Source: Chloroflexota bacterium
GTDB taxonomy: Bacteria > Desulfobacterota > Binatia > UBA9968
NCBI GenBank assembly: GCA_050257635.1
Contig: JBLMXG010000344.1
Coordinates: 9,190-73,189, forward strand
DNA length: 64,000 nucleotides
Direction: 5' to 3'
Shown here: positions 1 through 64,000 of the stretch, piece by piece
Layout of the letters: each line of letters starts with the position of its first letter
How positions within the stretch are numbered: the first letter of the stretch is position 1
The notes under the pieces: model-generated
Databases searched by the model: none
Told to the model about the DNA's origin: nothing
Seen by the model: only the letters and a program-made list of their open reading frames with translations
Translations under genes and position numbers: made by a program

Positions 1-684
1 TTCCGCCATATGCTGAATCGCGGTATCGAGCGTCAGGTGAATGTCGCTGCCGGGTGGAATATGCAAACCTTCGACCCCTTGAACCAATACCCGCCGCCCC
101 AGAGCATCCCGCTCGGTCACCGATGACCCGGTTTCGCCACGGATATAATCGTTGTATTTGAGTTCTAGACCTTCGAGTCCCTCGGAATCACGGCCGACAA
201 AACCGATCAGCTGACCGGCTAATTGGCCCTGAGGATAATAGCGATTGGGCTCATAAAACATTCCGATACCGTCCGCGTTCAGAGCCTGAATTCTTTCCGC
301 TTCTGCCGAAGAGACCTGCCTTTTGATCCAAACAAAAGGCTTTTCCGCAGTAATTTTTTCCTTGACCTCGGCTACCCGTAACTTGAGTATTTGCGCCAGG
401 CTTTGACTGAGATGATCGGCGTCGCGAATGCGGTGGGGGCGCGCGTAAACCGACTGGGATTCCATACTCAACGCCAACGGTTCACCGGTGCGGTCGACCA
501 ACGCGCCGCGCTTGGGCAGGACAATCCATTCTTTAAGATGCTGTCGTTGCCCTAGCCTCATGAGCTTGTCGCCCTGCAAAAGCTGCAATTGCACGGCGCG
601 CCCGCCAATAATCAAGAATAGCGCTAAAAATAACGCCTTGGCGACGATGAGGCGGCGCTGATTACGGCGGAAAGGACGTCTCAT
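1..684 (-). CDS. ftsI: Peptidoglycan D,D-transpeptidase FtsI/PBP3 family, N-terminal 228 codons only (gene continues past the left edge)
   Basis: Open-ended, so absent from ORF track. Own translation of minus strand from ATG 682-684 gives MRRPFRRNQRRLIVAKALFLALFLIIGGRAVQLQLLQGDKL...GQLIGFVGRDSEGLEGLELKYNDYIRGETG, i.e. a TM anchor plus PBP dimerisation-type domain. The ATG overlaps the ftsL stop (ATGA). Follows ftsL as in dcw clusters. Confidence 0.8.
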   Translation of the reverse strand, partial: MRRPFRRNQRRLIVAKALFLALFLIIGGRAVQLQLLQGDKLMRLGQRQHLKEWIVLPKRGALVDRTGEPLALSMESQSVYARPHRIRDADHLSQSLAQILKLRVAEVKEKITAEKPFVWIKRQVSSAEAERIQALNADGIGMFYEPNRYYPQGQLAGQLIGFVGRDSEGLEGLELKYNDYIRGETGSSVTERDALGRRVLVQGVEGLHIPPGSDIHLTLDTAIQHMAE

Positions 685-1058
685 GGTAAGACAATAACCT
701 GGCCCTTCTCCGGCGGCCTGAGACCCAAACGGCGTCGCGCCAGCGATTCCAGGCGATCCGGTGAAGTTATGGTAGCCAATTCGATTTTCAGCTCTCGGTT
801 TTCCTGCTCCAGCCGGCTCTGCAACTTACTGCTGGTCGACAGCACGTAGCCCAAATGAACTACCTGCAAACGTAACCAGACGTGAACCAAAACCAGGCCG
901 ATCAATACCAAAACCAGGAAAGCAGTTAATACAAATCGCCAGCGCCGCTCGACGCGTAGATTTCGCCCCGGTTTTTCCGATTTGGCGGCGGTAAGTTTGC
1001 GCGATTGCGCGCTGACAGCTGGGACCATGAAAAATTCTCTAAATTCGCTCAACCACAC
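681..1058 (-). CDS. ftsL: Cell division protein FtsL
   Basis: 125-aa ORF with a single TM helix (FVLTAFLVLVLIGLVLVHVWL) followed by a coiled coil (SKLQSRLEQENRELKIELA). Lies between rsmH and ftsI. The track start at 1058 is GTG and overlaps the rsmH end; ATG at 1028 is an alternative start. Confidence 0.7.
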   Translation of the reverse strand: MWLSEFREFFMVPAVSAQSRKLTAAKSEKPGRNLRVERRWRFVLTAFLVLVLIGLVLVHVWLRLQVVHLGYVLSTSSKLQSRLEQENRELKIELATITSPDRLESLARRRLGLRPPEKGQVIVLP

Positions 1059-1965
1059 GCAGCTTCGCCGAACGGGCGCGTGGGTTTGCGGCTAGTTCGC
1101 CAGCGGATGGGGCAATTGGTTTTTTCGTTACCGGCCGCACTTTTTGACTCCAGCCGCATTGACAGCGTAGGGCGCGTGGCGGGCAGAGACAGGCGCGGCT
1201 CCATTTCCTGAAGGCCGTCTTCACGATCCGATCCTCCAGGGAGTGGAACGAAATGACGGCCATTCGTCCGCCGGGCCATAAGGCTTCATATCCGCTGGCA
1301 AAAAAACTTTCGAGTTGCTCCAGCTCCTGATTCACCGCCATGCGCAGCGCTTGGAAAACCTGCGTCGCCGGGTGATGATCGCGCCGGCCACGGCCTTTGA
1401 CATGCTCGATAACACGAACCAAGTCACCGGTCGTCCGTATCGGCTTTTCCTCGCGCGCGGCGACGATCGCCTGGGCGATCCAGCGCGCTCGCGGCTCCTC
1501 GCCGTAGTCGCGGAAAACCCGCTCCAGCTCGGCGGCGGACCGCGAGTTAAGAATGCCTTGGGCATCGAGCGATTGGCGACGATCCATGCGCATGTCAAGC
1601 CTGGCGAGCGAGCGAAAGCTGAAGCCTCTTTCAGCAGAGTCGATCTGATGGGATGATATACCCAAGTCCAAAACAACACCGTCGACCCGGCCCCAGCCGA
1701 CCTCGGCCAAAATTTCTCTCGCGTTCGCGAAGCTCGCCTGGCGCCCGATGAAACGGTGGCCGAATCGCTGCAACCTCTGGCTGGCCGCGGCGATTGCCTC
1801 GTCATCCCGGTCCAATCCTAAAACCCGACCGTCCGGACTGCTCTCGATGAGAATTTTCTCGCTGTGACCTCCCCCGCCCACGGTGCCGTCGAGGTACAAC
1901 TTGCCGGGCGCGGGGCGAAGCGCTTCGACCACCTCCTGAACCAGCACGGGTACATGTACGAACAC
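1039..1965 (-). CDS. rsmH: 16S rRNA (cytosine1402-N4)-methyltransferase RsmH (MraW)
   Basis: 308-aa ORF with RsmH-typical motifs DGTVGGGGHSE, VLDLGISSHQID and SFHSLEDRIVK. dcw-cluster position. GTG start lies 3 nt after the upstream STAS stop. Confidence 0.9.
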   Translation of the reverse strand: MFVHVPVLVQEVVEALRPAPGKLYLDGTVGGGGHSEKILIESSPDGRVLGLDRDDEAIAAASQRLQRFGHRFIGRQASFANAREILAEVGWGRVDGVVLDLGISSHQIDSAERGFSFRSLARLDMRMDRRQSLDAQGILNSRSAAELERVFRDYGEEPRARWIAQAIVAAREEKPIRTTGDLVRVIEHVKGRGRRDHHPATQVFQALRMAVNQELEQLESFFASGYEALWPGGRMAVISFHSLEDRIVKTAFRKWSRACLCPPRALRCQCGWSQKVRPVTKKPIAPSAGELAANPRARSAKLRVVERI

Positions 1966-1968
1966 CGC

Positions 1969-2331
1969 TCAGTGACTCGTTCCGTCACCCTCCCAGTCGT
2001 CATCGAAACTCTCAATGGCGTCTTCGAGTGAAGTGTAGTCCTCGAAGAATCGATCCATACCGACAACTTTGAAAATATCGCGCAGGAAAGGGCTCATTCC
2101 CGCGAGCTTTAAATCCCCGTTGAGGTTGCGCAAGAGCTTCAACCGTTCCAACAAAACGCCGATGCTCAGATAATTGATGTGATCCACCGATTTCAGATTA
2201 AGGACAACTTTGATCCGTTCTTTTTCGATCAGCGAACCGATCGTGTCTTTGATACGAATCATCTCACGAAAATCGATATCGCCGGTGACATCGATCACCG
2301 AAATATCTTGAATAGGTTTTCGTGCCAGCAT
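1969..2331 (-). CDS. STAS-domain protein (anti-sigma-factor-antagonist / SpoIIAA-like)
   Basis: 120-aa ORF with a STAS-like pattern: VIDVTGDIDFRE..VVLNLKSVDHINYLSIGVLLERL..LKLAGMSPFLRDIFKVVGMDRFF. Acidic C-terminal tail. Wedged between mraZ (42-nt gap) and rsmH (3-nt gap). Confidence 0.7.
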   Translation of the reverse strand: MLARKPIQDISVIDVTGDIDFREMIRIKDTIGSLIEKERIKVVLNLKSVDHINYLSIGVLLERLKLLRNLNGDLKLAGMSPFLRDIFKVVGMDRFFEDYTSLEDAIESFDDDWEGDGTSH

Positions 2332-2373
2332 TCGTTCTTCTCCTTTCGCCGACGCAGCCGCGCCCTCCTGCTC

Positions 2374-2826
2374 CTAGAGCCCCAAGTCACCGAGGAAATC
2401 CGGGTCCTGCATGATTTTATCTTCCGCCTCACCGAAGATTTTCTTCCACGCCTCACGGTCCAGCACGCGAAACTTCTCCAGCGCCGAAACCAGCACGACA
2501 TCGCGCTTGAGATCGGCGTACTTTCTGAGTCCTGGTGGAATAAGAATGCGGCCGTGGGTATCCAAGCTGCACTCAAAGGCGGACCCGAGATAGTAGTTTT
2601 GAAACTTGACCATGCGCGGGTCGAACTTGGGTTTCTTGCGAACTTCCTCTTCGAAAGTTAGCCACGCGTCGATCGGATAGACATCGAGGCAACGCTGCCC
2701 ATCGATAACGAAATTCGTCATCACGACTCGCGCATCGCCTTTGCCAACCAGTACGTCGCGGAATTTCGCCGGGATGCTCAGCCGCCCCTTGGCATCAAGG
2801 GTATGCTCAAAGCTGCCACGAAACAT
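2374..2826 (-). CDS. mraZ: Transcriptional regulator MraZ
   Basis: 150-aa ORF. N-terminus MFRGSFEHTLDAKGRLSIPAKFR and a second half DTHGRILIPPGLR form the duplicated SpoVT/AbrB-type MraZ repeats. First gene of the dcw cluster. Confidence 0.92.
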   Translation of the reverse strand: MFRGSFEHTLDAKGRLSIPAKFRDVLVGKGDARVVMTNFVIDGQRCLDVYPIDAWLTFEEEVRKKPKFDPRMVKFQNYYLGSAFECSLDTHGRILIPPGLRKYADLKRDVVLVSALEKFRVLDREAWKKIFGEAEDKIMQDPDFLGDLGL

Positions 2827-2865
2827 GGTTTCCGACCGTCAGCGATAAGTATGCTTCCCTTTTGT

Positions 2866-2890
2866 CCCACTTGTTCCCACAGCTGGACAC
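2866..2890 (-). promoter_or_regulatory. Candidate MraZ operator: three direct repeats at 10-bp spacing (GTGTC-N5-GTGGG-N5-GTGGG on the minus strand)
   Basis: Plus strand shows cccac at 2866-2870 and 2876-2880, and gacac at 2886-2890. This is the same architecture as the GTGGG/TGGGN repeats with 5-nt spacers described for the E. coli MraZ operator. Lies 40-65 nt upstream of the mraZ ATG and overlaps the -10 box. Confidence 0.6.
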
Positions 2891-2918
2891 TTATAACTTG
2901 CTCGCACTAAGCTGTCAA
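2890..2918 (-). promoter_or_regulatory. Sigma70-type promoter of the dcw cluster (TTGACA-17 nt-TATAAG)
   Basis: Minus strand reads TTGACA (2918-2913), a 17-nt spacer, then TATAAG (2895-2890), about 65 nt upstream of the mraZ ATG. Confidence 0.6.
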
Positions 2919-3175
2919 TAAAAAAGATCGGAAATTACAAGGATTTTTGAAGATTTTGAGAGGATCTAATCAACATATCGCCGGGCGGCTGCTCGCTCAC
3001 TACCAGCGGTAGAAAACGGGTGTAAAAACAACCCATGACGTTTTTTACCTGGGAAGCGCACGACACGTCGGTTTAGTTCGAATCAAAAATTGTTGGAAAC
3101 CTTTGTGTCACGCAGTCTCATGAGATGGGAGGCTGTTGGGCCGGGTCAATTTCAGAAAAGGAGAGTGACAGGTAA

Positions 3176-3552
3176 GTGGGCTAAAGTGGATCGATAAGCC
3201 GGATTCTGTGATGGCCCGTAGATGGGCCACAGCGATCATTCATCTTGCCCCTAGATTGCTCTAGGGGTCGAGCGACCTTACCCGAGGGCTACGGGCGGAC
3301 TACCCAACCCTCCTATTTGGCCTTGCTCCGGGTGGGGTTTGCCATGCGCCCGCCATTACTGACGAGCCGGTGAGCTCTTACCTCGCCTTTTCAACCTTAC
3401 CGGTCGTATAAACGGCCGGCGGTATATTTTCTGTGGTACTTTCCCCCGATCGCACGGGGCCGTCGTTAACGGCCACCCCGTCCTTTGGAGTCCGGACTTT
3501 CCTCCCTCCGTGTATTCCACGAAGAGCGATCGCTTGATCCACTTTAGCCCGC
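3176..3552 (-). ncRNA. rnpB: RNase P RNA, bacterial type A
   Basis: Reverse complement contains universal blocks GGAGGAAAGUCCGGACUCCAAAGG, GGUAAGAGCUCACCG, AAACCCCACCCGGAGCAAGGCCAAAUAGG, AGAUGAAUGA and ACAGAAUCCGGCUUAUCG, collinear with E. coli M1 RNA. A P1 stem forms between GGGCUAAAGUGGAUC (5') and GAUCCACUUUAGCCC (3'). Ends are +/- a few nt. Confidence 0.96.
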
Positions 3553-3978
3553 AGTTACCCTTTTAGTTGCTTGGTCGATGCCTTGATTGGCTAATCGATC
3601 TGCGAGTCTATTCGATTCGCGACGCACATGAACAATACGATAGGAATCGAACTGACGCAATAAATCCATCGCGCGTTGATATTTCACTTTTAACTTTTCA
3701 TCTTTGACCCGATAGATCCCGTTCAGCTGCCGCACCATCAGCTCAGAATCGCTCTGGACAATGATATTTTTTTGCCCGAGCTGCAGCAGTGTTTCCAGCC
3801 CCATCAATAGACCTTCATATTCGGCAACGTTATTCGTCGACCGACCTAGATAACGGCTCATTTCTTGAACGAGCGTGCCATTTTCATCAAGAATCGCCGC
3901 CCCGCACCCAGCCTCGCCCGGATTACCGCGCGCGGCGCCGTCAACCATCAGGAGCCACTGCTTTATCGATTCCGCCAT
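3544..3978 (-). CDS. rnhA: Ribonuclease HI family protein
   Basis: 144-aa ORF with RNase H type-1 pattern VDGAARGNPGEAGCG..NNVAEYEGLL..VQSDSELMV..ESNRLADRLA (DEDD-type residues in the expected order). Confidence 0.8.
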   Translation of the reverse strand: MAESIKQWLLMVDGAARGNPGEAGCGAAILDENGTLVQEMSRYLGRSTNNVAEYEGLLMGLETLLQLGQKNIIVQSDSELMVRQLNGIYRVKDEKLKVKYQRAMDLLRQFDSYRIVHVRRESNRLADRLANQGIDQATKRVTAG

Positions 3979-4140
3979 ATAAGTTGGGCCTCTTTTGAGT
4001 TAGAAGAAAATCGCCAGCAGGGTCTAAGGGTAAATTTAGCGCCTCGGCATGAGCGCGGTGTGGGATTGCCGATGCCGGGAAAGTTACGCTGCGGTAGGCA
4101 AAGGAATACTTAAACGAATTGCGCCACATCCTCAGTCGGA

Positions 4141-4872
4141 CTACGCCGACTTGAGTTCCGCTTCTCCGGCGGGCTTGACGTAGAGAATCCTTTGACAGCT
4201 TGGGCACAGATGGAGCTTGTCGTTGCGGATAATTTCATTCCATAGCTGCGGTGGAATGTTCATGTAGCAGCCTTGGCAAATTCCCGCGGCAACTTCCACC
4301 ACGGCAACACCGCCGCGACGGGAGAAGATCATCTCGTAACGCGAGATCAAATCACCGTTCACTTGCGAAGCAATGCTCTGGCGACGCGTCAGCGCCTCGG
4401 CAACCGCCGCATCCAGGCTCTGGACTTGGTCCTCCAGCTCTTTCTGTTTTTTTTGCCATTCATCCTGCATCGCGGCCATTTCGGTTTCTTTGGCCTGGAT
4501 TTGCGCCTTGAGGCCGTCGATCTCTTGCATGATTTTGATCAACTCTTCCTCGATCTCGCCGTTGCCTTGGCGCATCTGATCGATCTCTCGTTGCAAAGCT
4601 TGCAGCTCTTTGGCGTTTTTGATGCGGTTCATGCGCATCCGCTTTTCCATCGCCTTCCTGCCTTCGTCTTGAAACAGGCGATCTTTTTCCGCGCGCAATT
4701 TTTCCTTCTCGCCATAGCTCGTGCCCAACACCTCGATCTCGCCTCTCTTTGCCCGGATTTCTTTTTCTTTGGATTCAAGTTCGCTTAGCAAGTTCTGCTT
4801 TCGCCCGGTGTGCTCCTTGATCTCGCGATCGATGGTTTGTAACGCCGCCAAAACTTCAATCTGTGCTTGCAA
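4141..4872 (-). CDS. Coiled-coil protein with C-terminal C4 zinc ribbon (COG1579/DUF164-like)
   Basis: Long heptad-rich coiled coil, then CQGCYMNIP...CPSCQRILY. The track ORF extends to 4917, but that extension runs through a terminator hairpin (4891-4922). I propose a TTG start at 4872 preceded by GGGGGA; the start is uncertain. Confidence 0.65.
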   Translation of the reverse strand: MQAQIEVLAALQTIDREIKEHTGRKQNLLSELESKEKEIRAKRGEIEVLGTSYGEKEKLRAEKDRLFQDEGRKAMEKRMRMNRIKNAKELQALQREIDQMRQGNGEIEEELIKIMQEIDGLKAQIQAKETEMAAMQDEWQKKQKELEDQVQSLDAAVAEALTRRQSIASQVNGDLISRYEMIFSRRGGVAVVEVAAGICQGCYMNIPPQLWNEIIRNDKLHLCPSCQRILYVKPAGEAELKSA

Positions 4873-4890
4873 CTTTGCTTCCCCCGTAGA

Positions 4891-4922
4891 AAAAAAAATG
4901 CACCCCCCTGGGTGCATTTTTT
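4891..4922 (-). terminator. Rho-independent terminator hairpin flanked by A/T runs
   Basis: aaaaaaaaTGCACCC-cct-GGGTGCAtttttt. On the minus strand the stem is followed by a T8 run. Lies about 180 nt downstream of the M48 peptidase stop. Confidence 0.65.
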
Positions 4923-5100
4923 ATGTAAAATGCTGGTGATGAAAAATAATCTTGTTCTTGGCCATTCACTCCAGTTTCAAACCCTTGTTTGATATCTATC
5001 TGGATTTATCACCGTTGTCAAAGCCGTCCGGGCTGTCATTCGCAGGCGCTAAACGAAGTCTGCGGACGTTGCATACACGCCGGATAAAACCGCGATTCAA

Positions 5101-6303
5101 TCAAGGCTGCAAGCGGTAGTTCGGGCGCAACTGCGGGCCCCTAAGCTGGCGGCCGATCGTGGCAGTCGTGCGCATCACGTCGCCGAGCCATGTGTTGAGC
5201 TCGTTCAGCCGAATCCCGCCGTTCGAGCTGATCTCCGACCATGATCGGCCGCGCCGGTAATCATCGGCGATTCGGTTGATCGATCCCTGGCCCAGGCGCC
5301 AAACTCCGCGAAGCGCGGCATATTGACCATAGCCGACTTGCAGTTGCTGGCGCTCTTGAAACACGCTTTGCGGACTGGCTCGGAGTTCATAAGCTATCGC
5401 TTCCGCCACTGCACGCTCGCCGTTCTGCTCTTCGACGAAGCGGTTGATCGCGTCAATGCGTTTCAACAGTTCCCGCTCCGCTTTTGCCGTCGGACTGTCT
5501 AAAGACACCGCCGACGGCAGCAATTCAACTTTCGTATAGCTCGGTTGGTAGTAGCGCAACGCCTCGGGCAGAAACGCGCGGAGTTGCTCGATGCGTGTTT
5601 CATATCCTGGATGGGTCGAAAGAATTTCCGGCGGCGCGTTTTTGCTTCCTTCTTTTTTTTCCATCCGCTGCCATAGATCGAGGGCAGCCCGTGGGTCATA
5701 ACCGGCCTTGGCCATGAGGATAAGACCGATTCGATCGGCCTCGGATTCCTGGGACCGGCTGAATGGCAGCGCTATGCCCACACCCGCGCCGATACCATAA
5801 ACCTGTAAAACCTGGTTCGCGATTGTGGGATTCTTACTCAACGCAACGCCAAGACCGGTGCCAACCACTTGTAATAAAAGATCCTGACTCATCCTTTCCG
5901 CAGGATGACGCGCCAGGGCGTGGGCAACCTCGTGGCCTAAAACGACCGCCAGCCCCGCCTCGTCTCTTGCCGGACCGAAGATACCCGTATAGACGGCAAC
6001 CTTGCCGCCCGGCACAGCGAAGGCGTTGACCGTCTCCGGATCGTTGATGACAGAAAACTCCCAATGGTATGTTGGCTTATCGGCGGCGCGCGCGATGCGT
6101 TCCCCAACCTTTCGAACGATCCGTTCCGCTTCAGCGTCGTGCGTCAAGACGCTGTCTCGCAAGATATGTTTGTAAGCATCGTCACCCAGGGCTATTTCTT
6201 GGCCCTCGGAAACCAAGATCACTTGGCTGCGTCCCGTGTAAGGCGCGGTGGCGCAACCGGCGAGGGAACAAAACGCTAGAATGAATATTAGGAATTTTTT
6301 CAT
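5101..6303 (-). CDS. M48-family zinc metallopeptidase, lipoprotein, with about 150-aa C-terminal extension
   Basis: Lipobox signal MKKFLIFILAFCSLAGC. HExxH zinc motif LGHEVAHALARH plus downstream SQESEADRIG. The C-terminal third has no motif I recognise. Confidence 0.8.
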   Translation of the reverse strand: MKKFLIFILAFCSLAGCATAPYTGRSQVILVSEGQEIALGDDAYKHILRDSVLTHDAEAERIVRKVGERIARAADKPTYHWEFSVINDPETVNAFAVPGGKVAVYTGIFGPARDEAGLAVVLGHEVAHALARHPAERMSQDLLLQVVGTGLGVALSKNPTIANQVLQVYGIGAGVGIALPFSRSQESEADRIGLILMAKAGYDPRAALDLWQRMEKKEGSKNAPPEILSTHPGYETRIEQLRAFLPEALRYYQPSYTKVELLPSAVSLDSPTAKAERELLKRIDAINRFVEEQNGERAVAEAIAYELRASPQSVFQERQQLQVGYGQYAALRGVWRLGQGSINRIADDYRRGRSWSEISSNGGIRLNELNTWLGDVMRTTATIGRQLRGPQLRPNYRLQP

Positions 6304-6443
6304 GATCTCATGTGGCTCGTGTCAGGGCAAATCTCCTCTTCGTCTCGGTCAAGCTTCGCGGAAATACTAACGGGTGGTTTTCTCCCGCGCAAGAAAGCAC
6401 ATCGCGCCGTGCGGCTGATCAAAAGCAGAGAACAGCGCGCCGA

Positions 6444-7841
6444 TCACAGCGCTAATTTGCGCGGGTTTAATATGTTGTTGGGGTCGAGGGTTTTCTTAAT
6501 CTGCCGCATCACTTCCAAGCCGTAGCCATGTTCTTCGGCCATGAGCGGCGCGAGCTTGACACCGACGCCGTGGGTATACTCCATCGACCCGCCCATTTGC
6601 TGGGCTAAGTGGAGCAATGCCTCGACGGTTTCTTCCAAGGTAAGCCGCGCGTTGGGCGTCGTCGCGCTCTCCTCGGCGCTCAAGCGCATGGAAAATAATT
6701 CCGGCTGGACCCACAAACCGCTCTCTTGGAGATCGACACCATGGCGACGCACGATCTCCTGCGCCGCAAGTTTGTAGACGAGCACTTGCGAGGCCGGCAG
6801 CGCGACATGAATCCAATCGCGGCAGATGCCATCCCGGCCGCGCTCGCGGCGCTGGCGGCGATTGCGCATGAAGCGGCGCGCGATGTCATGGCGCGCGAGC
6901 CAGAACTGCTCCGGTCCCTCTCGACCGACGTCTGCGCCACCGCCGGCTAAACAAATCCGTTCAGCCAGTTCCTGCTCAGCCGAAACCAGCTCCTCGGTGC
7001 CCTCGAAAACCAAATAGAGCAACGCTCCTGGTTCGTGCTTGTCCACATCGTCACCGAAGTCGAGCATCGCCGGGCGCAGGCGTGCGGCGAATAGGCTCTG
7101 AATCGCCGTGTAACCGATTTCAAAAGAGGAAAACAGGAAGCCAAGAAATACCCGCGCCGCAGGTCTTGGAAAAATTCGCAGGGTGGCTTCGGTGATGATG
7201 CCGAAACAGCCTTCGGCGCCGATTAGAAGCGCGTTGAGATTCAAGCCGGCCGAATGTTTCGATACCGCGCGCGTGCGCAGCAGCTCGCCGTTGGGCAGGA
7301 CCGCCTGCAGACCTAAAACCTGCTCGCCCATCGAACCGTAAATCCCGGCGCGGTAGCCGACGCTGTTCGTCGAGATCGCGCCTCCGACCGTCGCCACCGG
7401 CACCGTCCAGGGATCGTGGCCGAGGATGAACCCCGCTTCGTTTAATTTCTGGTCCAAAGATTCCAAGACCACACCGGCTTGGACGCGCGCCGCTCGCGCC
7501 ACCGGATCGATTTCGAGAATACGGTCCATGCCGCGCAAGTCGACAGTCACGCAAGGACCGATCGATAGCGCCCCGCCCATGAGTCCCGAGCCGCCGCCGA
7601 ACGGCACCAAAGCGATTTTTTCCTGATTGGCAAAGCGCACGATGCGTTGAACCTCCTCGGCGCTTCGCGGTCGGACTACGCAGAGCGGCGCGCGCACTTC
7701 GGGCTCATGCGCTGGATGGATCCGTCCCTCGCTCAATGCATCCCACGACAGCTCGTCGAGCAGCTCAGGGTCGCGCGAAATATGGGCAGGATCGATCCAG
7801 CTCGAAAGTTTACTGACAATTATCTCCGCGGGGATAGTCAT
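6444..7841 (-). CDS. FAD-binding oxidoreductase (GlcD / D-lactate dehydrogenase-like, FAD-linked oxidase family)
   Basis: 465-aa ORF. FAD_binding_4-like N-terminal half (ALVPFGGGSGLMGGA) and FAD-oxidase C-terminal pattern (HGVGVKLAPLM..DPNNILNPRKL). Confidence 0.75.
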   Translation of the reverse strand: MTIPAEIIVSKLSSWIDPAHISRDPELLDELSWDALSEGRIHPAHEPEVRAPLCVVRPRSAEEVQRIVRFANQEKIALVPFGGGSGLMGGALSIGPCVTVDLRGMDRILEIDPVARAARVQAGVVLESLDQKLNEAGFILGHDPWTVPVATVGGAISTNSVGYRAGIYGSMGEQVLGLQAVLPNGELLRTRAVSKHSAGLNLNALLIGAEGCFGIITEATLRIFPRPAARVFLGFLFSSFEIGYTAIQSLFAARLRPAMLDFGDDVDKHEPGALLYLVFEGTEELVSAEQELAERICLAGGGADVGREGPEQFWLARHDIARRFMRNRRQRRERGRDGICRDWIHVALPASQVLVYKLAAQEIVRRHGVDLQESGLWVQPELFSMRLSAEESATTPNARLTLEETVEALLHLAQQMGGSMEYTHGVGVKLAPLMAEEHGYGLEVMRQIKKTLDPNNILNPRKLAL

Positions 7842-7961
7842 CGCGTTTCTTTCTTCTGGCGCTTCGAGAATGATAGCGTAATCTGTGGGGTCGAGAAAGC
7901 GCGGCGCGGCAGACGGGCACTGGGGAGTCTGCGATGGGACTTCGGGAAGGGCGGCGGCGGA

Positions 7962-9305
7962 TTAGAGCAAGGTGCCTTGCAGGACCACCGCGGCTATGGT
8001 GAAATAAATCACTAAACCGGTCACGTCGACCAGTGTGGCGACGAACGGCGCCGATGCGCTGGCGGGGTCGAAGCCCAAACCGCGCAGGATAAACGGCAGA
8101 ATCGATCCTACTACCGAGCCCCACAGGACCACACCGATAAGACTAAACGCCACCGTTAAGGCGACCAGGAAATAATGGTCGCCGTAGGCGTTGAACAATC
8201 CCTGCCAGGCGAGAATGCGGATGAGACCAATGCTCGCCAGGATTGTTCCCAGGCCCAGGCCGGTGATCACTTCGCGGCGAATGACCCGCCACCAATCGCG
8301 CAGCCGCACTTCGCCCAGAGCCATGGCGCGAATGACCAGCGTGGTCGCCTGCGAGCCGGAATTGCCGCCGCTGCTGATGATCAGCGGCACGAACAAAGCG
8401 AGCACTACGGCGCGGGCGATTTCAGTCTCGAATTGCCCCATGGCCGTGGCGGTCAGCATTTCGCCCAAAAATAACGCGGCCAACCAACCGGCGCGCTTGC
8501 GGATCATGCGCAGCAACGGAACCTGCAGATAAGGCCCTTCCAGAGTTTCCACGCCGCCAAGTTTTTGAATATCTTCGGTAGCCTCCTCCTGAACGACGTT
8601 GACGATATCGTCGACACTGACAACGCCCTTGATCCGTCCCTCGGCATCGACGACCGGCATCATCAGCAGATGATGGCGCATGAACAATTTACTGAGCGCT
8701 TCTTGGTCAAGATCTTCCGGAGCGGAAATCACTTCCGTGCGCATAACGTCGCGTACCAGCTTATCGCCGGGAGACACCAGCAGATCGCGAAAAGAGACCA
8801 CACCGAGCAGATGCTCCTCGCTATCAATAACAAAGACATAGTAAATCGTCCGCTCGCGCGTACGTGCGTCCTTGCGCAGATAGCTCACTGCTTCGTCGAC
8901 AGTCATATCGGCGCGCAGGCGCGAATAGCGCGTGTTCATCAAGCCGCCTGCTTGGTCCTCCGCGTAGTGGAGAAGACCTTTAACTTCACGGCCGGTCTGA
9001 TCGTCAAACAACGTAAGCAGGCTTTCGCGATCGTCGACGGGTGCCTCCTGAATCACATCGGCGGCGTCGTCGGGAGCGAGCAAGCGCATCCACAGCCGCC
9101 GCTCTCCAACTGGCAACGCTAGCAAAAGCTCGGCGCGATCGCGGGCGTTCAACTGCAGGAAAAAATCGTCGGCGTCATCACGCTTGAGGTATTCAAATCC
9201 CTCGACGCGCTCTTCCAACGAGAGCACGGGCCATGCCTCGTAAAGCTCAGAAGGTGAAAAATTTCGCTCTGCCATCGCTGTGAAATCCCGTTCGCCAATC
9301 GGCAA
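7962..9305 (-). CDS. mgtE: Magnesium transporter MgtE
   Basis: 447-aa ORF with an MgtE N-domain, a CBS pair (VMRTEVISAPEDLDQE..PVVDAEGRIKGVVSVDDI) and the 5-TM MgtE channel domain (GNSGSQATTLVIRA). Confidence 0.9.
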   Translation of the reverse strand: MPIGERDFTAMAERNFSPSELYEAWPVLSLEERVEGFEYLKRDDADDFFLQLNARDRAELLLALPVGERRLWMRLLAPDDAADVIQEAPVDDRESLLTLFDDQTGREVKGLLHYAEDQAGGLMNTRYSRLRADMTVDEAVSYLRKDARTRERTIYYVFVIDSEEHLLGVVSFRDLLVSPGDKLVRDVMRTEVISAPEDLDQEALSKLFMRHHLLMMPVVDAEGRIKGVVSVDDIVNVVQEEATEDIQKLGGVETLEGPYLQVPLLRMIRKRAGWLAALFLGEMLTATAMGQFETEIARAVVLALFVPLIISSGGNSGSQATTLVIRAMALGEVRLRDWWRVIRREVITGLGLGTILASIGLIRILAWQGLFNAYGDHYFLVALTVAFSLIGVVLWGSVVGSILPFILRGLGFDPASASAPFVATLVDVTGLVIYFTIAAVVLQGTLL

Positions 9306-9636
9306 TCTCTCATAGGTAGCACATCGCGTCGGTGGCGCAAACTGGTGCCAATTTACCGAACGGGAGCAGTGGCGAAACTGCAGAAAAGCGACTCGGAAGC
9401 GGTTTAGAACAATGGACAGCGGTTGGTTGCTCCACCGTTTGGATAAATCGCCGATGCGCTATCGAGCGGAATACCATGCACGCCGGACAAGTCGTCAAAT
9501 AAACCCATCAGGCCCACAATCCATTTCGCCGCCAAGGCTGAAACTGGCGTCCCACCCAAATTTCTTTATCAGCGGAGCATGCACCAGCCGGTTTGCTTCG
9601 GCAACGGCTGCAGGTTAAGGTCGCCTCTCACGTGTC

Positions 9637-10503
9637 ATGCTCGCCATATTCATCGGTCTCTGCGGTTCGTTCTGTTTTGCGGTTTCGATGATCTTCATCA
9701 ACCGCGGTGTGTTGTCCGTCGACTACTTCCGCGGCCTGCTCGCCAACCTTGGCGTCAATGCGCTGTTTCTTTGGATTTACGTTGGGCTATTCACCGGCCG
9801 GATCGATCTCTGGGTGCCGGCCAATTCGCTTTTCGTGCTGGTCGGCATCTTTGTTCCCGGCGTAGCGCGCTATTTCATTTTTAAAGGCATGGACCGTCTC
9901 GGCGCAGCCATATCATCCTGTTTGACTAACAGCAGCCCGCTGTTCGCGACTCTCTTCGCCGTGGCCTTTCTTCAAGAACGACCTAGTCTGACTAATCTCC
10001 TGGGCACGTTTTCCATCGTCATCGGCATTGCATGTCTCTCCTGGCGCGGTTCGAACAAAACCTGGCGCACCAAAGACCTTCTCTTTCCGCTCACTGCCGC
10101 ATTTCTGTTCGCGGCGCGCGACAATGTCGTCCGTGTCGGCGTGCTCCACATCCATTCGCCGATTCTCGGCGCAGCCATCGCCGCCACCACATCCTTCGTG
10201 GCCATGCTGATCATGTACTCGGTCTTTGAAAAGAAAAAGCCGCTCGCGGCATCGGCATCGCACGGGTTCCGACTATTCGGCGCCGCCGGTTTTATGAACT
10301 TTCTGTCTTATGCCTTTATCTTCACCGCGCTGGGCATGGAGCGAGTATCGATCATCTCGCCGCTGGTCAACGCCTCATCGCTGTTCGTTTTGCCGCTCTC
10401 GGCTGTTTTTCTGAAAGGCGTGGAACAGCTCACGGCGCAGAAAATCGGCGCCGTGCTCTTGGTGGTCCTCGGAGTATTCTTAATTTCGTGGGAAAAGCTC
10501 TAA
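9637..10503 (+). CDS. EamA/DMT-family transporter
   Basis: 288-aa ORF with about 10 predicted TM helices and two-fold internal EamA-like organisation. Confidence 0.7.
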   Translation: MLAIFIGLCGSFCFAVSMIFINRGVLSVDYFRGLLANLGVNALFLWIYVGLFTGRIDLWVPANSLFVLVGIFVPGVARYFIFKGMDRLGAAISSCLTNSSPLFATLFAVAFLQERPSLTNLLGTFSIVIGIACLSWRGSNKTWRTKDLLFPLTAAFLFAARDNVVRVGVLHIHSPILGAAIAATTSFVAMLIMYSVFEKKKPLAASASHGFRLFGAAGFMNFLSYAFIFTALGMERVSIISPLVNASSLFVLPLSAVFLKGVEQLTAQKIGAVLLVVLGVFLISWEKL

Positions 10504-10534
10504 TCGCTCGCCCACAATAAGGCGTCGATTAAAC

Positions 10535-11281
10535 TCAGTGAAATGTCGGCCCAGAGTCGTCGTCTTTGCCGCCGGGGTAAACCTGAAAGCGCTTTTTTAG
10601 TCGTGCGAGGCGCCGGCGGTCCTGGTACAGTTTCCATCGATCGCATAAATTAAAAGACTTCCACCGATCCCACGGATTGCCCCCGCGCAAATAAAGGTAA
10701 CCGAAAATCATGCCGCCGAGATGGGCCAGATGGGCGATGCCGCTTTGGCCGGACTGCATCGCAGAGTAGAGCGCGATGGCTCCAATGATCATGACGAAAT
10801 ACTTTATCTTGATGGGAAACAAAAAATAGAAGTAAACGATGCGGTTCGGATAAATCAGCCCATAGGCGAGCAAAATGCCGTAAACGCCGGCCGAGGCGCC
10901 AATGGTCGGACCGAGTTGGTTGGGCACAAAAAGGGTATTGAGAATGCCGCCGCCGATCACCGAAATGAAATAGTAACGCAGAAAAAAATTGCTGCCCCAG
11001 CGCCGCTCCAGATCGCAACCGAACATCCACACCGCGAGCATGTTGAACAAGATATGCAACAATCCGCCGTGCAAAAACTGATAGGTGAACAACTGCCAGA
11101 GATAAAACTCGTGCAGCACGAGCGGCGGGACCAAACCGAAATAAACCGTCAGGCGGTAATCGGCGCTAGCGCCGATCAATGTTTGCCCGACGAAAACCGC
11201 GGTATTGACGATGAGGAGAAACTTGACCGCAGGCGTTACGGTGCCCGGGCCGAAGATGATCTGTCGGTTTTGATATTGCAC
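10535..11281 (-). CDS. Rhomboid-family intramembrane serine protease
   Basis: 248-aa polytopic ORF with catalytic-type GASAGVYG (GxSG) and HLAHLGG motifs. Confidence 0.85.
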   Translation of the reverse strand: MQYQNRQIIFGPGTVTPAVKFLLIVNTAVFVGQTLIGASADYRLTVYFGLVPPLVLHEFYLWQLFTYQFLHGGLLHILFNMLAVWMFGCDLERRWGSNFFLRYYFISVIGGGILNTLFVPNQLGPTIGASAGVYGILLAYGLIYPNRIVYFYFLFPIKIKYFVMIIGAIALYSAMQSGQSGIAHLAHLGGMIFGYLYLRGGNPWDRWKSFNLCDRWKLYQDRRRLARLKKRFQVYPGGKDDDSGPTFH

Positions 11282-11334
11282 TGAGCTTGAGTTTAACCGT
11301 TCGACGGCGGCGATGAAAGTCGGCAGGGATGAAT

Positions 11335-12036
11335 TTATCCGCCGAGATACGCCTGGCGGACTAGATCGTTGCCGGCCAATTCAGCGGCCGTGCCTTCGAG
11401 AATCACCTTGCCGGTTTCCAAGACATAACCACGATGCGAGATCGCAAGCGCCATGGCGGCGTTCTGCTCGACCAGCAACACCGTCACGCCCTTGGCGTTG
11501 ATCGCGCGAATCGTTTCGAGAATCTGCTCGACGATCTTTGGCGCCAGCCCCATGGAGGGCTCGTCGAGGAGCAGCAACTTGGGCTTGGCCATCAGCGCCC
11601 GGCCGATGGCGAGCATTTGCTGCTCGCCGCCGGAGAGCGTGCCGGCGTATTGTTTCTGCCGCTCCTTCAAGCGCGGGAACATCTGAAAAACAAAATCCAG
11701 CTCCGGCCCGAGGGCGCTCTGATGGCGCGCGTAACCGCCGATCTTGAGATTCTCCAACACAGTAAAGCGCGGAAAAACCTTGCGCCCCTCCGGCACATGG
11801 GCAACGCCCCGGCGCACGATGTCGTGACTCTCGATCTTGTGCAGCGCTTCACTTTCGAGCTGGACCGAACCGCGCGCCGGATGCAGCAAACCGGACAGGG
11901 TCTTTAGCGTCGTGGTCTTGCCCGCGCCATTGGCGCCCAGCAGCGTCACCAATTCACCGCGCTGGACGGCGAACGAAACGCCTTTCAAGGCGTGGATCGC
12001 ACCGTAGTAGACGTGGAGGTCGTTAACTTGGAGCAT
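11335..12036 (-). CDS. livF: Branched-chain amino acid ABC transporter ATP-binding protein LivF
   Basis: 233 aa. Walker A GANGAGKTT, signature LSGGEQQMLAIGRA, Walker B LLLLDEPS. Overlaps the livG end. Confidence 0.85.
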   Translation of the reverse strand: MLQVNDLHVYYGAIHALKGVSFAVQRGELVTLLGANGAGKTTTLKTLSGLLHPARGSVQLESEALHKIESHDIVRRGVAHVPEGRKVFPRFTVLENLKIGGYARHQSALGPELDFVFQMFPRLKERQKQYAGTLSGGEQQMLAIGRALMAKPKLLLLDEPSMGLAPKIVEQILETIRAINAKGVTVLLVEQNAAMALAISHRGYVLETGKVILEGTAAELAGNDLVRQAYLGG

Positions 12037-12808
12037 GCTCCGCCCACGAACCCTGGCCGAGATACGCTTCGATCACGCGCGGATCCTGGCGCACTTGATC
12101 GGGATCACCCTCGGCAATCTTTTCGCCGTAGTCCAGCACATGTACCCGATGCGAGATGCTCATGACGACGCGCATATTGTGCTCGATCAGCAGGATCGCC
12201 TTGACATACTTTCCGATGAGCTCCTTAAAGAGCTCCATCAACGAGCGCGCCTCGGCGGTGTTCATTCCTGCCGACGGCTCGTCGAGAAGCAAAAGCTGGG
12301 GCGCAGCGGCCAACGCCCGGGCGATTTCCAGGCGGCGCTGCTCGCCGTAGGAGAGTTGCTGCGCCCACTCATCTTCCCGGCCGCTGAGTCCGGCCAGATC
12401 GATCAATTCCATCGCCCTGAGACGGGCCGCCTTCTCTTGCAGATGAAATCCCTTGGAGCTGATGAGAATCGCCGGCAAGCCGGTTTTCAGCCGCGCGTGC
12501 ATGCCCACGAGGACATTTTCCAAAACCGTCATGTGCGCGAACAGACGTATGTTTTGGAAAGTCCGACTGATGCCCGCAGCGGTGATTTTATCGGGCTTAA
12601 GACCGACGAGGGAGCGCTCGCGAAAAACGATCTCCCCTTCGTCGGGGCGGTAGAGACCCGTCAAGGTATTGAACAAGGTGGTCTTGCCGGCGCCGTTAGG
12701 ACCGATAAGCGACGCGATCATGCCCTCGTCCAAAACGAGACTTACTCCGGCGAGCGCCTGCAAGCCGCCGAAGCGCTTGGATACGCCGCGAAGTTCCAGC
12801 AGGGCCAT
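12023..12808 (-). CDS. livG: Branched-chain amino acid ABC transporter ATP-binding protein LivG
   Basis: 261 aa. GPNGAGKTT, LSYGEQRRLEIARA, LLLLDEPSAGMN. LivG-type C-terminus. Confidence 0.85.
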   Translation of the reverse strand: MALLELRGVSKRFGGLQALAGVSLVLDEGMIASLIGPNGAGKTTLFNTLTGLYRPDEGEIVFRERSLVGLKPDKITAAGISRTFQNIRLFAHMTVLENVLVGMHARLKTGLPAILISSKGFHLQEKAARLRAMELIDLAGLSGREDEWAQQLSYGEQRRLEIARALAAAPQLLLLDEPSAGMNTAEARSLMELFKELIGKYVKAILLIEHNMRVVMSISHRVHVLDYGEKIAEGDPDQVRQDPRVIEAYLGQGSWAEHAPS

Positions 12809-12809
12809 A

Positions 12810-14057
12810 TTAATTTTTGCGCCCCTGGCCCGGCGGCAAAACTCCCTGCGGGCGAAAGATCATCATTAAGATCAAAATCAAACCAAAGACCATGCGCTCA
12901 TACTTCGCCGGCTCGAACTGTACCGGCAGCTGGCTGAGCGAGTAGCTGCCGAGCCAGGGAATCGTCAGCACCGCCCCCGATTGACGCAGTCCGTTCAGCC
13001 ACAACGACAAGCCCTTGAGCAGTTGCAAATTGAGAATCGTGACGCCGGTGGCCCCGAGCACGGCGCCCGGGATCGACCCCATGCCGCCGAGAATCACCAT
13101 TGCCAGGACACCGATGGATTCCATGAAAGTAAAGCTCTCGGGATTGATGAAAACCTGCTTGGCGGCGAACAACACGCCGACGGCGCAGGCAAAAGAGGCG
13201 CCGACGGCAAAACCGAGCAGCTTCATGCGCACCACCGGCACGCCCATCGCGGCAGCGGCAACCTCGTCTTCGCGGATCGCCTTCCACGCACGGCCGATGC
13301 GGGAATGCTCCAGGCGGCGCGTGACTACGACAATCGCGCAGACGATGATCAGAATCAGAAAATAAAAATACAGCGGATAGAGTTTCGCCTCGGGAACTTG
13401 CAAGCCGAAAAATTCCAGCAGCGGCTGAAAAAACAACGGCGGCTTAGCGATCGGCGCGATGCCGCGCGGACCGTTGGTAAAATTGATCGGCTTGTCGAGA
13501 TTATTCATCAGCGCGCGTACGACTTCGGCAAAACCGAGGGTAACGATGGCGAGATAATCGCCGCGCAAGCGCATCACCGGCAAGCCCAAGAGAATTCCGG
13601 TCACGGCGCCGACGGCAACGCTCAAGAGCAAGAACGGAAAAAACCAATTGGCCGACAAGGGGAATATACCGCCGCTGATGAATGCGTTGGCTTGGGGCGA
13701 GCCGAAGATCGCCCAGAGATAAGCACCAATGGCATAGAAAGCGACGAAGCCCAAATTGAGCAGGCCAACAAAGCCGACAACGATGTTGAGTCCCAACGCG
13801 AGGGCAACATAGATGCCGATCTGGATCGCCACTTCGAGATAGTAGCCGTTTGACCAACCGAGCACCGGTAGCAGTACCAGGAGTAAGATCGCGCTGAGAA
13901 AAAATTTAACGTTACGCGGTGCCGTCACATAGTAAAGGAAGAGCAACGAGGCTTCGACCGCTAGGAAAGCAAGAACCGACTGGGGAAAGAAAAGAGCCAG
14001 CAGGCAACTGGCAACGATATAAAGACACAAAAATAGCAGGGTTAGCGCGCGGCTCAC
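12810..14057 (-). CDS. livM: Branched-chain amino acid ABC transporter permease LivM
   Basis: 415-aa polytopic ORF. LivM-type core (GQLSLGHAAF-like region LLNLGFVAFYAIGAY). Operon position between livH and livG. Confidence 0.8.
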   Translation of the reverse strand: MSRALTLLFLCLYIVASCLLALFFPQSVLAFLAVEASLLFLYYVTAPRNVKFFLSAILLLVLLPVLGWSNGYYLEVAIQIGIYVALALGLNIVVGFVGLLNLGFVAFYAIGAYLWAIFGSPQANAFISGGIFPLSANWFFPFLLLSVAVGAVTGILLGLPVMRLRGDYLAIVTLGFAEVVRALMNNLDKPINFTNGPRGIAPIAKPPLFFQPLLEFFGLQVPEAKLYPLYFYFLILIIVCAIVVVTRRLEHSRIGRAWKAIREDEVAAAAMGVPVVRMKLLGFAVGASFACAVGVLFAAKQVFINPESFTFMESIGVLAMVILGGMGSIPGAVLGATGVTILNLQLLKGLSLWLNGLRQSGAVLTIPWLGSYSLSQLPVQFEPAKYERMVFGLILILMMIFRPQGVLPPGQGRKN

Positions 14058-15022
14058 GCTTTGCTCTCCCGGACGGTCTCGCCGAGCAGCCCCTGGGGCC
14101 GAAAGATCAGGATGAGAATTAAAACCAGGAATGCGACAACGTCTTTGTATTCGGCGCCGAAAGCGCCGTTGGTCAGCAACGAGAGGTAAGACGCGGCGAA
14201 CGCCTCCAACAGACCGAGCATCATGCCCCCGACCACAGCGCCCGGAATGTTGCCGATGCCGCCGAGCACAGCAGCGGTGAAGGCCTTCATGCCGGGAATG
14301 AAACCGGTGTAGGGATTGACCAGACTGTAATGGATGCCGAAAAGCACGCCGGCCAAGCCGCCCAAGGCGCCGCCGACAAAAAACGTCAACGCGACGACCC
14401 GATTCACCGCCACGCCCATCAACGAAGCCGTCTCCGGATCTTGCGCCACCGCACGGATCGCCATGCCCATCTTGGTTCGATTGACGAAATACGACAGCCC
14501 CGTCAGCGTCAACAGCGCCGTGACGATCACCAACAGCGATTTCACCGGAATCACCAGGTTTGCGGTGAGCGGCAGGTTTCGCTCGAGAAAATCCAGGCTG
14601 GGGTAATTAAGATAAAATGTGTTGCGCCACAGACTTTCAAACAGGCGCAGAGCGTCTTGCAAAAAAAATGACGCGCCGATCGCCGAAATCAACGCTACCA
14701 GGCGCGGGCCGCCGAGAAGCGGTCGGTAGGCCACCCGTTCAAGCGCCATCGCCGCGACGCCGCTAATCGCCATCGCGGCGACGATGACGAGGAACAAGAT
14801 AACCGCGGGATGAAGCGTGCCGAGATAGCCTGCGCTCTGCAGCAACAACATCATTTCGACGCCGACGAAGGCGCCGATAACAAAGATCTCGCTATGGGCG
14901 AAGTTGATGAACTCCAAGACACCGTAGACCATGGTGTAACCCAAGGCAATCAGCGCGTACATAAAGCCCAAGACAATGCCATCCAGAATGACCTGAGGCA
15001 GGATTTCCAGTGCGAGTTCCAA
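14054..15022 (-). CDS. livH: Branched-chain amino acid ABC transporter permease LivH
   Basis: 322-aa polytopic ORF. LivH-like N-terminus (ILPQVILDGIVLGFMYALIALGYTMVYG). 4-nt overlap with livM. Confidence 0.8.
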   Translation of the reverse strand: MELALEILPQVILDGIVLGFMYALIALGYTMVYGVLEFINFAHSEIFVIGAFVGVEMMLLLQSAGYLGTLHPAVILFLVIVAAMAISGVAAMALERVAYRPLLGGPRLVALISAIGASFFLQDALRLFESLWRNTFYLNYPSLDFLERNLPLTANLVIPVKSLLVIVTALLTLTGLSYFVNRTKMGMAIRAVAQDPETASLMGVAVNRVVALTFFVGGALGGLAGVLFGIHYSLVNPYTGFIPGMKAFTAAVLGGIGNIPGAVVGGMMLGLLEAFAASYLSLLTNGAFGAEYKDVVAFLVLILILIFRPQGLLGETVRESKA

Positions 15023-15233
15023 AGCGGTGCTGACCCTTCAAAGGCCGTTATGCTAACAAATAGTCGTCGCCGTCGCTACTATTTCCCCGGGGCGATTGAA
15101 AATCGCCGCCTGATTGCACGTCCGAGAAGCCTGCTCTGATAATGCGCGCCGCACGATTGCCTAGGCGGGGGATCGTTCGATAGTCTCGAATTAGAGACAC
15201 GTTGGAACGACTGAAAAGTCTGGTTGGAATTCT

Positions 15234-15261
15234 TTGGAAACAAGCACCGATCGCGTATAAT
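15234..15261 (+). promoter_or_regulatory. Sigma70-type promoter (TTGGAA-16 nt-TATAAT) for the AsmA-like gene
   Basis: TTGGAA at 15234-15239 and TATAAT at 15256-15261, 22 nt before ATG 15284. Confidence 0.5.
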
Positions 15262-15283
15262 GGCTTGAGCCAAGAGTCAGAAG

Positions 15284-16858
15284 ATGCCCGACGCAGTTTC
15301 ATCGCCGACTATAGACTTACCCTCATGGAGCTATCGGATCAAACGAGCGGCGTGGATCGCGCTCGGCGTCATCGCCTTGCTGATCGCGGTCATCCTTGTC
15401 GTGCCCCATTTCATCGACCTAGGATTGTTCAAGCGCACGTATCTGCCGCGCATCGAGGAGGCGCTCAACCGCCGCGTCGATGTTAACGAAGTCCGTCTGG
15501 GCCTCCTTCCGACGCCGTCGATCCGCATGTCGAATTTGCGAGTTTTCGATAGCCCGGCGTTTGCGAACAACACCTTCTTTTTTGCGCAACAGGTCCAGTT
15601 GCGCCTCAGGCTTTGGCCGCTCTTGCACGGCCGCTTTGAAGTTTCCGAGCTGGTGCTCGACAAGCCGATCTTCAATTTATTGAAGCAGCCCGACGGTACT
15701 TTCAATTATTCCGATATCGCCGGAAAAAAAACGGCGCCGGCGGCGCGGCGCGATGCACGGCGACGAGCCGATGCGCCGCGTGCGGCCGAAGCCGTCGCGC
15801 CGCCGCTACTGATCCCAGGCAAGCTGAGGGTCCGTGGCGGCGCGCTCAACGTCATCACCAAGGGACGAGCACCGGTCCGTATCAAGGGCATCGATCTGTC
15901 CTTGCGCGAGTTTTCCAGCAATGCGCCGTTTCCGTTTCACGCTTCGTTCAGCTACCCCGGCCTCAAAACCGTTTCGCTGAAAGGCGATCTGAATTACCAG
16001 GAAGACAAAGCGCTCCTCCAGCTTAAGAACAATCGGCTGACAATTCAGGACCTGACCTTGCCGGTGCAGGGCGACGTGAGCAATTTATCGGGAACCCCGC
16101 GGATCAACCTCAACCTCGACACGGATCATGTCGATGCCAAACCGGTCTTTCAGATTCTGTCGGTCTTCGGTCTGGCGCCGAAAGACACCGAGATTTCCGG
16201 TCCCATGGGCTTGTCCATGAACGTCGCCGGTCCATCGACCAGCCTGGTGACCGAGGTGCGCGGCCGATTTAAGGATGTAAAAGTTCATGGTAAGCGCGCG
16301 TTAAAAGGTACTCTAAACGGTGAAGTTTTGATCAAGCTGCCGTTGGGCGGCGGCCCGGTAAGTCGGCGCTTGCAGGGCAACGGCAAACTCATCGCGCGCG
16401 ACGGCGAACTCACCAACGTCGATCTGATCAAAAAAATCGAGCGGGTCACGGGCATGATCGGCCTGTCCAAGGACGAGCGGCGCCAAGCCACCACGTTTCA
16501 AACGCTGGAGGCGGATTTTATCATCGGCGGCGGCTATGCCGAGTTCACCCGATTTTATCTAGTCAACCCGCAGATGGAGGTCACCGGCAACGGCACCATG
16601 ACCCTCGAACAGCCGACCCTGGACATGGCGGTCAGCACGGCGCTGGCGCCGCAAGCCTCCGCGCGCGCGGGGCGCGGCCGGGTGACCAATTTTTTCAAGA
16701 ACAAGCAGGGACGGATCGTCGTGCCCCTGAAGGTCACCGGGCCGGTGGAAAATCCGTCGGTCAATTTGAATACCGGAAAGCTCGCCGAGTCGGGTTTGCC
16801 GCAGAACGTCGAGCAAGGATTTAGCTCATTCTTCAAGCGCCTATTCCGCAGCCGTTGA
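15284..16858 (+). CDS. AsmA-family protein
   Basis: 524 aa. N-terminal TM anchor (AAWIALGVIALLIAVILVV), long beta-rich body, and an AsmA-like C-terminal region (FQTLEADFIIGGGYAEFTRFYLVNPQMEVTGNGTM). Confidence 0.65.
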   Translation: MPDAVSSPTIDLPSWSYRIKRAAWIALGVIALLIAVILVVPHFIDLGLFKRTYLPRIEEALNRRVDVNEVRLGLLPTPSIRMSNLRVFDSPAFANNTFFFAQQVQLRLRLWPLLHGRFEVSELVLDKPIFNLLKQPDGTFNYSDIAGKKTAPAARRDARRRADAPRAAEAVAPPLLIPGKLRVRGGALNVITKGRAPVRIKGIDLSLREFSSNAPFPFHASFSYPGLKTVSLKGDLNYQEDKALLQLKNNRLTIQDLTLPVQGDVSNLSGTPRINLNLDTDHVDAKPVFQILSVFGLAPKDTEISGPMGLSMNVAGPSTSLVTEVRGRFKDVKVHGKRALKGTLNGEVLIKLPLGGGPVSRRLQGNGKLIARDGELTNVDLIKKIERVTGMIGLSKDERRQATTFQTLEADFIIGGGYAEFTRFYLVNPQMEVTGNGTMTLEQPTLDMAVSTALAPQASARAGRGRVTNFFKNKQGRIVVPLKVTGPVENPSVNLNTGKLAESGLPQNVEQGFSSFFKRLFRSR

Positions 16859-16876
16859 AAAGAATTCCCGGCATGA

Positions 16877-18205
16877 TTAACCGCGCCGTTCTGGCGGCGG
16901 GCTCAGACTCGATATCAACCCTTGCAGAGTCTTTTCTTCCAGCGCCCGGACCGCGCACCGATCCACGTCGGCCAGCAAGTCGTCGATGGCCCTTTCATCC
17001 TTGCTGCGTGCGCCGTCGACGCGCATGCCTTTGCCGCCATTTCTCACGCAATCTAGAATATCTTTGATGCCGATGGTCTCCGGGTCGCGACCCAGGACAT
17101 AGGTGTCTTCATCGGCCAAAGGCAGCACGAGTGTGCTCTGCGCGAACATGACCATGAATTCCTGCACGATGCCGGCGGGAAGACCCAGATGAACGCCGAG
17201 TTCGGCAACGTTCATGGGATCGCGCCCCTGGTAAAAATTACGCCCGATCACCAGCATCATGTGCAGCGCCAGCCTCTCACGCCCGGCCGGACTTTGTGCC
17301 AAGAGTTCCCGGTCGCCGAGAAAATAATGGATATGCTGGTGCGCGTAGCTCACCTGCGCGCCCAATAAAACGATCACCCAGCCGACGTAGAGCCAAAGGA
17401 GAAAAAGCAAAAGAATTGCAAAGCTCGAGTAGATGACGTAATAGCGCGTTGACGAAGCCACGAACACGGCAAAGCCCCAACCGACCGTTTGCCAAAGAAT
17501 CGCCGCCACCAAGCCACCCACCAACGCCGAGCGTAGGCGGACGCGCGTGTTCGGTATAAAGAGGTAAACGAAGGTGAAGGCGGCCCACAGCGTCGCATAG
17601 GGAACCAGACGAAGGAGAACGAGAAGTACGGCGCCGAGCGCCTGAAGCGAGAGCAGCGCTTGAACAATAGCGTTGTTTTGCAAAGTCGCGGTGATCGTCA
17701 CCGCGGCAAATACCAATATCGGACCGACGAGTATAGCGCTCAAGTAATCGCTGAAGCGCCGCGCCAGCTTGCGCGACGCTTTGACGCGCCAGATATGATT
17801 GAACGCTTCTTCGATGGAGCTCATCAGCGACAAAACCGTAATGAATAAAGTCACCAAACCGACGCTGCCCAACGCCCCCGCGCTCATCTTGTTGACGAAA
17901 CCGATCAGGTGAGCGGTGATTTCCTGGCCCTTTTCACCGAGAGGAGACAGCGCTTCGAGCAGCGCCGGCTCCATGCGATTGTGAACACCGAAGGCCTTAA
18001 GCAGGGAAAACACCACCGCCAACAACGGCGCCAGTGACAGGAGCGTCTTGAACGCCAGCGCCATCGCCTGGAGCTTCACCAAGTTTTGGATGAAATCATG
18101 GGCGACGATGACAATGATTTTGAGCGCCGAACGAATAATTCTTTTGCCGCGGCTCACTTCGGCTGGCTCAGTCGTAAGCCATTGATCGAAGATTTTCCGC
18201 TTCAT
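16877..18205 (-). CDS. YihY/BrkB-family membrane protein with about 130-aa cytoplasmic C-terminal extension
   Basis: Six-TM YihY-type core (..LSLAPLLAVVFSLL..YSSFAILLLFLLWLYVGWVIVLLGA). I prefer the start at MKRKIF (18205); the track ORF extends to 18382. Confidence 0.75.
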   Translation of the reverse strand: MKRKIFDQWLTTEPAEVSRGKRIIRSALKIIVIVAHDFIQNLVKLQAMALAFKTLLSLAPLLAVVFSLLKAFGVHNRMEPALLEALSPLGEKGQEITAHLIGFVNKMSAGALGSVGLVTLFITVLSLMSSIEEAFNHIWRVKASRKLARRFSDYLSAILVGPILVFAAVTITATLQNNAIVQALLSLQALGAVLLVLLRLVPYATLWAAFTFVYLFIPNTRVRLRSALVGGLVAAILWQTVGWGFAVFVASSTRYYVIYSSFAILLLFLLWLYVGWVIVLLGAQVSYAHQHIHYFLGDRELLAQSPAGRERLALHMMLVIGRNFYQGRDPMNVAELGVHLGLPAGIVQEFMVMFAQSTLVLPLADEDTYVLGRDPETIGIKDILDCVRNGGKGMRVDGARSKDERAIDDLLADVDRCAVRALEEKTLQGLISSLSPPPERRG

Positions 18206-18423
18206 AGTCTCGATCGAGCGATGACGCTCTTGAGTGGATGGGCTCATGGCATTCTGGGCGCGGCGTGAAAGCAATGATCGGCCCCGCAGTGTAGCAGCTT
18301 TGACAGCGCCGACAAAGTCGTGCTGCCGCGCCGGCCGTAATTCTGCGTCCAACCCGGTGACAAACTCCAACGTCGACCACAATTCTGCGCAGCCGTTCCG
18401 CGAGTCCCCTCTAGAGCAATCTC

Positions 18424-18964
18424 GCCTGCGCCACGATTTCGGTTTCTCTTCGCTCGTCGCATTGACTTTTTTTGCGTTGCCGACGGCTACCTCGTTTGGG
18501 TAGAGCGCGCCTTCGGTAGGTCTGGGGCTTTTAGGAAGGCTGGATCAGCTGGGTCTAGAGTTTAGGCGACAACGTGCGAACCCGGTCACGTTCGTCGACT
18601 ACCCGACATACTTGCACGGCAATATGGCCCCGGAATTTCTTTTCTAACCCCTTTTTTGTTCCAGGATATCATTGAGCTGTATATGTTTCTCTATGCGGCG
18701 GCGTTGATGCTGGAATTCGCCGCGCTCGTCTGGGTGCGCATCAAGGAACCCCATCTGCCCTGCCCGCATCGCATTCCCTTCGGCCTCACCGGCGTCATCG
18801 CGATCAGCATTCCGCCCACGGCGCTCTGCCTCGTCAGCATCGCGCTTTCAAGCCGAGCCACGCGCTACGCCAGCTTCGGCGCGATCGCGATCGGACTAGC
18901 GGTTTACCGCTGGCAAGCGAAGGGAAGAGAAGCGGCCGAATTCGAAACCGCGCCGACGCTATAG
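18424..18964 (+). pseudogene. Decayed APC-family amino-acid permease (frameshift, in-frame stops, internal deletions)
   Basis: Three collinear pieces sit in different frames. (1) ..FGFSSLVALTFFA.., N-terminal helix-1-like. (2) DGYLVWVERAFG at 18482-18517, followed in the next frame by WGF-TAG-EGWISWV (TAG at 18532-18534). (3) An intact C-terminal 102 codons at 18656-18964 (..FLYAAALMLEFAALVWVRIKEPHLPCPHRIPFG..). Most of a normal ~440-aa permease is missing. Confidence 0.65.
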
Positions 18965-19045
18965 CAAAGATTGATTCGAAATCACGGCGCGAGGTTCCTC
19001 ACCATGATACGCGATCGCCATGCGCAATGTTCATTGACGAGCGAA

Positions 19046-19438
19046 TCAAGCGAGCTCAGTCGCCTTGCCGCAATTCGGACAGACACGCCATTCGGCGTTG
19101 AGCGCGAAGCCGCAGCCGGAGCAACTATGACGTGGAATAAAACGCGGCGTGGCTTCCTCCAACCGCGGACCTTCCGCCCAATAGATCCCGGTGAATAAAC
19201 TGGTTTTGCAAGTCGCGGTCTCGGGGGCGCCCGAGCGATCCGTGTAGGTGACCTGGTAGTGCCTTTCATTTTTCTCGAAAAACCAGCCGCGCGCGAAAGG
19301 TGTCCATCGGATGGATAAGACCCGGCCGCCTTTGGACTCGATCTCATTTTGAATCCGGTTCTTGTCGACGAAATGCATGACGATCCGGATTGCGAGACCG
19401 GCAATGAGGGCCCAGAGAAAAATATGCAATCGATCCAT
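19046..19438 (-). CDS. Hypothetical membrane-anchored protein with C-terminal zinc ribbon
   Basis: 130 aa. N-terminal TM (IFLWALIAGLAIRIVMHF), a small beta-rich domain, then CSGCGFALNAEWRVCPNCG. Confidence 0.55.
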   Translation of the reverse strand: MDRLHIFLWALIAGLAIRIVMHFVDKNRIQNEIESKGGRVLSIRWTPFARGWFFEKNERHYQVTYTDRSGAPETATCKTSLFTGIYWAEGPRLEEATPRFIPRHSCSGCGFALNAEWRVCPNCGKATELA

Positions 19439-19851
19439 GACGACAAACGACCAGAGTCATTTTCGCGTACTCTGGGTCACAGCGCAAATACCTTGTAGGC
19501 TCCAAGACCGACGTTTTCTGCGAATTTTTGTGCCTGCTCGATTTTCCGCTCTCCCACGATGGCTTTGTGAGATGTCACTCTCGCCGCTTTATGACGCGTT
19601 TCACCGTTCCTGGCCCCTCCTCATGTCCCCGATCCAATCGCAATGTTCGTCGTTGGGATTAATTCACCCACAGATTTTTGGGTGCCAACAGCTTCTCGAC
19701 AGACAGGAAGCGGATGTTGATTAACGAATCAGCGCCGCGCTCACCATAAGCGAGGTCGATCCATAGGGAGATCGGCAGCTTGCTCGTTAAAGCGGATTTC
19801 TATTCCGTGTTGGGCCATGCATAGAAATTTTCGTTTAGCTTGAACTAGTCT

Positions 19852-20493
19852 TCAGCGGCGGATGCTGAGCGCCGTGCCGTCGGCGAGATAGGCGGTAAAC
19901 CACTGCCCGGCGTCGAGAATCCGCATTCGATACGCCGCGGTCTTTTCGAGCCCCGGCAAATCCGGGGCGTATTGGCCGAGAAAGAGATTTGTGGAGATCA
20001 ATAACCCGCCGGGCTTCAACAACCGTGTGAAGTGATCGAGACTGGGCAAGGACTCGGCGGGATCGGTGTCGAAGTAGATGATGTCATAGGAAGGATTCAG
20101 ACCGGGTAAAACTATCGAAGCTCGTCCGGCTAAAATAATTATACGATCGCCAAAGCCTTCGCAGCGAAAATGCTCCCCAGCGATCCGCGCGTGGTCGTCA
20201 TTAACCTCGATCGTGTCGAGCGTAGCACCCGCACCAGCGCCGTGCAGGAGCCAGCATCCGCTGTAACCCAAGCCGCAGCCGACTTCGAGCAACCGCCGCG
20301 CCCGATGGCTCGCCGCCAGCGCGCCGAGCAGCTGGCCGTTCGGGTAAGGATAGACATCGTAGCAGCCATGCTCTTTGCGGTGGGACTCGTACTGCTCGGC
20401 AATCGCGCGGAAGCGGTCCGTGGCGTGATTGTTTCGCTCCACCCACTGACGCACAGCTTTAGCCGTGGTGGGTTCACCTAGAGATATAGCCAT
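19852..20493 (-). CDS. Class I SAM-dependent (O-)methyltransferase
   Basis: 213 aa. SAM-binding motif I LLEVGCGLGYSG; acidic loop and YDIIYFD motif typical of the O-methyltransferase family 3 fold. Confidence 0.7.
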   Translation of the reverse strand: MAISLGEPTTAKAVRQWVERNNHATDRFRAIAEQYESHRKEHGCYDVYPYPNGQLLGALAASHRARRLLEVGCGLGYSGCWLLHGAGAGATLDTIEVNDDHARIAGEHFRCEGFGDRIIILAGRASIVLPGLNPSYDIIYFDTDPAESLPSLDHFTRLLKPGGLLISTNLFLGQYAPDLPGLEKTAAYRMRILDAGQWFTAYLADGTALSIRR

Positions 20494-20647
20494 ATATACG
20501 AGTCTAATTACGCCCTTGCAGTAACGCGAGTCAATTTGACGCGAAGCTCGATGGCTGAGCTACATTCCTATTTGCCGTATTCCAGTTGACGACCCAAGAC
20601 ACGGCCGCTACGGAACAGGCCGGCAGGTGAAATCATCAACGGTCGAA

Positions 20648-22429
20648 TCAATTTTGCTGCACGCCGTAGCGGCGCGCGAAAAGATAGTAAATCACCGCGA
20701 TGGATACCAAGATTGCCGTCCAGATCACACCGAAAGCGGCAAGCTCGCCGATTTGCGCGTTCTCCCAAAGGTCAAAAATGGCAACTGAGACCACTGGGGT
20801 TTGCGGGCTAACGAGCAAAACCGACATCGACAGCTCTTTGGCGGACAATAGAAAGATAAAAACCCAGCCGCCGATAAACGACGGCGTGATCAGCGGCATG
20901 ATGATTCGGCGCATGCAGTTCGACCACGACGCCCCCGAGGTATAGGCCGCTTCCTCCAGCTCTCTGTGCAATTGCAGCAAGCCCGAATGCGTGTAGCGAA
21001 TGCCGTAAGGGACGTAGCGGGTGACAAAGGCGATGAGCAGAATCCACAACGTGCCGTAAACTGGAATCGGCACGAACAGATAGAAGCGCAGGATCGCGAG
21101 CCCCATGACAATGCCGGGAAACAACAGCGGCAGTGTCGTCAGCAGGTCGAGCAGCCACCGGCCGCGCAGTTTCGTCCGCACCAGCAGCCAGGAGGCAAAC
21201 AGGGTCAGCAGCATCACCACACTGGCGCTACCGACACCGAGCAAAAGGCTGTTTTTGATCGACTCGGTGATCTTCGGAAAATGCAGCGCGGTGACGTAGT
21301 TCTTTAAAGTGAAACGGGAAATCGCCTCTAGGGATGGCTGGCTGTAAAACGGCAGGAGCGATGCCCACAGAATGATGAGAAATGGCAGCACCAGCAGCAC
21401 CGTGAAATACACGAGCAGCACGGCCGTCGCGGCATAGCGCCAGCGCCCGAGATGAATCACGGTTGGGCGATAACCCTTTCCTGTGACCGTCTGAAACCGC
21501 TCTCCTTCGCGCGTCATGCGAAAATAGTAATAGAGCGCACAGGCTACCACGATCATAAGCAGCACGGAAAACGCTCCGGCGCTGCCGTATTGCGCCGGCA
21601 TTTTTTGCGCGTCGATATAAATCGACGTCGTCATTACGCGCACGTCGCCAGGAAGTCCCACTAGGGCGGGGATCTCGAAAGACTCGAAAGAACGGATAAA
21701 AATCAACAGAAGCACCGAGAAAAATGCCGGCAGTAGCAATCGGAGCGATACCCGGCGCAGGGTCTGCGAGAGCCGCGCGCCGCACACCGACGAGGCCTCT
21801 TCGAGCGACGGATCCATCGAGCGAAATGCCGCTGCCAACATCAGAAACACGAATGGCGACCAGAGCAGCGACTCGACGAAGATCATGCCGAACAGCGAAT
21901 AAACGTTGACCACCGGTGTGGTTTGCTCGAGCCAGATCTTCAACCAGTAATTCACCGGCCCGGCCCGGCCGAGGAGCAGCAGCCAGCCGATGGTATAGAG
22001 GATGAATGGCGTGCCGAACGAAGCAAATGCCGTAAAGTAGCCCAAAGTGCGCACCGGCGCGTCCGTTCGCGTCACGATCCAGGCTATGGTCCCGCCGAGC
22101 GCGGTTGCCAGCACGGCGCTGCCGACGGAGAAATAGACTGTGTTGAGAAAGGGGCCGAGAACCTGGAGCTCGGCGAAGAGATCCCGATAGTAGCGAAAAG
22201 TGAACTGATCGATCTCGCCGGTGAGTTTGGTCGTGAACAAGCTGGTTTGAATGACCGAATAAAGCGGTGGGAGCACCAGGTACGCGATAACCAACGAGAC
22301 TACGACCATGACAGCCGTCGCGCTGTCGAATCGGCGCGACCAGGCGAATCCGAACAGCCCCCGCGCTATGCTTACGGCGCCCGACTTCGGTGAGAAGCCG
22401 TAGGTTTCTGATGGCGTTTGTTTGGACAC
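20648..22429 (-). CDS. ABC transporter permease, fused two-domain (FbpB/iron(III)-type)
   Basis: 593 aa, about 12 TM helices, two BPD-transporter-like halves each with an EAA-type loop (SLEEASSVCGA.. and ELEEAAYTSGAS..). GTG start 15 nt after the upstream SBP stop. Confidence 0.8.
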   Translation of the reverse strand: MSKQTPSETYGFSPKSGAVSIARGLFGFAWSRRFDSATAVMVVVSLVIAYLVLPPLYSVIQTSLFTTKLTGEIDQFTFRYYRDLFAELQVLGPFLNTVYFSVGSAVLATALGGTIAWIVTRTDAPVRTLGYFTAFASFGTPFILYTIGWLLLLGRAGPVNYWLKIWLEQTTPVVNVYSLFGMIFVESLLWSPFVFLMLAAAFRSMDPSLEEASSVCGARLSQTLRRVSLRLLLPAFFSVLLLIFIRSFESFEIPALVGLPGDVRVMTTSIYIDAQKMPAQYGSAGAFSVLLMIVVACALYYYFRMTREGERFQTVTGKGYRPTVIHLGRWRYAATAVLLVYFTVLLVLPFLIILWASLLPFYSQPSLEAISRFTLKNYVTALHFPKITESIKNSLLLGVGSASVVMLLTLFASWLLVRTKLRGRWLLDLLTTLPLLFPGIVMGLAILRFYLFVPIPVYGTLWILLIAFVTRYVPYGIRYTHSGLLQLHRELEEAAYTSGASWSNCMRRIIMPLITPSFIGGWVFIFLLSAKELSMSVLLVSPQTPVVSVAIFDLWENAQIGELAAFGVIWTAILVSIAVIYYLFARRYGVQQN

Positions 22430-22444
22430 GGCGCTCGGCCGTCG

Positions 22445-23539
22445 CTATTTCACGAAAACTTTATTGAAGTAATCAACCCATTCGTTGCCTTTGTCGTACT
22501 GCACGTCGGGGTTGATATAGTAGGCCCGCTTGAAACGGCCGCCGCCGGGTTTCAGATCGGTCTGCTTGGCCGGCACTTTCGGATCTGACGGCAGATAGTT
22601 CGCTTGCTGAAACACCTTCTGCCCTTTTTCGGACAAGACGAAGTCGAGTAACAGCATCGCCGCGTGCGGATGCGGCGAGTATTTCGCCAGCGCGATAGTC
22701 TGAATCGTCGCGGTCACCGGCTCCTGCGGCTGCCAGTCTACCGGCGCCCCGGCGGATTTGCTGATATAGGCGTGGTGATTGAATATATGCAGCGCGAGCG
22801 GATACTCGCCGGCGATCGTTAAATCCAAGATCTGGCGATTACTGGCGGTGCTCTTGGCGATGTTTTGCGCCTTTAATTTTTGCAGGTAAGCCTTGCCCGC
22901 TTCTTGTCCCATCGTGCCTAGAATCGTGCCGATGAAAATCGGCGCGCCCGATCCGCGGCTGGTCGACCACATCATCTGCCCTTTCCAGCGCGGGTTAAGA
23001 AGGTCTTCGTAGGTTTTCGGCACCTCATTGGGTTTTACCATCTTGGTGTTATAACCTGTGGCGAAAAAATATAAGTTCGTCGAACCCCAGAATCCCTGCG
23101 CGTCTTTGAGCTCGGCAGGATATGCCGCCAGCATCGGCGAATAAAACCGCTGCAGGTAACCGGCGCGCCGGACCATCGTCGGCGATACGGTGCCGTCGAT
23201 GATATCGACGTCGTATCGCTTCGCCTGATACTCCGCAAGCATCTTCTGGACGACGCGCTCGGAGTTGCCGCGGAAAAATTCCACTTGAAGAAATGGATAT
23301 TCCTTCTCGAACGCTTCTTTGACCGGGCGTACCACCTGATCGACGATCAGCGTGGTATACCAGGACACTTTACCTTCTTTTTTGGCACCTTCGACGAGCA
23401 GTTTCTGACGGTCGGCGCGGTTCATGAGAGCGATCTCTTCGACGCTCGCCGCGCGGGCCAGCTGACTTGATCCGAGGGTCGCGGCCACCGCGACTAAAAC
23501 AGCGAACGATACAATCACCCGGCGATTAAACATCGACAT
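22445..23539 (-). CDS. ABC transporter substrate-binding protein (family-1 solute-binding, Fe3+/polyamine-like)
   Basis: Signal peptide MSMFNRRVIVSFAVLVAVAATLGSSQLARA. ATG at 23539 is preceded by AGGAGAG; the track ORF start at 23656 looks like an over-extension. Paralogous to 58898-59944. Confidence 0.8.
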   Translation of the reverse strand: MSMFNRRVIVSFAVLVAVAATLGSSQLARAASVEEIALMNRADRQKLLVEGAKKEGKVSWYTTLIVDQVVRPVKEAFEKEYPFLQVEFFRGNSERVVQKMLAEYQAKRYDVDIIDGTVSPTMVRRAGYLQRFYSPMLAAYPAELKDAQGFWGSTNLYFFATGYNTKMVKPNEVPKTYEDLLNPRWKGQMMWSTSRGSGAPIFIGTILGTMGQEAGKAYLQKLKAQNIAKSTASNRQILDLTIAGEYPLALHIFNHHAYISKSAGAPVDWQPQEPVTATIQTIALAKYSPHPHAAMLLLDFVLSEKGQKVFQQANYLPSDPKVPAKQTDLKPGGGRFKRAYYINPDVQYDKGNEWVDYFNKVFVK

Positions 23540-23714
23540 ATTGCCTCTCCTTGGTATCGCAGAATTTCCGCGCAGTAGTTGGAAAGCTATTCTGAGTCCC
23601 ATTCGCTTGTCAAGGTAAAACCGTCCCGTGCGTAATTCCAGCTCCGCGCGATTCATTCAATAAAAACTCTGCAGAGTGTTTCGTTCCGTGGCGTGCCGCT
23701 GGAAAGCGAATCTG

Positions 23715-24728
23715 TCAGTTTCCCTGCCAGAGCTTCTTGATAAAACCGCCCTTTTCCAGCTCATCCATGTAACTCGTATCCATGAACTCCCTGGGCCGTC
23801 GCCCCTTCGCCTTCGGGTTGCTTTCACCGACCAGTTGAAGCGCATTCTGCACCGCTTTGACGGTCAGTGTCGGCACTTTTTTGATGTACTTCGACGTGAA
23901 CAGATCGTAAGTCGCGGCGAGCAATTCCTGGTCTTGAATCCCGCCGTATTTTTTCAGCGCCTTGATGCTTATCTCCCGGTCAGTGAGCAGCCGGTGCGTG
24001 CCTTCGAGGTAAGCTTTCATGTAGCGCAGCACTATATCGCGGTGCGCGCTGGCGTAAGCGCGGCTCACTGCGATGGTCGTCGTCGGCACTTCGATGCCCG
24101 ACTCGGACAAATCATAAAGGGATTTAAGACCCAATTTCTCGGCGAAGAACGAAGTTGGGAACGACAGCATGCCCGCGGCGATACGCTTTTGCTGAATCGC
24201 CGGGACGAGATCGGAGAGCCGGCCTATCTGTACCAGGCTTACGTCTTTGTTCGGCTCCAGATTCCAGTGTTCCAGCACCGGTCGCAGCGCAAGATCGGTG
24301 AGCGAGCCGAAGCGCGTCACACCGATCGATTTACCCTTGAGATCCGCCGGCCCAGCGATGCTCGGATGGGCGATGATTTTCATCAAATGGCTATCGATGG
24401 AGTTGGCGAGCAGGATCAGATCCGAACCGTTCACGGAGGATTGCAGCGTAACGATTCCCGACGTGCTGGTAAAATCCAACTGCCCCGCGGTATGGACCTG
24501 CACCATCTGCACGCCTTGAACGTAGATGAGCTCGGCATCGAGGCCGTACTTTTCGAATAGCCCCGCTTCTTTGGTCACGAAAAGCGGATACATGCTCGCG
24601 CTCGGCGACGGATAACCGACGCGAATTTTGGTCAAAGCCGGGGACGCGGCACGCACTGCCGGCCGGCTGAAGACTCCCAAGCTCAGGAGCAATGCCAACA
24701 GGGAAAATTTTACTCGCCGCTTTGACAT
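23715..24728 (-). CDS. ABC transporter substrate-binding protein, NMT1/SsuA-TauA-like
   Basis: 337 aa. Signal peptide MSKRRVKFSLLALLLSLGVFSRPAVRA. NMT1-like body. C-terminus ..ELEKGGFIKKLW is shared with the two paralogues at 27507 and 28548. Confidence 0.8.
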   Translation of the reverse strand: MSKRRVKFSLLALLLSLGVFSRPAVRAASPALTKIRVGYPSPSASMYPLFVTKEAGLFEKYGLDAELIYVQGVQMVQVHTAGQLDFTSTSGIVTLQSSVNGSDLILLANSIDSHLMKIIAHPSIAGPADLKGKSIGVTRFGSLTDLALRPVLEHWNLEPNKDVSLVQIGRLSDLVPAIQQKRIAAGMLSFPTSFFAEKLGLKSLYDLSESGIEVPTTTIAVSRAYASAHRDIVLRYMKAYLEGTHRLLTDREISIKALKKYGGIQDQELLAATYDLFTSKYIKKVPTLTVKAVQNALQLVGESNPKAKGRRPREFMDTSYMDELEKGGFIKKLWQGN

Positions 24729-24787
24729 AGTGCGGGCCTCCTTAACAATCGATCCTTCGTTACGAGATAAGATTATAACCCAAACCG

Positions 24788-25150
24788 TTACTGCAAAACC
24801 CTCTCGGCAAACTTCCCGGCAGGCACTCTCACCTTGGTGAATTTATCTTCGAGGCGGTTGCGCACCCGGTGGTACTCCTGCACGCTCAGCGCATCCTTGG
24901 CCGCGTCGACACCTAGGGCCTTCAACCATTGGGTATCGACATCGAGCCGGCGCGTGCCGTTTTGCATCACCCGGCCATACCAATCCTGGCCTTCCTGGCT
25001 CAAAAACCAGTTGATGACTACCTTGGTCGCGTTGATATGCTGCGGGTCTTTCACGATACCGACGACACCAAAACTATTGCTCGCGGGCAAGCCCTCCATT
25101 GGCGCCGGCGCCGGCTTGAGCGGCAGTCCCGCCTTGACGAAGGGTTTGGT
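24788..25150 (-). pseudogene. C-terminal fragment of a family-1 solute-binding protein
   Basis: Only the last ~120 codons of track ORF 24788-25498 look protein-like (..GVVGIVKDPQHINATKVVINWFLSQEGQDWYGRVMQNGTRRLDV..), resembling the C-termini of the SBPs at 22445 and 58898. The upstream part is low-complexity, has no signal peptide, and overlaps the start of the divergent gene at 25379. Confidence 0.55.
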
Positions 25151-25378
25151 TTGGCTTCGGCGCTGAAAAGTGGATGGCTCGGTAGTAGTAGAAGAACCAT
25201 CGCGATTATAAACGACCCGACACCTTTGAACATCAACAGATCCCTTGCAATGATTTACCGGTGCCTGCTCTCTTAACAACTTACCGAAGTTGACGCAAAC
25301 AACAAAAACAACCGCCGGTGCCGATCGGCTTGACAGACTTTGCCGCCGCGGATAGAGCATCAGTTGAGCAATTGACCG

Positions 25379-27382
25379 ATGATCACCCGCATTGTCGTCC
25401 AACGCCGAGAACCTTTCGCCGCCGGTCATGCATTTCCCATCACCGGCCCTTACGAGAAACTCGTCGGCAAAATACATGGCGAAGTCGATCCGAAACACCG
25501 GCTAAATAAAATCATCGTCAATCTGAACAAAGCGCCGCGCAATCGCCGCCGCAAAGTCGAATATCAGAGTGATTTTTGTATTTTGAAGCCGCTGGACATG
25601 GCGCGCGGGAACGGCAAGATTTTCTTCGACGCACCCAACCGCGGCAGCAAACGAATTCTCGGCTTCCTCAACGATGCACCGGCAGCCAACGATCCGACCA
25701 CGCTCGCCGACGCCGGCAACGGCTTTCTCATGCGCCAGGGTTACACGGTTGTATGGTGCGGCTGGCAAGGCGACTTGATGCCGCTTAAAAATTGGCTGGT
25801 GCTCAACATACCAGCGGCGACGAACAACGGCGAGGAAATCGTCGCAAAGGTCCGCACCGAGATCGTCGTCGATCGAAAAGGCGTCAAATCCCAACCGCTC
25901 AGCGCCGACGAGCGCGTGAAAAGTTATGAGGCCGCGGCGCGCGACAAGTCGTGGGCCACTTTGACAATGCGGGAGAAGTCTTACGGCGAAAGAGCTCCCG
26001 TGCCGCCGACACAATGGGAGTTCGCCGCCTGCGCGAAAGATCCGCGCACTGGTAAGGAGACCGTTAGGCCGAGTCCTCGGGATCTTTATGTCCACGGCGG
26101 TTTCAAGCCCGGCTATATTTATGAATTTATCTACCCCGCGAAAAATCCCCTCGTCCTCGGTTTGGGCTTCGCGGTCGTACGCGATTTCGTGTCATTCCTG
26201 CGCTTTGAGCGCGCGGACGCCGCCGGCAAACCCAACCCCCTTGTGGATGGCAAGAAAGCGACAGGCATCCGTTACGCTTACGCTTGGGGGCGCTCGCAGA
26301 GCGGGCGTTTTTTGCGCGATTTCATCTACCACGGCTTCAACGAGGATGAAGCGCGCCGCCAAGTCTTCGACGCGGTGGCGCCACACGTTGCCGGCGGAGG
26401 CCGGTTGTATTTGAATTACGAGTTTGCCCGACCAGTCACATCATCGCAGCAGCACACCAACCAGCTCGACCCCGAACTCTTTCCACATGCCTACAACATG
26501 ATCCGCGATCCGCAGACCGGACGGCGCGACGGCATTCTGAAACGGCCAAAGAGCGATCCCTTGATTTTCCATACCCAGACCTCGACCGAATATTGGCAAA
26601 AGCGCGGCTGTTTGGCGCATACAGATGGCAAGGGACGCGACATCGCGCTGCCGGAAACCGTCCGGCTTTACGTTATCGCTAGCGCCCAGCACAACAGCCC
26701 CTTTGGTTCAGAGGCGGTGAAAGACGACAGTCAATTCCCGGTCAACCCGCTCCCTGCCGGCGATATCCTGCGGGCGCTGATGGCCGCCATGGATCTCTGG
26801 GTGACAAAAGGAGTTGTGCCGCCGCCGAGTCAGTATCCAAGAGTTCGAGATGGAACCTTGGTGCGGCCCGATGGCAACGGCACGCGCTTTCCAAAAATTC
26901 CCGGCGTGCGCTTCAACGGTCTGCACAACCGCCAACTCTTTCTCGACTATGGCCCGGCCATCCGACACGGAAAAATATCCGTGCATCCCCCGCAACCGCT
27001 CCGCCAAGGCGCGTACGCGATCCTCGTTCCCAAAGTCGACAGGGACGGCAACGACCTCGCGGGGATCCGTCTTCCCGCCGTGCAAGTGCCGATCGGCACT
27101 TATACCGGCTGGAACTTGCGTCCGCGGGGACTGGCCGAAAATGAATTATCAGGCTTGCTCGGCACCTTCATTCCGTTCGCCAAAACGAAGAGAGAGCGTC
27201 GAAGGACCGGCGACCCGCGCCTATCGATCGAAGAAAGATATAAAGACCGAAATGATTTTATGCGGCAGTTTGGACGCGCGGCGAGAATACTCGTCGAGCA
27301 ACGTTATCTACTCCCGGAAGACGCCGAGCGGATCATCGCCGAGGCCGGAAAGAACACACGCTTGCTGACGAAAAAACCGTGA
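25379..27382 (+). CDS. Conserved hypothetical protein, possibly alpha/beta-hydrolase-fold
   Basis: 667-aa ORF with good coding character and no signal peptide. I recall similar sequences annotated as an alpha/beta hydrolase domain, but could not identify a catalytic triad by eye. Confidence 0.5.
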   Translation: MITRIVVQRREPFAAGHAFPITGPYEKLVGKIHGEVDPKHRLNKIIVNLNKAPRNRRRKVEYQSDFCILKPLDMARGNGKIFFDAPNRGSKRILGFLNDAPAANDPTTLADAGNGFLMRQGYTVVWCGWQGDLMPLKNWLVLNIPAATNNGEEIVAKVRTEIVVDRKGVKSQPLSADERVKSYEAAARDKSWATLTMREKSYGERAPVPPTQWEFAACAKDPRTGKETVRPSPRDLYVHGGFKPGYIYEFIYPAKNPLVLGLGFAVVRDFVSFLRFERADAAGKPNPLVDGKKATGIRYAYAWGRSQSGRFLRDFIYHGFNEDEARRQVFDAVAPHVAGGGRLYLNYEFARPVTSSQQHTNQLDPELFPHAYNMIRDPQTGRRDGILKRPKSDPLIFHTQTSTEYWQKRGCLAHTDGKGRDIALPETVRLYVIASAQHNSPFGSEAVKDDSQFPVNPLPAGDILRALMAAMDLWVTKGVVPPPSQYPRVRDGTLVRPDGNGTRFPKIPGVRFNGLHNRQLFLDYGPAIRHGKISVHPPQPLRQGAYAILVPKVDRDGNDLAGIRLPAVQVPIGTYTGWNLRPRGLAENELSGLLGTFIPFAKTKRERRRTGDPRLSIEERYKDRNDFMRQFGRAARILVEQRYLLPEDAERIIAEAGKNTRLLTKKP

Positions 27383-27506
27383 GGCGACGCATCAGCAATA
27401 AAGCTGTCGCGGGGTCAAACAAGCTACCTCCTCAGGAGTCGATCCCAAATGGGTGCGCCGGCAGCGAGGAAAAAGAGGAAAAGTCGCGCTCGCCTCAACC
27501 CCGCGC

Positions 27507-28508
27507 TTATTTTTGTTCGTAGAGCTTCTTGATAAAACCGCTCTTATCCAACTCGGCAATGAAGCTCGGGTCGACGAACTCATCGGGCTTGTGATTGCGA
27601 ATTTCCGGTCGAGTCTGCGCTACGTAGTCGTAGGTAGCTTCCAGTCCCTTAGTGATCGGATACGGCACAGCGATAAAATCCTGTTTGAAGATCTCGTAAG
27701 AGCCTTCCAGAAGATCCCGGTCGTTTATCCGGAGATACTTGCTCAGCACTTTCATGGCGAAGTCTTTGTGCGATTTAAAATAGGCAATGCCCTCGACATG
27801 GGAACGGATCAGTCGATTCACCGTGTCGCGGTCCTCGACAATATTTCTTCGCCGCGTAACCACGGACATCGACGGATAGGCCACCTCTTTCCGCGCATCG
27901 AACAGGATTCGAAAGCCCATGCGCTCTCCTTGTGCATCCGCCGGATAGGAGAGGTCTGCCGCATCCACCACTCCCGAAGCGAGCGCCTGGAGACGTTCCG
28001 GCGGCGTGCCGATCGAGATCCAGATCACGTCGCGATTGGGATCCATGCCGTGCTTGCGCAAGATATATTTAAAGAGAAAATCGCCGAGCGACCCCAGACT
28101 CGAGGTGGCGATTTTTTTTCCTTTGAGGTCTTCCGCCTTGCGAATTCCCGGCTTCACCAGCAATTTGCTCTGCACCCCGGGCACCGTATGGGCGATATTG
28201 ATGAGATCGGCGCCGCCGAGGTCCGCGAGCATAACCGTCGGCAGGGCCACCGGCGCGGCGAACAGGCTTCCGCCGAGAATCGCCGTCGAGGTTTGCCCGG
28301 AACCTTTGACCAGGATCAACTCGACATCGAGGCCGTTCTTCTCGTAAATCTTGGCGTCCTTTGCTATCCAGGGAATCCAATTGGACGCCGACAAGGAAGT
28401 CACGCCCCAATTGATTTTCTTTAGCGCCTTGTTCTGAGCCAAGGCGGGAGAAAACCCGAAAATGCCTATCGAAAAAATAACAAGAAAAATTTTTTGTGAC
28501 CAGTTCAT
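27507..28508 (-). CDS. ABC transporter substrate-binding protein, NMT1/SsuA-like (paralogue 2)
   Basis: 333 aa. Signal peptide MNWSQKIFLVIFSIGIFGFSPALA. C-terminus ..ELDKSGFIKKLY. Confidence 0.8.
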   Translation of the reverse strand: MNWSQKIFLVIFSIGIFGFSPALAQNKALKKINWGVTSLSASNWIPWIAKDAKIYEKNGLDVELILVKGSGQTSTAILGGSLFAAPVALPTVMLADLGGADLINIAHTVPGVQSKLLVKPGIRKAEDLKGKKIATSSLGSLGDFLFKYILRKHGMDPNRDVIWISIGTPPERLQALASGVVDAADLSYPADAQGERMGFRILFDARKEVAYPSMSVVTRRRNIVEDRDTVNRLIRSHVEGIAYFKSHKDFAMKVLSKYLRINDRDLLEGSYEIFKQDFIAVPYPITKGLEATYDYVAQTRPEIRNHKPDEFVDPSFIAELDKSGFIKKLYEQK

Positions 28509-28547
28509 AATGTCTCTCCTGTCGGTCTCTCCCGATCGCGCCGGCTC

Positions 28548-29537
28548 TCACCGGCTGCCGAGCGTCTTGATAAAACCGTTTTCTTCGATCTTCTTAAGAA
28601 AGCTCATGTCGTAAAAATCCTCGGGGTTTGCCGTCGCCGCCTTCGGTTGCTTTTCGGCCAGAAAATCTAGCACGGTTTTCACCGCCTTCGGGCTGGCGTA
28701 GGGCATCACCGGCATGAGATCGACATAGTAATCGTAGCCTTCCTGGGCACGCGCCCGGTCGTTCATCCTGAGAAATTTCATAACGCCTGCCAAAGTCTTC
28801 TCCTTTTCGGTCCTGAAGAAGTGCAGCGAATCGATATAGCCTTTAAGAAAATTCTCCACCAGCCGCGTATGACTTCGTATATACGGTTCCATGCCTGCGA
28901 TCCCGCTTCCGGAGTATTCGATGTCGGTCTTTCTCAAGTCGGCGAGCTCGGTAAAACCGAGCTGCTTGGCGATGCCGCTATAAGGCGGGGCGAGAACCGT
29001 GGCCGCAACCGCGCCACTGCGAAGCGAATTCAAACGTCCCTGTTGGCTTTCTGCGACCGAAATAAAAATCACATCTTTGTCTGGCGTCAAACCATTGCGC
29101 CGCAAGTAGAGACGCAACGCGCTGTCCGCGGAAGCGCCGGGCCGGGTGCCGGTAACGATTTTACCTTTCAAATCCTTCGGCGATTTGATCGATGGCGCAG
29201 CAAAAACCGTATAATCGAGCTTGTTCGACTGCACTGAGAGCATAATGATATCGATGCCGCCCAGGCGTGCGCCGATGGTGGCGGTGGATCCGGCCGACAG
29301 AAACTGCACGGAATTGGAGGTGACGGCCGCGATGGAATTCATACCGCCGCCCATGTAGATCGGTTCGACGTTGACACCATACTTAGCAAACAATCCGTAC
29401 TGAGCGCCCACGGGAATAACGCTGGTATTCACCGAAATCGCGCCCAAGGCAACGCGTACCGTTTCGCCATGCTGGGCCGCTGCAACTTGCGGCAGCAAAA
29501 ATAACCCGAATGCCAATAGCAACTTAAGACGAATCAC
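28548..29537 (-). CDS. ABC transporter substrate-binding protein, NMT1/SsuA-like (paralogue 3)
   Basis: 329 aa. Signal peptide MIRLKLLLAFGLFLLPQVAAA. C-terminus ..IEENGFIKTL. Confidence 0.8.
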   Translation of the reverse strand: MIRLKLLLAFGLFLLPQVAAAQHGETVRVALGAISVNTSVIPVGAQYGLFAKYGVNVEPIYMGGGMNSIAAVTSNSVQFLSAGSTATIGARLGGIDIIMLSVQSNKLDYTVFAAPSIKSPKDLKGKIVTGTRPGASADSALRLYLRRNGLTPDKDVIFISVAESQQGRLNSLRSGAVAATVLAPPYSGIAKQLGFTELADLRKTDIEYSGSGIAGMEPYIRSHTRLVENFLKGYIDSLHFFRTEKEKTLAGVMKFLRMNDRARAQEGYDYYVDLMPVMPYASPKAVKTVLDFLAEKQPKAATANPEDFYDMSFLKKIEENGFIKTLGSR

Positions 29538-29594
29538 GATGATGCATTCCTCTCTTCCTTTTATTGGACTTGCTCGCCCAACGACGAGCGCTGT

Positions 29595-31541
<1,947 letters not shown>

Positions 31542-31760
31542 GGCACAGCCTCCTGGAAGAATAATCGCAGTGAACCGAGAAAACGCTCCGGATTCTATTT
31601 GAGGCGTGGGAGCTTGGCAAGAGCGGAGGGGCAACGAGTCTGAAATTGAGGGCTAACGCGAGCAAACCCTGAACACAACTCTCTGGACGATTTGAAACGA
31701 TTGACGACGATGCGCGGCACTTGTTATGGGAACAACCAAGCCATACAGAAGGAGTTGCCC

Positions 31761-32501
31761 ATGGACAAAGTCGCCGTGATTACCGGCGGAGCGGGAGGCA
31801 TTGGCCACGCCGTCGCCGAAATGTTTTTCCAACAAAAATACGCTCTGGTGCTGCTGGATTTGAATGACGACGCCGGCCTATCGATCACGGCCGAGATGCG
31901 CACGCGCGGCGCGGGGGCCCTGTTCTTACCGGCAAATCTCGCACAAGAGGCGGAGGTCGAAACCGTCTTCGAGAAAATCATCGCCGCATACGGCCGCGTG
32001 GATGTTCTCGTCAACGTCGCCGGCGGGAGCCTCTACCGCCACCCTCTGGAGGATTTCCCCCTTGCGCACTGGCACGCGGTCATCGACGCCAACCTCACTT
32101 CGACGTTTCTCTGCTGCCGCGCTGTCACGGCGCTCATGAAAAGTCAACGGAGCGGGTCGATCGTAAATATTTCATCGGATATCGGTTTCAGCGGCGATGC
32201 CAACCGCTCCGCCTACGCGGCGGCGAAAGCCGGCATACTCGGATTGACCAGAACGCTCGCCCTCGAATTGGCACCGTTCGGCGCACGCGCCAACGCCGTA
32301 GCCCCCGGGCGTATCGCCACGCCCCGAGTCAGAGCGAACTACAGCGACGCCGAATGGGAGGCCGCCGCCAAACGAATTCCTCTAGGTCATGCCGGCGCCC
32401 CGGAAGACGTTGCGGAAGCCGTCGCCTTCTTGGCCGGTCCCGCTAGCAAGCATATGACCGGCCAGACCCTCCATGTAAACGGCGGCAGGATTATGAGCTA
32501 G
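31761..32501 (+). CDS. SDR-family oxidoreductase (FabG-like)
   Basis: TGGAGGIGHA cofactor motif, NVAG, catalytic YAAAKAG (YxxxK). Start ATG 31761 with AAGGAG 7 nt upstream. Confidence 0.85.
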   Translation: MDKVAVITGGAGGIGHAVAEMFFQQKYALVLLDLNDDAGLSITAEMRTRGAGALFLPANLAQEAEVETVFEKIIAAYGRVDVLVNVAGGSLYRHPLEDFPLAHWHAVIDANLTSTFLCCRAVTALMKSQRSGSIVNISSDIGFSGDANRSAYAAAKAGILGLTRTLALELAPFGARANAVAPGRIATPRVRANYSDAEWEAAAKRIPLGHAGAPEDVAEAVAFLAGPASKHMTGQTLHVNGGRIMS

Positions 32502-32558
32502 CGAGTTATCGGCCTTTGGACAAATGGCAATTTTTTCGTTTCGAGCCGCAGCGGCGAC

Positions 32559-32595
32559 AAAAAAAGCCGGAAGCGCTGAGGATCGCGCTTCCGGC
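32559..32595 (-). terminator. Rho-independent terminator of the FprA-like gene
   Basis: Minus strand reads GCCGGAAGCGC-8 nt loop-GCGCTTCCGGC followed by T7, 34 nt after the stop at 32629. Confidence 0.75.
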
Positions 32596-32628
32596 CGGAG
32601 GGATTGAAGTGAATTGCTATAGCGCCGG

Positions 32629-33972
32629 CTATCGCACCGCTTTGCGCGCTGCGATGACTTCGAGCATCTTCTCGTCGCTGATATATTTGAAGTCCCAGGT
32701 TTTTCGCGCCCGCGCCTCTTCTTGCTCGGCGCTTTCTAGCAGTTCGATGTCTTCCTTGGTCACTACCGATACGCTCCTTTTCTTAAGCATCTCAATCAAG
32801 GCTTCGATTCGCGCCTCCATCTCGCCGCTCGAGAGGCCCTCACTGGATGAAAGATACTGATTGACGACTTTCATGCCGCGCTCGGCATCCTGCTTGGCGA
32901 CGCCGACCAAACCGACGCTCGCATTTCGCGACCAACCGGCGACAAAGATGCCGTCCAGTACTTTTTTGGTTTCCGGATCATACGGCTGATACGCGGCCGG
33001 ATTTGGATCGCCGGGGAGTTTTTCAGGATTGGTCACAAAAGCGCCGCGTGAAAACGGCAAGCCGAGCGACGCATCAACCTGGTCGCCGATGGCATAGATA
33101 ACACAATCGACGTCGATGCGCCGCTTTTTACCGGTGCCTTTGGCCACAGTCCGGCGGTCTTGTAGAACCATTTCGTTCTCTTCCGCTTCAAGAGCGGCTA
33201 CCCGGCCCTGCGCATTGGCGATGACTTTTGTCGGCGAGCAGAGGTATCGGAAAGTCAGCCTCCGCCCTTCGGCAGGTTCGCTTTCCTTGACGAATTTTTT
33301 CGTGATCTCCTCGATGTTCTGCCCGACCGCGGAAAGCTGCGGCGCGATGCGGTCGATCTCCTGCTTCATGTCGGCGTTGTCAAGGTATGACTCGATAACC
33401 TCAAATTCGCTGTCGTCATAGGCTTTTTCGAGCGGGCCGCGTCGTGCCACAACCACCACCTGGTCGATTTTTTTGTGATTGAGCAACCAATTGGCGATAT
33501 CGACCATGACATTGCCCATGCCGATGATCGCAACCCTGCGGCCGATTTCAAAATTGCGTTCGCTGAACGGCGGCAACGAATTGTAATGGTAGACCACATC
33601 CTTTGCATGATAAACGCCGACGCAGTTCTCGCCTTCAATACCCAATTTTTTGGTTCCCTGGGCACCAGCGGTGACGACGATTGCGCCAAATCCCAGAGTT
33701 TTAAATTCATCCAAAGTCAGCGCTTGATTCTGTCCGACCGTGACATGGCCGAGATAGAATACTTTCGGATCAGCAAGGATTTTTTTAAATTGCTTACGCA
33801 GGCCCGTCTTCATCTTCTCTTTGTCGACGAATATTCCGTATTCGGCCAAACCCCCCGGTTTGATGTCGCGGTTGAGTAAAACGACGCGATGCCCGGCCTC
33901 GACCAGCTTGCGGGTGCCATAAATTCCAGCCGGACCTGCGCCGACAACCGCGACCAAATGTTGTTTCGACAT
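32629..33972 (-). CDS. NAD(P)H-dependent FAD oxidoreductase, adrenodoxin-reductase/FprA-like
   Basis: 447 aa. N-terminal dinucleotide fold VAVVGAGPAGIYG, a second Rossmann motif VAIIGMGNVMVDIA, and GWSRNASVGLVG near the C-terminal third. Confidence 0.6.
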   Translation of the reverse strand: MSKQHLVAVVGAGPAGIYGTRKLVEAGHRVVLLNRDIKPGGLAEYGIFVDKEKMKTGLRKQFKKILADPKVFYLGHVTVGQNQALTLDEFKTLGFGAIVVTAGAQGTKKLGIEGENCVGVYHAKDVVYHYNSLPPFSERNFEIGRRVAIIGMGNVMVDIANWLLNHKKIDQVVVVARRGPLEKAYDDSEFEVIESYLDNADMKQEIDRIAPQLSAVGQNIEEITKKFVKESEPAEGRRLTFRYLCSPTKVIANAQGRVAALEAEENEMVLQDRRTVAKGTGKKRRIDVDCVIYAIGDQVDASLGLPFSRGAFVTNPEKLPGDPNPAAYQPYDPETKKVLDGIFVAGWSRNASVGLVGVAKQDAERGMKVVNQYLSSSEGLSSGEMEARIEALIEMLKKRSVSVVTKEDIELLESAEQEEARARKTWDFKYISDEKMLEVIAARKAVR

Positions 33973-34057
33973 TTTCCGTACCTCGATAAGCGGATTAAAA
34001 TTCTCGTGCCGTTGAGAGGACTACAGATGCAAAAGAGAGCGAAGAGCAACCCGGGAT

Positions 34058-34327
34058 CTACTGAAGTTCCCTTTTGCCTTCGTACTCCAATTCCGTGCCC
34101 CGGGAATCCTTATGCGTAAAAGAAACCAACTCCCACGAGCCGTCTTCCAAAGGGCCCTTCAGGATATAGGAATTCTCATCGCTTCCGAGCACGCGGAAAT
34201 AGCAGGCTTGCTCGCCATGCCAGCGATCGACGCAGGCTTCCACTTCGATCGTTCGCGTTCCAAGGGTAAACCGAGTAGGAGTTTCTTGCCCTTTCGAGTC
34301 AGATTCGGATTCGACTTTGATTTTCAT
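34058..34327 (-). CDS. Hypothetical small protein (89 aa)
   Basis: ORF with reasonable coding character (..TRFTLGTRTIEVEACVDRWHGEQACYFRVLGSDENSYILKG..GSWELVSF). No motif recognised. Confidence 0.45.
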   Translation of the reverse strand: MKIKVESESDSKGQETPTRFTLGTRTIEVEACVDRWHGEQACYFRVLGSDENSYILKGPLEDGSWELVSFTHKDSRGTELEYEGKRELQ

Positions 34328-34398
34328 CGGCGACTCGCTTGTCCGGCGGATGGGACAACGTAATATAACGTATAAATTTTTAATTTGAAAGGAGCGCT

Positions 34399-35082
34399 AT
34401 GGACACCATCAGCGGCTTGAGACAGGACATCATCAGCGCCTGCCGGATTCTCTCTCATCAAAAACTGGTCGAGGGCTTTGGTCACGTCAGTGCGCGTATC
34501 CCCGACGGGGCCCTTTTCTTGATGACACCCAGGATCGGTCTTGCTCTGGTTGAAGAGTCCGACCTTCTAACCATGGACCTAGAAGGTAAGGTTATCGAAG
34601 GCGACCGTCCACCCCCCTTCGAAGCGTGGCTGCATATTGCCATTATGCGAACGAAACCCCAGGTAAACGCGATCACTCGGATTCACGCTCGAATGGCGAA
34701 CATTTTCTCCGTCACCGACCGCAAGCTGGAGCCGGTACACAATCACGGCAGTTTTTTCGTCGGCGGAGTGCCGGTGTTTTCCGCTCCGGATCTAATTTCG
34801 ACGGAGAAACTGGGCCAGGAAGTCGCTGCGTGTATGGGCAGCAAGCCCGCCATCCTCTTGCGCGGCAACGGCCAAGTCACTGTAGGCAGAACGATTCCGG
34901 AAGCCGTAATGATGGCGATATACTTAGAGGAAGCCGCCGATATGTTGCACGGTGCGCTGCAGATCGGCACGCCTCTGCTGTTGACGGTGGATGAATCGAA
35001 GCAGCGTCAGACCGAAGCCTTGCCTCCGATTGACATGGAGCGGGCATGGAATTTTTTTAAATCGAAGATTGCCGCGAGCTAG
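34399..35082 (+). CDS. Class II aldolase/adducin-family protein
   Basis: 227 aa. Family-typical GFGHVSARIP, HIAIMR, RIHARMAN regions (His-rich metal site pattern). Confidence 0.75.
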   Translation: MDTISGLRQDIISACRILSHQKLVEGFGHVSARIPDGALFLMTPRIGLALVEESDLLTMDLEGKVIEGDRPPPFEAWLHIAIMRTKPQVNAITRIHARMANIFSVTDRKLEPVHNHGSFFVGGVPVFSAPDLISTEKLGQEVAACMGSKPAILLRGNGQVTVGRTIPEAVMMAIYLEEAADMLHGALQIGTPLLLTVDESKQRQTEALPPIDMERAWNFFKSKIAAS

Positions 35083-35131
35083 TTCGACACCCCTGCCAAG
35101 CAACTGGCGCAACGTCGCCATCAGCGCCAGC

Positions 35132-35168
35132 AAAAAAAGCGCGGCGCCCCGTTACCGGGCGCCGCGCT
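35132..35168 (-). terminator. Rho-independent terminator closing the Rieske/cyt b operon
   Basis: Minus strand reads AGCGCGGCGCCC-loop-GGGCGCCGCGCT followed by T7, 20 nt after the stop at 35189. Confidence 0.8.
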
Positions 35169-35188
35169 CTTAATCGGTGGGGTGGCGC

Positions 35189-35902
35189 TTACTTGCCGGC
35201 CAGTTCGAAGTTAACTTTCGCTTCTTCCTTTGCCTTTACGGTGACTTTCTGCGTGCTCTTGCCGAGCTTTTCGTGCCAGACTTCCACCGTATAAGTTCCC
35301 GGTGGGACGTCCGTCAGCTTGAAGCTGCCCGAATTGTCGGTCACCGCGAAATAAGGATTCGGTGTGGCCACCAGCCAGCCGTGCATCCAACCATGCACGT
35401 CGCACTTGACTTCGACGGCCTCAGGCTTGTCGATTTTCACTTCGAGCGACTTTTTGAACTTCGGTTGAGCGTGGTTAAACGGGCTATTGATCTTGCTGTA
35501 GGAATGAATGTTGTGGAGAATCCCATCCGGGTTCAAGATATCGACTGGCGTACCGGCGGCAAACGCCAATACATGTGGATGATATTCGCAGCCCTTTTGG
35601 TCCAAGACGACTTTTTTGGTATCGATCTTCTTGCCTTTTTGAATATCCGTGATGGTAACGACTGCATAGACCAAATTACCGCCGTTGACTATCAAAGTCG
35701 GATCCGTCTTCGGAGTTTTGCCGCAAACTTCCTTGTCTTTGCCGACATCTAATTTCTTCGGCGCCGGAGCGGTACCTTTGAATTTAACGGTGCCCGAGAT
35801 ACTTCCGCCGTCTTTTACATCACCGCCTTGATACGCCGCCATACCGCTTACCGGTAAAGCCAAAAGCGTTGCTGATAAAACAACTGATCCCAACTTTCTC
35901 AT
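35189..35902 (-). CDS. Secreted cupredoxin-like (type-1 copper) protein with C-terminal carboxypeptidase-regulatory-like beta-sandwich
   Basis: Signal peptide MRKLGSVVLSATLLALPVSGMAA. Candidate T1Cu ligands H (ILHNIHS) and C-x2-H-x2-M (KCDVHGWMHG). C-terminal FAVTDNSGSFKLTDVPPGTYTVEVWHE. Start ATG 35902 with AAGGAGG upstream; the track start at 35965 is a GTG extension. Confidence 0.7.
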   Translation of the reverse strand: MRKLGSVVLSATLLALPVSGMAAYQGGDVKDGGSISGTVKFKGTAPAPKKLDVGKDKEVCGKTPKTDPTLIVNGGNLVYAVVTITDIQKGKKIDTKKVVLDQKGCEYHPHVLAFAAGTPVDILNPDGILHNIHSYSKINSPFNHAQPKFKKSLEVKIDKPEAVEVKCDVHGWMHGWLVATPNPYFAVTDNSGSFKLTDVPPGTYTVEVWHEKLGKSTQKVTVKAKEEAKVNFELAGK

Positions 35903-35964
35903 GATTTCCTCCTTGAAATTGCGTTCCCCCGTTTTTTCGACGAATCTACCCTTTCGTTTATTCA

Positions 35965-38655
35965 CTACCTTGTCGGCTTAGTCTTCGCAGCCACTGCCGC
36001 TACCGGTGCGGGCGCCGGAGCACCGCGCCCGATACTCATCAGATAATCTCGCAGCGCCTCGATTTGCAAATCTTCCTTGCCGCCGAGAATATCATCAGGA
36101 CCGCCGGGATAAAACGACGGCATCTTGGTCCCAGGCTGAACCTTCTGCGGGTCCTTCAACCACTTGAGAATCCAGTTCGGGTTGAGCCGTTGGCGCGCCA
36201 TGGTCAAATCCGGAGCCCATCCTTCAACCGGGCCCTCGGGCTTCTTGTCGCCCTGCTGATGACAGCTGAAACAATTGAAGTAGTCTTTCGACACCAGCTG
36301 TTTTGCCGCTTCGAGATACTCCGGCGGAATTTTTTTGTCGTCTACATAAGCATAGGGAATTTCAACGTGTGAAAGCCCGTTAAAATAGCTCACCAGCTGA
36401 TTCGCGTGCTCGTCGGATAAACCAAATGTCGGCATGCGAAGTTGCAGCCATGGCCTAATGGGTATCGGCGATTTGAGAAAACTGAAAAACCAATTCGATT
36501 GGACCTTCTCGCCTTCGCCATTGAGTATCGGCGGAGCCAGTGTTGGGTTCTCTTGATAGTATTTTCGAATGAAACCACCGCGCTTTTCAATTTCATGGCA
36601 GCCAATGCAATTGTATTCCTGCATCAAGCGGCGGCCTTCCACCACCTGTTGGACGCGCAAACCTTGATCGGCTTGAAACTGCTGACCCACTTTGCGCTCG
36701 CGGAACCCGCCGAGCAGGGTCCGCAACGCGCGGATGTCCTCGTCTGCCAAATCGAATTGCGGCATCAATTGTTCAATCCGCTCCGTAGCGTAAATGCGTG
36801 GGGTCTTGAGCTTGTTGTAAGTCCAATCGTCCCACGTTTCTTTGATATCGGTGCGGTTGCCGAAGAAAAGTTCTTCCCTTGCCTTGGAGCCGAAGGTAGT
36901 GAGTTCGGCGCCGATGCGGGTCTCCTTTTCCATGTCTTTAATATCGTGACAGCCGAAACAGCCCCACTTGCGCACCAGCGATTCGCCACGCTTGATGTTT
37001 TTGGCGTCGGCGAGTTTCTCCTGAATTCCCGCCATGGGTTCGGTCCTAGTCCCCAGAGTCATCAAATAGGTGGTGATTGCGAGCGCCTCGTTATCCGATA
37101 AGCGCAAGCTGGGCATACGTGTGTCTGGTGAAAACCCGCGGGGGTTTTTCAGCCAATGATACACCCATTGAGGGCCAACTTTAGCCGCAATGTCTTTTAA
37201 GTTTGGAACCAGATCTTTGGATTTACCCAGCGGAGTCGTGAATTCCCCATCGGCAAAACCGTGGCAGCCTCTGCAGCCGATCGAATCAACTAGCTTTTTG
37301 CCTTCGGCCACAGCGTTTGGATCGCCCTCTCGGTAAACAGCGGGCAGAGGATGCTCCTGCGTCCACTTTTCGCCCGGCTCCTTCGACTGCGACCAGATAT
37401 AGGAAGCGATGGCGATCGCGTCCGCTTCTTTGAGATCGAAGTTCGGCATGCGCGTGCGCGGCCGGAATTTATGCGGGTTTTCGATCCAACGCACCATCCA
37501 ACTCGGGTCGACCTTGGCGCTGATCTTTAGCAAGCTAGGAGCGATCTTCGGGATATTCTCGTAGCCTTTGACCAGATGGCAACCGGTGCAGCCGACCTGC
37601 TCGAACAGCCGCTGGCCCTCCGCCAAGAGCGGTGCATCTTCGGCGAATTTTTGCACGTCAAGATGACAGGAGGTGCAACTGGATTGCGCCTTGGCGCCAC
37701 GCAGCAGTGGAAAATCCCACAAAGGAACCTCGCCATGCGCCTGCTTGATGCTATTCACGGCTACGCCCTGGCCCTCATGACATCCGGTGCAACCGAATTT
37801 ATCGGGCGGGTGCGCGTTATCGGCCAACAAAACCTCGCGGCGGGGATGGGTTTTGAAGGGATTGGGTTCCTTCTCAAAGCCGGGCCGGTTGATCGCCATG
37901 TGGCAAGTTTGGCAACGATCGACACGCGCCACCGGTTGGTCGAAGCCGTTGCGGTCGAATCCCTCCAGCGACACCTGCTGGATCTTGGGAATTTTGAAGA
38001 AGGTAAATGGTCCTAGCTTAAAGGTGTCATTTTCCATCACCCGGACCCACTTGTCGCGTTCGGCGCTCAGCTTGGCGAGCTCGTCCTCTATCCCTTTCCC
38101 GCCGCTTTGGAGTTTTTTGACGTCTTCTTTGAGTTGATCGCGCTTTGCGCGGGCGGGTTCAAGAAGCTTGTCGAGTTCCGCTTTTTCTTTATCCAGGGTC
38201 GCGATCGTTTCCAGGTAGGGTTTGGGATTACGCTGCTGCTGGACCGCGTGGTCGTGTTCATACCACGCTTCCTCCAGTTCGCTTTTAACGTCTTTGACTT
38301 TTTGGTCGATCTCGTTAAACTTGATCGTCGCCTGAGCTTCTTCGCTTTCCAGCACTTTGAGTTTCCTGCTCAATTCGCCGCTGTTGAGACTTGAATCAAA
38401 CTCTGCCAGCTTCTTCGATAGTTCCTGGTATTTGGCATCTTCCCGCAGCTTTTTGTCCTCTTCGTCGTAGGCAGCCTTCGCCTTGTTGTAATCGAGACGG
38501 TAAAAGCTTGCCTGAATGGCTTTCCACGGGCGCCGCGAAAAGTTGTCATCCCAGTACGCCCACAAAGACAGCGCCACCAACAAAGCTATGCCGATGACGA
38601 AGACACTGCCGTAGGATTTTTTCTCTTCTTTTTGGTCGATTCCTCGCTCCGCCAT
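35965..38655 (-). CDS. Membrane-anchored octahaem cytochrome c (3 clustered CxxCH + 5 class-I-like cytochrome c domains)
   Basis: Eight CxxCH motifs: CQTCH, CTGCH, CTSCH, CTGCH, CRGCH, CFGCH, CIGCH, CFSCH. The last five are each followed by a (R/K/L)MP(N/S/Q/T)F Met-ligand motif. N-terminal TM helix plus a ~150-aa coiled coil. Start ATG 38655 preceded by AAGGGAG. Confidence 0.85.
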   Translation of the reverse strand: MAERGIDQKEEKKSYGSVFVIGIALLVALSLWAYWDDNFSRRPWKAIQASFYRLDYNKAKAAYDEEDKKLREDAKYQELSKKLAEFDSSLNSGELSRKLKVLESEEAQATIKFNEIDQKVKDVKSELEEAWYEHDHAVQQQRNPKPYLETIATLDKEKAELDKLLEPARAKRDQLKEDVKKLQSGGKGIEDELAKLSAERDKWVRVMENDTFKLGPFTFFKIPKIQQVSLEGFDRNGFDQPVARVDRCQTCHMAINRPGFEKEPNPFKTHPRREVLLADNAHPPDKFGCTGCHEGQGVAVNSIKQAHGEVPLWDFPLLRGAKAQSSCTSCHLDVQKFAEDAPLLAEGQRLFEQVGCTGCHLVKGYENIPKIAPSLLKISAKVDPSWMVRWIENPHKFRPRTRMPNFDLKEADAIAIASYIWSQSKEPGEKWTQEHPLPAVYREGDPNAVAEGKKLVDSIGCRGCHGFADGEFTTPLGKSKDLVPNLKDIAAKVGPQWVYHWLKNPRGFSPDTRMPSLRLSDNEALAITTYLMTLGTRTEPMAGIQEKLADAKNIKRGESLVRKWGCFGCHDIKDMEKETRIGAELTTFGSKAREELFFGNRTDIKETWDDWTYNKLKTPRIYATERIEQLMPQFDLADEDIRALRTLLGGFRERKVGQQFQADQGLRVQQVVEGRRLMQEYNCIGCHEIEKRGGFIRKYYQENPTLAPPILNGEGEKVQSNWFFSFLKSPIPIRPWLQLRMPTFGLSDEHANQLVSYFNGLSHVEIPYAYVDDKKIPPEYLEAAKQLVSKDYFNCFSCHQQGDKKPEGPVEGWAPDLTMARQRLNPNWILKWLKDPQKVQPGTKMPSFYPGGPDDILGGKEDLQIEALRDYLMSIGRGAPAPAPVAAVAAKTKPTR

Positions 38656-38665
38656 CCCAACTCCC

Positions 38666-38833
38666 TTACGCTGCTTTGCGCTCAAGCGCGCGGCCCAACG
38701 AAAAAACCCCGAGACCGATCAGCGTGAGTACTATTTCTTCAGCCATCGAAGAATTGTTCATGATGCCGACATAAAGCGCGTAGCCGATATCCGCGAGCCC
38801 AAGGGCCTGGAGTATCTTCGCCACGTAAAACAT
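38666..38833 (-). CDS. Unannotated 55-codon two-TM membrane protein inside the Rieske/cyt b operon
   Basis: Below the track cutoff. Own translation: MFYVAKILQALGLADIGYALYVGIMNNSSMAEEIVLTLIGLGVFSLGRALERKAA. The ATG overlaps the upstream TAA (TAATG). Its TAA sits in the Shine-Dalgarno 10 nt before the cytochrome c ATG. Confidence 0.6.
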   Translation of the reverse strand: MFYVAKILQALGLADIGYALYVGIMNNSSMAEEIVLTLIGLGVFSLGRALERKAA

Positions 38834-39600
38834 TAGATATTGATCCAGGGGGTCACGAGAACGTATTTGACGTTGAATGCCAGTCGGAGAAACATCTTTA
38901 CCGGAAGAGCCATCATGAGCACCAGCAAAAGACCGGCGATAGTAAAGCGAACCATGCCCCAGCGCTCGAGAAAATCTTTGCCCTTCACTCTTAAGACAAA
39001 GAAATAAAATCCGACCATGCCCAAAACAAAATAGGCACCGATGGCCGCCAAGCTAAAAGCCGCCGATATCCAATAGTCGCGAAACCCGACAAGGTAAGGT
39101 AAATCGACGTTGGTCAACGCCACGACTTTGTGGGGATCCCAGCGCTGCCAGGGCCAGAATAGGTTCCAGCCAGGCCCGCGAAAAAACGTCCCGATGATGA
39201 TCATCGTGATCCACAGCACGTGAAAGCCGAAAAAGAACGTGAGAATTTCCCATTTCCGGTCTTTAAAACAATAATAGCCGTTGCCGCGAGGATTGATGTC
39301 GATGTAGGGAATCACCATCAAGCCGACGATGATCAGACTGGGCAAAACCACGCCGGCGTGCCAGGGATCGAAGTAAACCAACATCTCTTGCAAGCCGAGA
39401 AAGTACCAAGGCGCTTTCGAAGGATTGGGTGTCCGCGTCGGGTTCGCCGCTTCCTCCAAGGGCGCATCGACCATCAAAGCCCAGAGAACCAATGCGACGA
39501 GGACGAACAGCGCAACCAGAAACTCCATCCGCACGAGATGCGGCCAGGTGTGAATCTTGTCGTCTACCGGTAGCTTTTTTTCGCGAGCTGCCTCTGCCAT
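38833..39600 (-). CDS. Cytochrome b C-terminal subunit (b6f subunit-IV-like, extended with extra TM helices)
   Basis: 255 aa. Region ..EEAANPTRTPNPSKAPWYFLGLQEML.. aligns to the ANP..TP..PEWYF Qo segment of PetD/cyt b C-terminal halves. About 6 TM helices. Confidence 0.8.
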   Translation of the reverse strand: MAEAAREKKLPVDDKIHTWPHLVRMEFLVALFVLVALVLWALMVDAPLEEAANPTRTPNPSKAPWYFLGLQEMLVYFDPWHAGVVLPSLIIVGLMVIPYIDINPRGNGYYCFKDRKWEILTFFFGFHVLWITMIIIGTFFRGPGWNLFWPWQRWDPHKVVALTNVDLPYLVGFRDYWISAAFSLAAIGAYFVLGMVGFYFFVLRVKGKDFLERWGMVRFTIAGLLLVLMMALPVKMFLRLAFNVKYVLVTPWINI

Positions 39601-39624
39601 TTGCGTGCCTCGATTCGTGTATAT

Positions 39625-40395
39625 CTATAGAGAGGGACCGGAGAAACCGTCACGGCGAATGCGCCAGAAATGCACCGCCATGAGGATGCTGGCCACAAGC
39701 GGGATAAAAATGCAGTGCAAAATGTAGAAGCGGAGCAAAGTGTGCGGGCCGATTTCCCCGCCGCCGAACAGGAACGCGCGGGCGTCGTAAATCGGATTGG
39801 CGCCGACAAATTCCGCAAATGGTCCTTCATAACCCAACAGTGGCGTGGCGCGCGCCATGTTGGAGCCGACGGTCACCGCCCAGATCGCCAGCTGGTCCCA
39901 CGGCAGCAAGTAACCGGTGAAGCTTAACAGCAGAGTGAGCACTAGCAGCAGTACGCCAACGACCCAGTTGAATTCGCGCGGCGGCTTGTATGACCCGGTG
40001 AGAAAAACCCTAAACATATGGAGCCAGACAAATACGATCATTGCATGGGCGGCCCATCGGTGCATGTTGCGCATCAGCATGCCGAACGGCATGTCGAATT
40101 CGAGATATTTCATGTCTGCGTAAGCGTATTCGGCCACCGGACGATAGTAAAACATAAGATAGATACCGGTCACCGCTGTGATTAGAAACATCAAGAACGT
40201 TAATCCGCCCATGCACCATGTAAAGCGCATGCGCACCGCGTGGCGGCGTACCTTGGCCGGATGCAGGTGCAAGAAAACGTTCGCGGTGACCATCATCACC
40301 CGGTTGCGCGGCGTGTCGTCGTAGCCGTGGCGAAAGATCGACTTCCAAACGTGACTTTCCACGATGTCGTTTTTGATTTTATCGAAAAGGCTCAT
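39625..40395 (-). CDS. Cytochrome b, N-terminal (b6-like) subunit
   Basis: 256 aa. Helix B H-x13-H (HRWAAHAMIVFVWLH), helix D H-x14-H (HCIFIPLVASILMAVH, b6-type spacing). TWCMGG matches the FYCLGG haem-ci Cys region of cytochrome b6. Confidence 0.88.
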   Translation of the reverse strand: MSLFDKIKNDIVESHVWKSIFRHGYDDTPRNRVMMVTANVFLHLHPAKVRRHAVRMRFTWCMGGLTFLMFLITAVTGIYLMFYYRPVAEYAYADMKYLEFDMPFGMLMRNMHRWAAHAMIVFVWLHMFRVFLTGSYKPPREFNWVVGVLLLVLTLLLSFTGYLLPWDQLAIWAVTVGSNMARATPLLGYEGPFAEFVGANPIYDARAFLFGGGEIGPHTLLRFYILHCIFIPLVASILMAVHFWRIRRDGFSGPSL

Positions 40396-40406
40396 GGTAT
40401 TACCCG

Positions 40407-40925
40407 CTAGACTTTCAGAACGCTGTCGGCGTATTGCTCATCGGGCTCCACCCCCGGGGCCATCTTGTAGACTTTGCTTTTATCCACAACTAGCTGCCCA
40501 TCTTCGCCAACCGAAATTTTGAAGCGGTCGAGCGGGCGCGGCGCCGGTCCCTCAAAGTTCAAGCCCGATTTAAAATAACCGCTGCCGTGACAGGGACACT
40601 TGAATTTATTTTCCGCCGCCAGCCAGCGCGGCGTGCAGCCAAGATGAGTGCATTTGGCGAAAATGGCGTAAATGCCGGCCTCTTCGCGCACGATCCACAC
40701 GCGCTGGTCTTGTTTGTACTTTTCACTGACCTCGCCGAGCGCATAATCGCTTGGCAGACCGGCCTTAAAACTCGCAGGCGGTTGAAACAACACGCGCGGA
40801 AAAGCGGAGCGCAGAAAACCCAGCAAGGTCAACCCGCCAAAGATACCAAATCCGCCCCAGCCAAGCCGCGTGAAAAAGTCCCTTCGCGACCAGATACCTC
40901 TTTTTTCTTTTTCCCGCTCTGCCAT
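40407..40925 (-). CDS. Rieske [2Fe-2S] subunit with Tat signal
   Basis: 172 aa. Twin-arginine SRRDFFTRLG plus TM. Cluster boxes CTHLGC and CPCHGS. Confidence 0.9.
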   Translation of the reverse strand: MAEREKEKRGIWSRRDFFTRLGWGGFGIFGGLTLLGFLRSAFPRVLFQPPASFKAGLPSDYALGEVSEKYKQDQRVWIVREEAGIYAIFAKCTHLGCTPRWLAAENKFKCPCHGSGYFKSGLNFEGPAPRPLDRFKISVGEDGQLVVDKSKVYKMAPGVEPDEQYADSVLKV

Positions 40926-40931
40926 ATTTGC

Positions 40932-41279
40932 CTATCCTTTAATCCAGCTGATCAGGGCGCCCCATGTAACGAAAACAATTCCGCCGACCATTAATACTAA
41001 CCCCACCGGTCCAAACACGAGCGACATTCCGGCTCCCAAAAAAAATATCAACACCCCGGTCCCCAGCGGGTTAAACGGAGCCGGAGCCGATCCTGTTGCG
41101 CCGATTTCGCCGCCAGGGTTGTGAATAAACTCCTCGCGAATAAGGGCGAACGCCAGTTCTTTGAGATCCTCGCGCCGCTCCGAGTCAGCGCCTTGAATCA
41201 GACGGCCAAGCTCTTGAGCTAACCTTTCGATCTCTTGTTCACGCGCTTCGGGCGCAAGTTTGGCAGGATCTGATGTCAC
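40932..41279 (-). CDS. Hypothetical membrane protein, first gene of the Rieske/cyt b operon
   Basis: 115 aa. Charged helical N-terminal half, then two Gly-rich TM helices (GTGVLIFFLGAGMSLVFGPVGLVLMVGGIVFVTWGALI). GTG start. Its stop lies 6 nt before the Rieske ATG. Confidence 0.55.
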   Translation of the reverse strand: MTSDPAKLAPEAREQEIERLAQELGRLIQGADSERREDLKELAFALIREEFIHNPGGEIGATGSAPAPFNPLGTGVLIFFLGAGMSLVFGPVGLVLMVGGIVFVTWGALISWIKG

Positions 41280-41344
41280 CTGGGATTAGAATCGTTGATT
41301 ATTATAGAATTTTTTCTTTGTCAACAAACTGCCAGAAACTTCGG

Positions 41345-41827
41345 CTAGCGGGTCAGCAAAACGACCGCGGTCGCCGCCATTCCCTTGCCGGCGCCTGTCC
41401 AGCCCATTCTTTCCGTGGTCGTCGCTTTGATGCTAATCCTGCTTTCAGCAATCTTGCACAGCTCGGCTACGCTTTTGCGCATGCGCGCATAATGGGGCGA
41501 AAGCTTAGGCTCCTGCGCCACCAAAGTAACATCGGCGTTGACGAGCTTGAAACGCTTGCGACGCATCCTCCCAAGCGCCTGAAGCAGGAGTTTGCCGCTG
41601 GCGATACCTTTAAAACGGGGGTCGCTGTCGGGAAAGTGCGAGCCGATGTCGCCGTCGCCCAAGGCGCCGAGTATGGCATTGATCAGCGCATGCAGCACCG
41701 CATCGGCGTCGGAATAACCGGCAAGCCCGCGATCGTGCGGAATCTCGACGCCGCCCAATATCAGCTTTCGCCCCCGGCGCAGCCGGTGCACGTCGAATCC
41801 ATGTCCGATGCGAAATTCTTTAGCCAT
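41345..41827 (-). CDS. ispF: 2-C-methyl-D-erythritol 2,4-cyclodiphosphate synthase
   Basis: MAKEFRIGHGFDVHRL..GYSDADAVLHALINAILGA..GDIGSHFPD..VTLVAQEPK, classic IspF motifs. Start ATG 41827; the track start at 41953 is an extension. Confidence 0.92.
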   Translation of the reverse strand: MAKEFRIGHGFDVHRLRRGRKLILGGVEIPHDRGLAGYSDADAVLHALINAILGALGDGDIGSHFPDSDPRFKGIASGKLLLQALGRMRRKRFKLVNADVTLVAQEPKLSPHYARMRKSVAELCKIAESRISIKATTTERMGWTGAGKGMAATAVVLLTR

Positions 41828-41978
41828 AACTCGGAGACCTGCTACCGTTGCCTTTGCATAATCACTCGAAGTCAGGCGAGATTCAATAACGCGGCGAAGC
41901 CAGTATTCGCAGCCATGAACCCAGTGCCACAGGCGTCTGGAGTTGAGCCGCACCGTGGGCTATAATCCGATCAAACCA

Positions 41979-42731
41979 ATGCCCATGCGATCGCGGATGC
42001 TCCTACTCTGCTTGTTGCTATTTTTCGCGTTGCCTCTTTATACGGTGCTCTCCGGACAGGCGCCGTTGAACCGCGATTTCCGAACGGCCGACCGGTCCAG
42101 CGTCGGCATCGCGCCGCGCCCCGACACGACTCCCGAGGCCGTGGTGCAAGTGTATTACGCTCGGGCGCTCAATTGGCGTGGTATTTTCGGCGTTCATACC
42201 TGGATCGCGACCAAGCCTGAGAACGCTCGCGAGTACACCGTCCATCAAGTGATCGGCTGGCGTCTATTTCGTGGCTTGCCGGCCGTCGTCTCTGCCCCCG
42301 GAATACCCGACGGCCGGTGGTTCGGCAATGAACCGACGCTGATCGCCGACTTGAGAGGCGCCGAGGCCGCGCGGGCCATTCCCAAGATCCTCGACGCTGT
42401 GGCGAGCTACCCTTATTCGAACGAATACAAGGTATGGCCCGGCCCCAACAGCAATACGTTTGTCGCGTACATCGGACGCCAAGTGCCCGAGTTGCGCATG
42501 GATCTTCCGGCGACTGCGATCGGCAAGGATTATCCGATCAATGGTTCGCTGGTCGACCGGACCCCGAGCGGCACCGGTTACCAGGTCAGCATGCTCGGTG
42601 TACTGGGCGTGAGCATGGGGCGCGAAGAAGGCTTGGAATTAAACTTGCTCGGCTTGAATTTCGGCGTTGACTTCCTGAAACCCGCGCTCAAGTTGCCGTT
42701 CATCGGTCGCATCGGCGTGGGCGAGCGTTGA
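41979..42731 (+). CDS. DUF3750-like membrane-anchored protein
   Basis: N-terminal TM (MLLLCLLLFFALPLYTVL), then ..VVQVYYARALNWRGIFGVHTWIATKP..YTVHQVIGWR.. as I recall for the DUF3750 family. Start ATG 41979 chosen over TTG 41943. Confidence 0.55.
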   Translation: MPMRSRMLLLCLLLFFALPLYTVLSGQAPLNRDFRTADRSSVGIAPRPDTTPEAVVQVYYARALNWRGIFGVHTWIATKPENAREYTVHQVIGWRLFRGLPAVVSAPGIPDGRWFGNEPTLIADLRGAEAARAIPKILDAVASYPYSNEYKVWPGPNSNTFVAYIGRQVPELRMDLPATAIGKDYPINGSLVDRTPSGTGYQVSMLGVLGVSMGREEGLELNLLGLNFGVDFLKPALKLPFIGRIGVGER

Positions 42732-42766
42732 AAAATCTTCTTTCTAGCTCCTGACAAATTCCTCGA

Positions 42767-44053
42767 ATGGCGAAGCGCCGATCGTCCGCGATTTTCTACC
42801 GAGCCGTGGTTTTTCTGGCGACTGCTTGGACGGTCGCGTTCGGGCTTTTTCTAATCGACAATAATCTTTTTTCCGCTCGTGAAAGTTTTCAGGAATCGGA
42901 TTTCATCATGACCTTTTATGTCGCCGGTCATCTCGCAGCTCACGACCGGTCCGCCGAGCTCTATCCTCAGGCCGACTTGCAATCCTTCACTGACACCCCT
43001 TTCGACAGGGCCGCTCACGCGCTTTTACCGCAGCTTCCAAAAAACACCACCGGGGCGTTTATGTATACGCCGCTCATCGCCGCTTTTTTTGCGCCGTTCA
43101 GCTATCTCGATCCCAACTTAGCGCTGTTTTTTTGGCAGGCAATCTCCGTCCTGGCACTGGGCCTATGTAGTCAAATACTGTCGCGCGCCACCGGTACGAA
43201 AGCCAGCGAATTGTTCTTTTTGTCGTTTTTGTATCTCCCGGTCTTCTTAACTTTGTGGGCCGGTCAGCTCGGCCTCGTGTTTGGCTTGTTGCCGTTATGC
43301 CTCGGCTACCTGTTGCTGCTCAGAGAGATGCCGCTGGCAGCCGGGCTCGCGTGGTCATTGCTGCTTTTGAAACCTCAATTTTTCCTGGTTGCCGCCTTCG
43401 TTGCGATTGTGAGCGCTTTGCGCCAACGGTATCGAATCGTATTCGGTCTCGTATTAGGCCTCGCCGCTCTTATGATTGTGACGATCGCGATGTTTTCACT
43501 TCCGGTCACGATCCAATGGCTCGTCAGCCATCGTGTAAGTGAGGCTTATTTCTTTTCCGGGAAGCAAGGCATCCCCGCTCATTTATTGACTGGACTACCT
43601 GCCAATATTTTGGTTCTGCTTCCCATTGATCAGCGCAGCGGTCTAAAATTACCGCTCTACGCAGCCGCAGCAGCCATGTGGCTTTTCGGCATTTGGTTTT
43701 GTTTCCGATTGAGCAAACTTGGCATGGACGAGTCGCTGCAGATCTCAAGCACGTTCGTGATCGGCCTTGGTCTCGCGTCCCTAACATCGCCGCACTTGCT
43801 CTACTACGATCTTTGCGTGCTTCTGCCCGCGGGAGCGCTTCTAATCGCGAAACAGGGACCCTTCGCGGGTCAAACGAATGATTGCGTGATCGCGTGGATC
43901 GGCTGGATAACCGTCAGCGTATTTCTGCCTTTCTTGCTCGCGTTCACCGATATAAAAATCCTGCCGCTACTGCTGGAACTTATATTATTAGCGCTGTTCA
44001 TCACGTTGCTGCTGCAGTGGAGTCGCTTTCGAACGGCCGTCGCGCGCGCCTAG
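42767..44053 (+). CDS. Polytopic membrane protein, DUF2029/GT87-like glycosyltransferase
   Basis: 428 aa, about 11 TM helices. N-terminal loop ESDFIMTFYVAGHLAA..LYP resembles the DUF2029 acidic-loop signature. Confidence 0.55.
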   Translation: MAKRRSSAIFYRAVVFLATAWTVAFGLFLIDNNLFSARESFQESDFIMTFYVAGHLAAHDRSAELYPQADLQSFTDTPFDRAAHALLPQLPKNTTGAFMYTPLIAAFFAPFSYLDPNLALFFWQAISVLALGLCSQILSRATGTKASELFFLSFLYLPVFLTLWAGQLGLVFGLLPLCLGYLLLLREMPLAAGLAWSLLLLKPQFFLVAAFVAIVSALRQRYRIVFGLVLGLAALMIVTIAMFSLPVTIQWLVSHRVSEAYFFSGKQGIPAHLLTGLPANILVLLPIDQRSGLKLPLYAAAAAMWLFGIWFCFRLSKLGMDESLQISSTFVIGLGLASLTSPHLLYYDLCVLLPAGALLIAKQGPFAGQTNDCVIAWIGWITVSVFLPFLLAFTDIKILPLLLELILLALFITLLLQWSRFRTAVARA

Positions 44054-45559
44054 GGTGCCAGGAATCGGCTTGCGTCCCGCGACTGATTCCTCGACCACAC
44101 GCTCCGAAGAGTCGAGCGTAGCCGGGCGTGTCGGCCACAAGCTGATGACTGCGCCGGCCAGAGCGATCGCCGCAGCGATCCAAAAGGCACAGCGATAACC
44201 TTGTAAAAACGCCGCCAGTGCGGGAGCGCTGGAGCCGGCACCGAGATTTTCCAGCGAGCTTGCGCCGGCGGAAGCCAACAGGAAAAAACTGACGACACTG
44301 GTCGCGAGCGTCGCACCGATGGAATAGCCGAGGCTGCGCACGATCGACAATACCGAGGAACCGATGCCGAGGCGGTGGCGCGGCACCGAGCTCATCAGCA
44401 AATTATTGTTGGGGGTTTGAAAAATCCCCATACCGACGCCGAGCAAGGCCAAACCAAAGATCACCTCGAGCGGCCGCGCGCCGGGGACGAGAAAGCTCAA
44501 AAACAGCAAGGCCGCCCCGTTAACGGCGAGGCCCACGGCACAGAGCAACTGCGGCAAGAATCGCTCCGATAACCAACCGGTAAGCGGCGCCAATAGGGCC
44601 ATAGCCAAGGGCGTCGGCGCCACCAAGAAGCCGGCGCGCAAAGGATCTAACCCCATCGCCAGCTGGAGAAAAAACGGCATTAACAAATTGCTGACGCTCA
44701 TAGTGATGAAGCTGAACCATCGAGCGGTGTTGCCGATCGTAAATGCGCCGATGCGAAAAATTTTCAGATCCAGCAGCGGGAAAGCAGCGCGTTTCTCCCA
44801 CCGGATAAAAAAGCCGAGCGCAGCGGCGCCGGCCGACGCGGTGACACCGACGATGGGATCCAGCCATCGGCCTTTTTGTGCCAACGTCAAGGCAAACAGA
44901 AATGCCGAGATGCCGGTCGCAAAAGTTGCCGCGCCGGTGAAATCGAACGGTTCTTTTTTATCATCCGAAGCCCTGAAACTTTCGGCGGGAAGAAGGATGC
45001 GCGCCGCGCCGAAGCCGGTCAGCGCCAGCAGCGCGGATAAATAGAAGTTGGCGCGCCAACCCAGCGAATGTGTCAGTAGCCCGCCCAGCACCGGCCCCAG
45101 GGTATAGCCAAGAGCGGAGACGGTGCCGCCGGCGATGCCCATGGCACGGCCTCGCTCCTCCGGCGGAAACAGCGCCGTGATCAGCGCGAAGTTATTGGCC
45201 ATGATCAGCGCGCTGCCGGCGGCCTGCAAAGCGCGAAAGAAAATCAGCTGGCCGGCGCTCTGCGCCAGCGCCGCGGCCAGCGAACTCGTCGCATACAGGA
45301 GAAACCCGCCGAGAAACAATTTGCCGATACCGAACAAATCCGATAATCGACCGCAGGGAAGGTACAGCGATGCCGTGATCAGGGCGTACACTAGGGCGAG
45401 CCAGCTCGCCAGTGTCAAGTCCGCGCGCAGCTCCCTGACGATTAACGGTAGGGCGATGCTCAACTGCCCCGAGTCGGCAGTGACAATCAACGTCGCCAGT
45501 GACGCAACGAGCAGAGACCACCAGCGGTGGCGCGGCGGAGAGGGCGAGTGGGCGACCAT
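43988..45559 (-). CDS. MFS transporter, 14-TM drug/H+ antiporter (DHA2/EmrB-like)
   Basis: 523 aa, about 14 TM. MFS motif A-like GRLSDLFG. The 3' end overlaps the convergent gene at 42767-44053 by 66 nt. Confidence 0.75.
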   Translation of the reverse strand: MVAHSPSPPRHRWWSLLVASLATLIVTADSGQLSIALPLIVRELRADLTLASWLALVYALITASLYLPCGRLSDLFGIGKLFLGGFLLYATSSLAAALAQSAGQLIFFRALQAAGSALIMANNFALITALFPPEERGRAMGIAGGTVSALGYTLGPVLGGLLTHSLGWRANFYLSALLALTGFGAARILLPAESFRASDDKKEPFDFTGAATFATGISAFLFALTLAQKGRWLDPIVGVTASAGAAALGFFIRWEKRAAFPLLDLKIFRIGAFTIGNTARWFSFITMSVSNLLMPFFLQLAMGLDPLRAGFLVAPTPLAMALLAPLTGWLSERFLPQLLCAVGLAVNGAALLFLSFLVPGARPLEVIFGLALLGVGMGIFQTPNNNLLMSSVPRHRLGIGSSVLSIVRSLGYSIGATLATSVVSFFLLASAGASSLENLGAGSSAPALAAFLQGYRCAFWIAAAIALAGAVISLWPTRPATLDSSERVVEESVAGRKPIPGTLGARDGRSKATPLQQQRDEQR

Positions 45560-45609
45560 GGTAGAGTAGGAGTATGAAGTGTCGCGAGTCTATTCCAAGG
45601 CGCGGCGGA

Positions 45610-46404
45610 TCACTTGACGATCGGCCAATAGCGTCCTTTCCGCTTCACAATCGCCAGTCCAACGCCGTATAAATCCTTCAACACACCCGGCTTCAGCACG
45701 TTGCGTGTCCGCCCGGCATGCAGCACCTTGCCGTCACGCAGCACCAGGGTGTGGCCGAACAGAGGTAGTATTTCTTCGACATGGTGCGTGACATAAATGA
45801 GCGCCGGAAGTTTTCTTTGCGTGCCGAGCCTGGCGAGCGAGGCAAGAAATTTTTCCCGCGCTCCGGGATCCATGCCGGCACAAGGCTCATCGAGAATGAT
45901 CAAATAGGGTTTGGTCATGCGCGCCCGTGCGATCAGGATTTTCTGTTGCTCGCCTTGCGACAAAGTGCCAAACTCACGATCGCATAGCTGAGCACACCCG
46001 AGTTCGTTCAAATAGCGCTGCGCGCGGGCGTAATCTTGACGGCTCGCTTGGCCCCAAAAACCGCCTAGATAACCGACCTGCGCAAACCTCCCCGACACCA
46101 CCGTATTGAGGGCTTTTTCCTGCCCGGGAATTTCGCTCGCCAGAGCCGCCGTCACCCATCCGATGCTTTTCCGCAGTTCGGGTAGATGAGTCAGCCCCTC
46201 TCCTCTACGCAGCACGACTCCGCCGGCGTTCGGCCACAGATACCCGCAGGCCAATTTCAAAAGCGTCGTCTTCCCTGAGCCGTTGGGACCGAGAATAGCC
46301 CAATGCTCGCTCGGATACACTGTCCAATTGATCGAACAAAGAATCGGCTTACCGTTCGCGGAATAGGAAACGTCACGGAGCTCGAGCGCGGGGGTTTTAG
46401 TCAC
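45610..46404 (-). CDS. ABC transporter ATP-binding protein (stand-alone, ModF/YlmA-like)
   Basis: 264 aa. Walker A GPNGSGKTTLLK, signature LSQGEQQKILIARA, Walker B LIILDEPCAGMD. No adjacent permease. Confidence 0.8.
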   Translation of the reverse strand: MTKTPALELRDVSYSANGKPILCSINWTVYPSEHWAILGPNGSGKTTLLKLACGYLWPNAGGVVLRRGEGLTHLPELRKSIGWVTAALASEIPGQEKALNTVVSGRFAQVGYLGGFWGQASRQDYARAQRYLNELGCAQLCDREFGTLSQGEQQKILIARARMTKPYLIILDEPCAGMDPGAREKFLASLARLGTQRKLPALIYVTHHVEEILPLFGHTLVLRDGKVLHAGRTRNVLKPGVLKDLYGVGLAIVKRKGRYWPIVK

Positions 46405-46577
46405 TCTGCCTTTGGATCCTTCAAGTGCGTTTAACCACGTCTTAGAATAAAAGCGGCCAGGAATAAAGCTAATGGATCACAGCCATGGGTTTTCGGTAGC
46501 AGAGGTATGCGAGAGGAGCTGGTGGAGTTTATATTTTGCCAGGGCGGATTACATAATGTCACTCAGCGCCGAACCGC

Positions 46578-47834
46578 TTACGGCGCGAGCCGGCCAGCTT
46601 TAACCAATTCAACGACCGTTTGCGTTCGCAAATCGATCACGGCTAGTTCGTCCGTGCTCTCACAGCCAATGAACGCCAACTCACCGTACGGACTGAACGC
46701 GATATGCGCCGGCGCAGCGCCCACGGGCAAACAGGCTCGCAGTGCATGGGCGTGAACATCGATGAGGCAGACACTCGATTCGCCGGTATTCGACACAACC
46801 GCCCAATGGCTATCCGGACTGATGGCGAAGAAATGCGGATAGATACCAACGCGGATGGTCGCGATCACGCGATGATTTCGACAATCCCATACGGTCAGAT
46901 CATCGGACGCAAAATTCGCCACGTATCCGAAGCTCCCGTCCCGATCGAGCGCAGGCAAATGGGCGCCCTTGCCAGCGGGAATCGTCGTCACCGCCTCGTG
47001 ATTGGCCGTGTCGATGACAGTCACATCATCGGAGATCGTGTTCGCCACGTAAGCAAAGCGGCTTTCCGGATCGAAGGCGATATGCCCCGGTCCCAAGCCG
47101 ACTTTGATTTCGCCGGTCACGGAATAATCTCGGCCGTCGATCACGGTCACCGTATGCGACGCGGAATTAGGCTGGTAGGCCCACCGGCTATCTGGGGAAA
47201 CGGCAATGTCGTGCGGTGCGTCGCCGACCCCGACCTCGGCGTGAAACTCGCCCGCGCCACCGAGCACGGTCACAGATCGATCCGGCCCGCTCGGCAGGTA
47301 AACGCATCCATCCGGAGCTACGCAAGGGAGCAATGGACGTTTCCCCGTCGCTGCGGTGGCGATCACTTGATCGCTCGCCGTGTCGATGATTGTAACCGTG
47401 CTTGAGCCGCTGTTGGCGACATAAAGCCGCCGGCCGTCGTGGGATAATTCCAAATGGGATGGATCCGCGCCGACGCCGATATGCTTTATCACTCGCCGGG
47501 TGGAGCCGTCGATCACGGCCACGCGATCGTCCGTCGTGTTCGAGTAGACGCGCCCGTCGCGGTGACTGGCGACGGAATGAGCGCCGCGCAAGCCCAGGCG
47601 CGGCGTCGAACCGTCGGGGGAAAGGACGAGCGAAATGGAATTGCCGTCGCGCTCAAGTATCACGCGATAACCGCGTTCCAGCATCGAGATGTACTGCCGC
47701 ACCGGGAGAGCGCCGACTCGCGCTCGAACCACTCCGTTGTGGCCGCGCAGCGCGACGAATTGCTCTTTTAATCGCGCCACCTGCTTCTCCGGCGTCAGCG
47801 CAACAAGATCAAGCTGAACGGTTTGAGGAGCCAT
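46578..47834 (-). CDS. YVTN-type beta-propeller repeat protein with ~75-aa N-terminal DUF2249-like domain
   Basis: 418 aa. Repeated ..YVAN..S..V.VID.. blades (at least 7). The N-terminal segment LDLVALTPEKQVARLKEQFVALRG..RVILERDGNSISLVLSP is distinct from the propeller. Confidence 0.65.
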   Translation of the reverse strand: MAPQTVQLDLVALTPEKQVARLKEQFVALRGHNGVVRARVGALPVRQYISMLERGYRVILERDGNSISLVLSPDGSTPRLGLRGAHSVASHRDGRVYSNTTDDRVAVIDGSTRRVIKHIGVGADPSHLELSHDGRRLYVANSGSSTVTIIDTASDQVIATAATGKRPLLPCVAPDGCVYLPSGPDRSVTVLGGAGEFHAEVGVGDAPHDIAVSPDSRWAYQPNSASHTVTVIDGRDYSVTGEIKVGLGPGHIAFDPESRFAYVANTISDDVTVIDTANHEAVTTIPAGKGAHLPALDRDGSFGYVANFASDDLTVWDCRNHRVIATIRVGIYPHFFAISPDSHWAVVSNTGESSVCLIDVHAHALRACLPVGAAPAHIAFSPYGELAFIGCESTDELAVIDLRTQTVVELVKAGRLAP

Positions 47835-47847
47835 GCGCGAAATGGGT

Positions 47848-47928
47848 TACTGAGGTAATGGTGTGTTGAATTGATCGGTGGCCCGGGATTTCACTACTGT
47901 AGTACTGCATCGCTCCAATTGCCTCCCC
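47848..47928. repeat. Diverged copy of the GGAGTRAT-octamer intergenic element (copy D)
   Basis: TTACTGAGGTAATGG...CACTACTGTAGTACTG...CTCCAATTGCCTCCCC shares its head (ACTGRGGTAATGG) and tail (CTCCAATTKCC..CCCC) with copy B. Fills the spacer between the amidohydrolase stop (47928) and the propeller start (47834). Confidence 0.4.
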
Positions 47929-48923
47929 TACGGTTTAAACCTGCTGAACACCTGCTCTGCGTTCTTCTGAAAAATTCCTGCCTTGTCCTCCACCGTCAGC
48001 CACGGAATGCTTTCGATGTTGGGCCGCACGTCGTCGTACCACTTGCCGGTGCGCGGATCGGTTTTGGAGCCGGCGCCGGGTCGCTCGGTGCCGAAGAGAC
48101 AGCGCTCGGGACCGCAGATGCGGAACAAAAGCTTCAACGACTCGATGTTGTAGAGCGCGGTATCGAAATAGAGCTGTTTCAGCCGTTGATCGAAATTTTC
48201 CGTGTCGTTGGGACCGCGCAGCTGCGAGCGCCAGCGGCCGACTTGATAGGGCACGGAGCCGCCGCCGTGCGAAATGATCAGCTTCAGTTTGGGAAAATCT
48301 TGAAACACTTTGGAATCGACCAGTGACAAGATCGCAATGCTCTCTTCGGTGATGAAGTGACCGTGAAACGACTCGCGCGGATTCTTACAACTGGCGCCAT
48401 GGACCAGCCCCGGGATATCCATCTTCACCATCTTTTCGTAAAGCGGATACCAGTACTCGTTGCCCATCGCCGGCGTCATCCCGTCGCCCTCGCCGGGGTC
48501 GGGATTGATCATGATGCCGACGAAGCCGAGATCGTTGATGCAGCGATCGATTTCATCGAACGTATTGGTGACCGAAACTCCGGCATTTTGCGGCAGTCCG
48601 CCGATGGCGCGGAATTTTTTCGGCTCCATCTTCACTTGCAGAGCCAAAGCATCGTTCACCGCTTGGCAATACCAATGCACGATTTTTTCCGGTTTCGCCG
48701 AATGCATCATCGTGTACGGACGCGGCGAGATAAAAGCGAAATCCGTGCCGACCTCGTCCAAGACTTCGGAATGTCGGTGGCCATGCCATTTCGCTTCGTG
48801 AATATGTTTTTCCGTGACCACGGTTCCGCGCGGACGATGAAAGCCAGCGCTGTTGATCAAGCCGGCTTGAAACGTTTGCAACTGCTCGCCGGCGACAATG
48901 TGATTGTGAACATCGATAATCAT
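47928..48923 (-). CDS. Amidohydrolase-2 family metal-dependent hydrolase/decarboxylase (ACMSD-like)
   Basis: 331 aa. N-terminal MIIDVHNHI metal motif. ..LIISHGGGSVPY.. and ..CLFGTERPG.. family-typical regions. Confidence 0.75.
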   Translation of the reverse strand: MIIDVHNHIVAGEQLQTFQAGLINSAGFHRPRGTVVTEKHIHEAKWHGHRHSEVLDEVGTDFAFISPRPYTMMHSAKPEKIVHWYCQAVNDALALQVKMEPKKFRAIGGLPQNAGVSVTNTFDEIDRCINDLGFVGIMINPDPGEGDGMTPAMGNEYWYPLYEKMVKMDIPGLVHGASCKNPRESFHGHFITEESIAILSLVDSKVFQDFPKLKLIISHGGGSVPYQVGRWRSQLRGPNDTENFDQRLKQLYFDTALYNIESLKLLFRICGPERCLFGTERPGAGSKTDPRTGKWYDDVRPNIESIPWLTVEDKAGIFQKNAEQVFSRFKP

Positions 48924-48993
48924 GATGAGATCCTTTCCGCCAAGGTTGCTTTTTACCTATCAGAGAGCGGCGACTGGCGGCAAGGAGGGAAAA

Positions 48994-49064
48994 GACTGGG
49001 GAATGGAGTTCGGGAGTGGAGCGATGGGTTTGGGTGAACTTCCATTACTCCGTCACTCCGTTTC
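48994..49064. repeat. GGAGTRAT-octamer intergenic hairpin element (copy A)
   Basis: GACTGGGGAATGGAGTTCGGGAGTGGAGCGATGGGTTTGGGTGAACTTCCATTACTCCGTCACTCCGTTTC. The left arm is rich in GGAGT, the right arm in ACTCC. The head is 17/18 identical to copy B. The right arm contains the MFS stop codon (49053-49055). Confidence 0.65.
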
Positions 49065-50366
49065 TATCTTCTTCGGGGGCTTTAACATCAAGCTGAGCAC
49101 CGCCGAGGTCATCAGCGCGCAGCCGAACAGCGTAAAGGAAAGCCCGTATCCGCCGGTGGCGTCGAAGAGAAAACCGAAGAACGGCGGCCCCGCGGCGGCG
49201 AGCACTTGAGAGATCAGCAAACCCATGCCGCGAATCCTGCCGAGCGAGCGACGCCCGAAATAGTTGGCCCATAAGAGATCGGGCAGGACCATATTGCCGC
49301 CGAGGCCGATGCCGTAGAGAAAAAAGCCGAAGTAAAGGCAAGCGAGGTTGCCCGTCGAGATCGCCAGCGCCAAACCGATGCCCTGAATGACGAATCGCAG
49401 CATCGCCGCGATACGATCGTCGAGCCGCTCGACGAGCAATCCCCAGGCTAATGGCGAAGCGAGTTGCATAGAGGCGATCACGCTCATCACCGTGGCGGCG
49501 ACGACGGGCGTATGGCCGAGGTCCGTCACGTAGGAATACACATGCAGGTTGAGGCCGGTCACGCCGGCGCTGGAAATGCCGAAGGTCACCACCAACAACC
49601 AAAAGGCGCTCGTGCGTACGGCCTCGGTGCGCGTCCAGACGATGTTGGAAGCGCGAACCAAATCTCCCCCCCAATTTTTCTTATTCGATGGGAGCGGTTC
49701 ACACCCGATTGTTGGCTCGGCGTCGCCGTCCGGTCGAAGCCCCAGGTCCTCGGGCGAACGGCGTATCACCGCGAGCGCCGGCAGCACGAGCAACGCCGTG
49801 GCGAGAACGCCGAAAACCACCCAGGTTTGGCGCCAGCCAAGGGTCAGCAGCAGCCACGCCGCGACGACCGGCATGCAGACCTTGGCGAAACCGACACCCA
49901 TGCTTGTAAACGCCAGGGCACGGCCGCGCTGGCGCACAAACCATTGCGACACCATAACGTTTACAACCATGGAGCCCATCAGTGCGTCACCGCAGGTCAC
50001 CAGAGTCAATCGAATGGCGGCAAATTGGCCAAAGTTGTCAATATGGCCGAGCATTAGATAGCCAAGCCCGACGATCATCGCGCCGAGCGCCATCAGCACG
50101 CGCCCGCCATGGCGATCCACCAACGTGCCGACCAGCGGCGCCAAGCAGGCGCCGATAATGCCTTCACCCGAACGCAGCAAAGAAAACACACCGCGGGAAA
50201 TGGCCAGTTCGGCTGTCAGAGGCTTGAGAAAAATACTGAGCGTACTAGCAAGCGCAAACGAGGACGCGATGTTGGCGAGAAATCCGACTCCGACGATGTA
50301 CCAACCGTAGAAAACACCCTGACTCTTTTGCTCCCGATCGTCGCGCAGCGCTGCTTCCACATCCAC
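49053..50366 (-). CDS. MFS transporter (12 TM)
   Basis: 437 aa, 12 predicted TM helices. MFS motif-A-like GTLVDRHGGR. Confidence 0.75.
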   Translation of the reverse strand: MDVEAALRDDREQKSQGVFYGWYIVGVGFLANIASSFALASTLSIFLKPLTAELAISRGVFSLLRSGEGIIGACLAPLVGTLVDRHGGRVLMALGAMIVGLGYLMLGHIDNFGQFAAIRLTLVTCGDALMGSMVVNVMVSQWFVRQRGRALAFTSMGVGFAKVCMPVVAAWLLLTLGWRQTWVVFGVLATALLVLPALAVIRRSPEDLGLRPDGDAEPTIGCEPLPSNKKNWGGDLVRASNIVWTRTEAVRTSAFWLLVVTFGISSAGVTGLNLHVYSYVTDLGHTPVVAATVMSVIASMQLASPLAWGLLVERLDDRIAAMLRFVIQGIGLALAISTGNLACLYFGFFLYGIGLGGNMVLPDLLWANYFGRRSLGRIRGMGLLISQVLAAAGPPFFGFLFDATGGYGLSFTLFGCALMTSAVLSLMLKPPKKIETE

Positions 50367-50470
50367 GCTTTAGCAGGAAAGCATCACCGCGCGCAATGCA
50401 ATCGCCACGATCGGAAATTTCTCTCTCAGCCGCCAATAGGAGCGGTAGAACTATCCGCTATCTTCAATCA

Positions 50471-51211
50471 TCAGCGCCGGTCCTTTTTGCTCTCGATGAT
50501 CGCCTTGAGATTCTCGATGCGCTCTTCGCTGCTTGGATGGCTGGAAAGAAACGGCAGGCGCACTCCCTGGTCGATTTTAAGAAACTTCTCGTGCAAGGTG
50601 ATCGCCGCCCGCGGATTGTAGTGGTTGGCGACCATGTACTCGATGCTGGCCGCGTCGGCTTCGCGCTCCTGCTCACGGTTGTACGAGGAGTCGATTAGAT
50701 CGGCGCCGAGTCCGCTGATAAGCCCCGCGGCCGGCACTCCCGCCGCGCTCAAACCGACGCCAACCATCGTCCCTAGGGCGTTGAGCGTGCTTGTACGCAT
50801 CTGCCCGGTATTCACATGTCCCTTTGCCCAGTGCGCCGCCTCGTGGCCAATCAATGCCGCGTACTCATCGGCGTCGCCGCCGATCAATCGCACCATGCCG
50901 AGGTTGATGCCGATCACTCGCTGCCGATTATTGATGATGCTAGTAAACGCATTGGGCTCCTCTCCGTCGAAGAGGTATAATTCGCTCTGGATTCCCGCCG
51001 AACGGTTTATGCGCAGGTGGGCGAGCATCATTTCTTGCATCGTCCGGGTCGGAACTGACAGAGCGATTCGATCATCCGGCGTGTGAAGCTCGATCGCAAG
51101 CCCGTAGCCGAGTACGACGTCTTTGACGCGCCAGTAATACGTTTGCTGCCGCATCGCGCACCCGGCGACGCTCAGCGCGATGATCCATACGATGAACTTT
51201 TTCATACGCAT
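50471..51211 (-). CDS. M48-family zinc metallopeptidase, lipoprotein
   Basis: Lipobox MRMKKFIVWIIALSVAGC. HExxH motif IGHEAAHWAKGH. Downstream EQEREADAASIEYM. Confidence 0.8.
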   Translation of the reverse strand: MRMKKFIVWIIALSVAGCAMRQQTYYWRVKDVVLGYGLAIELHTPDDRIALSVPTRTMQEMMLAHLRINRSAGIQSELYLFDGEEPNAFTSIINNRQRVIGINLGMVRLIGGDADEYAALIGHEAAHWAKGHVNTGQMRTSTLNALGTMVGVGLSAAGVPAAGLISGLGADLIDSSYNREQEREADAASIEYMVANHYNPRAAITLHEKFLKIDQGVRLPFLSSHPSSEERIENLKAIIESKKDRR

Positions 51212-51309
51212 CGAGTCTAAGCTTGCAATGGCGGCCCCGGGAGAACTCTATCGGCCGACTGCAATTAAGGCTAACCTTGTTGCGCCTATTCTTACCGAAA
51301 GGATCTTAT

Positions 51310-52023
51310 ATGAAAACACTTCTGTCCTTACTGGGCATCTTGTTTCTGCTCGGTTCGACGGCTCAAGCGCAGCAAAACAGCAACCGCCAGAGGTCACCGA
51401 CGATTACGGTGAGCGGCGATGCAACGATTTCGGCGGAACCCGATCTAGCGCAAATCGACATCGGCGTCGTAACCCAAGCCCGCGGCGCACCCGAAGCGTC
51501 AAAAGAGAATGCAAAACGGCTGACCCACGTACTGGCGGAGGTCAAAAAACTCCTGGGCAAAGGCGACGAGGTCAAAACCAGCGGCTACTCTCTCACGCCG
51601 AATTATCGCTATCCTCAAGGCGGCAAACCTGAAATCGTTGGCTACACTGCGAGTAACACGGTACGAATCAAGACGACGACCTTGGACCTCGTCGGTCGCC
51701 TGATCGATAACGCCATGCAAGCGGGCGCCAACAACGTCAACCGATTGGTCTTTACGCTGAAGGATGAGCAAGCCGCCCAGCTCCAAGCTTTGCGCGCTGC
51801 GTCGACCAAGGCAAAAACCAAAGCCGACGCGATTGCGACCGCGCTCGGGCTAAAGATTATCCGCATTGTGACCGTCAACGAAGGCGAGCGCATGGTTCAG
51901 CCCATCTACCGTCAAGCGCTGGCCGCGCGCGCCGAAGCGGCGCCGGCTCCGACTCCAGTCGAACCGGGGACTGTTGAAGTTCGCTCTACAGTTTCAATGA
52001 CCGTGGAAGTGGGCGAGAAGTAA
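51310..52023 (+). CDS. SIMPL-domain (DUF541) periplasmic protein
   Basis: Signal peptide MKTLLSLLGILFLLGSTAQA. ..ITVSGDATISAEPDLAQIDIGVVTQA.. and C-terminal ..VEPGTVEVRSTVSMTVEV typical of SIMPL. Start ATG 51310. Confidence 0.75.
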   Translation: MKTLLSLLGILFLLGSTAQAQQNSNRQRSPTITVSGDATISAEPDLAQIDIGVVTQARGAPEASKENAKRLTHVLAEVKKLLGKGDEVKTSGYSLTPNYRYPQGGKPEIVGYTASNTVRIKTTTLDLVGRLIDNAMQAGANNVNRLVFTLKDEQAAQLQALRAASTKAKTKADAIATALGLKIIRIVTVNEGERMVQPIYRQALAARAEAAPAPTPVEPGTVEVRSTVSMTVEVGEK

Positions 52024-52059
52024 ACACGAAGCTTTTATGGGTGAAATCGCATTTCGCGC

Positions 52060-53499
52060 TCAGCTGAATACCGGTTTCTCTTTGAGATAGTGCTCACGCA
52101 TCCCGGGACGGTAGCGTTCCATGACATCGCGGTTCAAATCCAGCGGCGGCTTCTGATCGGGTGGTAGCAGCGGCCGGTATTCGGTGTCGCCGATTTCATC
52201 TTTGAAGGTTTCCCTCGCCGTGGCGACGAGTTTCGGATCCAAGAACAGATCGAGCGCGGTGGCGGCCATCGCCTTGGCTCCCGCCAGCGCGCCTTTGTGC
52301 GCTATCGACGTCGCCAGGGAGACCCCGGCCGACCAGTGATGATACGACACACCGGGAATATTGGATGGAAAAGTGATCAAACCGGTCGGCACGACCCAGG
52401 AAATTTCTCCTGAATCGTTGGCGGAAACCGACTGGACGCACTCTTTGAGCGGCGTGATTCGAGTCGGCATCCCGACGGGTTTGATTTTTAACTTATTCTG
52501 AAGCGCGTGAACCATGCCCAGCTCTTCCTCCGACCATTGCGGCATACCGATCTGCTCGACGTTTTTTTGGATGACTTCGGCCAAGGTGCGGTTGGCTCGG
52601 GTCGGCCATACGGCGCTCAGCACGTTGACGGAATAGGAAGTATCCGTCATGAGCGCTGCGCCTTCGGCAATGCGCTTGGCTTTTTCAAACAGCGCGCGGG
52701 TTTTCTCCGCCGTCGCCTCGCGGAAGAACCACCAGATCGACGATTTGTTCGGAATCACGTTGGGCTGATCGCCGCCGTTGGTGATCACGCGATGGCTGCG
52801 CTGGCTCGGTTCAAGATGTTCGCGCAGCTTGTCCCAGCCGAGGTCCATCAAGACGACTGCATCCAGCGCATCCTTGGCGTTCCACGGCGCCGTCGCCGCA
52901 TGGGCGCTCTGGCCCTTGAAGGTAAACTCAGCCGAGATCAGCGCGTACTGCCGCAAACCATAGACCGTGCCGAATTCCTTGCCGATGTGATCGTGCAGCG
53001 CCACATCGACGTCTTGAAAATGGCCGTCGCGCACAAAGTAAGGCCGGCTCACGAGTTGTTCCTCGGCCGGCGCGCCGAAAACTTTGAGCGTGCCTTTGAG
53101 AGCGAATTCATCCATCGCTCTCTTGATTGCGAAGGCCGCGCCGATCATCACCGCGCCGTTGACGTTATGCCCTTCGGTGTGTCCGGGCGCGCCGTCGACG
53201 ATCGGCCTGGGCTCCGTGATACCGGCCTGCTGCGAACAGGCCGGCGTGGCGTCGAATTCGGTGTGCAGCGCGATCACCGGTTTCCCGGAACCGTACGTCG
53301 CCGCGAAGCCCGTGGGCATGCCGGATAAATTTCGTTCAATCTCAAAACCGGCTTTCTCCAAGAGCGCCATCATCAAATTCGAGGTTTCCAACTCCTGCAT
53401 GCCGAGCTCGGCAAAATAAAAAATATTATCGCACAAAAGTGCGATCGCCTCGCGATTGCGCTCAACCGTATCGAAGACAAACTGTTTGGGATGGCTCAT
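52060..53499 (-). CDS. M20-family amidohydrolase (AbgB / aminobenzoyl-glutamate utilisation-like)
   Basis: 479 aa. M20-type metal-binding regions (..ALHTEFDATP.., ..GHTEGHN.., ..FGAPAEE..). GAGGAG RBS before ATG 53499. Confidence 0.7.
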   Translation of the reverse strand: MSHPKQFVFDTVERNREAIALLCDNIFYFAELGMQELETSNLMMALLEKAGFEIERNLSGMPTGFAATYGSGKPVIALHTEFDATPACSQQAGITEPRPIVDGAPGHTEGHNVNGAVMIGAAFAIKRAMDEFALKGTLKVFGAPAEEQLVSRPYFVRDGHFQDVDVALHDHIGKEFGTVYGLRQYALISAEFTFKGQSAHAATAPWNAKDALDAVVLMDLGWDKLREHLEPSQRSHRVITNGGDQPNVIPNKSSIWWFFREATAEKTRALFEKAKRIAEGAALMTDTSYSVNVLSAVWPTRANRTLAEVIQKNVEQIGMPQWSEEELGMVHALQNKLKIKPVGMPTRITPLKECVQSVSANDSGEISWVVPTGLITFPSNIPGVSYHHWSAGVSLATSIAHKGALAGAKAMAATALDLFLDPKLVATARETFKDEIGDTEYRPLLPPDQKPPLDLNRDVMERYRPGMREHYLKEKPVFS

Positions 53500-53512
53500 G
53501 TGAACTCCTCAG

Positions 53513-53608
53513 GGACTGGGGTAATGGAGTACTGGAGTGATGGAGTGATGGAGTGTTGGGTTTCGGTCCGAACCCATTATTCCACTACTCCATTACTCCA
53601 ATTTCCCC
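53513..53608. repeat. GGAGTRAT-octamer intergenic hairpin element (copy B, longest)
   Basis: GGACTGGGGTAATGGAGTACTGGAGTGATGGAGTGATGGAGTGTTGGGTTTCGG-T-CCGAACCCATTATTCCACTACTCCATTACTCCAATTTCCCC. Four tandem 8-nt units (TRATGGAG) face 3-4 complementary units, giving a ~45-bp imperfect stem. The right arm contains the deacetylase stop codon (53593-53595). The left arm ends 14 nt from the M20 ATG. Confidence 0.75.
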
Positions 53609-54471
53609 GGATTCTTGTAGTAGTGATTGTAATACCACTCGGCAATTTCGCCCCCCGTCGTACGCCAGACGCCCGCATGGGAGCAGATATAATCGAGCGC
53701 CCGATCGAGGTAGTTGATGCGAAACGGCATGCCGATAACGAAGGGATGCAGCGGCAGACAGAGCACGCGGCCGCCCGAGGCGCTCTCTTTGTAAAGCGTG
53801 TCGAAGTGATCGCAAACCATGCGGTAATATTGCTCCGGCGAATGACCTTCTCGGATAAACACACGGATATCGTTGACGCCGAGTTCATACGGCACCACCA
53901 GCATGCGGCCGCTTTTCACCCGCATCGGCGTCGGCTGCTCGTCGTTGCCCCAATCGCAGACATATTCGAATCCCTCCGCGGCCAGATGATCCGGCGTGTC
54001 GGCAGTTTCGCCGAGGCCGGGACCGAGCCAACCCTTCGGCGCTTTGCCCGTAGCCTTGGTGATGATTTCTTTGACTTTGCGGATGACCGAACGCTCTTCC
54101 TCCGGCTTGTAATCGAGCATGGAGATGCTGTTGGTCATGCCGTGGCCAAGCCACTCCCACTTGCGTTTATTGCCTTCTTCGATGATCGCTGGATGGTGCT
54201 CGCAGACTTCGGCGTTGAGCAGCACGCTGGCACGGATTTGGAATTTGTCGAGCACGTCCATGATACGGAACACGCCCACGCGCGAGCCATAATCGCGCAG
54301 CGTATAGCCTGGCACATCGGGAGTGTGAGTGCTGCCCGAGCCGCGGATCGGCATGTCGAAGTGAAAATACTCGATATTCGGCGCCACCCAGAGCGCGATG
54401 CGGCCGTGATCGGGCCATTCGATTTTGGGTCGGCGAATGATCGGCGAATAATCGTAGCGGCGATTGATCAT
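53593..54471 (-). CDS. Polysaccharide deacetylase-family protein (PuuE-allantoinase-like)
   Basis: 292 aa. ..YDYSPIIRRPKIEWPDHGRIALWV.. and ..GHGMTNS.. regions typical of the divergent polysaccharide-deacetylase/PuuE group. Confidence 0.65.
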   Translation of the reverse strand: MINRRYDYSPIIRRPKIEWPDHGRIALWVAPNIEYFHFDMPIRGSGSTHTPDVPGYTLRDYGSRVGVFRIMDVLDKFQIRASVLLNAEVCEHHPAIIEEGNKRKWEWLGHGMTNSISMLDYKPEEERSVIRKVKEIITKATGKAPKGWLGPGLGETADTPDHLAAEGFEYVCDWGNDEQPTPMRVKSGRMLVVPYELGVNDIRVFIREGHSPEQYYRMVCDHFDTLYKESASGGRVLCLPLHPFVIGMPFRINYLDRALDYICSHAGVWRTTGGEIAEWYYNHYYKNPGKLE

Positions 54472-54771
54472 GGGCTGGCAAAACCTCCGACGATGATATC
54501 GTTGGTCCTTCTATCCGCCGTTAACCTATGTAATTGATCATCGGGCGTCAACGGCCCAAAACCTTTCATTTTTTTTCATTTTTTTAGCTTGACGGCGATT
54601 CACGGTTTGACCTAGCTTAGGCCCGATTTGCAATTCGTACACAGGTGCTGGGTTACTTGATCCGGTTGGCCCTCTCCCATCTCCGTCCGCTTCAAGTTTC
54701 CCGGTTGAAGTTTCTCTCAACTAGCCGGTTTAAGACAAGGCTCAAATTACAAAACGGAAAGGAGCAATACC

Positions 54772-56397
54772 ATGGCCACAGCGACGGGAGTCTTGCATTC
54801 CGCGGAAAGCGAGAGGGTCGTCAGCAAAAGCGATGAGCGCCGAGTCATCGCCGCATCATCGGTCGGAACCGTTTTCGAATGGTACGACTTTTATCTCTAC
54901 GCGATCTTGGCGCCGTTCTTCGCCGGATTGTTTTTTCCTCCGGGAAATCAGACCGCAGCCCTGCTGGGCGCTTTCGGCGCCTATGCCGCGGGATTTCTAG
55001 TAAGGCCTTTTGGCGCATTGATCTTCGGCCGCATCGGTGACCTCGTGGGGCGAAAGTACACGTTCCTGGTAACCATCGTCGTGATGGGATTGTCCACCGT
55101 CTTGGTCGGATTCATGCCCACCTACGCGACCATGGGCTTCGCAGCACCGGCAATTCTGGTGACACTACGCTTGGCGCAAGGATTGGCGTTGGGCGGAGAA
55201 TACGGCGGCGCGGCAACCTATGTCGCGGAGCATGCTGCAGACAACAAGCGCGGCTACGCCACCAGTTGGATACAAACTACCGCAACCCTCGGTATGTTGA
55301 TGGCGCTGATCGTCATCGGTCTTTGCCGTTATACCATGGACGCCAAGGCTTTCGGCGAATGGGGGTGGCGTATTCCTTTTTGGTTCTCGATCCCGCTGCT
55401 GCTGACGTCGATTTACATCCGGTTAAAACTCCAGGAATCGCCGATCTTCATACGCATGAAATCTCAGGGCAAAGGTTCCAAACAGCCTCTCATCGATAGT
55501 TTCTTCAAGTATCCGAACAACAAATACGTCGCAATCGCGCTGCTCGGCGCCACCGCAGGGCAAGGAGTGGTCTGGTACACGGGTCAATTCTACGCGCTTT
55601 TCTTTCTATTGATCTATCTGAAACTCGACTTCATACCGACTTATTTATTGATCGGCTTGTCCTTGATCCTTGCCACGCCATTTTTCCTGGTATTTGGCGC
55701 GCTCTCGGATAAGATCGGCCGCAAAAAAATTATTCTCGCGGGCTGTCTCATTGCCGCTCTCACCTATTTCCCTCTGTTTAAAGGCCTGACGCACTACGTC
55801 AACCCGGCCCTTGAGCGATATCAAACCAACACGCCGATTAAAGTGGCTGCGAACGATTGCAACTTTCACATTTTCATCGGCCCGTGGTCGCGCCAGACCG
55901 CCTGTGATAAGGCCAAGGACTTCCTCGGCAAGGCGGGCCTGTCGTTTGAATCCGGCATAGCTATCCCAGGGCAAGACGTAGTGACATGGATTGGCAATAT
56001 TGAGCTCAAAGGCTGGGATGAAGTGAAATACCAAGAGGCCCTAAAGGCGACCAACTATCCACCAAAGGCCGATCTCAACGAGGTCAACTGGGTGATGACC
56101 GAGGTGATCCTCGTACTCATGGTGATTTACGTCACGATGGTTTACGGGCCGATTGCGGCCTTTTTGGTAGAGTTATTTCCCACGCGAATTCGCTACACGT
56201 CGATGTCCTTGCCCTATCACATTGGGAACGGCTGGTTCGGCGGCATGCTGCCGCTGCTCGCAACCGCGATCGTTGCGTGGTCGGGCAATATTTACTACGG
56301 CTTGTGGTACCCGATCATCGTTTCCCTCATAACTTTTTTTATCGGCGTGCCGCTCGTGCATGAGACCCGCCACATCCGGATTCACGAAGAACATTGA
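54772..56397 (+). CDS. MFS transporter, metabolite:H+ symporter (MHS) family, with ~105-aa insertion between TM9 and TM10
   Basis: 541 aa. N-terminal GTVFEWYDFYLY and GRIGDLVGRKYTF are MHS signatures. AAAGGAG RBS before ATG 54772. The hydrophilic insertion (HYVNPALERY...LNEVNW) contains two Cys. Confidence 0.8.
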   Translation: MATATGVLHSAESERVVSKSDERRVIAASSVGTVFEWYDFYLYAILAPFFAGLFFPPGNQTAALLGAFGAYAAGFLVRPFGALIFGRIGDLVGRKYTFLVTIVVMGLSTVLVGFMPTYATMGFAAPAILVTLRLAQGLALGGEYGGAATYVAEHAADNKRGYATSWIQTTATLGMLMALIVIGLCRYTMDAKAFGEWGWRIPFWFSIPLLLTSIYIRLKLQESPIFIRMKSQGKGSKQPLIDSFFKYPNNKYVAIALLGATAGQGVVWYTGQFYALFFLLIYLKLDFIPTYLLIGLSLILATPFFLVFGALSDKIGRKKIILAGCLIAALTYFPLFKGLTHYVNPALERYQTNTPIKVAANDCNFHIFIGPWSRQTACDKAKDFLGKAGLSFESGIAIPGQDVVTWIGNIELKGWDEVKYQEALKATNYPPKADLNEVNWVMTEVILVLMVIYVTMVYGPIAAFLVELFPTRIRYTSMSLPYHIGNGWFGGMLPLLATAIVAWSGNIYYGLWYPIIVSLITFFIGVPLVHETRHIRIHEEH

Positions 56398-56510
56398 ATG
56401 TAAGTGGACGGGTATCAATGCAACCGGCGCCGCGTATCATCGGTCTCGATAGTGGCAACAGCGACCACAGAATAAGGTTCGATTTGCGAACGCGCGACAA
56501 CCCCTGAGAC

Positions 56511-56546
56511 AAAAAAGGGGATGGAATCACCTTCCATCCCCTTTTT
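56511..56546. terminator. Bidirectional rho-independent terminator
   Basis: A6-GGGGATGGAA-tcacc-TTCCATCCCC-T5, between the convergent MFS (stop 56397) and grx-like (stop 56568) genes. Confidence 0.8.
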
Positions 56547-56567
56547 ACAACGGTCACTGCCGCGTTT

Positions 56568-56807
56568 CTACAGGAACTTTCCCACCAGAAATTGGTTGAT
56601 CTCCTCCGAGCCGCGCAGCGGCTTGCCGTCGACCACCAGAACCGGGACCGTCTTCGCTCCGGTAATCTCGATCAGCTCCCTTTCGTAGTCGGAATTCTCG
56701 CGGATATTCTTTCTGGTAATCTGTGCTTCGCAATGAAGATTGGTCATGCAATTGAGCACGCTCTGGGAGAAACCGCATTCGTTGTAGAAATAGAGCTCCA
56801 TGGCCAT
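56568..56807 (-). CDS. Small glutaredoxin-like (thioredoxin-fold) protein with CGFS motif
   Basis: 79 aa. ELYFYNECGFSQSV.. active-site region, ..TVPVLVVDGKPLRGSEEI.. (cis-Pro TVP and GG/GS region of Grx/NrdH fold). ATG lies 3 nt after the prx stop. Confidence 0.7.
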   Translation of the reverse strand: MAMELYFYNECGFSQSVLNCMTNLHCEAQITRKNIRENSDYERELIEITGAKTVPVLVVDGKPLRGSEEINQFLVGKFL

Positions 56808-56810
56808 AGA

Positions 56811-57281
56811 TCAGCTCTTGTTAATTTTTTGGCATTCAGTCAACAGGTCTTTGGGGTTGCGTTCCCCCGCCGGAGTCACCGAGGCGGCGTAGCGCACCAC
56901 GCCTTGTTTGTCGATGATAACCGTAGCGCGGTCCGTGATCCCTTTATCTTCGAGATACACGTCATACTTCTTTGCCATCTCCCCCTTGGGATGAAAATCC
57001 TGCAGCAGCGGAAACGAGATGCCGCCCAGCGATTTCGCCCAATTGTCGTGGGAGAATCTGCTGTCCACACTCACACCCAGAACCTGGGTGTCACAGGCCT
57101 TGAACTCATCCTTGAGAGCTTCGAGTCCAGGCACTTCTTTGCTTCAAGTCGGTGTCCAATCCAGGGGATAGAACACCAACATGACGTTTTTTTGCCCCTT
57201 GAACTGGCCGAGGGAAAACTTGGTTCCCGCCAAATGGCTGGCTAGTTCGAAGTCCGGCGCTGTTTTGCCGACTTCAATCAT
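56811..57281 (-). CDS. PrxQ/BCP-type peroxiredoxin with in-frame TGA (candidate selenocysteine) at the peroxidatic position
   Basis: The track shows only 56811-57134. Reading the same frame from ATG 57281 (AAGGAGGAG 8 nt upstream) gives MIEVGKTAPDFELASHLAGTKFSLGQFKGQKNVMLVFYPLDWTPT[TGA 57144-57146]SKEVPGLEALKDEFKACDTQVLGVSVDSRFSHDNWAK... The TGA replaces the Cys of the FYPxDxTPxC(T/S)KE motif. Confidence 0.7.
57097..57132 (-). promoter_or_regulatory. Candidate SECIS hairpin
   Basis: mRNA GCCUGGACUC-GAAGCUCUCAAGGAU-GAGUUCAAGGC. A 10-bp stem with one bulged A and one G-U pair, starting 11 nt 3' of the UGA, with a G-containing apical loop. Confidence 0.45.
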
Positions 57282-57307
57282 GTCGATTACTCCTCCTTAA
57301 AAAAAAT

Positions 57308-57329
57308 TGAGCGCTCGCGGGAACGCTCA
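57308..57329. promoter_or_regulatory. Inverted repeat TGAGCG-N10-CGCTCA between -10 box and RBS of the prx gene (operator or 5'-UTR hairpin)
   Basis: Plus strand has tgagcg at 57308-57313 and cgctca at 57324-57329, located between the predicted -10 (57336-57341) and the Shine-Dalgarno. Confidence 0.35.
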
Positions 57330-57335
57330 CGGAAG

Positions 57336-57363
57336 ATTATAAACGGTGTGCAGACGAATTCAA
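57336..57363 (-). promoter_or_regulatory. Sigma70-type promoter of the prx-grx operon (TTGAAT-16 nt-TATAAT)
   Basis: Minus strand has TTGAAT (57363-57358), a 16-nt spacer, then TATAAT (57341-57336), about 55 nt upstream of ATG 57281. Confidence 0.55.
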
Positions 57364-57523
57364 CGTGGCCGGGGCGAACGAACAAAAAATCGCCCGCCGA
57401 TGAGCGGAGCGCGACCGGCGAATCGGGACGATCAATGACCAAGAGCCCGACCGGGATCGATCCAACAGGGGTCGGCAACGAAAGGCGATGATTTGCAGCG
57501 TCTGCGCAGAGACGACGTGTGAT

Positions 57524-58027
57524 TTATTTTGCCGCGGCCAAAACCGCGTCGTAATTCGGCTGCTCGCCGATGTTCGGGACATACTCGACATGCTTGAGCT
57601 TGTTATCTGCACCGATGACGAATACCGCGCGCGCAAGCACGCGATCGAGCGGGCCTCCGGAAATCAAAACGCCGTAGTTCTTGCCAAAAGACGCATCGCG
57701 GTGATCGCTGGCCGTGACAACTTTGTCGACGTTGGCAGCGCCACACCAGCGTTTCTGCGCGAACGGCAGATCCATGCTAACACAAACCACTTCGACGTTG
57801 GCAAGCTTGCTCGCTTCCTCGTTGAAGCGCTTGGTTTCGAGATCGCACACAGGGGTATCGAGCGAAGGCACCGTGGCGATGATGCGGGTTTTGCCGGTGC
57901 CGCTCGCCAGTGTGTAGTCACTCAAGTCCGCGCTTTTTTGCACCTTGAAATCCGGCGCGTTTTGGCCGACTTTTACTTCATTGCCCAGCAGCGTCAACGT
58001 CGCGTCTTTAAACTTCACCGTGGCCAT
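57524..58027 (-). CDS. tpx: Thiol peroxidase Tpx
   Basis: 167 aa. ..TVPSLDTPVCDLETKRFN.. (peroxidatic Cys) and ..VVCVSMDLPFAQKRWCGA.. (resolving Cys region), classic Tpx. Confidence 0.9.
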   Translation of the reverse strand: MATVKFKDATLTLLGNEVKVGQNAPDFKVQKSADLSDYTLASGTGKTRIIATVPSLDTPVCDLETKRFNEEASKLANVEVVCVSMDLPFAQKRWCGAANVDKVVTASDHRDASFGKNYGVLISGGPLDRVLARAVFVIGADNKLKHVEYVPNIGEQPNYDAVLAAAK

Positions 58028-58132
58028 AATCTGTCCTCCTGTTTGGTAGATTTGAATTGGGTCAGACCCATCCCCTTCCTTTTAACACCTCACAAAGAAC
58101 TCGCAACCGAGAAAAATAACCGGCACCCTGAC

Positions 58133-58894
58133 TCAAGGCAGCCGGAATTCGGACCGCAACTGCTCCCAGGAAGGCAGCCGCGCTAGCCGCTGTAAAACCG
58201 TGGTGGTCGGCGGCAAGATGGGAAAGTTACGCCGGTCGATGCGGGTAATCGCATCTTGGGCGCTGAGCCACAAGCTATGGGTGACTTCTTCAGAGCGGAC
58301 TAGCGCCGTTTGGTTGATCGGCTGAGCGGCGATGTAAAAGCGCGTGTCGAAGCGCATCGAATAAATTTCCGGCGTCACCCAATGATCGAAGTAAACCGCC
58401 CGCGCGAGGTCGCAAAAAAGATTTTCCGACTGCAAAAAAACGCCGAAGTTGAGCTGCTTGCTTACGATCGCCCGGCGCTTGAGCTCGATGCGCTGTCTAG
58501 TTGGCGGATCGCGCACATCGAGTTCCTCGCCGTTTTCGTTTACGCAAAGCAGGACGCCGACTTCTTCGAATAGCTCGCGTACCACCGCCACCCAATGGCC
58601 GAGCGCTTCGCTCGCTTCGTGCTGGTTATTTTTTAAAATAATCCGTGCCTGCTCGCCGGAAAGGCCGCGGCAGCGAGCCAAAATCGACTCCGAATAGTCG
58701 GATTCATGCACCGTGCCGCCGGGAAATACATAAAAGCCGCCGAGAAAACGCATCTCTTGCGGCCGGCGCGTCAGAAGGACCTCGACACCGCCATTTCCGT
58801 CGGCGCGGACCAGCACCACGGTCGAAGCATAGCGAGGGCGAACCATCTCGTTCAAAAGAGCGAGGCGCTGCGCGCCTAGCTCCTCACCATTCAC
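58133..58894 (-). CDS. NUDIX-family hydrolase
   Basis: 253 aa. Split Nudix box FPGGTVHESD....AVVRELFEEVGVLL (REx2EExGU part clear). Confidence 0.65.
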   Translation of the reverse strand: MNGEELGAQRLALLNEMVRPRYASTVVLVRADGNGGVEVLLTRRPQEMRFLGGFYVFPGGTVHESDYSESILARCRGLSGEQARIILKNNQHEASEALGHWVAVVRELFEEVGVLLCVNENGEELDVRDPPTRQRIELKRRAIVSKQLNFGVFLQSENLFCDLARAVYFDHWVTPEIYSMRFDTRFYIAAQPINQTALVRSEEVTHSLWLSAQDAITRIDRRNFPILPPTTTVLQRLARLPSWEQLRSEFRLP

Positions 58895-58897
58895 TTT

Positions 58898-59944
58898 TTA
58901 CCGCTTGCCGATATCCCGCAGCAGTTTTTCCCATTTCTCGCTTTCCTTTTCATATTGCGATGCTGACATCCCCGCCTCCGGGTAATAGCGCTTGAAGTTG
59001 GGCTTGCTGGTCGCGCTCTCTAGGCCGAATTTATGGAGAAATTTCTGTCCATCGGGGCTTAACAGGAAATCCGCAAACAGCAATGCCGCGTGAGGATGGG
59101 GAAGGTTGGCCGGCACGGCGACGCCACCCGAGTTGGTCGGCACCAGGTCCATCGGCACCCACTTGATGGGCGCGCCCTTGGCAATCGAGACCCGCGAGTG
59201 GCTGAGAAACACCGTGGGTGAGAGACCCAATTCGCCGGAAATTACCATGTCGAGAATCGCCCGTCCCGAGACCGAGTGGAGCGTCACCTGCTGCCCTTTG
59301 AGTTTGCGGACGAATTCGGCGCCCTTGCTCGCCAGCATCGCCGCGATCACGCGCGAACCGGTGTCGCTGGTGGCAAAACCGATTTTGCCCTTGAGTTCTG
59401 GCTTCAGTAAATCTTCGAACGTCTTCGGCACTGCGCCGCCCTGAACGACGTTGGTGTTGTAGGCGAGTCCGACATAAGAGTCGCGGTCCGTGGCCCAGTA
59501 GACCATGCCCTTCTCGGTTTTTTCCTTGGCATCGTCGGGGTACTGCGCCAGATAAGGAGAGAAATACGGCGCCAGCATTTTGTATTCCTGCATGACTTTT
59601 AGCACCGGGAAAGTGGTCTCGATGCAGTCGACCAGGAACCGTTTCGCCTGGGCCTCCTGCACGACCCGCTGCATGATCGCGTCGCTGTTGCCGCGATAGA
59701 CTTCGAGCTTGATTCCCGGATATTTCGCCTCGAAGACTTTGGGTGCTTCGGTATTGGGACCGCCGGTGAGCGACGTATACCACATCAACTTCCCTTCATT
59801 TTTCGCGCCCTCGTAAAGCACCTTCTCGCGGTCGGCCTTGTTGTATGCCGCCAGCTCGGCCACAGACATAGGATTTCCCGTCTGCGCCCAACCCGATGAA
59901 GCCCAATTGAGCGTGACGAGCAGCGCCAATACCAGCACAATCAT
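58898..59944 (-). CDS. ABC transporter substrate-binding protein (family-1, Fe3+/polyamine-like), orphan
   Basis: 348 aa. Signal peptide MIVLVLALLVTLNWASSGWA. Collinear similarity to the SBP at 22445-23539 (..KLMWYTSL.., ..YRGNSD.., ..HPHAALLFADFLLSPDGQK..). Confidence 0.8.
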   Translation of the reverse strand: MIVLVLALLVTLNWASSGWAQTGNPMSVAELAAYNKADREKVLYEGAKNEGKLMWYTSLTGGPNTEAPKVFEAKYPGIKLEVYRGNSDAIMQRVVQEAQAKRFLVDCIETTFPVLKVMQEYKMLAPYFSPYLAQYPDDAKEKTEKGMVYWATDRDSYVGLAYNTNVVQGGAVPKTFEDLLKPELKGKIGFATSDTGSRVIAAMLASKGAEFVRKLKGQQVTLHSVSGRAILDMVISGELGLSPTVFLSHSRVSIAKGAPIKWVPMDLVPTNSGGVAVPANLPHPHAALLFADFLLSPDGQKFLHKFGLESATSKPNFKRYYPEAGMSASQYEKESEKWEKLLRDIGKR

Positions 59945-60047
59945 TCTGTTTTCTCCTTTGCTCGTAGGAACTGAGATTACATTAATGGATTAACATCTAC
60001 GGAACTCAGATCAAACCCGTTGTTACGTGGCCGGCAGGCCGCCCGGT

Positions 60048-61163
60048 CTAGTTTTTGGCTTGCAGAATTCGGTAAGCAGCGACGGGACGGTGAAAACCTT
60101 TGAGTGTCAGATCGCCCACGGATTCGGCCTCGACCCAATCTTCGACTTGAGTGAGCAAACGTTGCGGTACCAAGATCTCTCCGGGCTTCGCCTCGCCGCA
60201 CAAGCGCGCCGCGAGATTCGGGACGCTGCCAATCGCGCCGTACTCCCAGCGCCCTTCGTAACCGATCGCGCCGATAGTCGCGTAGCCCTGCGCGATGCCG
60301 ACGCCGAAATCGAGCTCATGGCCGAGTTTCCGCCACCTGAGCTTCAATTGTACGACGCGCTCGCGCATGGCGAGCGCCATGCGCACCGCGCGCTCCGCAG
60401 GATTGGCCACGGGCAGCGGATCGTTGAAGAAAATCAGCATACCGTCGCCCGCGAAATGCTCGAGGGTTCCTTCGCAATCCGCGATCAACTCGCCCATCGC
60501 CGCGTGATATTCGTGCAGAATATCCATCACCTCTTCCGGCTCCGCCGTCTCGGCAAAGGCGGTGAAACCGCGCAGGTCAAGATAGACCACCGTGAGATCG
60601 CGCCGATGGGTTTTGAGCGGATCGTCGGTCTCGCCGCTGACGATCAATTCGGCGAGCTGCGGCGAGAAAAATCGTTTCAGCCGTTCCAATCGTTCCAGTA
60701 GTTCCACTTGTTCCTGGACTCGACGCTCTAAAGTTTGATTCCACTCAACAAGTTGACGGGATTGATTTTGAACCGTGTCGTGCAACTCTTTGATGCGCAA
60801 TAGCGATTTGACCCGCGCCAGCAGTTCGGCCTGATGGATCGGCTTGGTGAGAAAGTCGTCGGCGCCCGCTTCGATGCCCTTGACCCGTTCTTCGGCCGGG
60901 TCGAGGGCGGTCACCATGACTACTGGAAGCATCGCCGTGGCGGCATCTTCACGAATCTTGCGGCAGACCTCGTAACCGCTCATCTCCGGCATAACCACAT
61001 CCAAAAGAACCAAATCAGGACGCTCCGCTGATATCTGTTTCAATGCATCGTGACCTGACGAAGCGGTCACAACGTTGTAACCTTTCACGGCCAACAGATC
61101 GGCGAGAAGTTTCACATTCCGCGCCGTGTCGTCAACGATGAGAATTTTTGCCGGTGAGTTCAC
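60048..61163 (-). CDS. Response regulator receiver domain fused to class III adenylate/guanylate cyclase
   Basis: 371 aa. REC (KILIVDD..DLVLLDVVMPEMSG..VMVTA), a coiled-coil linker, then the cyclase homology domain (TVVYLDLRGFTAFAE..GDGMLIFFNDP..GIAQGYATIGAIG). GTG start. Confidence 0.85.
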   Translation of the reverse strand: MNSPAKILIVDDTARNVKLLADLLAVKGYNVVTASSGHDALKQISAERPDLVLLDVVMPEMSGYEVCRKIREDAATAMLPVVMVTALDPAEERVKGIEAGADDFLTKPIHQAELLARVKSLLRIKELHDTVQNQSRQLVEWNQTLERRVQEQVELLERLERLKRFFSPQLAELIVSGETDDPLKTHRRDLTVVYLDLRGFTAFAETAEPEEVMDILHEYHAAMGELIADCEGTLEHFAGDGMLIFFNDPLPVANPAERAVRMALAMRERVVQLKLRWRKLGHELDFGVGIAQGYATIGAIGYEGRWEYGAIGSVPNLAARLCGEAKPGEILVPQRLLTQVEDWVEAESVGDLTLKGFHRPVAAYRILQAKN

Positions 61164-61220
61164 GCTTGAATGCCGTCACGAATCATCGGCGAAGGGTAAT
61201 GGATTCGGATATTGGAATTA

Positions 61221-61315
61221 CCTCTCGCCAAGTCGCCAAGTCGCAAAGTTGGGATATGAGAAATCTGAATCTTTTTATCCGTCATGACTTAGCGTCTTTG
61301 CGCCTTTGCGAGAGA
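61221..61315. repeat. Empty inverted-repeat pair (L1/R1) of the same family that flanks the GxxExxY gene; MITE/REP-like hairpin
   Basis: L1 is CCTCTCGCCAAGTCGCCAAGTCGCAAAGTT (61221-61250). R1 is ACTTAGCGTCTTTGCGCCTTTGCGAGAGA (61287-61315). The arms are largely complementary and built of NAAGNCGC octamers, with a 36-nt loop. Lies in the CheY / RR-cyclase spacer. Confidence 0.65.
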
Positions 61316-61345
61316 AACTATTATTTCCGGTCTCCTTGCTCCTCG

Positions 61346-61726
61346 CTACTTAGTACTCACTTGAAGAACCCGCTCCACTTCTCCGAGAAAATCTTTCAAG
61401 GTGATCGGCTTGGTTTGATAGCCGTCGAATCCTTCTGCGAGCATGGCTTGGCGATTGTTCGTCATCGCCGAAGCAGTGACAGCGACAATCGGGATTTTTT
61501 TCGTCTTGGCATCGGCCTTGAGCTGCTTCATCGCCGCGATCCCGTCCATACCAGGGAGCTGGATGTCCATCAAGATCAGCGCGGGCGATTGCTCCACCGC
61601 AAGCTTCAGCCCATCCTCGGCCGTTTCCGCTTCAACAGTCCGATATCCCTTCACCTGCAACACATCGCGGCAAAGCTTCCGGTTCTTCTCGTTGTCCTCG
61701 ATGATCAGAATAAGTTGGTTAGCCAT
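61346..61726 (-). CDS. Single-domain response regulator (CheY-like)
   Basis: 126 aa. ILIIEDNEKN..LILMDIQLPGMDG..VAVTASAM..K. Confidence 0.88.
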   Translation of the reverse strand: MANQLILIIEDNEKNRKLCRDVLQVKGYRTVEAETAEDGLKLAVEQSPALILMDIQLPGMDGIAAMKQLKADAKTKKIPIVAVTASAMTNNRQAMLAEGFDGYQTKPITLKDFLGEVERVLQVSTK

Positions 61727-61740
61727 AGGACTTCGGATTT

Positions 61741-62230
61741 TCCTCTCGCAAAGGCGCCAAGGCGCAAAGTTTAGAAACCTATTCGGAAAGTCGGCTCATT
61801 GCGCAACCGTGACTCAGTCGTCCTTCAGCCCATTCACTACGCGAGTGATGCCTCGTTTCATCAGAGCTTCACCGAAATTCAGTAGAAAACCAAGCTTGCA
61901 GCCGGTTAAACGCAAGTAGGTCTGAACCTGCTTTTTGTGGGCCTCGCTTATCTGTTCTACTGACTTTAGCTCCACAATCACTTGTTTGTCGACGACGATA
62001 TCGGCTCGAAATGCCTCGTCGAATCGAACGCCTCGGTATTTGATCGAAATGGGTACTTGACGCTCAACCTTGAGTCCCCTCTGCTTGAGTTCGTGCGCCA
62101 AGGCGACTTCGTAAACCGTCTCAAGGAGGCCGGGCCCCAATTCTCGGTGCACAGTCAGGCCCGAGTCGACAATTATTTTCCCGATTTCATTCTCCTTCAT
62201 AACTTAGCGCCTTAGCGCCTTTGCGGGAGA
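61741..62230. mobile_element. Candidate inverted-repeat-bounded cassette carrying the GxxExxY gene
   Basis: L2 is TCCTCTCGCAAAGGCGCCAAGGCGCAAAGTT (61741-61771). R2 is AACTTAGCGCCTTAGCGCCTTTGCGGGAGA (62201-62230). The inner 24 nt are 22/24 complementary. R2 fills the whole 36-bp gap between the cassette gene ATG and the kinase stop. No transposase present. Confidence 0.4.
61814..62200 (-). CDS. GxxExxY protein (PD-(D/E)XK nuclease-like superfamily)
   Basis: 128 aa. Eponymous motif GLLETVY within HRELGPGLLETVYEVALAHEL. ..FRADIVVDKQVIVELKSV.. (D..ExK-like core). C-terminal GFLLNFG. Confidence 0.85.
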   Translation of the reverse strand: MKENEIGKIIVDSGLTVHRELGPGLLETVYEVALAHELKQRGLKVERQVPISIKYRGVRFDEAFRADIVVDKQVIVELKSVEQISEAHKKQVQTYLRLTGCKLGFLLNFGEALMKRGITRVVNGLKDD

Positions 62231-62236
62231 TAAGTT

Positions 62237-64000
62237 TTATTTCATCGGCAGTGTAAATGTAAAAGTGCTTCCCCTGCCCACTTCGCTTTCCACCCAGATC
62301 TTGCCGCCGTGCAGTTCAACGAATCGTTTGGTTAACGCCAAGCCCAGCCCTGTGCCTTCGCGCTTTTGGGCGTAGTTGCTGCCCGCCTGGCGAAACTCCT
62401 CGAAGATTGCTTCTTGATCTTCTTTCGCGATGCCGATGCCGGTATCCACCACGGATACGATTACCGCGCTGTCGCCCAGGCTCGCCTCAACTTTGATCTG
62501 GCCACCCTCGGGTGTGAATTTCACCGCGTTAGACAAGAGATTGACCAGCACCTGTTTCACCTTGCGCTCATCACCTGTAAAGTCGCCGAGCCGATCATCG
62601 ATCGTGCGATCGAGCTTGATCCCATGCCGGCTCGCGCGTTCTCGTATCAGCAAAAGCGCATTCTCGATCGCATCGGGCAGATAGAACGTCGTAGTTTCCA
62701 ACTCCATCCGCCCTGCTTCGACTTTGGAAAGATCAAGTATGTCGTTGATCAGCGACAGCAAATGGCGGCCAGAAGAGAGAATGTCGTCTATGTACTCGGC
62801 TTGTTTCTCGTTCATATCACCGAACAACCGCTCCTGCAGCACTTCGGAAAAGCCGATGATCGCGTTCAGCGGCGTGCGCAGTTCGTGCGACATATTGGCG
62901 AGAAACTCCGACTTGTGTCGGCTGGCGATTTCGAGCTGCTTGCTTTTCGCTTCCAACTCGCGGAACAGGCGCGCGTTGTGGATCGCCAACGCCGACTGGG
63001 TCGCGAAAGTCTGCAAAAGCTTCACTACTTCCGGTTCGAACTCCCCGACTTGACGGCGCCACACTGTTAGCCCGCCCATGATCTGCTGCTCGCGCAGGAT
63101 CGGCACGGTGAGCAATGAGCGGTAACCCAAGCGATTCAGAACAGGTCTCACCCTTGAAACTCCCCGATCCTGCAACTCGAACGTATCGAGGATTTGCACC
63201 GGGGCCCGCGTGCTAGCGGCCTGGCCGGTAGCACCTTCACCCAGCCGGATGCGTGCTGTACGCAGAGCCTCCACAGCCTCCGCTTCCATGCGATGACTCG
63301 CCCGCAAGTTAAACTCCTGCACCGCCTCGTCGAATTCGTAGATAACGCCGCAATCCGTTCCTGACAATTCGACCGCCCGCGCGACAATGGTTTCGAGCAC
63401 CGTTTCCAGATCTAGCGTCGAGCTCACCGCTTGCCCAACCTCGCTCAGCGCTTTCATCTCCTCGACGGACTCCACCAACTCACGCGTCCGTTCTTGCAAC
63501 TCGTGGAACAGCCGCACGTTCTCGATGGCGATCACCGCTTGGTCCGAGAAAGTCTCAAGAAGTTTGATTTGCTTCTCGGTAAAGGGACGGACCTCAGTTC
63601 GGCGGATAACGATGGAGCCAATAGGTTCTCCCTGACGCAACAGCGGGGTGCCCAGCACCGTCCGGCTCCGAGCGACTTGCTGAAGACCTCTTGCGATAGG
63701 ATATTCCGTCTCGATCTCAGTCGTAACGTCATGCACATGAACGGTTCGTCTGTCGATCATGGCTCGGCCACCCACGAAGCCGCGGCTGATCTGCAGGGAC
63801 TCGCTCGGCACTGGAATCGAGCCGAATTTGGCTGCAAGATTGACCCGGTCATCCAGCCGACGATAAATCAGCGCATCGTTTGCATCGCAAATCCGCGCGG
63901 CATTCTCCGCAACCACATCGAGCACGGGCTGGATATCGGTCGGTGAGCTGGCGATCACCCGCAGGATCTCGCTCGTCGCCGTCTGTTGCTCCAGCGCCTC
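62237..64000 (-). CDS. Multi-GAF sensor histidine kinase (C-terminal 587 codons; gene continues past the right edge)
   Basis: Reading frame stays open to position 64000 (..[28 protein letters not shown].., the usual GAF-preceding motif, so the track start at 63958 is internal). Two GAF domains, H-box [20 protein letters not shown] boxes ..[10 protein letters not shown].. and [18 protein letters not shown]. Confidence 0.88.

Follow-up and report, generated by a model that had tools for sequence, protein, structure and literature searches.

A probable selenocysteine-containing AhpE-like peroxiredoxin, split by ORF calling and linked to a glutaredoxin-like gene, in a Binatia-type MAG

In the window analysed here (i.e., the whole 64-kb stretch of DNA, from a Binatia-type MAG), a mechanical ORF list reports only two short minus-strand ORFs at one peroxiredoxin-like locus, a 45-aa ORF (57144-57281) and a 107-aa ORF (56811-57134, start GTG 57134), with an in-frame TGA between the two coding stretches. 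The question that this locus raises is whether it represents a broken gene, of which at most a C-terminal fragment is made, or an intact gene in which the TGA is translated and, if so, which amino acid is inserted. The first-pass annotation of this DNA had taken the second position, describing a candidate selenoprotein gene with the TGA exactly at the codon of the peroxidatic Cys and split in two by ORF calling. On the evidence presented below, we consider it very probable that the locus is one intact gene for a 156-residue AhpE-like peroxiredoxin (Prx) with selenocysteine (Sec) as its peroxidatic residue.

Reading frame and peroxiredoxin subfamily

Read on the minus strand, the frame runs from ATG 57281 through 45 sense codons, the internal TGA (57146-57144) and 110 further sense codons to a second TGA (56813-56811), which yields a gene of 156 codons (56811-57281, minus strand) with the predicted Sec at codon 46. 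The sequence around the internal TGA is ..VMLVFYPLDWTPT[TGA]SKEVPGLEALKDEF.., and the frame is coding on either side of it. With the TGA replaced by Cys, the joined product of 156 aa was spanned by Pfam AhpC-TSA (profile 1-123/124, E 4e-37) and also matched Pfam Redoxin. The 49 additional same-frame codons up to ATG 57281 that had been proposed upstream of the 107-aa ORF are borne out by this minus-strand reading, as is the proposed Shine-Dalgarno sequence 8 nt before the ATG (AAGGAGGAG, 57290-57298, minus strand). A similar purine-rich stretch (GGAGG/GAAGG/GAGG variants) followed by ATG was present in most of 15 aligned relatives. Further upstream, a sigma-70-like promoter for the prx-grx unit (TTGAAT-16-TATAAT, 57336-57363, minus strand) matches the consensus at 10 of 12 positions, and its -35 (TTGAA) and -10 (TATA) cores are invariant in all 15 aligned relatives.

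By contrast with this conserved upstream start, among 42 sequences 27 have ATT, ATA or ATC in place of the GTG at which the 107-aa ORF begins, and 14 have no in-frame ATG, GTG or TTG within 21 codons past the TGA. The GTG had been suspected to be an artificial start, and its lack of conservation in relatives agrees with that suspicion; judged by these comparisons, the downstream-only ORF is not credible as a gene.

In its 5' leader, between the promoter and the Shine-Dalgarno sequence, the prx-grx unit holds a separate structure, a terminator-like hairpin of 9 bp (TGAGCGTTC-CCGC-GAGCGCTCA, followed by AT8; 57299-57329, minus strand) with a folding energy of -16.5 kcal/mol (z -2.05). Of 14 aligned relatives, 8 keep this hairpin, and one G-C to A-T change in it is compensatory; it could serve as a stabilising stem at the 5' terminus, as an attenuator or as an operator for a regulator.

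With regard to subfamily, the protein is AhpE-like in both sequence and fold. The best PDB sequence match is Mycobacterium tuberculosis AhpE (1xxu; E 5e-26, 94.8 bits, 38% identity over 144 residues), compared with at most 78.5 bits for Prx1/AhpC-type chains and 58-64 bits for BCP-type chains. An AlphaFold model of a Cys orthologue (P0004, 66% identical to the window protein; pLDDT 96.6) had AhpE chains as all of its best 12 Foldseek matches in the PDB, with TM scores of 0.93-0.96 normalised on either chain and an rmsd of 1.2-1.5 A. The first-pass annotation had assigned the active-site block to the PrxQ/BCP type; this assignment was rejected, given the BCP-type scores against that of AhpE, the AhpE structural matches and the low scores of the NCBIfam models for Bcp (PRK09437, 46 bits vs. 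a cut-off of 140) and PrxQ (NF053650, 43.5 bits). The top NCBIfam model was that of PrxU (NF040737), and orthology with PrxU was likewise rejected, as the model reached only 89.3 bits against a cut-off of 270 and was covered in part (positions 35-190 of 233).

The catalytic set of the window protein comprises Pro39, Thr43, the predicted Sec46 and Arg118, the last of which is invariant; the motif reads P39-L-D-W-T43-P-T-U46. The protein is compact (156 aa) and has no Prx1-type C-terminal extension. Its two Cys residues, C63 and C150, are each replaced by Ala or another residue in many Sec orthologues, and this lack of conservation points to a 1-Cys-type (here 1-Sec) mechanism.

Conservation of the TGA and rival readings

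The internal TGA (57144-57146, minus strand) falls, in the alignment of homologues, on the column of the peroxidatic Cys, where the predicted Sec46 completes the motif P39-x-x-x-T43-x-x-U46; Cys45 (CP) of M. tuberculosis AhpE aligns with the same column. A scan of a genome collection, with one genome per species, identified 64 related loci. TGA occupies this codon in all 41 of the related genome loci with 54-94% identity, whereas 15 distant homologues (39-51% identity), from Solirubrobacterales, Thermoleophilia, Corallococcus and Myxococcales, carry TGC. The placement of the TGA at the peroxidatic Cys, as first proposed, is therefore supported both by AhpE and by these TGC homologues, and the suggested check of the codon in relatives gave a uniform TGA in the closer loci and TGC in the distant ones. 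The MAGs that hold the 41 TGA loci bear the labels Binatia or "delta proteobacterium", SAR324, Myxococcota, Planctomycetota and Verrucomicrobiia; Candidatus Binatia is the label of most close loci, and the nearest one (L001, CAVSHR010000012.1; 94% identical) lies in a MAG with the label "uncultured delta proteobacterium".

Strong purifying selection acts before as well as after the TGA. Relative to 30 orthologues, dN/dS, taken from pairs with estimable dS because synonymous sites are largely saturated (dS often >1), was ~0.02-0.15 in the 45 upstream codons and ~0.02-0.16 in 100 downstream codons, typically ~0.05 in each, and tblastn detected the N-terminal 45 aa in each of the Sec loci. The earlier claim that family-like sequence continues in one frame on both sides of the TGA holds up on these figures.

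Several MAGs carry two separate Sec-Prx loci, each with TGA, i.e., L016 and L019 in MFD04935.bin.1.83, L006 and L021 in MFD09730.bin.4.339, and L031 and L062 in SAR324 PL24a_bin.25. In two other loci, L036 (3139-3497) and L037 (3139-3465), the TGA is kept and the frame breaks 57-63 codons later, which may reflect a frameshift, an assembly error or decay.

Among the rival accounts, the one that survives best, although we regard it as unlikely, is that the UGA is translated as something other than Sec, either under a reassigned code (Trp or Gly) or by near-cognate read-through (Trp or Cys). This account can draw on the many database orthologue entries in which W or G fills the Sec column (code 4 or 25) and on the fact that no Sec machinery was seen within the 64-kb window. 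However, the same gene ends at a TGA 110 codons further on, at a position where orthologues end in TAA or TAG, and TGA also ends many other window genes with complete Pfam domains (e.g., a FAD-linked oxidase at 6444-7841). The column is, moreover, the peroxidatic one, occupied by Cys in distant homologues, and Trp or Gly there would abolish activity; stable folding past the UGA is enriched in the TGA lineages alone. As to the database entries themselves, W stands at the Sec column in P0001, P0002, P0005, P0006, P0010, P0025 and P0072 and G in P0043, evidently because the submitting pipelines applied code 4 or 25 to a TGA codon; P0043, an NCBI protein, comes from a Planctomycetota MAG, and the Planctomycetota loci L039 and L040 have TGA at this codon.

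A second and markedly less probable account is that a nonsense mutation has left a pseudogene or truncated gene that yields no more than the product of the 107-aa C-terminal ORF. Exactly such a split is what ORF and gene callers report, and two of the relatives (L036 and L037) appear frameshifted downstream. Against this stand the retention of TGA in 41 of 41 loci despite saturated synonymous divergence, the low dN/dS in the 45 codons upstream, the conservation of a promoter and an SD-like stretch at the upstream ATG, and the nature of the 107-aa ORF itself, which has no conserved start codon and would lack the catalytic residue. The comparative data already bring this account close to refutation. 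Finally, that the TGA is a sequencing or assembly error for TGC or TGT is a generic possibility for any single MAG, with nothing specific in its favour, and it is already refuted by the occurrence of TGA in 41 other species and of the identical 45-aa plus 107-aa split in five assemblies of this organism, obtained independently from different runs, among which one exact 201-nt match including the TGA was confirmed. Taken together, the conserved TGA, the selection on both sides, the start- and stop-codon data and the five assemblies make a pseudogene, a sequencing error and a reassigned code all very unlikely, and the residue inserted at the UGA is predicted to be Sec.

The hairpin after the UGA and Sec machinery

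A candidate bacterial SECIS, an imperfect hairpin of 36 nt (57097-57132, minus strand), starts 11 nt after the UGA, and has at its core an 8-bp helix (57129-57122 / 57108-57101) and an apical region of 13 nt. Taken alone, the window hairpin is no more stable than dinucleotide shuffles (z -0.03), and its stability relative to synonymous-codon shuffles within the gene also falls short of significance (z -1.36, p 0.086). Across the family, the 54 nt after the UGA formed a more stable fold than did their synonymous recodings for 41 of the 42 Sec sequences (mean z -1.78), compared with a mean z of -0.55 for the equivalent region of 15 Cys homologues, 11 of which were negative; the difference between Sec and Cys loci (Mann-Whitney p 4e-4) is an optimistic estimate, as the sequences are phylogenetically related.

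Folding recovered a stem-loop after the UGA in every Sec locus. RNAalifold found no consensus structure for the 42 post-UGA sequences, and the hairpins fall into three lineage-specific registers that have a 3' arm in common: this arm, at 57108-57101 of the window, reads GAGTTC/GAATTC (codons for Glu-Phe), is nearly invariant and pairs with three different 5' partners according to lineage. When a single register was imposed, 67.7% of cells were paired, vs. 62.9% in shuffles. Rfam matched no SECIS family in the whole window at the gathering threshold, nor in 56950-57250 at E values up to 10, so that the covariance-model check suggested in the first-pass annotation came out negative around the hairpin; at the start of the apical loop, no clear canonical G is seen in the fold of minimum free energy. 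The hairpin that had been described at 11 nt past the UGA thus exists (57132-57097), while its signal is weaker and more variable among lineages than had been implied. These data suggest that selection maintains a stem-loop at a set spacing from the UGA and not any one sequence, which is how bacterial SECIS elements have been described (PMC1088965), and we infer that the hairpin is the SECIS of this gene.

No genes for Sec insertion were found in the region covered. Pfam identified no selA, selB or selD among the 20 largest ORFs of the 64-kb window, ARAGORN identified no tRNA genes in the window, and the flanks of the 41 related loci had neither a tRNA-Sec (ARAGORN) nor selA, selB or selD. A search of the window for other selenoprotein genes, as TGA-joined ORF pairs with coding-like GC3, returned only the Sec-Prx and ordinary adjacent genes. 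Pairing of Prx with SelW has been reported in GOS; near the SAR324 and Binatia loci, SelW-like or CxxU neighbours amounted to noise only. A literature search on Sec use in Binatia or Binatota retrieved no relevant paper. Other contents of the window include a full-length bacterial class A RNase P RNA (3179-3545, minus strand; 309 bits, Rfam), a gene for a 906-aa protein with multiple cytochrome c or multihaem-type domains (35965-38685, minus strand) and, ~8 kb from the latter, a beta-propeller (YNCE/lactonase-like) gene (46578-47834).

The glutaredoxin-like partner and known systems

Directly downstream of the Sec-Prx gene lies a gene for a 79-aa glutaredoxin-like (Grx-like) protein (56568-56807, minus strand) with a C11-G-F-S active site and cis-Pro55, which matches Pfam Glutaredoxin (E 5e-8) and, weakly, glutaredoxins in the PDB. 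A grx-like gene occupies this position in ~29 of the 41 Sec loci, whereas no Cys locus has one there; the ~29 include in-frame Prx-Grx fusions in L035 and L038 (each 3001-3760), and L021 (3001-3720) shows an apparent fusion as well. Prx-Grx fusion proteins are also found in databases, with Cys in P0030, P0084 and P0088 and of the TGA type in P0046 (W at the Sec column). The linkage or fusion of the Grx-like gene to Sec-Prx is therefore directly visible in these loci. In the Grx-like proteins, C11, G12 and cis-Pro55 are invariant and the fourth residue of the active site varies between Ser and Cys, which implies that a monothiol mechanism suffices.

At the junction of the two window genes (56805-56813, minus strand), the prx stop TGA is followed one codon later by the in-frame ATG of the grx-like gene (..INKS-TGA-S-MAMELY..). 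A programmed read-through fusion of prx and grx was considered and rejected, since both the type of stop (TAA, TAG or TGA) and the frame vary in relatives, and the in-frame arrangement in the window appears to be a coincidence. On the other side of the Sec-Prx gene, a Cys-type thiol peroxidase (Tpx) gene (57524-58027, minus strand; NF001808, 211 bits vs. a cut-off of 123) has its own terminator-like hairpin (57408-57393); Tpx is also the upstream neighbour in 10 relatives.

In the mechanism that we propose, the promoter at 57363-57336 would drive transcription of prx together with the downstream grx-like gene, and translation would start at ATG 57281. The hairpin 11 nt past the UGA would recruit SelB with Sec-tRNA(Sec), such that Sec is inserted and translation does not terminate, while the second UGA (56813-56811), 110 codons on and without such a context, would act as the stop. 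In the Pro39/Thr43/Arg118 pocket, Sec46 would reduce a hydroperoxide and be converted to selenenic acid, which a low-molecular-weight thiol (glutathione or another) would convert to a selenenylsulfide, to be reduced in turn by the Grx-like CGFS protein. The lack of a conserved resolving Cys implies that Sec-Prx is recycled intermolecularly; the route would most likely involve glutathione or another low-molecular-weight thiol together with the co-transcribed CGFS Grx-like protein, by analogy with the recycling of AhpE through mycothiol and mycoredoxin-1 and with Prx-Grx hybrid enzymes. It is from gene linkage that the Grx-like protein plus a thiol is proposed as the likely reductant.

More broadly, the AhpE-like Sec-Prx and its dedicated CGFS/CGFC Grx-like partner might constitute a distinct, biochemically uncharacterised two-component selenoperoxidase module, i.e., a glutathione peroxidase analogue on a Prx scaffold, in Binatia, SAR324, Myxococcota and Planctomycetota, and would give a first sign of Sec decoding at UGA in the candidate phylum Binatota; we put this forward tentatively, as a reading with somewhat less than an even chance of being right. 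The locus indicates a testable Sec-Prx/Grx redox couple, and it suggests that the soil or sediment bacterium of Binatia type that carries it probably uses selenium. The gene further serves as an example of how gene callers cut selenoprotein genes in two: hundreds of entries from this clade stand in databases as truncated 107-aa fragments or with W or G wrongly shown as the catalytic residue, and, since no curated NCBIfam selenoprotein model reaches its cut-off on the window protein, automated pipelines will keep mis-calling the gene.

A number of known systems share some features with this module. Prx-Grx hybrid enzymes (e.g., Haemophilus influenzae Prx-Grx/PGdx) consist of a Prx5-type Prx domain, with Cys, and a C-terminal Grx. 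Coupling or fusion of Prx to Grx is thus common to both, with fused relatives of the Cys and of the TGA kind in the present family; by contrast, the Prx here is AhpE-like and carries Sec, and the two genes are separate in the window. AhpE (Rv2238c; PDB 1xxu, 1xvw, 4x0x, 5id2) is a 1-Cys peroxiredoxin that is recycled by mycothiol and mycoredoxin-1. It resembles the window protein in length, fold, CP column and the lack of a conserved resolving Cys, as well as in having a small glutaredoxin-fold partner, mycoredoxin-1, with which it is functionally paired. AhpE is, however, an actinobacterial Cys protein whose CGYC mycoredoxin is unlinked, whereas the window has a non-actinobacterial Sec protein with a linked CGFS/CGFC Grx-like partner. 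PrxU of Eubacterium acidaminophilum, reportedly characterised experimentally as a Sec-peroxiredoxin in 2001, likewise has Sec at the peroxidatic position, and its model (NF040737) is the best-scoring NCBIfam model for the window protein; the window protein differs in its length (156 aa, against a model of 233 positions) and in lacking the Prx1-type C-terminal extension.

The closest description is that of the Prx (TxxU) family, an established prokaryotic selenoprotein family (PMC1088965, PMC2398784, PMC13188914), and the first-pass annotation was correct in treating Sec-peroxiredoxins as an established class. The family was found in the Sargasso Sea and GOS selenoproteomes (PMC1088965, PMC2398784), with 253 members in GOS (PMC2398784), and a 2026 review lists it with the motif PxxxTxxU and PF00578 (PMC13188914). 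The window gene shares with it PF00578, a (here predicted) Sec in place of the peroxidatic Cys in PxxxTxxU, widespread Cys homologues, a stem-loop after the UGA and routine mis-annotation as a truncated gene, and its SAR324 relatives are marine metagenome organisms like those sampled in these studies. This likeness is one to the published description of the family, in which no Prx subfamily is assigned. With a Sec/Cys pair at the catalytic column, the PF00578 motif and conservation on both sides of the UGA, we place the window gene in the Prx (TxxU) family; it differs from the reported members in coming from a Binatia-type MAG, i.e., from a phylum for which no published mention of Sec was found. 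TxxU Sec-peroxiredoxins have been catalogued since 2001-2005, and the present locus leaves knowledge of selenoproteins as such unchanged; what it adds is the AhpE-like subfamily, the tight partnership or fusion with a Grx-like protein, the occurrence in a Binatia-type bacterium and the failure of curated models to rescue the gene.

Follow-up and report, generated by a model that had tools for sequence, protein, structure and literature searches.

Several described systems resemble, in part, the element that we report here. Free-standing homing endonuclease genes are exemplified by the seg and mob genes of T-even phages, and I-Ssp6803I is a homing enzyme of the PD-(D/E)XK type. MITEs and intergenic palindromic repeats include the REP/BIME, ERIC and Correia elements. 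The IVS of 23S rRNA have terminal inverted repeats forming a stem of about 28 bp, a single small ORF and no transposase; they are sporadically distributed and horizontal transfer is suspected, and questions about their origin, their mobility and what their ORFs do have stood unanswered since the early 1990s (PMC4990558). We describe a cassette that belongs to an apparently undescribed, large family of arm-bounded cassettes and gene-less hairpin relics, present in many bacterial phyla.

The window (the whole stretch of DNA that was analysed, 64 kb long) contains a minus-strand operon for a histidine kinase, a CheY-like protein and a receiver-cyclase protein, and both the sequence and its ORF list bear out the first-pass annotation's placement of a 128-aa GxxExxY gene within this operon (Table 1). 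The layout of the region 61727-62236 is best explained as a compact inserted cassette, consisting of an outer flank, a 29-nt arm, the gene from ATG to stop, an inverted 29-nt arm and a second outer flank. R2 had been described as filling the whole gap between the kinase and the cassette gene; it does abut the ATG, but another 7 nt are needed to reach the kinase stop codon (the gap between the stop at 62237-62239 and the ATG at 62198-62200 is 36 nt, which is R2 plus 7 nt). Likewise, the gene is bracketed by L2 and R2 as described, but the arms in the window number four rather than two, the additional ones being L1 and R1. Full-length relatives of the kinase are GAF-repeat kinases of 1800-2300 aa, and the CheY homologs with 83-92% identity come from soil MAGs assigned to Binatia or 'Deltaproteobacteria'. 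No promoter or intrinsic terminator was predicted for the cassette itself. When 60900-62500 was searched against Rfam with a permissive threshold, all matches were at chance level and none was to rRNA, so this segment contains no known RNA family.

Table 1. Coordinates of the operon genes, the cassette and the gene-less hairpin in the window.
Feature	Position	Strand	Basis and remarks
Histidine kinase 3' part, GAF-GAF-HisKA-HATPase_c	62237..63958	(-)	Pfam; upstream operon gene, cut by the window end
Outer flank between kinase and 5' arm, mRNA strand AACTTAT	62230..62236	(-)	Sequence and junction alignment
R2, cassette 5' arm	62201..62229	(-)	Repeat search; mRNA strand CTCCCGCAAAGGCGCTAAGGCGCTAAGTT, abuts ATG exactly
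GxxExxY gene, 128 aa	61814..62200	(-)	PF13366 and TIGR04256 profile matches
3' untranslated stretch, 42 nt, stop codon to 3' arm	61772..61813	(-)	
L2, cassette 3' arm	61743..61771	(+)	Plus strand CTCTCGCAAAGGCGCCAAGGCGCAAAGTT, mRNA AACTTTGCGCCTTGGCGCCTTTGCGAGAG
3' arm outer flank	61727..61742	(-)	mRNA GAAAATCCGAAGTCCT, immediately 5' of CheY ATG
CheY-like single-domain response regulator	61346..61726	(-)	Pfam; operon gene downstream of cassette
Gene-less hairpin, CheY-cyclase spacer	61222..61315	(.)	R1 61287-61315, loop, L1 61222-61250
Response-regulator adenylate/guanylate cyclase	60048..61163	(-)	Pfam; last operon gene

The arms follow the 29-nt motif CTCYCGCnAAGnCGCnAAGnCGCnAAGTT; an arm consensus was drawn from 210 arms. 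The arms of the cassette are complementary at 26 of 29 positions, and a repeat search extends them to 34 nt with 85% complementarity (61743-61776 and 62196-62229). The near-complementary 24-nt core was reported correctly: R2 mismatches L2 at 2 of 24 positions. The core has a chance expectation of 0.00 matches in the 64-kb window, and the degenerate motif is found there four times against 0.01 expected. All four copies lie within 1 kb of the gene, and the remaining 63 kb contain none. The 5' arm, R2, is made of three tandem 8-nt units with AAGG motifs that resemble ribosome-binding sites. Similarity continues outside the arms–the direct-repeat family D1 of the repeat search reaches 15 nt past the core, the outer flank of the 3' arm has an ATCCGA motif that is common to other copies, and in relatives the final two codons and stop of the kinase (…CTGCCG followed by ATCGGATAA) are part of the repeat element's outer flank. 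The 3' untranslated stretch is variable and is only 0-2 nt long in several relatives. In many cassettes the gene spans the interval from arm to arm exactly, with both its ATG and its stop codon abutting the arms.

By comparing related operons we found that the cassette and the hairpin at 61222-61315 were inserted into kinase-CheY-cyclase junctions that were originally tight or overlapping. Orthologous operons with empty sites, which the first-pass annotation had suggested seeking, do exist: in 47 of the 51 operon relatives whose CheY is no more than 75% identical, the kinase stop is followed by the CheY start after only 1-29 nt, which identifies the cassette as an insertion. The CheY-cyclase spacers of these distant relatives are also short, and the kinase-CheY junction is tight in two closer relatives as well (L149 and L154, with CheY identity of 81-82%). 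Within the closer clade the slots have diverse contents. Ten loci have GxxExxY genes with CGCnAAG arms, one of which holds two diverged tandem cassettes. Elsewhere we found a second GxxExxY subtype (40-42% identity) with ACTCAC(CACGAAGGn)x3 arms, PF05635 genes with a third arm type (PF05635 genes are at the operon slots of L133, L139, L143, L152, L153 and L157), a GIY-YIG mini-nuclease gene between GTCATTCCCG and CGGGAATGAC (L155 and L156), PIN/Phd toxin-antitoxin pairs in some relatives, and nothing in others. No target-site duplication was evident between filled and empty junctions, but with empty sites this divergent and element ends this poorly delimited a duplication could go unnoticed. 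In soil metagenomes holding this sequence there was no clean joint that would mark an excision or an empty allele; the apparent empty joints were actually other hairpin copies that had been recruited by their arms.

Most close relatives hold a cassette in the same slot and synonymous sites between cassettes are saturated, so the insertion is old in this lineage. Because, in addition, every close GxxExxY homolog that we examined follows a GAF kinase, movement must be rare or restricted to one type of site. Such long residence, combined with strong purifying selection, could instead signal a role that is beneficial to the host, in which case the cassette would be a domesticated and immobile operon component–an ancient fixed insertion whose small nuclease or spacer contributes, for example, to DNA repair, defence or two-component tuning, and whose incongruence with its neighbors stems only from gene conversion among paralogous operons. 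Cassettes of the same type do occupy the same slot in paralogous kinase operons as well as in close relatives, and soil metagenome contigs of this population show no polymorphism. What makes domestication hard to sustain is that relatives just as close have different cargo, or nothing, in that slot, that decayed copies exist, that cassettes of the same design are found in unrelated operons of other phyla such as fabD-fabG and radA, and that cassette lineages cross phylum boundaries. We consider it very improbable.

At least some gene-less hairpins derive from cassettes by internal deletion: in L150, the spacer retains both arms and the 3' end of the gene. The L1/R1 pair in the window has arms approximately 36-37 nt apart with no gene between them, and its loop starts with ATGACGGATAA, which matches the first codons of cassette genes in relatives. 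Its predicted RNA fold has an energy of -40 kcal/mol (z -3.5). In another relative (L133) a PF05635 four-helix IVS-protein gene takes the place of this hairpin. Gene-less hairpins far outnumber gene-bearing cassettes, comprising 45 of the 55 adjacent arm pairs, with spacings of 31-135 nt. Their neighboring genes are co-directional in 19 cases, convergent in 7 and divergent in 4, but these orientations come from crude ORF calls so we do not count them as evidence.

The repeats also occur far beyond this locus, a point on which the first-pass annotation had made its proposal depend. We found the arm motif, usually in the form of an empty hairpin, in at least 119 stretches of GTDB species genomes that span many phyla, and seven other GxxExxY genes at these loci directly adjoin it. 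The genomes include those of Flavobacterium and Wenzhouxiangella isolates, and complete genomes with the motif include CP065003.1, OZ245894.1 and NZ_CP176426.1. The motif is also present in 24 viral contigs, and a scan of viral contigs for GxxExxY relatives gave one weak match, so phages are no obvious vehicle for the gene. At independent GxxExxY genes, arms of the three-unit design are found in Sphingomonas (where the gene sits between fabD and fabG), Bacteroides (after radA), Bernardetia and Gemmatirosa. Other GxxExxY genes do have analogous arms: the second subtype has them, as do four or five of eight plasmid-borne genes from other phyla, although for three of these eight no arms could be detected. 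In all six annotated plasmid cases the cassette runs in the same direction as its neighbors.

Copy numbers can be high–for example, there are at least nine loci in one Syntrophobacter MAG and at least seven in another–and as short intergenic palindromes with many copies per genome the arm repeats satisfy one criterion for REP/BIME elements. A MITE-like or REP-like repeat could be moved in trans by an unidentified transposase whose gene lies elsewhere, for example a DDE enzyme or a REP-associated tyrosine transposase, and the enclosed genes would then be passengers. This would suit the great excess of empty hairpins over gene-bearing ones, the nested palindromes, the unrelated cargo families in cassettes of similar design, and the behavior of variable arm positions as independent copies of a terminal repeat. 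It would also suit the varied arrangements of the arms, which occur as singletons, in tandem arrays (L066 and L071) and in both relative orientations, the opposite one being 'back-to-back'; in Gemmatirosa and Wenzhouxiangella complete hairpins flank the GxxExxY gene rather than enclose it. As originally noted, however, no transposase or integrase is apparent: there is none among the genes and ORFs of the loci examined, whether in or near them, and no integrase among the ORFs of window positions 57000-64000. Nor is there a RAYT gene near the repeats in the 64-kb window or the loci examined, although whole genomes were not covered. The lack of any evident target-site duplication, the strong purifying selection on the gene and the restriction of the window's arms to its vicinity count further against a repeat moved in trans, and the exact fit of gene to arms and the co-divergence of arm type with the enclosed protein are unexpected for a random passenger. 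We therefore regard movement in trans as unlikely. An integron gene cassette was rejected as a separate candidate, because there are arms on both sides of the ORF instead of a single downstream attC and no integrase was seen among the ORFs and genes examined.

On the evidence of identity matrices, not reconciled trees, the relationships among cassettes are decoupled from those of the flanking genes. Kinase and CheY identities are correlated across loci (Spearman rho 0.71, p 6e-8), and GxxExxY identity has no correlation with the flanks (rho -0.18 and -0.20). The clearest example is L061, where the flanking genes have 57% and 45% identity and the GxxExxY protein has 76-80%. GxxExxY proteins group by arm type across phyla, and not by flanking genes or host phylum. 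As judged from these comparisons, the arms and the gene form one evolutionary unit in several phyla, with the protein co-diverging with the arm type. The suggestion that this is a mobile or recombination-delivered cassette is supported by the widespread repeats, the empty sites, the analogous arms, the flank-decoupled phylogeny and the arm-type grouping, and we think it highly likely that the cassette arrived by insertion and belongs to a family that is mobile or recombines.

Arm nucleotides are constrained to about the same degree as codon positions 1 and 2 of the protein: among 11 cassettes, 3' arms are 88.6% identical, compared to 85.6% for those codon positions and 44% for third positions. 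A test for base-pair covariation between the arms found none. Variable arm positions match the partner arm in 41% of cases, compared to 46.5% in shuffles, so we reject a perfect helix maintained by selection as the cause of arm conservation; copies of a recognition site fit the unmatched positions better.

This result also bears on whether the arms act primarily in RNA. They might form an IVS-like stem that serves as an RNase III substrate or shields mRNA ends, thereby uncoupling kinase and CheY expression and controlling translation of the enclosed gene, whose protein, possibly RNA-acting, would autoregulate via the arms; spread of the element would be incidental. The cassette arms do pair in the predicted minimum-free-energy fold of the operon transcript (z -3.9), the 5' arm consists of Shine-Dalgarno-like units and ends at the AUG, and the IVS-protein family is found in the same slots. 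The consistent orientation of the plasmid cassettes (6/6) and the lack of a predicted promoter or terminator point the same way. For IVS, RNase III cleaves the 28-bp terminal stems in vitro (PMC4990558). A related organism (97% identical) contributes a metatranscriptome contig in which the CheY 3' end continues into an R1-like arm. RNA-seq coverage came from just two runs, with 7-14% of words, and was too sparse for mapping processing sites. Against a purely RNA-level role, it is sequence and not pairing that is conserved: the variable positions show no compensatory change, they pair less often than in shuffles, and in the window's L1/R1 hairpin all five are mismatched. By our crude estimate empty hairpins also lie between convergent and divergent genes, and an RNA role alone leaves the cross-phylum distribution and the incongruence with flanking genes unexplained. 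An RNA-level element is, in our opinion, an improbable explanation of the whole pattern.

The protein gives full-length matches to PF13366 PDDEXK_3 (E-value 2.4e-42; 144.4 bits, compared to a cut-off of 22) and matches TIGR04256 GxxExxY (E-value 8.8e-43; 145.4 bits, cut-off 35). Its motif residues are G24LLE27TVY30 and D67…E77LK79; neither alignment A2 nor alignment A3 shows any variation at E27, Y30, D67, E77 or K79. Because a sequence search of the PDB with the protein found nothing, structure prediction and Foldseek were required. By these methods (AF2 model, pLDDT 85) it meets the criterion for a restriction-endonuclease-like alpha/beta fold; the best match is to Cas4 (4ic1; E-value 2.5e-4, TM 0.60), followed by structures of the lambda-exonuclease family, and there are weak sequence matches to Cas4 profiles. 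A minimal Cas4/lambda-exonuclease-like PD-(D/E)XK nuclease is the best explanation of this predicted structure, but no nuclease activity has been observed. Cas4 proteins have a four-cysteine iron-sulfur cluster, which is impossible in the GxxExxY protein of the window as it has a single cysteine. No CRISPR-cas genes were seen at window positions 57000-64000 or in related loci. We also considered a known defence system as the identity of the cassette and rejected it, as PADLOC gave weak similarity to Cas4 only. Estimated dN/dS ratios of 0.04-0.10 indicate that the gene is under strong purifying selection. The GxxExxY family is large, with about 20,000 clusters at 50% identity, and its biology is as scarcely described as had been claimed: the searchable literature gives only rare mentions, always in passing.

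Our preferred reading, to which as a whole we give a probability of about 0.5, is that the cassette is a selfish element of an IVS-like or MITE-like kind that is exchanged through recombination, possibly with its own nuclease as the driver. The role of the nuclease in driving movement is the tentative part, with a chance that we put somewhat below even; the mechanism is inferred, and no activity, arm binding or transfer has been observed. The arms would be recognised by their sequence, with the encoded nuclease as the most probable partner, though there are no binding data. Spread could be homing-like: a DNA break within or close to an arm pair or empty hairpin would be repaired from a gene-bearing copy, with the arms serving as homology. 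Homing-like spread would explain both the exchange of cassettes between operons with the slot type kept and the clustering of hairpin copies beside the gene. The cassette would be transcribed only within the operon transcript, where the arms can form a predicted stem of roughly 29 bp that hides the AAGG motifs 5' of the AUG. This stem is similar to those that RNase III cleaves in 23S rRNA IVS, and it could reduce the damage to the host operon as well as keep expression of the nuclease low. Several points count against a homing-like model: some arms are singletons or lie back-to-back, the Gemmatirosa and Wenzhouxiangella hairpins do not enclose the gene, some plasmid-borne GxxExxY genes have no arms, arms of 29 bp are short for RecA-dependent repair, and four-helix IVS-protein genes, which have no catalytic fold, occupy cassettes of similar design, so the arm-bounded architecture does not need an element-encoded nuclease.

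A broader and more doubtful extension is that the GxxExxY family is an extensive but overlooked class of minimal homing nucleases in which every member recognises its own type of arm, and which together with the four-helix IVS proteins and the mini GIY-YIG proteins would make up a 'hairpin-homing' superfamily. The 23S rRNA IVS would be its rRNA-resident subset, and the CGCnAAG, CACGAAG and CACAGAG hairpins would be relics and landing pads.

Within a single operon family, the locus and its relatives offer naturally occurring sites that are empty, filled, decayed or occupied by other cargo, and a testable anatomy in which a nuclease gene is fitted between three-unit arms whose type matches the protein subtype across phyla. 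If the arms are the recognition sites of the protein, this would give the GxxExxY family a function and explain a widespread class of intergenic hairpin repeats. It would also account for small 'orphan' genes inside conserved operons such as fabD-fabG and this two-component system, and likewise for those in cas operons (PMC3936711). Because cassette insertions break the translational coupling of operon genes, they may affect regulation.

Among known systems, the 23S rRNA IVS of Leptospira, Coxiella and others, with their 'S23p' PF05635 ORF, are similar to the cassette in size (about 430-760 nt) and in having terminal inverted repeats that form a long stem, here a predicted one, around one small ORF. 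The cassette differs from them in its site, which is an intergenic junction in mRNA and not helix 25 or 45 of 23S rRNA, and in its ORF, which encodes a PF13366 PD-(D/E)XK protein instead of a PF05635 four-helix bundle. Its arms, unlike those of IVS, are three tandem 8-9-nt units kept across phyla, and it has many gene-less copies. With free-standing homing endonuclease genes it shares a small nuclease-fold ORF that is co-directional between conserved genes and sporadic among relatives, and a phylogeny that appears incongruent with its flanks; the GIY-YIG mini-nuclease cassette in the same slot of L155 and L156 is a further likeness. Classical free-standing homing genes, however, do not have their own conserved inverted arms or many gene-less hairpins, and the GxxExxY protein, at 128 aa, differs from homing enzymes in having no separate DNA-binding domain and in that cleavage of empty sites has not been shown. 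Its best structural matches, Cas4 (SSO0001, PDB 4ic1) and lambda exonuclease, share its D…ExK catalytic core; the GxxExxY protein is about 60% of their size. The family resembles MITEs in being made of short, multi-copy inverted repeats in intergenic or intra-operon positions, sometimes nested or tandem, in including deletion derivatives of the gene-bearing form (L150), and in that some copies supply the stop codon of the upstream gene. It differs from them in that arm sequence is conserved across phyla whereas MITE/REP elements are species-specific, that the one protein encoded by the 'autonomous' form is a 128-aa Cas4-like nuclease and not a known transposase, and that the type of arm co-diverges with the protein that the arms enclose.

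The GxxExxY gene is enclosed by two inverted arms, which when extended are 34 nt long and 85% complementary. The first-pass annotation had described their 24-nt cores as complementary at 22 of 24 positions, and this is borne out (2 of the 24 differ). In the mRNA sense, the 5' arm stops exactly at the ATG of the GxxExxY gene, and the 36-nt gap between the kinase stop codon and this ATG is the arm plus 7 bases. The arm motif, CTCYCGCnAAGnCGCnAAGnCGCnAAGTT, has a design of three tandem 8-nt units and occurs four times in the 64-kb window, compared to 0.01 expected, with no further copy there; two of the four form a gene-less pair in the CheY-cyclase spacer. Apart from one weak intragenic consensus match, no promoter-like or terminator-like sites were predicted in the cassette, and no Rfam family matched the cassette region. 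In the gene-less hairpin the loop starts with ATGACGGATAA, the same sequence as the opening codons of cassette genes in relatives, which suggests that this hairpin is what a deletion left of a cassette. An eight-codon upstream ORF (MIRDGIQA; window 61160-61186, minus strand) has a stop codon overlapping the GTG start of the cyclase gene (GTGA). A similar ORF, MTPDGIQA, is present in related locus L124 and absent from L130; the upstream ORF may be a translational-coupling leader that arose after spacer expansion.

Operon genes, arms and related elements (coordinates without a handle are window numbering; L handles are related loci from other genomes or metagenomes)
Feature	Position	Strand	Remark
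GAF/HisKA/HATPase kinase	62237-63958	-	extends past window end
GxxExxY gene, 128 aa	61814-62200	-	between kinase and CheY, co-directional
Inverted arms around 128-aa ORF	61743-61771 and 62201-62229		
CheY-type receiver	61346-61726	-	co-directional operon gene
Receiver-adenylate/guanylate cyclase	60048-61163	-	co-directional operon gene
Second pair (L1, R1), same repeat	61222-61250 and 61287-61315		CheY-cyclase spacer; ~37 nt between arms
Outer palindrome	61316-61345 and 61164-61206		clearer in L164:1250-1320, L168:320-470, L140:420-585
Four-helix PF05635 genes	L133:4467-4832		same operon slots; also L139, L143, L152, L153 (two copies), L157
GIY-YIG protein, 96 aa	L155:2142-2432		kinase-CheY slot; same in L156
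PIN-toxin/Phd-antitoxin pairs	L145:974-1671, L150:2731-3395, L159:1229-1890, L215:3959-4617, L218/L219	mostly opposite	same spacers
GxxExxY cassette, CGCGAAG arms	L251:1471-1899		Sphingomonas parapaucimobilis NZ_CP155749.1
More arm variants, same design	L228:5270-5460, L229:5454-5700, L252:1300-1975		CACAGAG, CGCCAAGGA and CCGCAGAGG units

We collected relatives of the operon by exact-protein look-ups and a metagenome scan, and mapped their genes by TBLASTN. Soil metagenomes and MAGs labelled Candidatus Binatia or Deltaproteobacteria contain many CheY homologs (57-92% identity). In 47 of the 51 non-redundant relatives with CheY identity of at most 75%, the distance from the kinase end to the CheY start is 1-29 nt, in many cases with overlap, and the CheY-cyclase gap in these 51 is mostly 5-67 nt. 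The junction is tight too (…CAATAAAAGTTTGATG) in two closer relatives, L149 and L154 (CheY 81-82%). In the closer clade (CheY at least 76%) spacers are enlarged and their contents differ between loci: window-type GxxExxY genes with CGCnAAG arms are found at 10 loci, one of which, L142, has two diverged cassettes in tandem, and a second GxxExxY subtype (40-42% identical) occupies the same slot, with arms of other sequence and the same design (ACTCAC(CACGAAGGn)x3 … (CCTTCGTGn)x3GTGA). The kinase gene in cassette-bearing relatives ends …CTGCCG / ATCGGATAA GAATATT CTCYCGC, so its last two codons and stop codon come from the outer flank of the element. These comparisons show that the window cassette is an insertion. 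Deletion relics of cassettes exist as well; L150 has a second-subtype copy with an internal deletion that retains both arms and the 3' end of the gene.

Among 11 window-type cassettes, mean identity of the 3' arms is 88.6%, and the GxxExxY codons are 44% identical at third positions and 85.6% at first plus second positions. Because of these identities, together with dN/dS of 0.04-0.10 for the gene and near-saturation of synonymous sites, we conclude that strong constraint acts on the protein as well as on the non-coding arms and that the divergences are old. The long persistence of the cassette and the strong purifying selection are also compatible with a benefit to the host. The five variable arm positions do not co-vary with the partner arm (41% match, compared to 46.5% in shuffles), and all five are mismatched in the window's gene-less pair. 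On this pattern, and without binding data, the arm pairs behave as two copies of a sequence-specific site, not as a helix kept by compensatory change.

We prefer to see the window element as an insertion that belongs to a family of mobile or recombining cassettes, with a probability of about 0.85. The cassettes do not share the relationships of their flanking genes: pairwise kinase and CheY identities are correlated across loci (Spearman 0.71, P = 6 x 10−8), and GxxExxY identity is uncorrelated with either (Spearman -0.18 and -0.20). For example, the flanks of locus L061 are just 57% and 45% identical to others, and its GxxExxY protein 76-80%. The proteins cluster by arm type, not by host, and arms and protein co-diverge. 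Binatia proteins of the CACGAAG-arm subtype share 58-60% identity with a Bacteroides finegoldii protein that has CACAGAG-type arms and just 40-44% with the Binatia CGCnAAG-arm subtype; CGCnAAG-arm proteins from Binatia, Wenzhouxiangella (Gammaproteobacteria), Pirellulales, a Sphingobacteriia MAG and an unclassified bacterium are mutually 50-73% identical. Exchange apparently takes place at a single kind of site, because all close homologs (at least 72% identity) with visible context follow a GAF kinase, usually exactly 36 nt past its stop codon.

The window cassette belongs to a cross-phylum family. A 28-nt degenerate motif, searched in one genome per GTDB species, matched at least 119 stretches, compared to a calculated chance expectation of about 0.03 in 596 Gb. 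The matches listed come from Syntrophobacter, Acidobacteriota, Binatia, Planctomycetota, Verrucomicrobiota, Myxococcota, Chloroflexota, Armatimonadota, Bacteroidota (including Flavobacterium isolates), Gammaproteobacteria (a Wenzhouxiangella isolate) and others; several MAGs have at least 7-9 motif loci each, and the motif is also in 24 IMG/VR contigs. Among the matches listed, empty hairpins (arm starts 31-135 nt apart) make up 45 of the 55 pairs of adjacent arms, about nine pairs have a spacing of 414-508 nt, and the CTC prefix is 98-99% conserved, even in partner arms not picked by the search pattern. A TBLASTN search of the loci selected by the repeat gave, among the matches listed, seven GxxExxY genes (51-79% identical), all of them directly adjoining arms. 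Arms also occur as singletons, in tandem arrays and back-to-back. Some hairpin loops contain other palindromic repeats (for example GTCATTTCGACC…GGGATGACGGGC), and an outer palindrome (GTGAGGAGTAAG… / …CTTACTCCTCAC type) surrounds the CGCnAAG hairpin in the CheY-cyclase spacer; this nesting of palindromes in palindromes suggests that loops are preferred landing sites. Different arm variants are at times side by side, viral contigs included, so the motif searched covers only part of the repeat superfamily.

Eight GxxExxY genes came from a sample of PLSDB plasmid and chromid records that was selected on the protein alone. All six with annotated neighbors are co-directional with both. The Sphingomonas gene is at a fabD-fabG junction, that of Bacteroides finegoldii follows radA, and that of Bernardetia lies between ade and a mannose-1-phosphate guanylyltransferase gene; in S. 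parapaucimobilis the cassette is inside the conserved fabD-fabG-acpP-fabF fatty-acid synthesis operon, with fabG 3 nt downstream. Three of the eight are flanked, at the same position, by arms of 25-30 nt that share the three-unit design (Sphingomonas TTCACGCGAAGGCGCGAGGACGCGAAG-ATG; Bacteroides TTCACCACAGAGGACGCAGAGGACACGGAG; Bernardetia AACACAGAGATAAGGAGAACCACAGAGA). The Gemmatirosa gene has a complete short hairpin on either side, the Treponema gene a weak 11-nt pair, and at three of the eight no arms were detected. Control neighboring genes gave shuffle-level scores, the exceptions being two low-complexity, A+T-rich matches that reached the upper end of the shuffle range.

The 128-residue protein is a full-length match to PF13366 (PDDEXK_3; E = 2.4 x 10−42) and NCBIfam TIGR04256 (GxxExxY; E = 8.8 x 10−43), with E27, Y30, D67, E77 and K79 invariant. 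An exhaustive search (E ≤ 10−3) put the family at 20,059 clusters at 50% identity, some of them apparent tandem doublets. Several database proteins of 250-295 residues (P0241, P0242, P0244 and others) have two GxxExxY domains in tandem, which could be genuine fusions or result from read-through of tandem cassettes as in L142. No solved structure matched the protein by sequence. The structure nearest to its AlphaFold2 model (mean pLDDT 85) is Cas4 SSO0001 (4ic1; E = 2.5 x 10−4, TM 0.60), followed by lambda-exonuclease-family enzymes, and weak profile matches to Cas4 agree. Cas4 has a four-cysteine iron-sulfur cluster, which is impossible in the window protein because it has a single cysteine. 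We infer that the arms would serve as recognition sites, the encoded nuclease being the most plausible protein to recognize them, and that cassettes would spread into arm-bearing sites by homing-like break-and-repair. That the self-encoded nuclease drives movement remains tentative, at somewhat less than even odds, and one of the main counter-arguments is that arms also occur in arrangements with no gene enclosed between them.

The operon junctions gather several kinds of selfish small genes. The GIY-YIG gene of L155 and L156, flanked by GTCATTCCCG…CGGGAATGAC and with the inverted repeat GTCATTCCCGTGAAAACGGGAATCC … GGATTCCCGCGTGCGCGGGAATGAC, is a second kind of hairpin-bounded mini-nuclease cassette, and PIN-toxin/Phd-antitoxin pairs are found in the same spacers. 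Locus L171 has an AbiEii-like ORF. Genes for PF05635 '23S rRNA IVS proteins' occur in either slot in the closer clade with a third arm type (AAATTCGAAGCACGAAATCCGAAATTCGAAAC / GTTTCGGATTTCGTGCTTCGAATTT), built of short tandem units too. That these non-catalytic proteins are found in cassettes of similar design is another main counter-argument, since a host factor or trans-acting enzyme may then do the work instead of the cassette nuclease.

A full-text search for GxxExxY and its Pfam and TIGRFAM accessions found only rare, passing mention of GxxExxY and no description of flanking repeats; within the literature searchable here, the arm-bounded architecture appears undescribed. For the IVS proteins, PF05635 genes located between cas genes were noted, but not explained, in a 2013 survey (PMC3936711), and a Coxiella IVS paper reviews the unresolved hypothesis of IVS mobility (PMC4990558). 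Direct RNA evidence for the cassette is scant and consists of a single metatranscriptome contig, of a related organism, which leads from the CheY 3' end into an R1-like arm. Structure prediction for the operon transcript (minimum free energy -180.7 kcal/mol, z = -3.9) has the ORF flanked by the two arms as a paired stem, which hides AAGG motifs upstream of the GxxExxY AUG; for the gene-less hairpin the predicted value is -40 kcal/mol (z = -3.5), and every fourth base is mismatched. Such a stem could moderate expression and possibly direct RNase III cleavage. Its predicted geometry matches that of 23S rRNA IVS elements, whose 28-bp terminal stems are cut by RNase III in vitro (PMC4990558).
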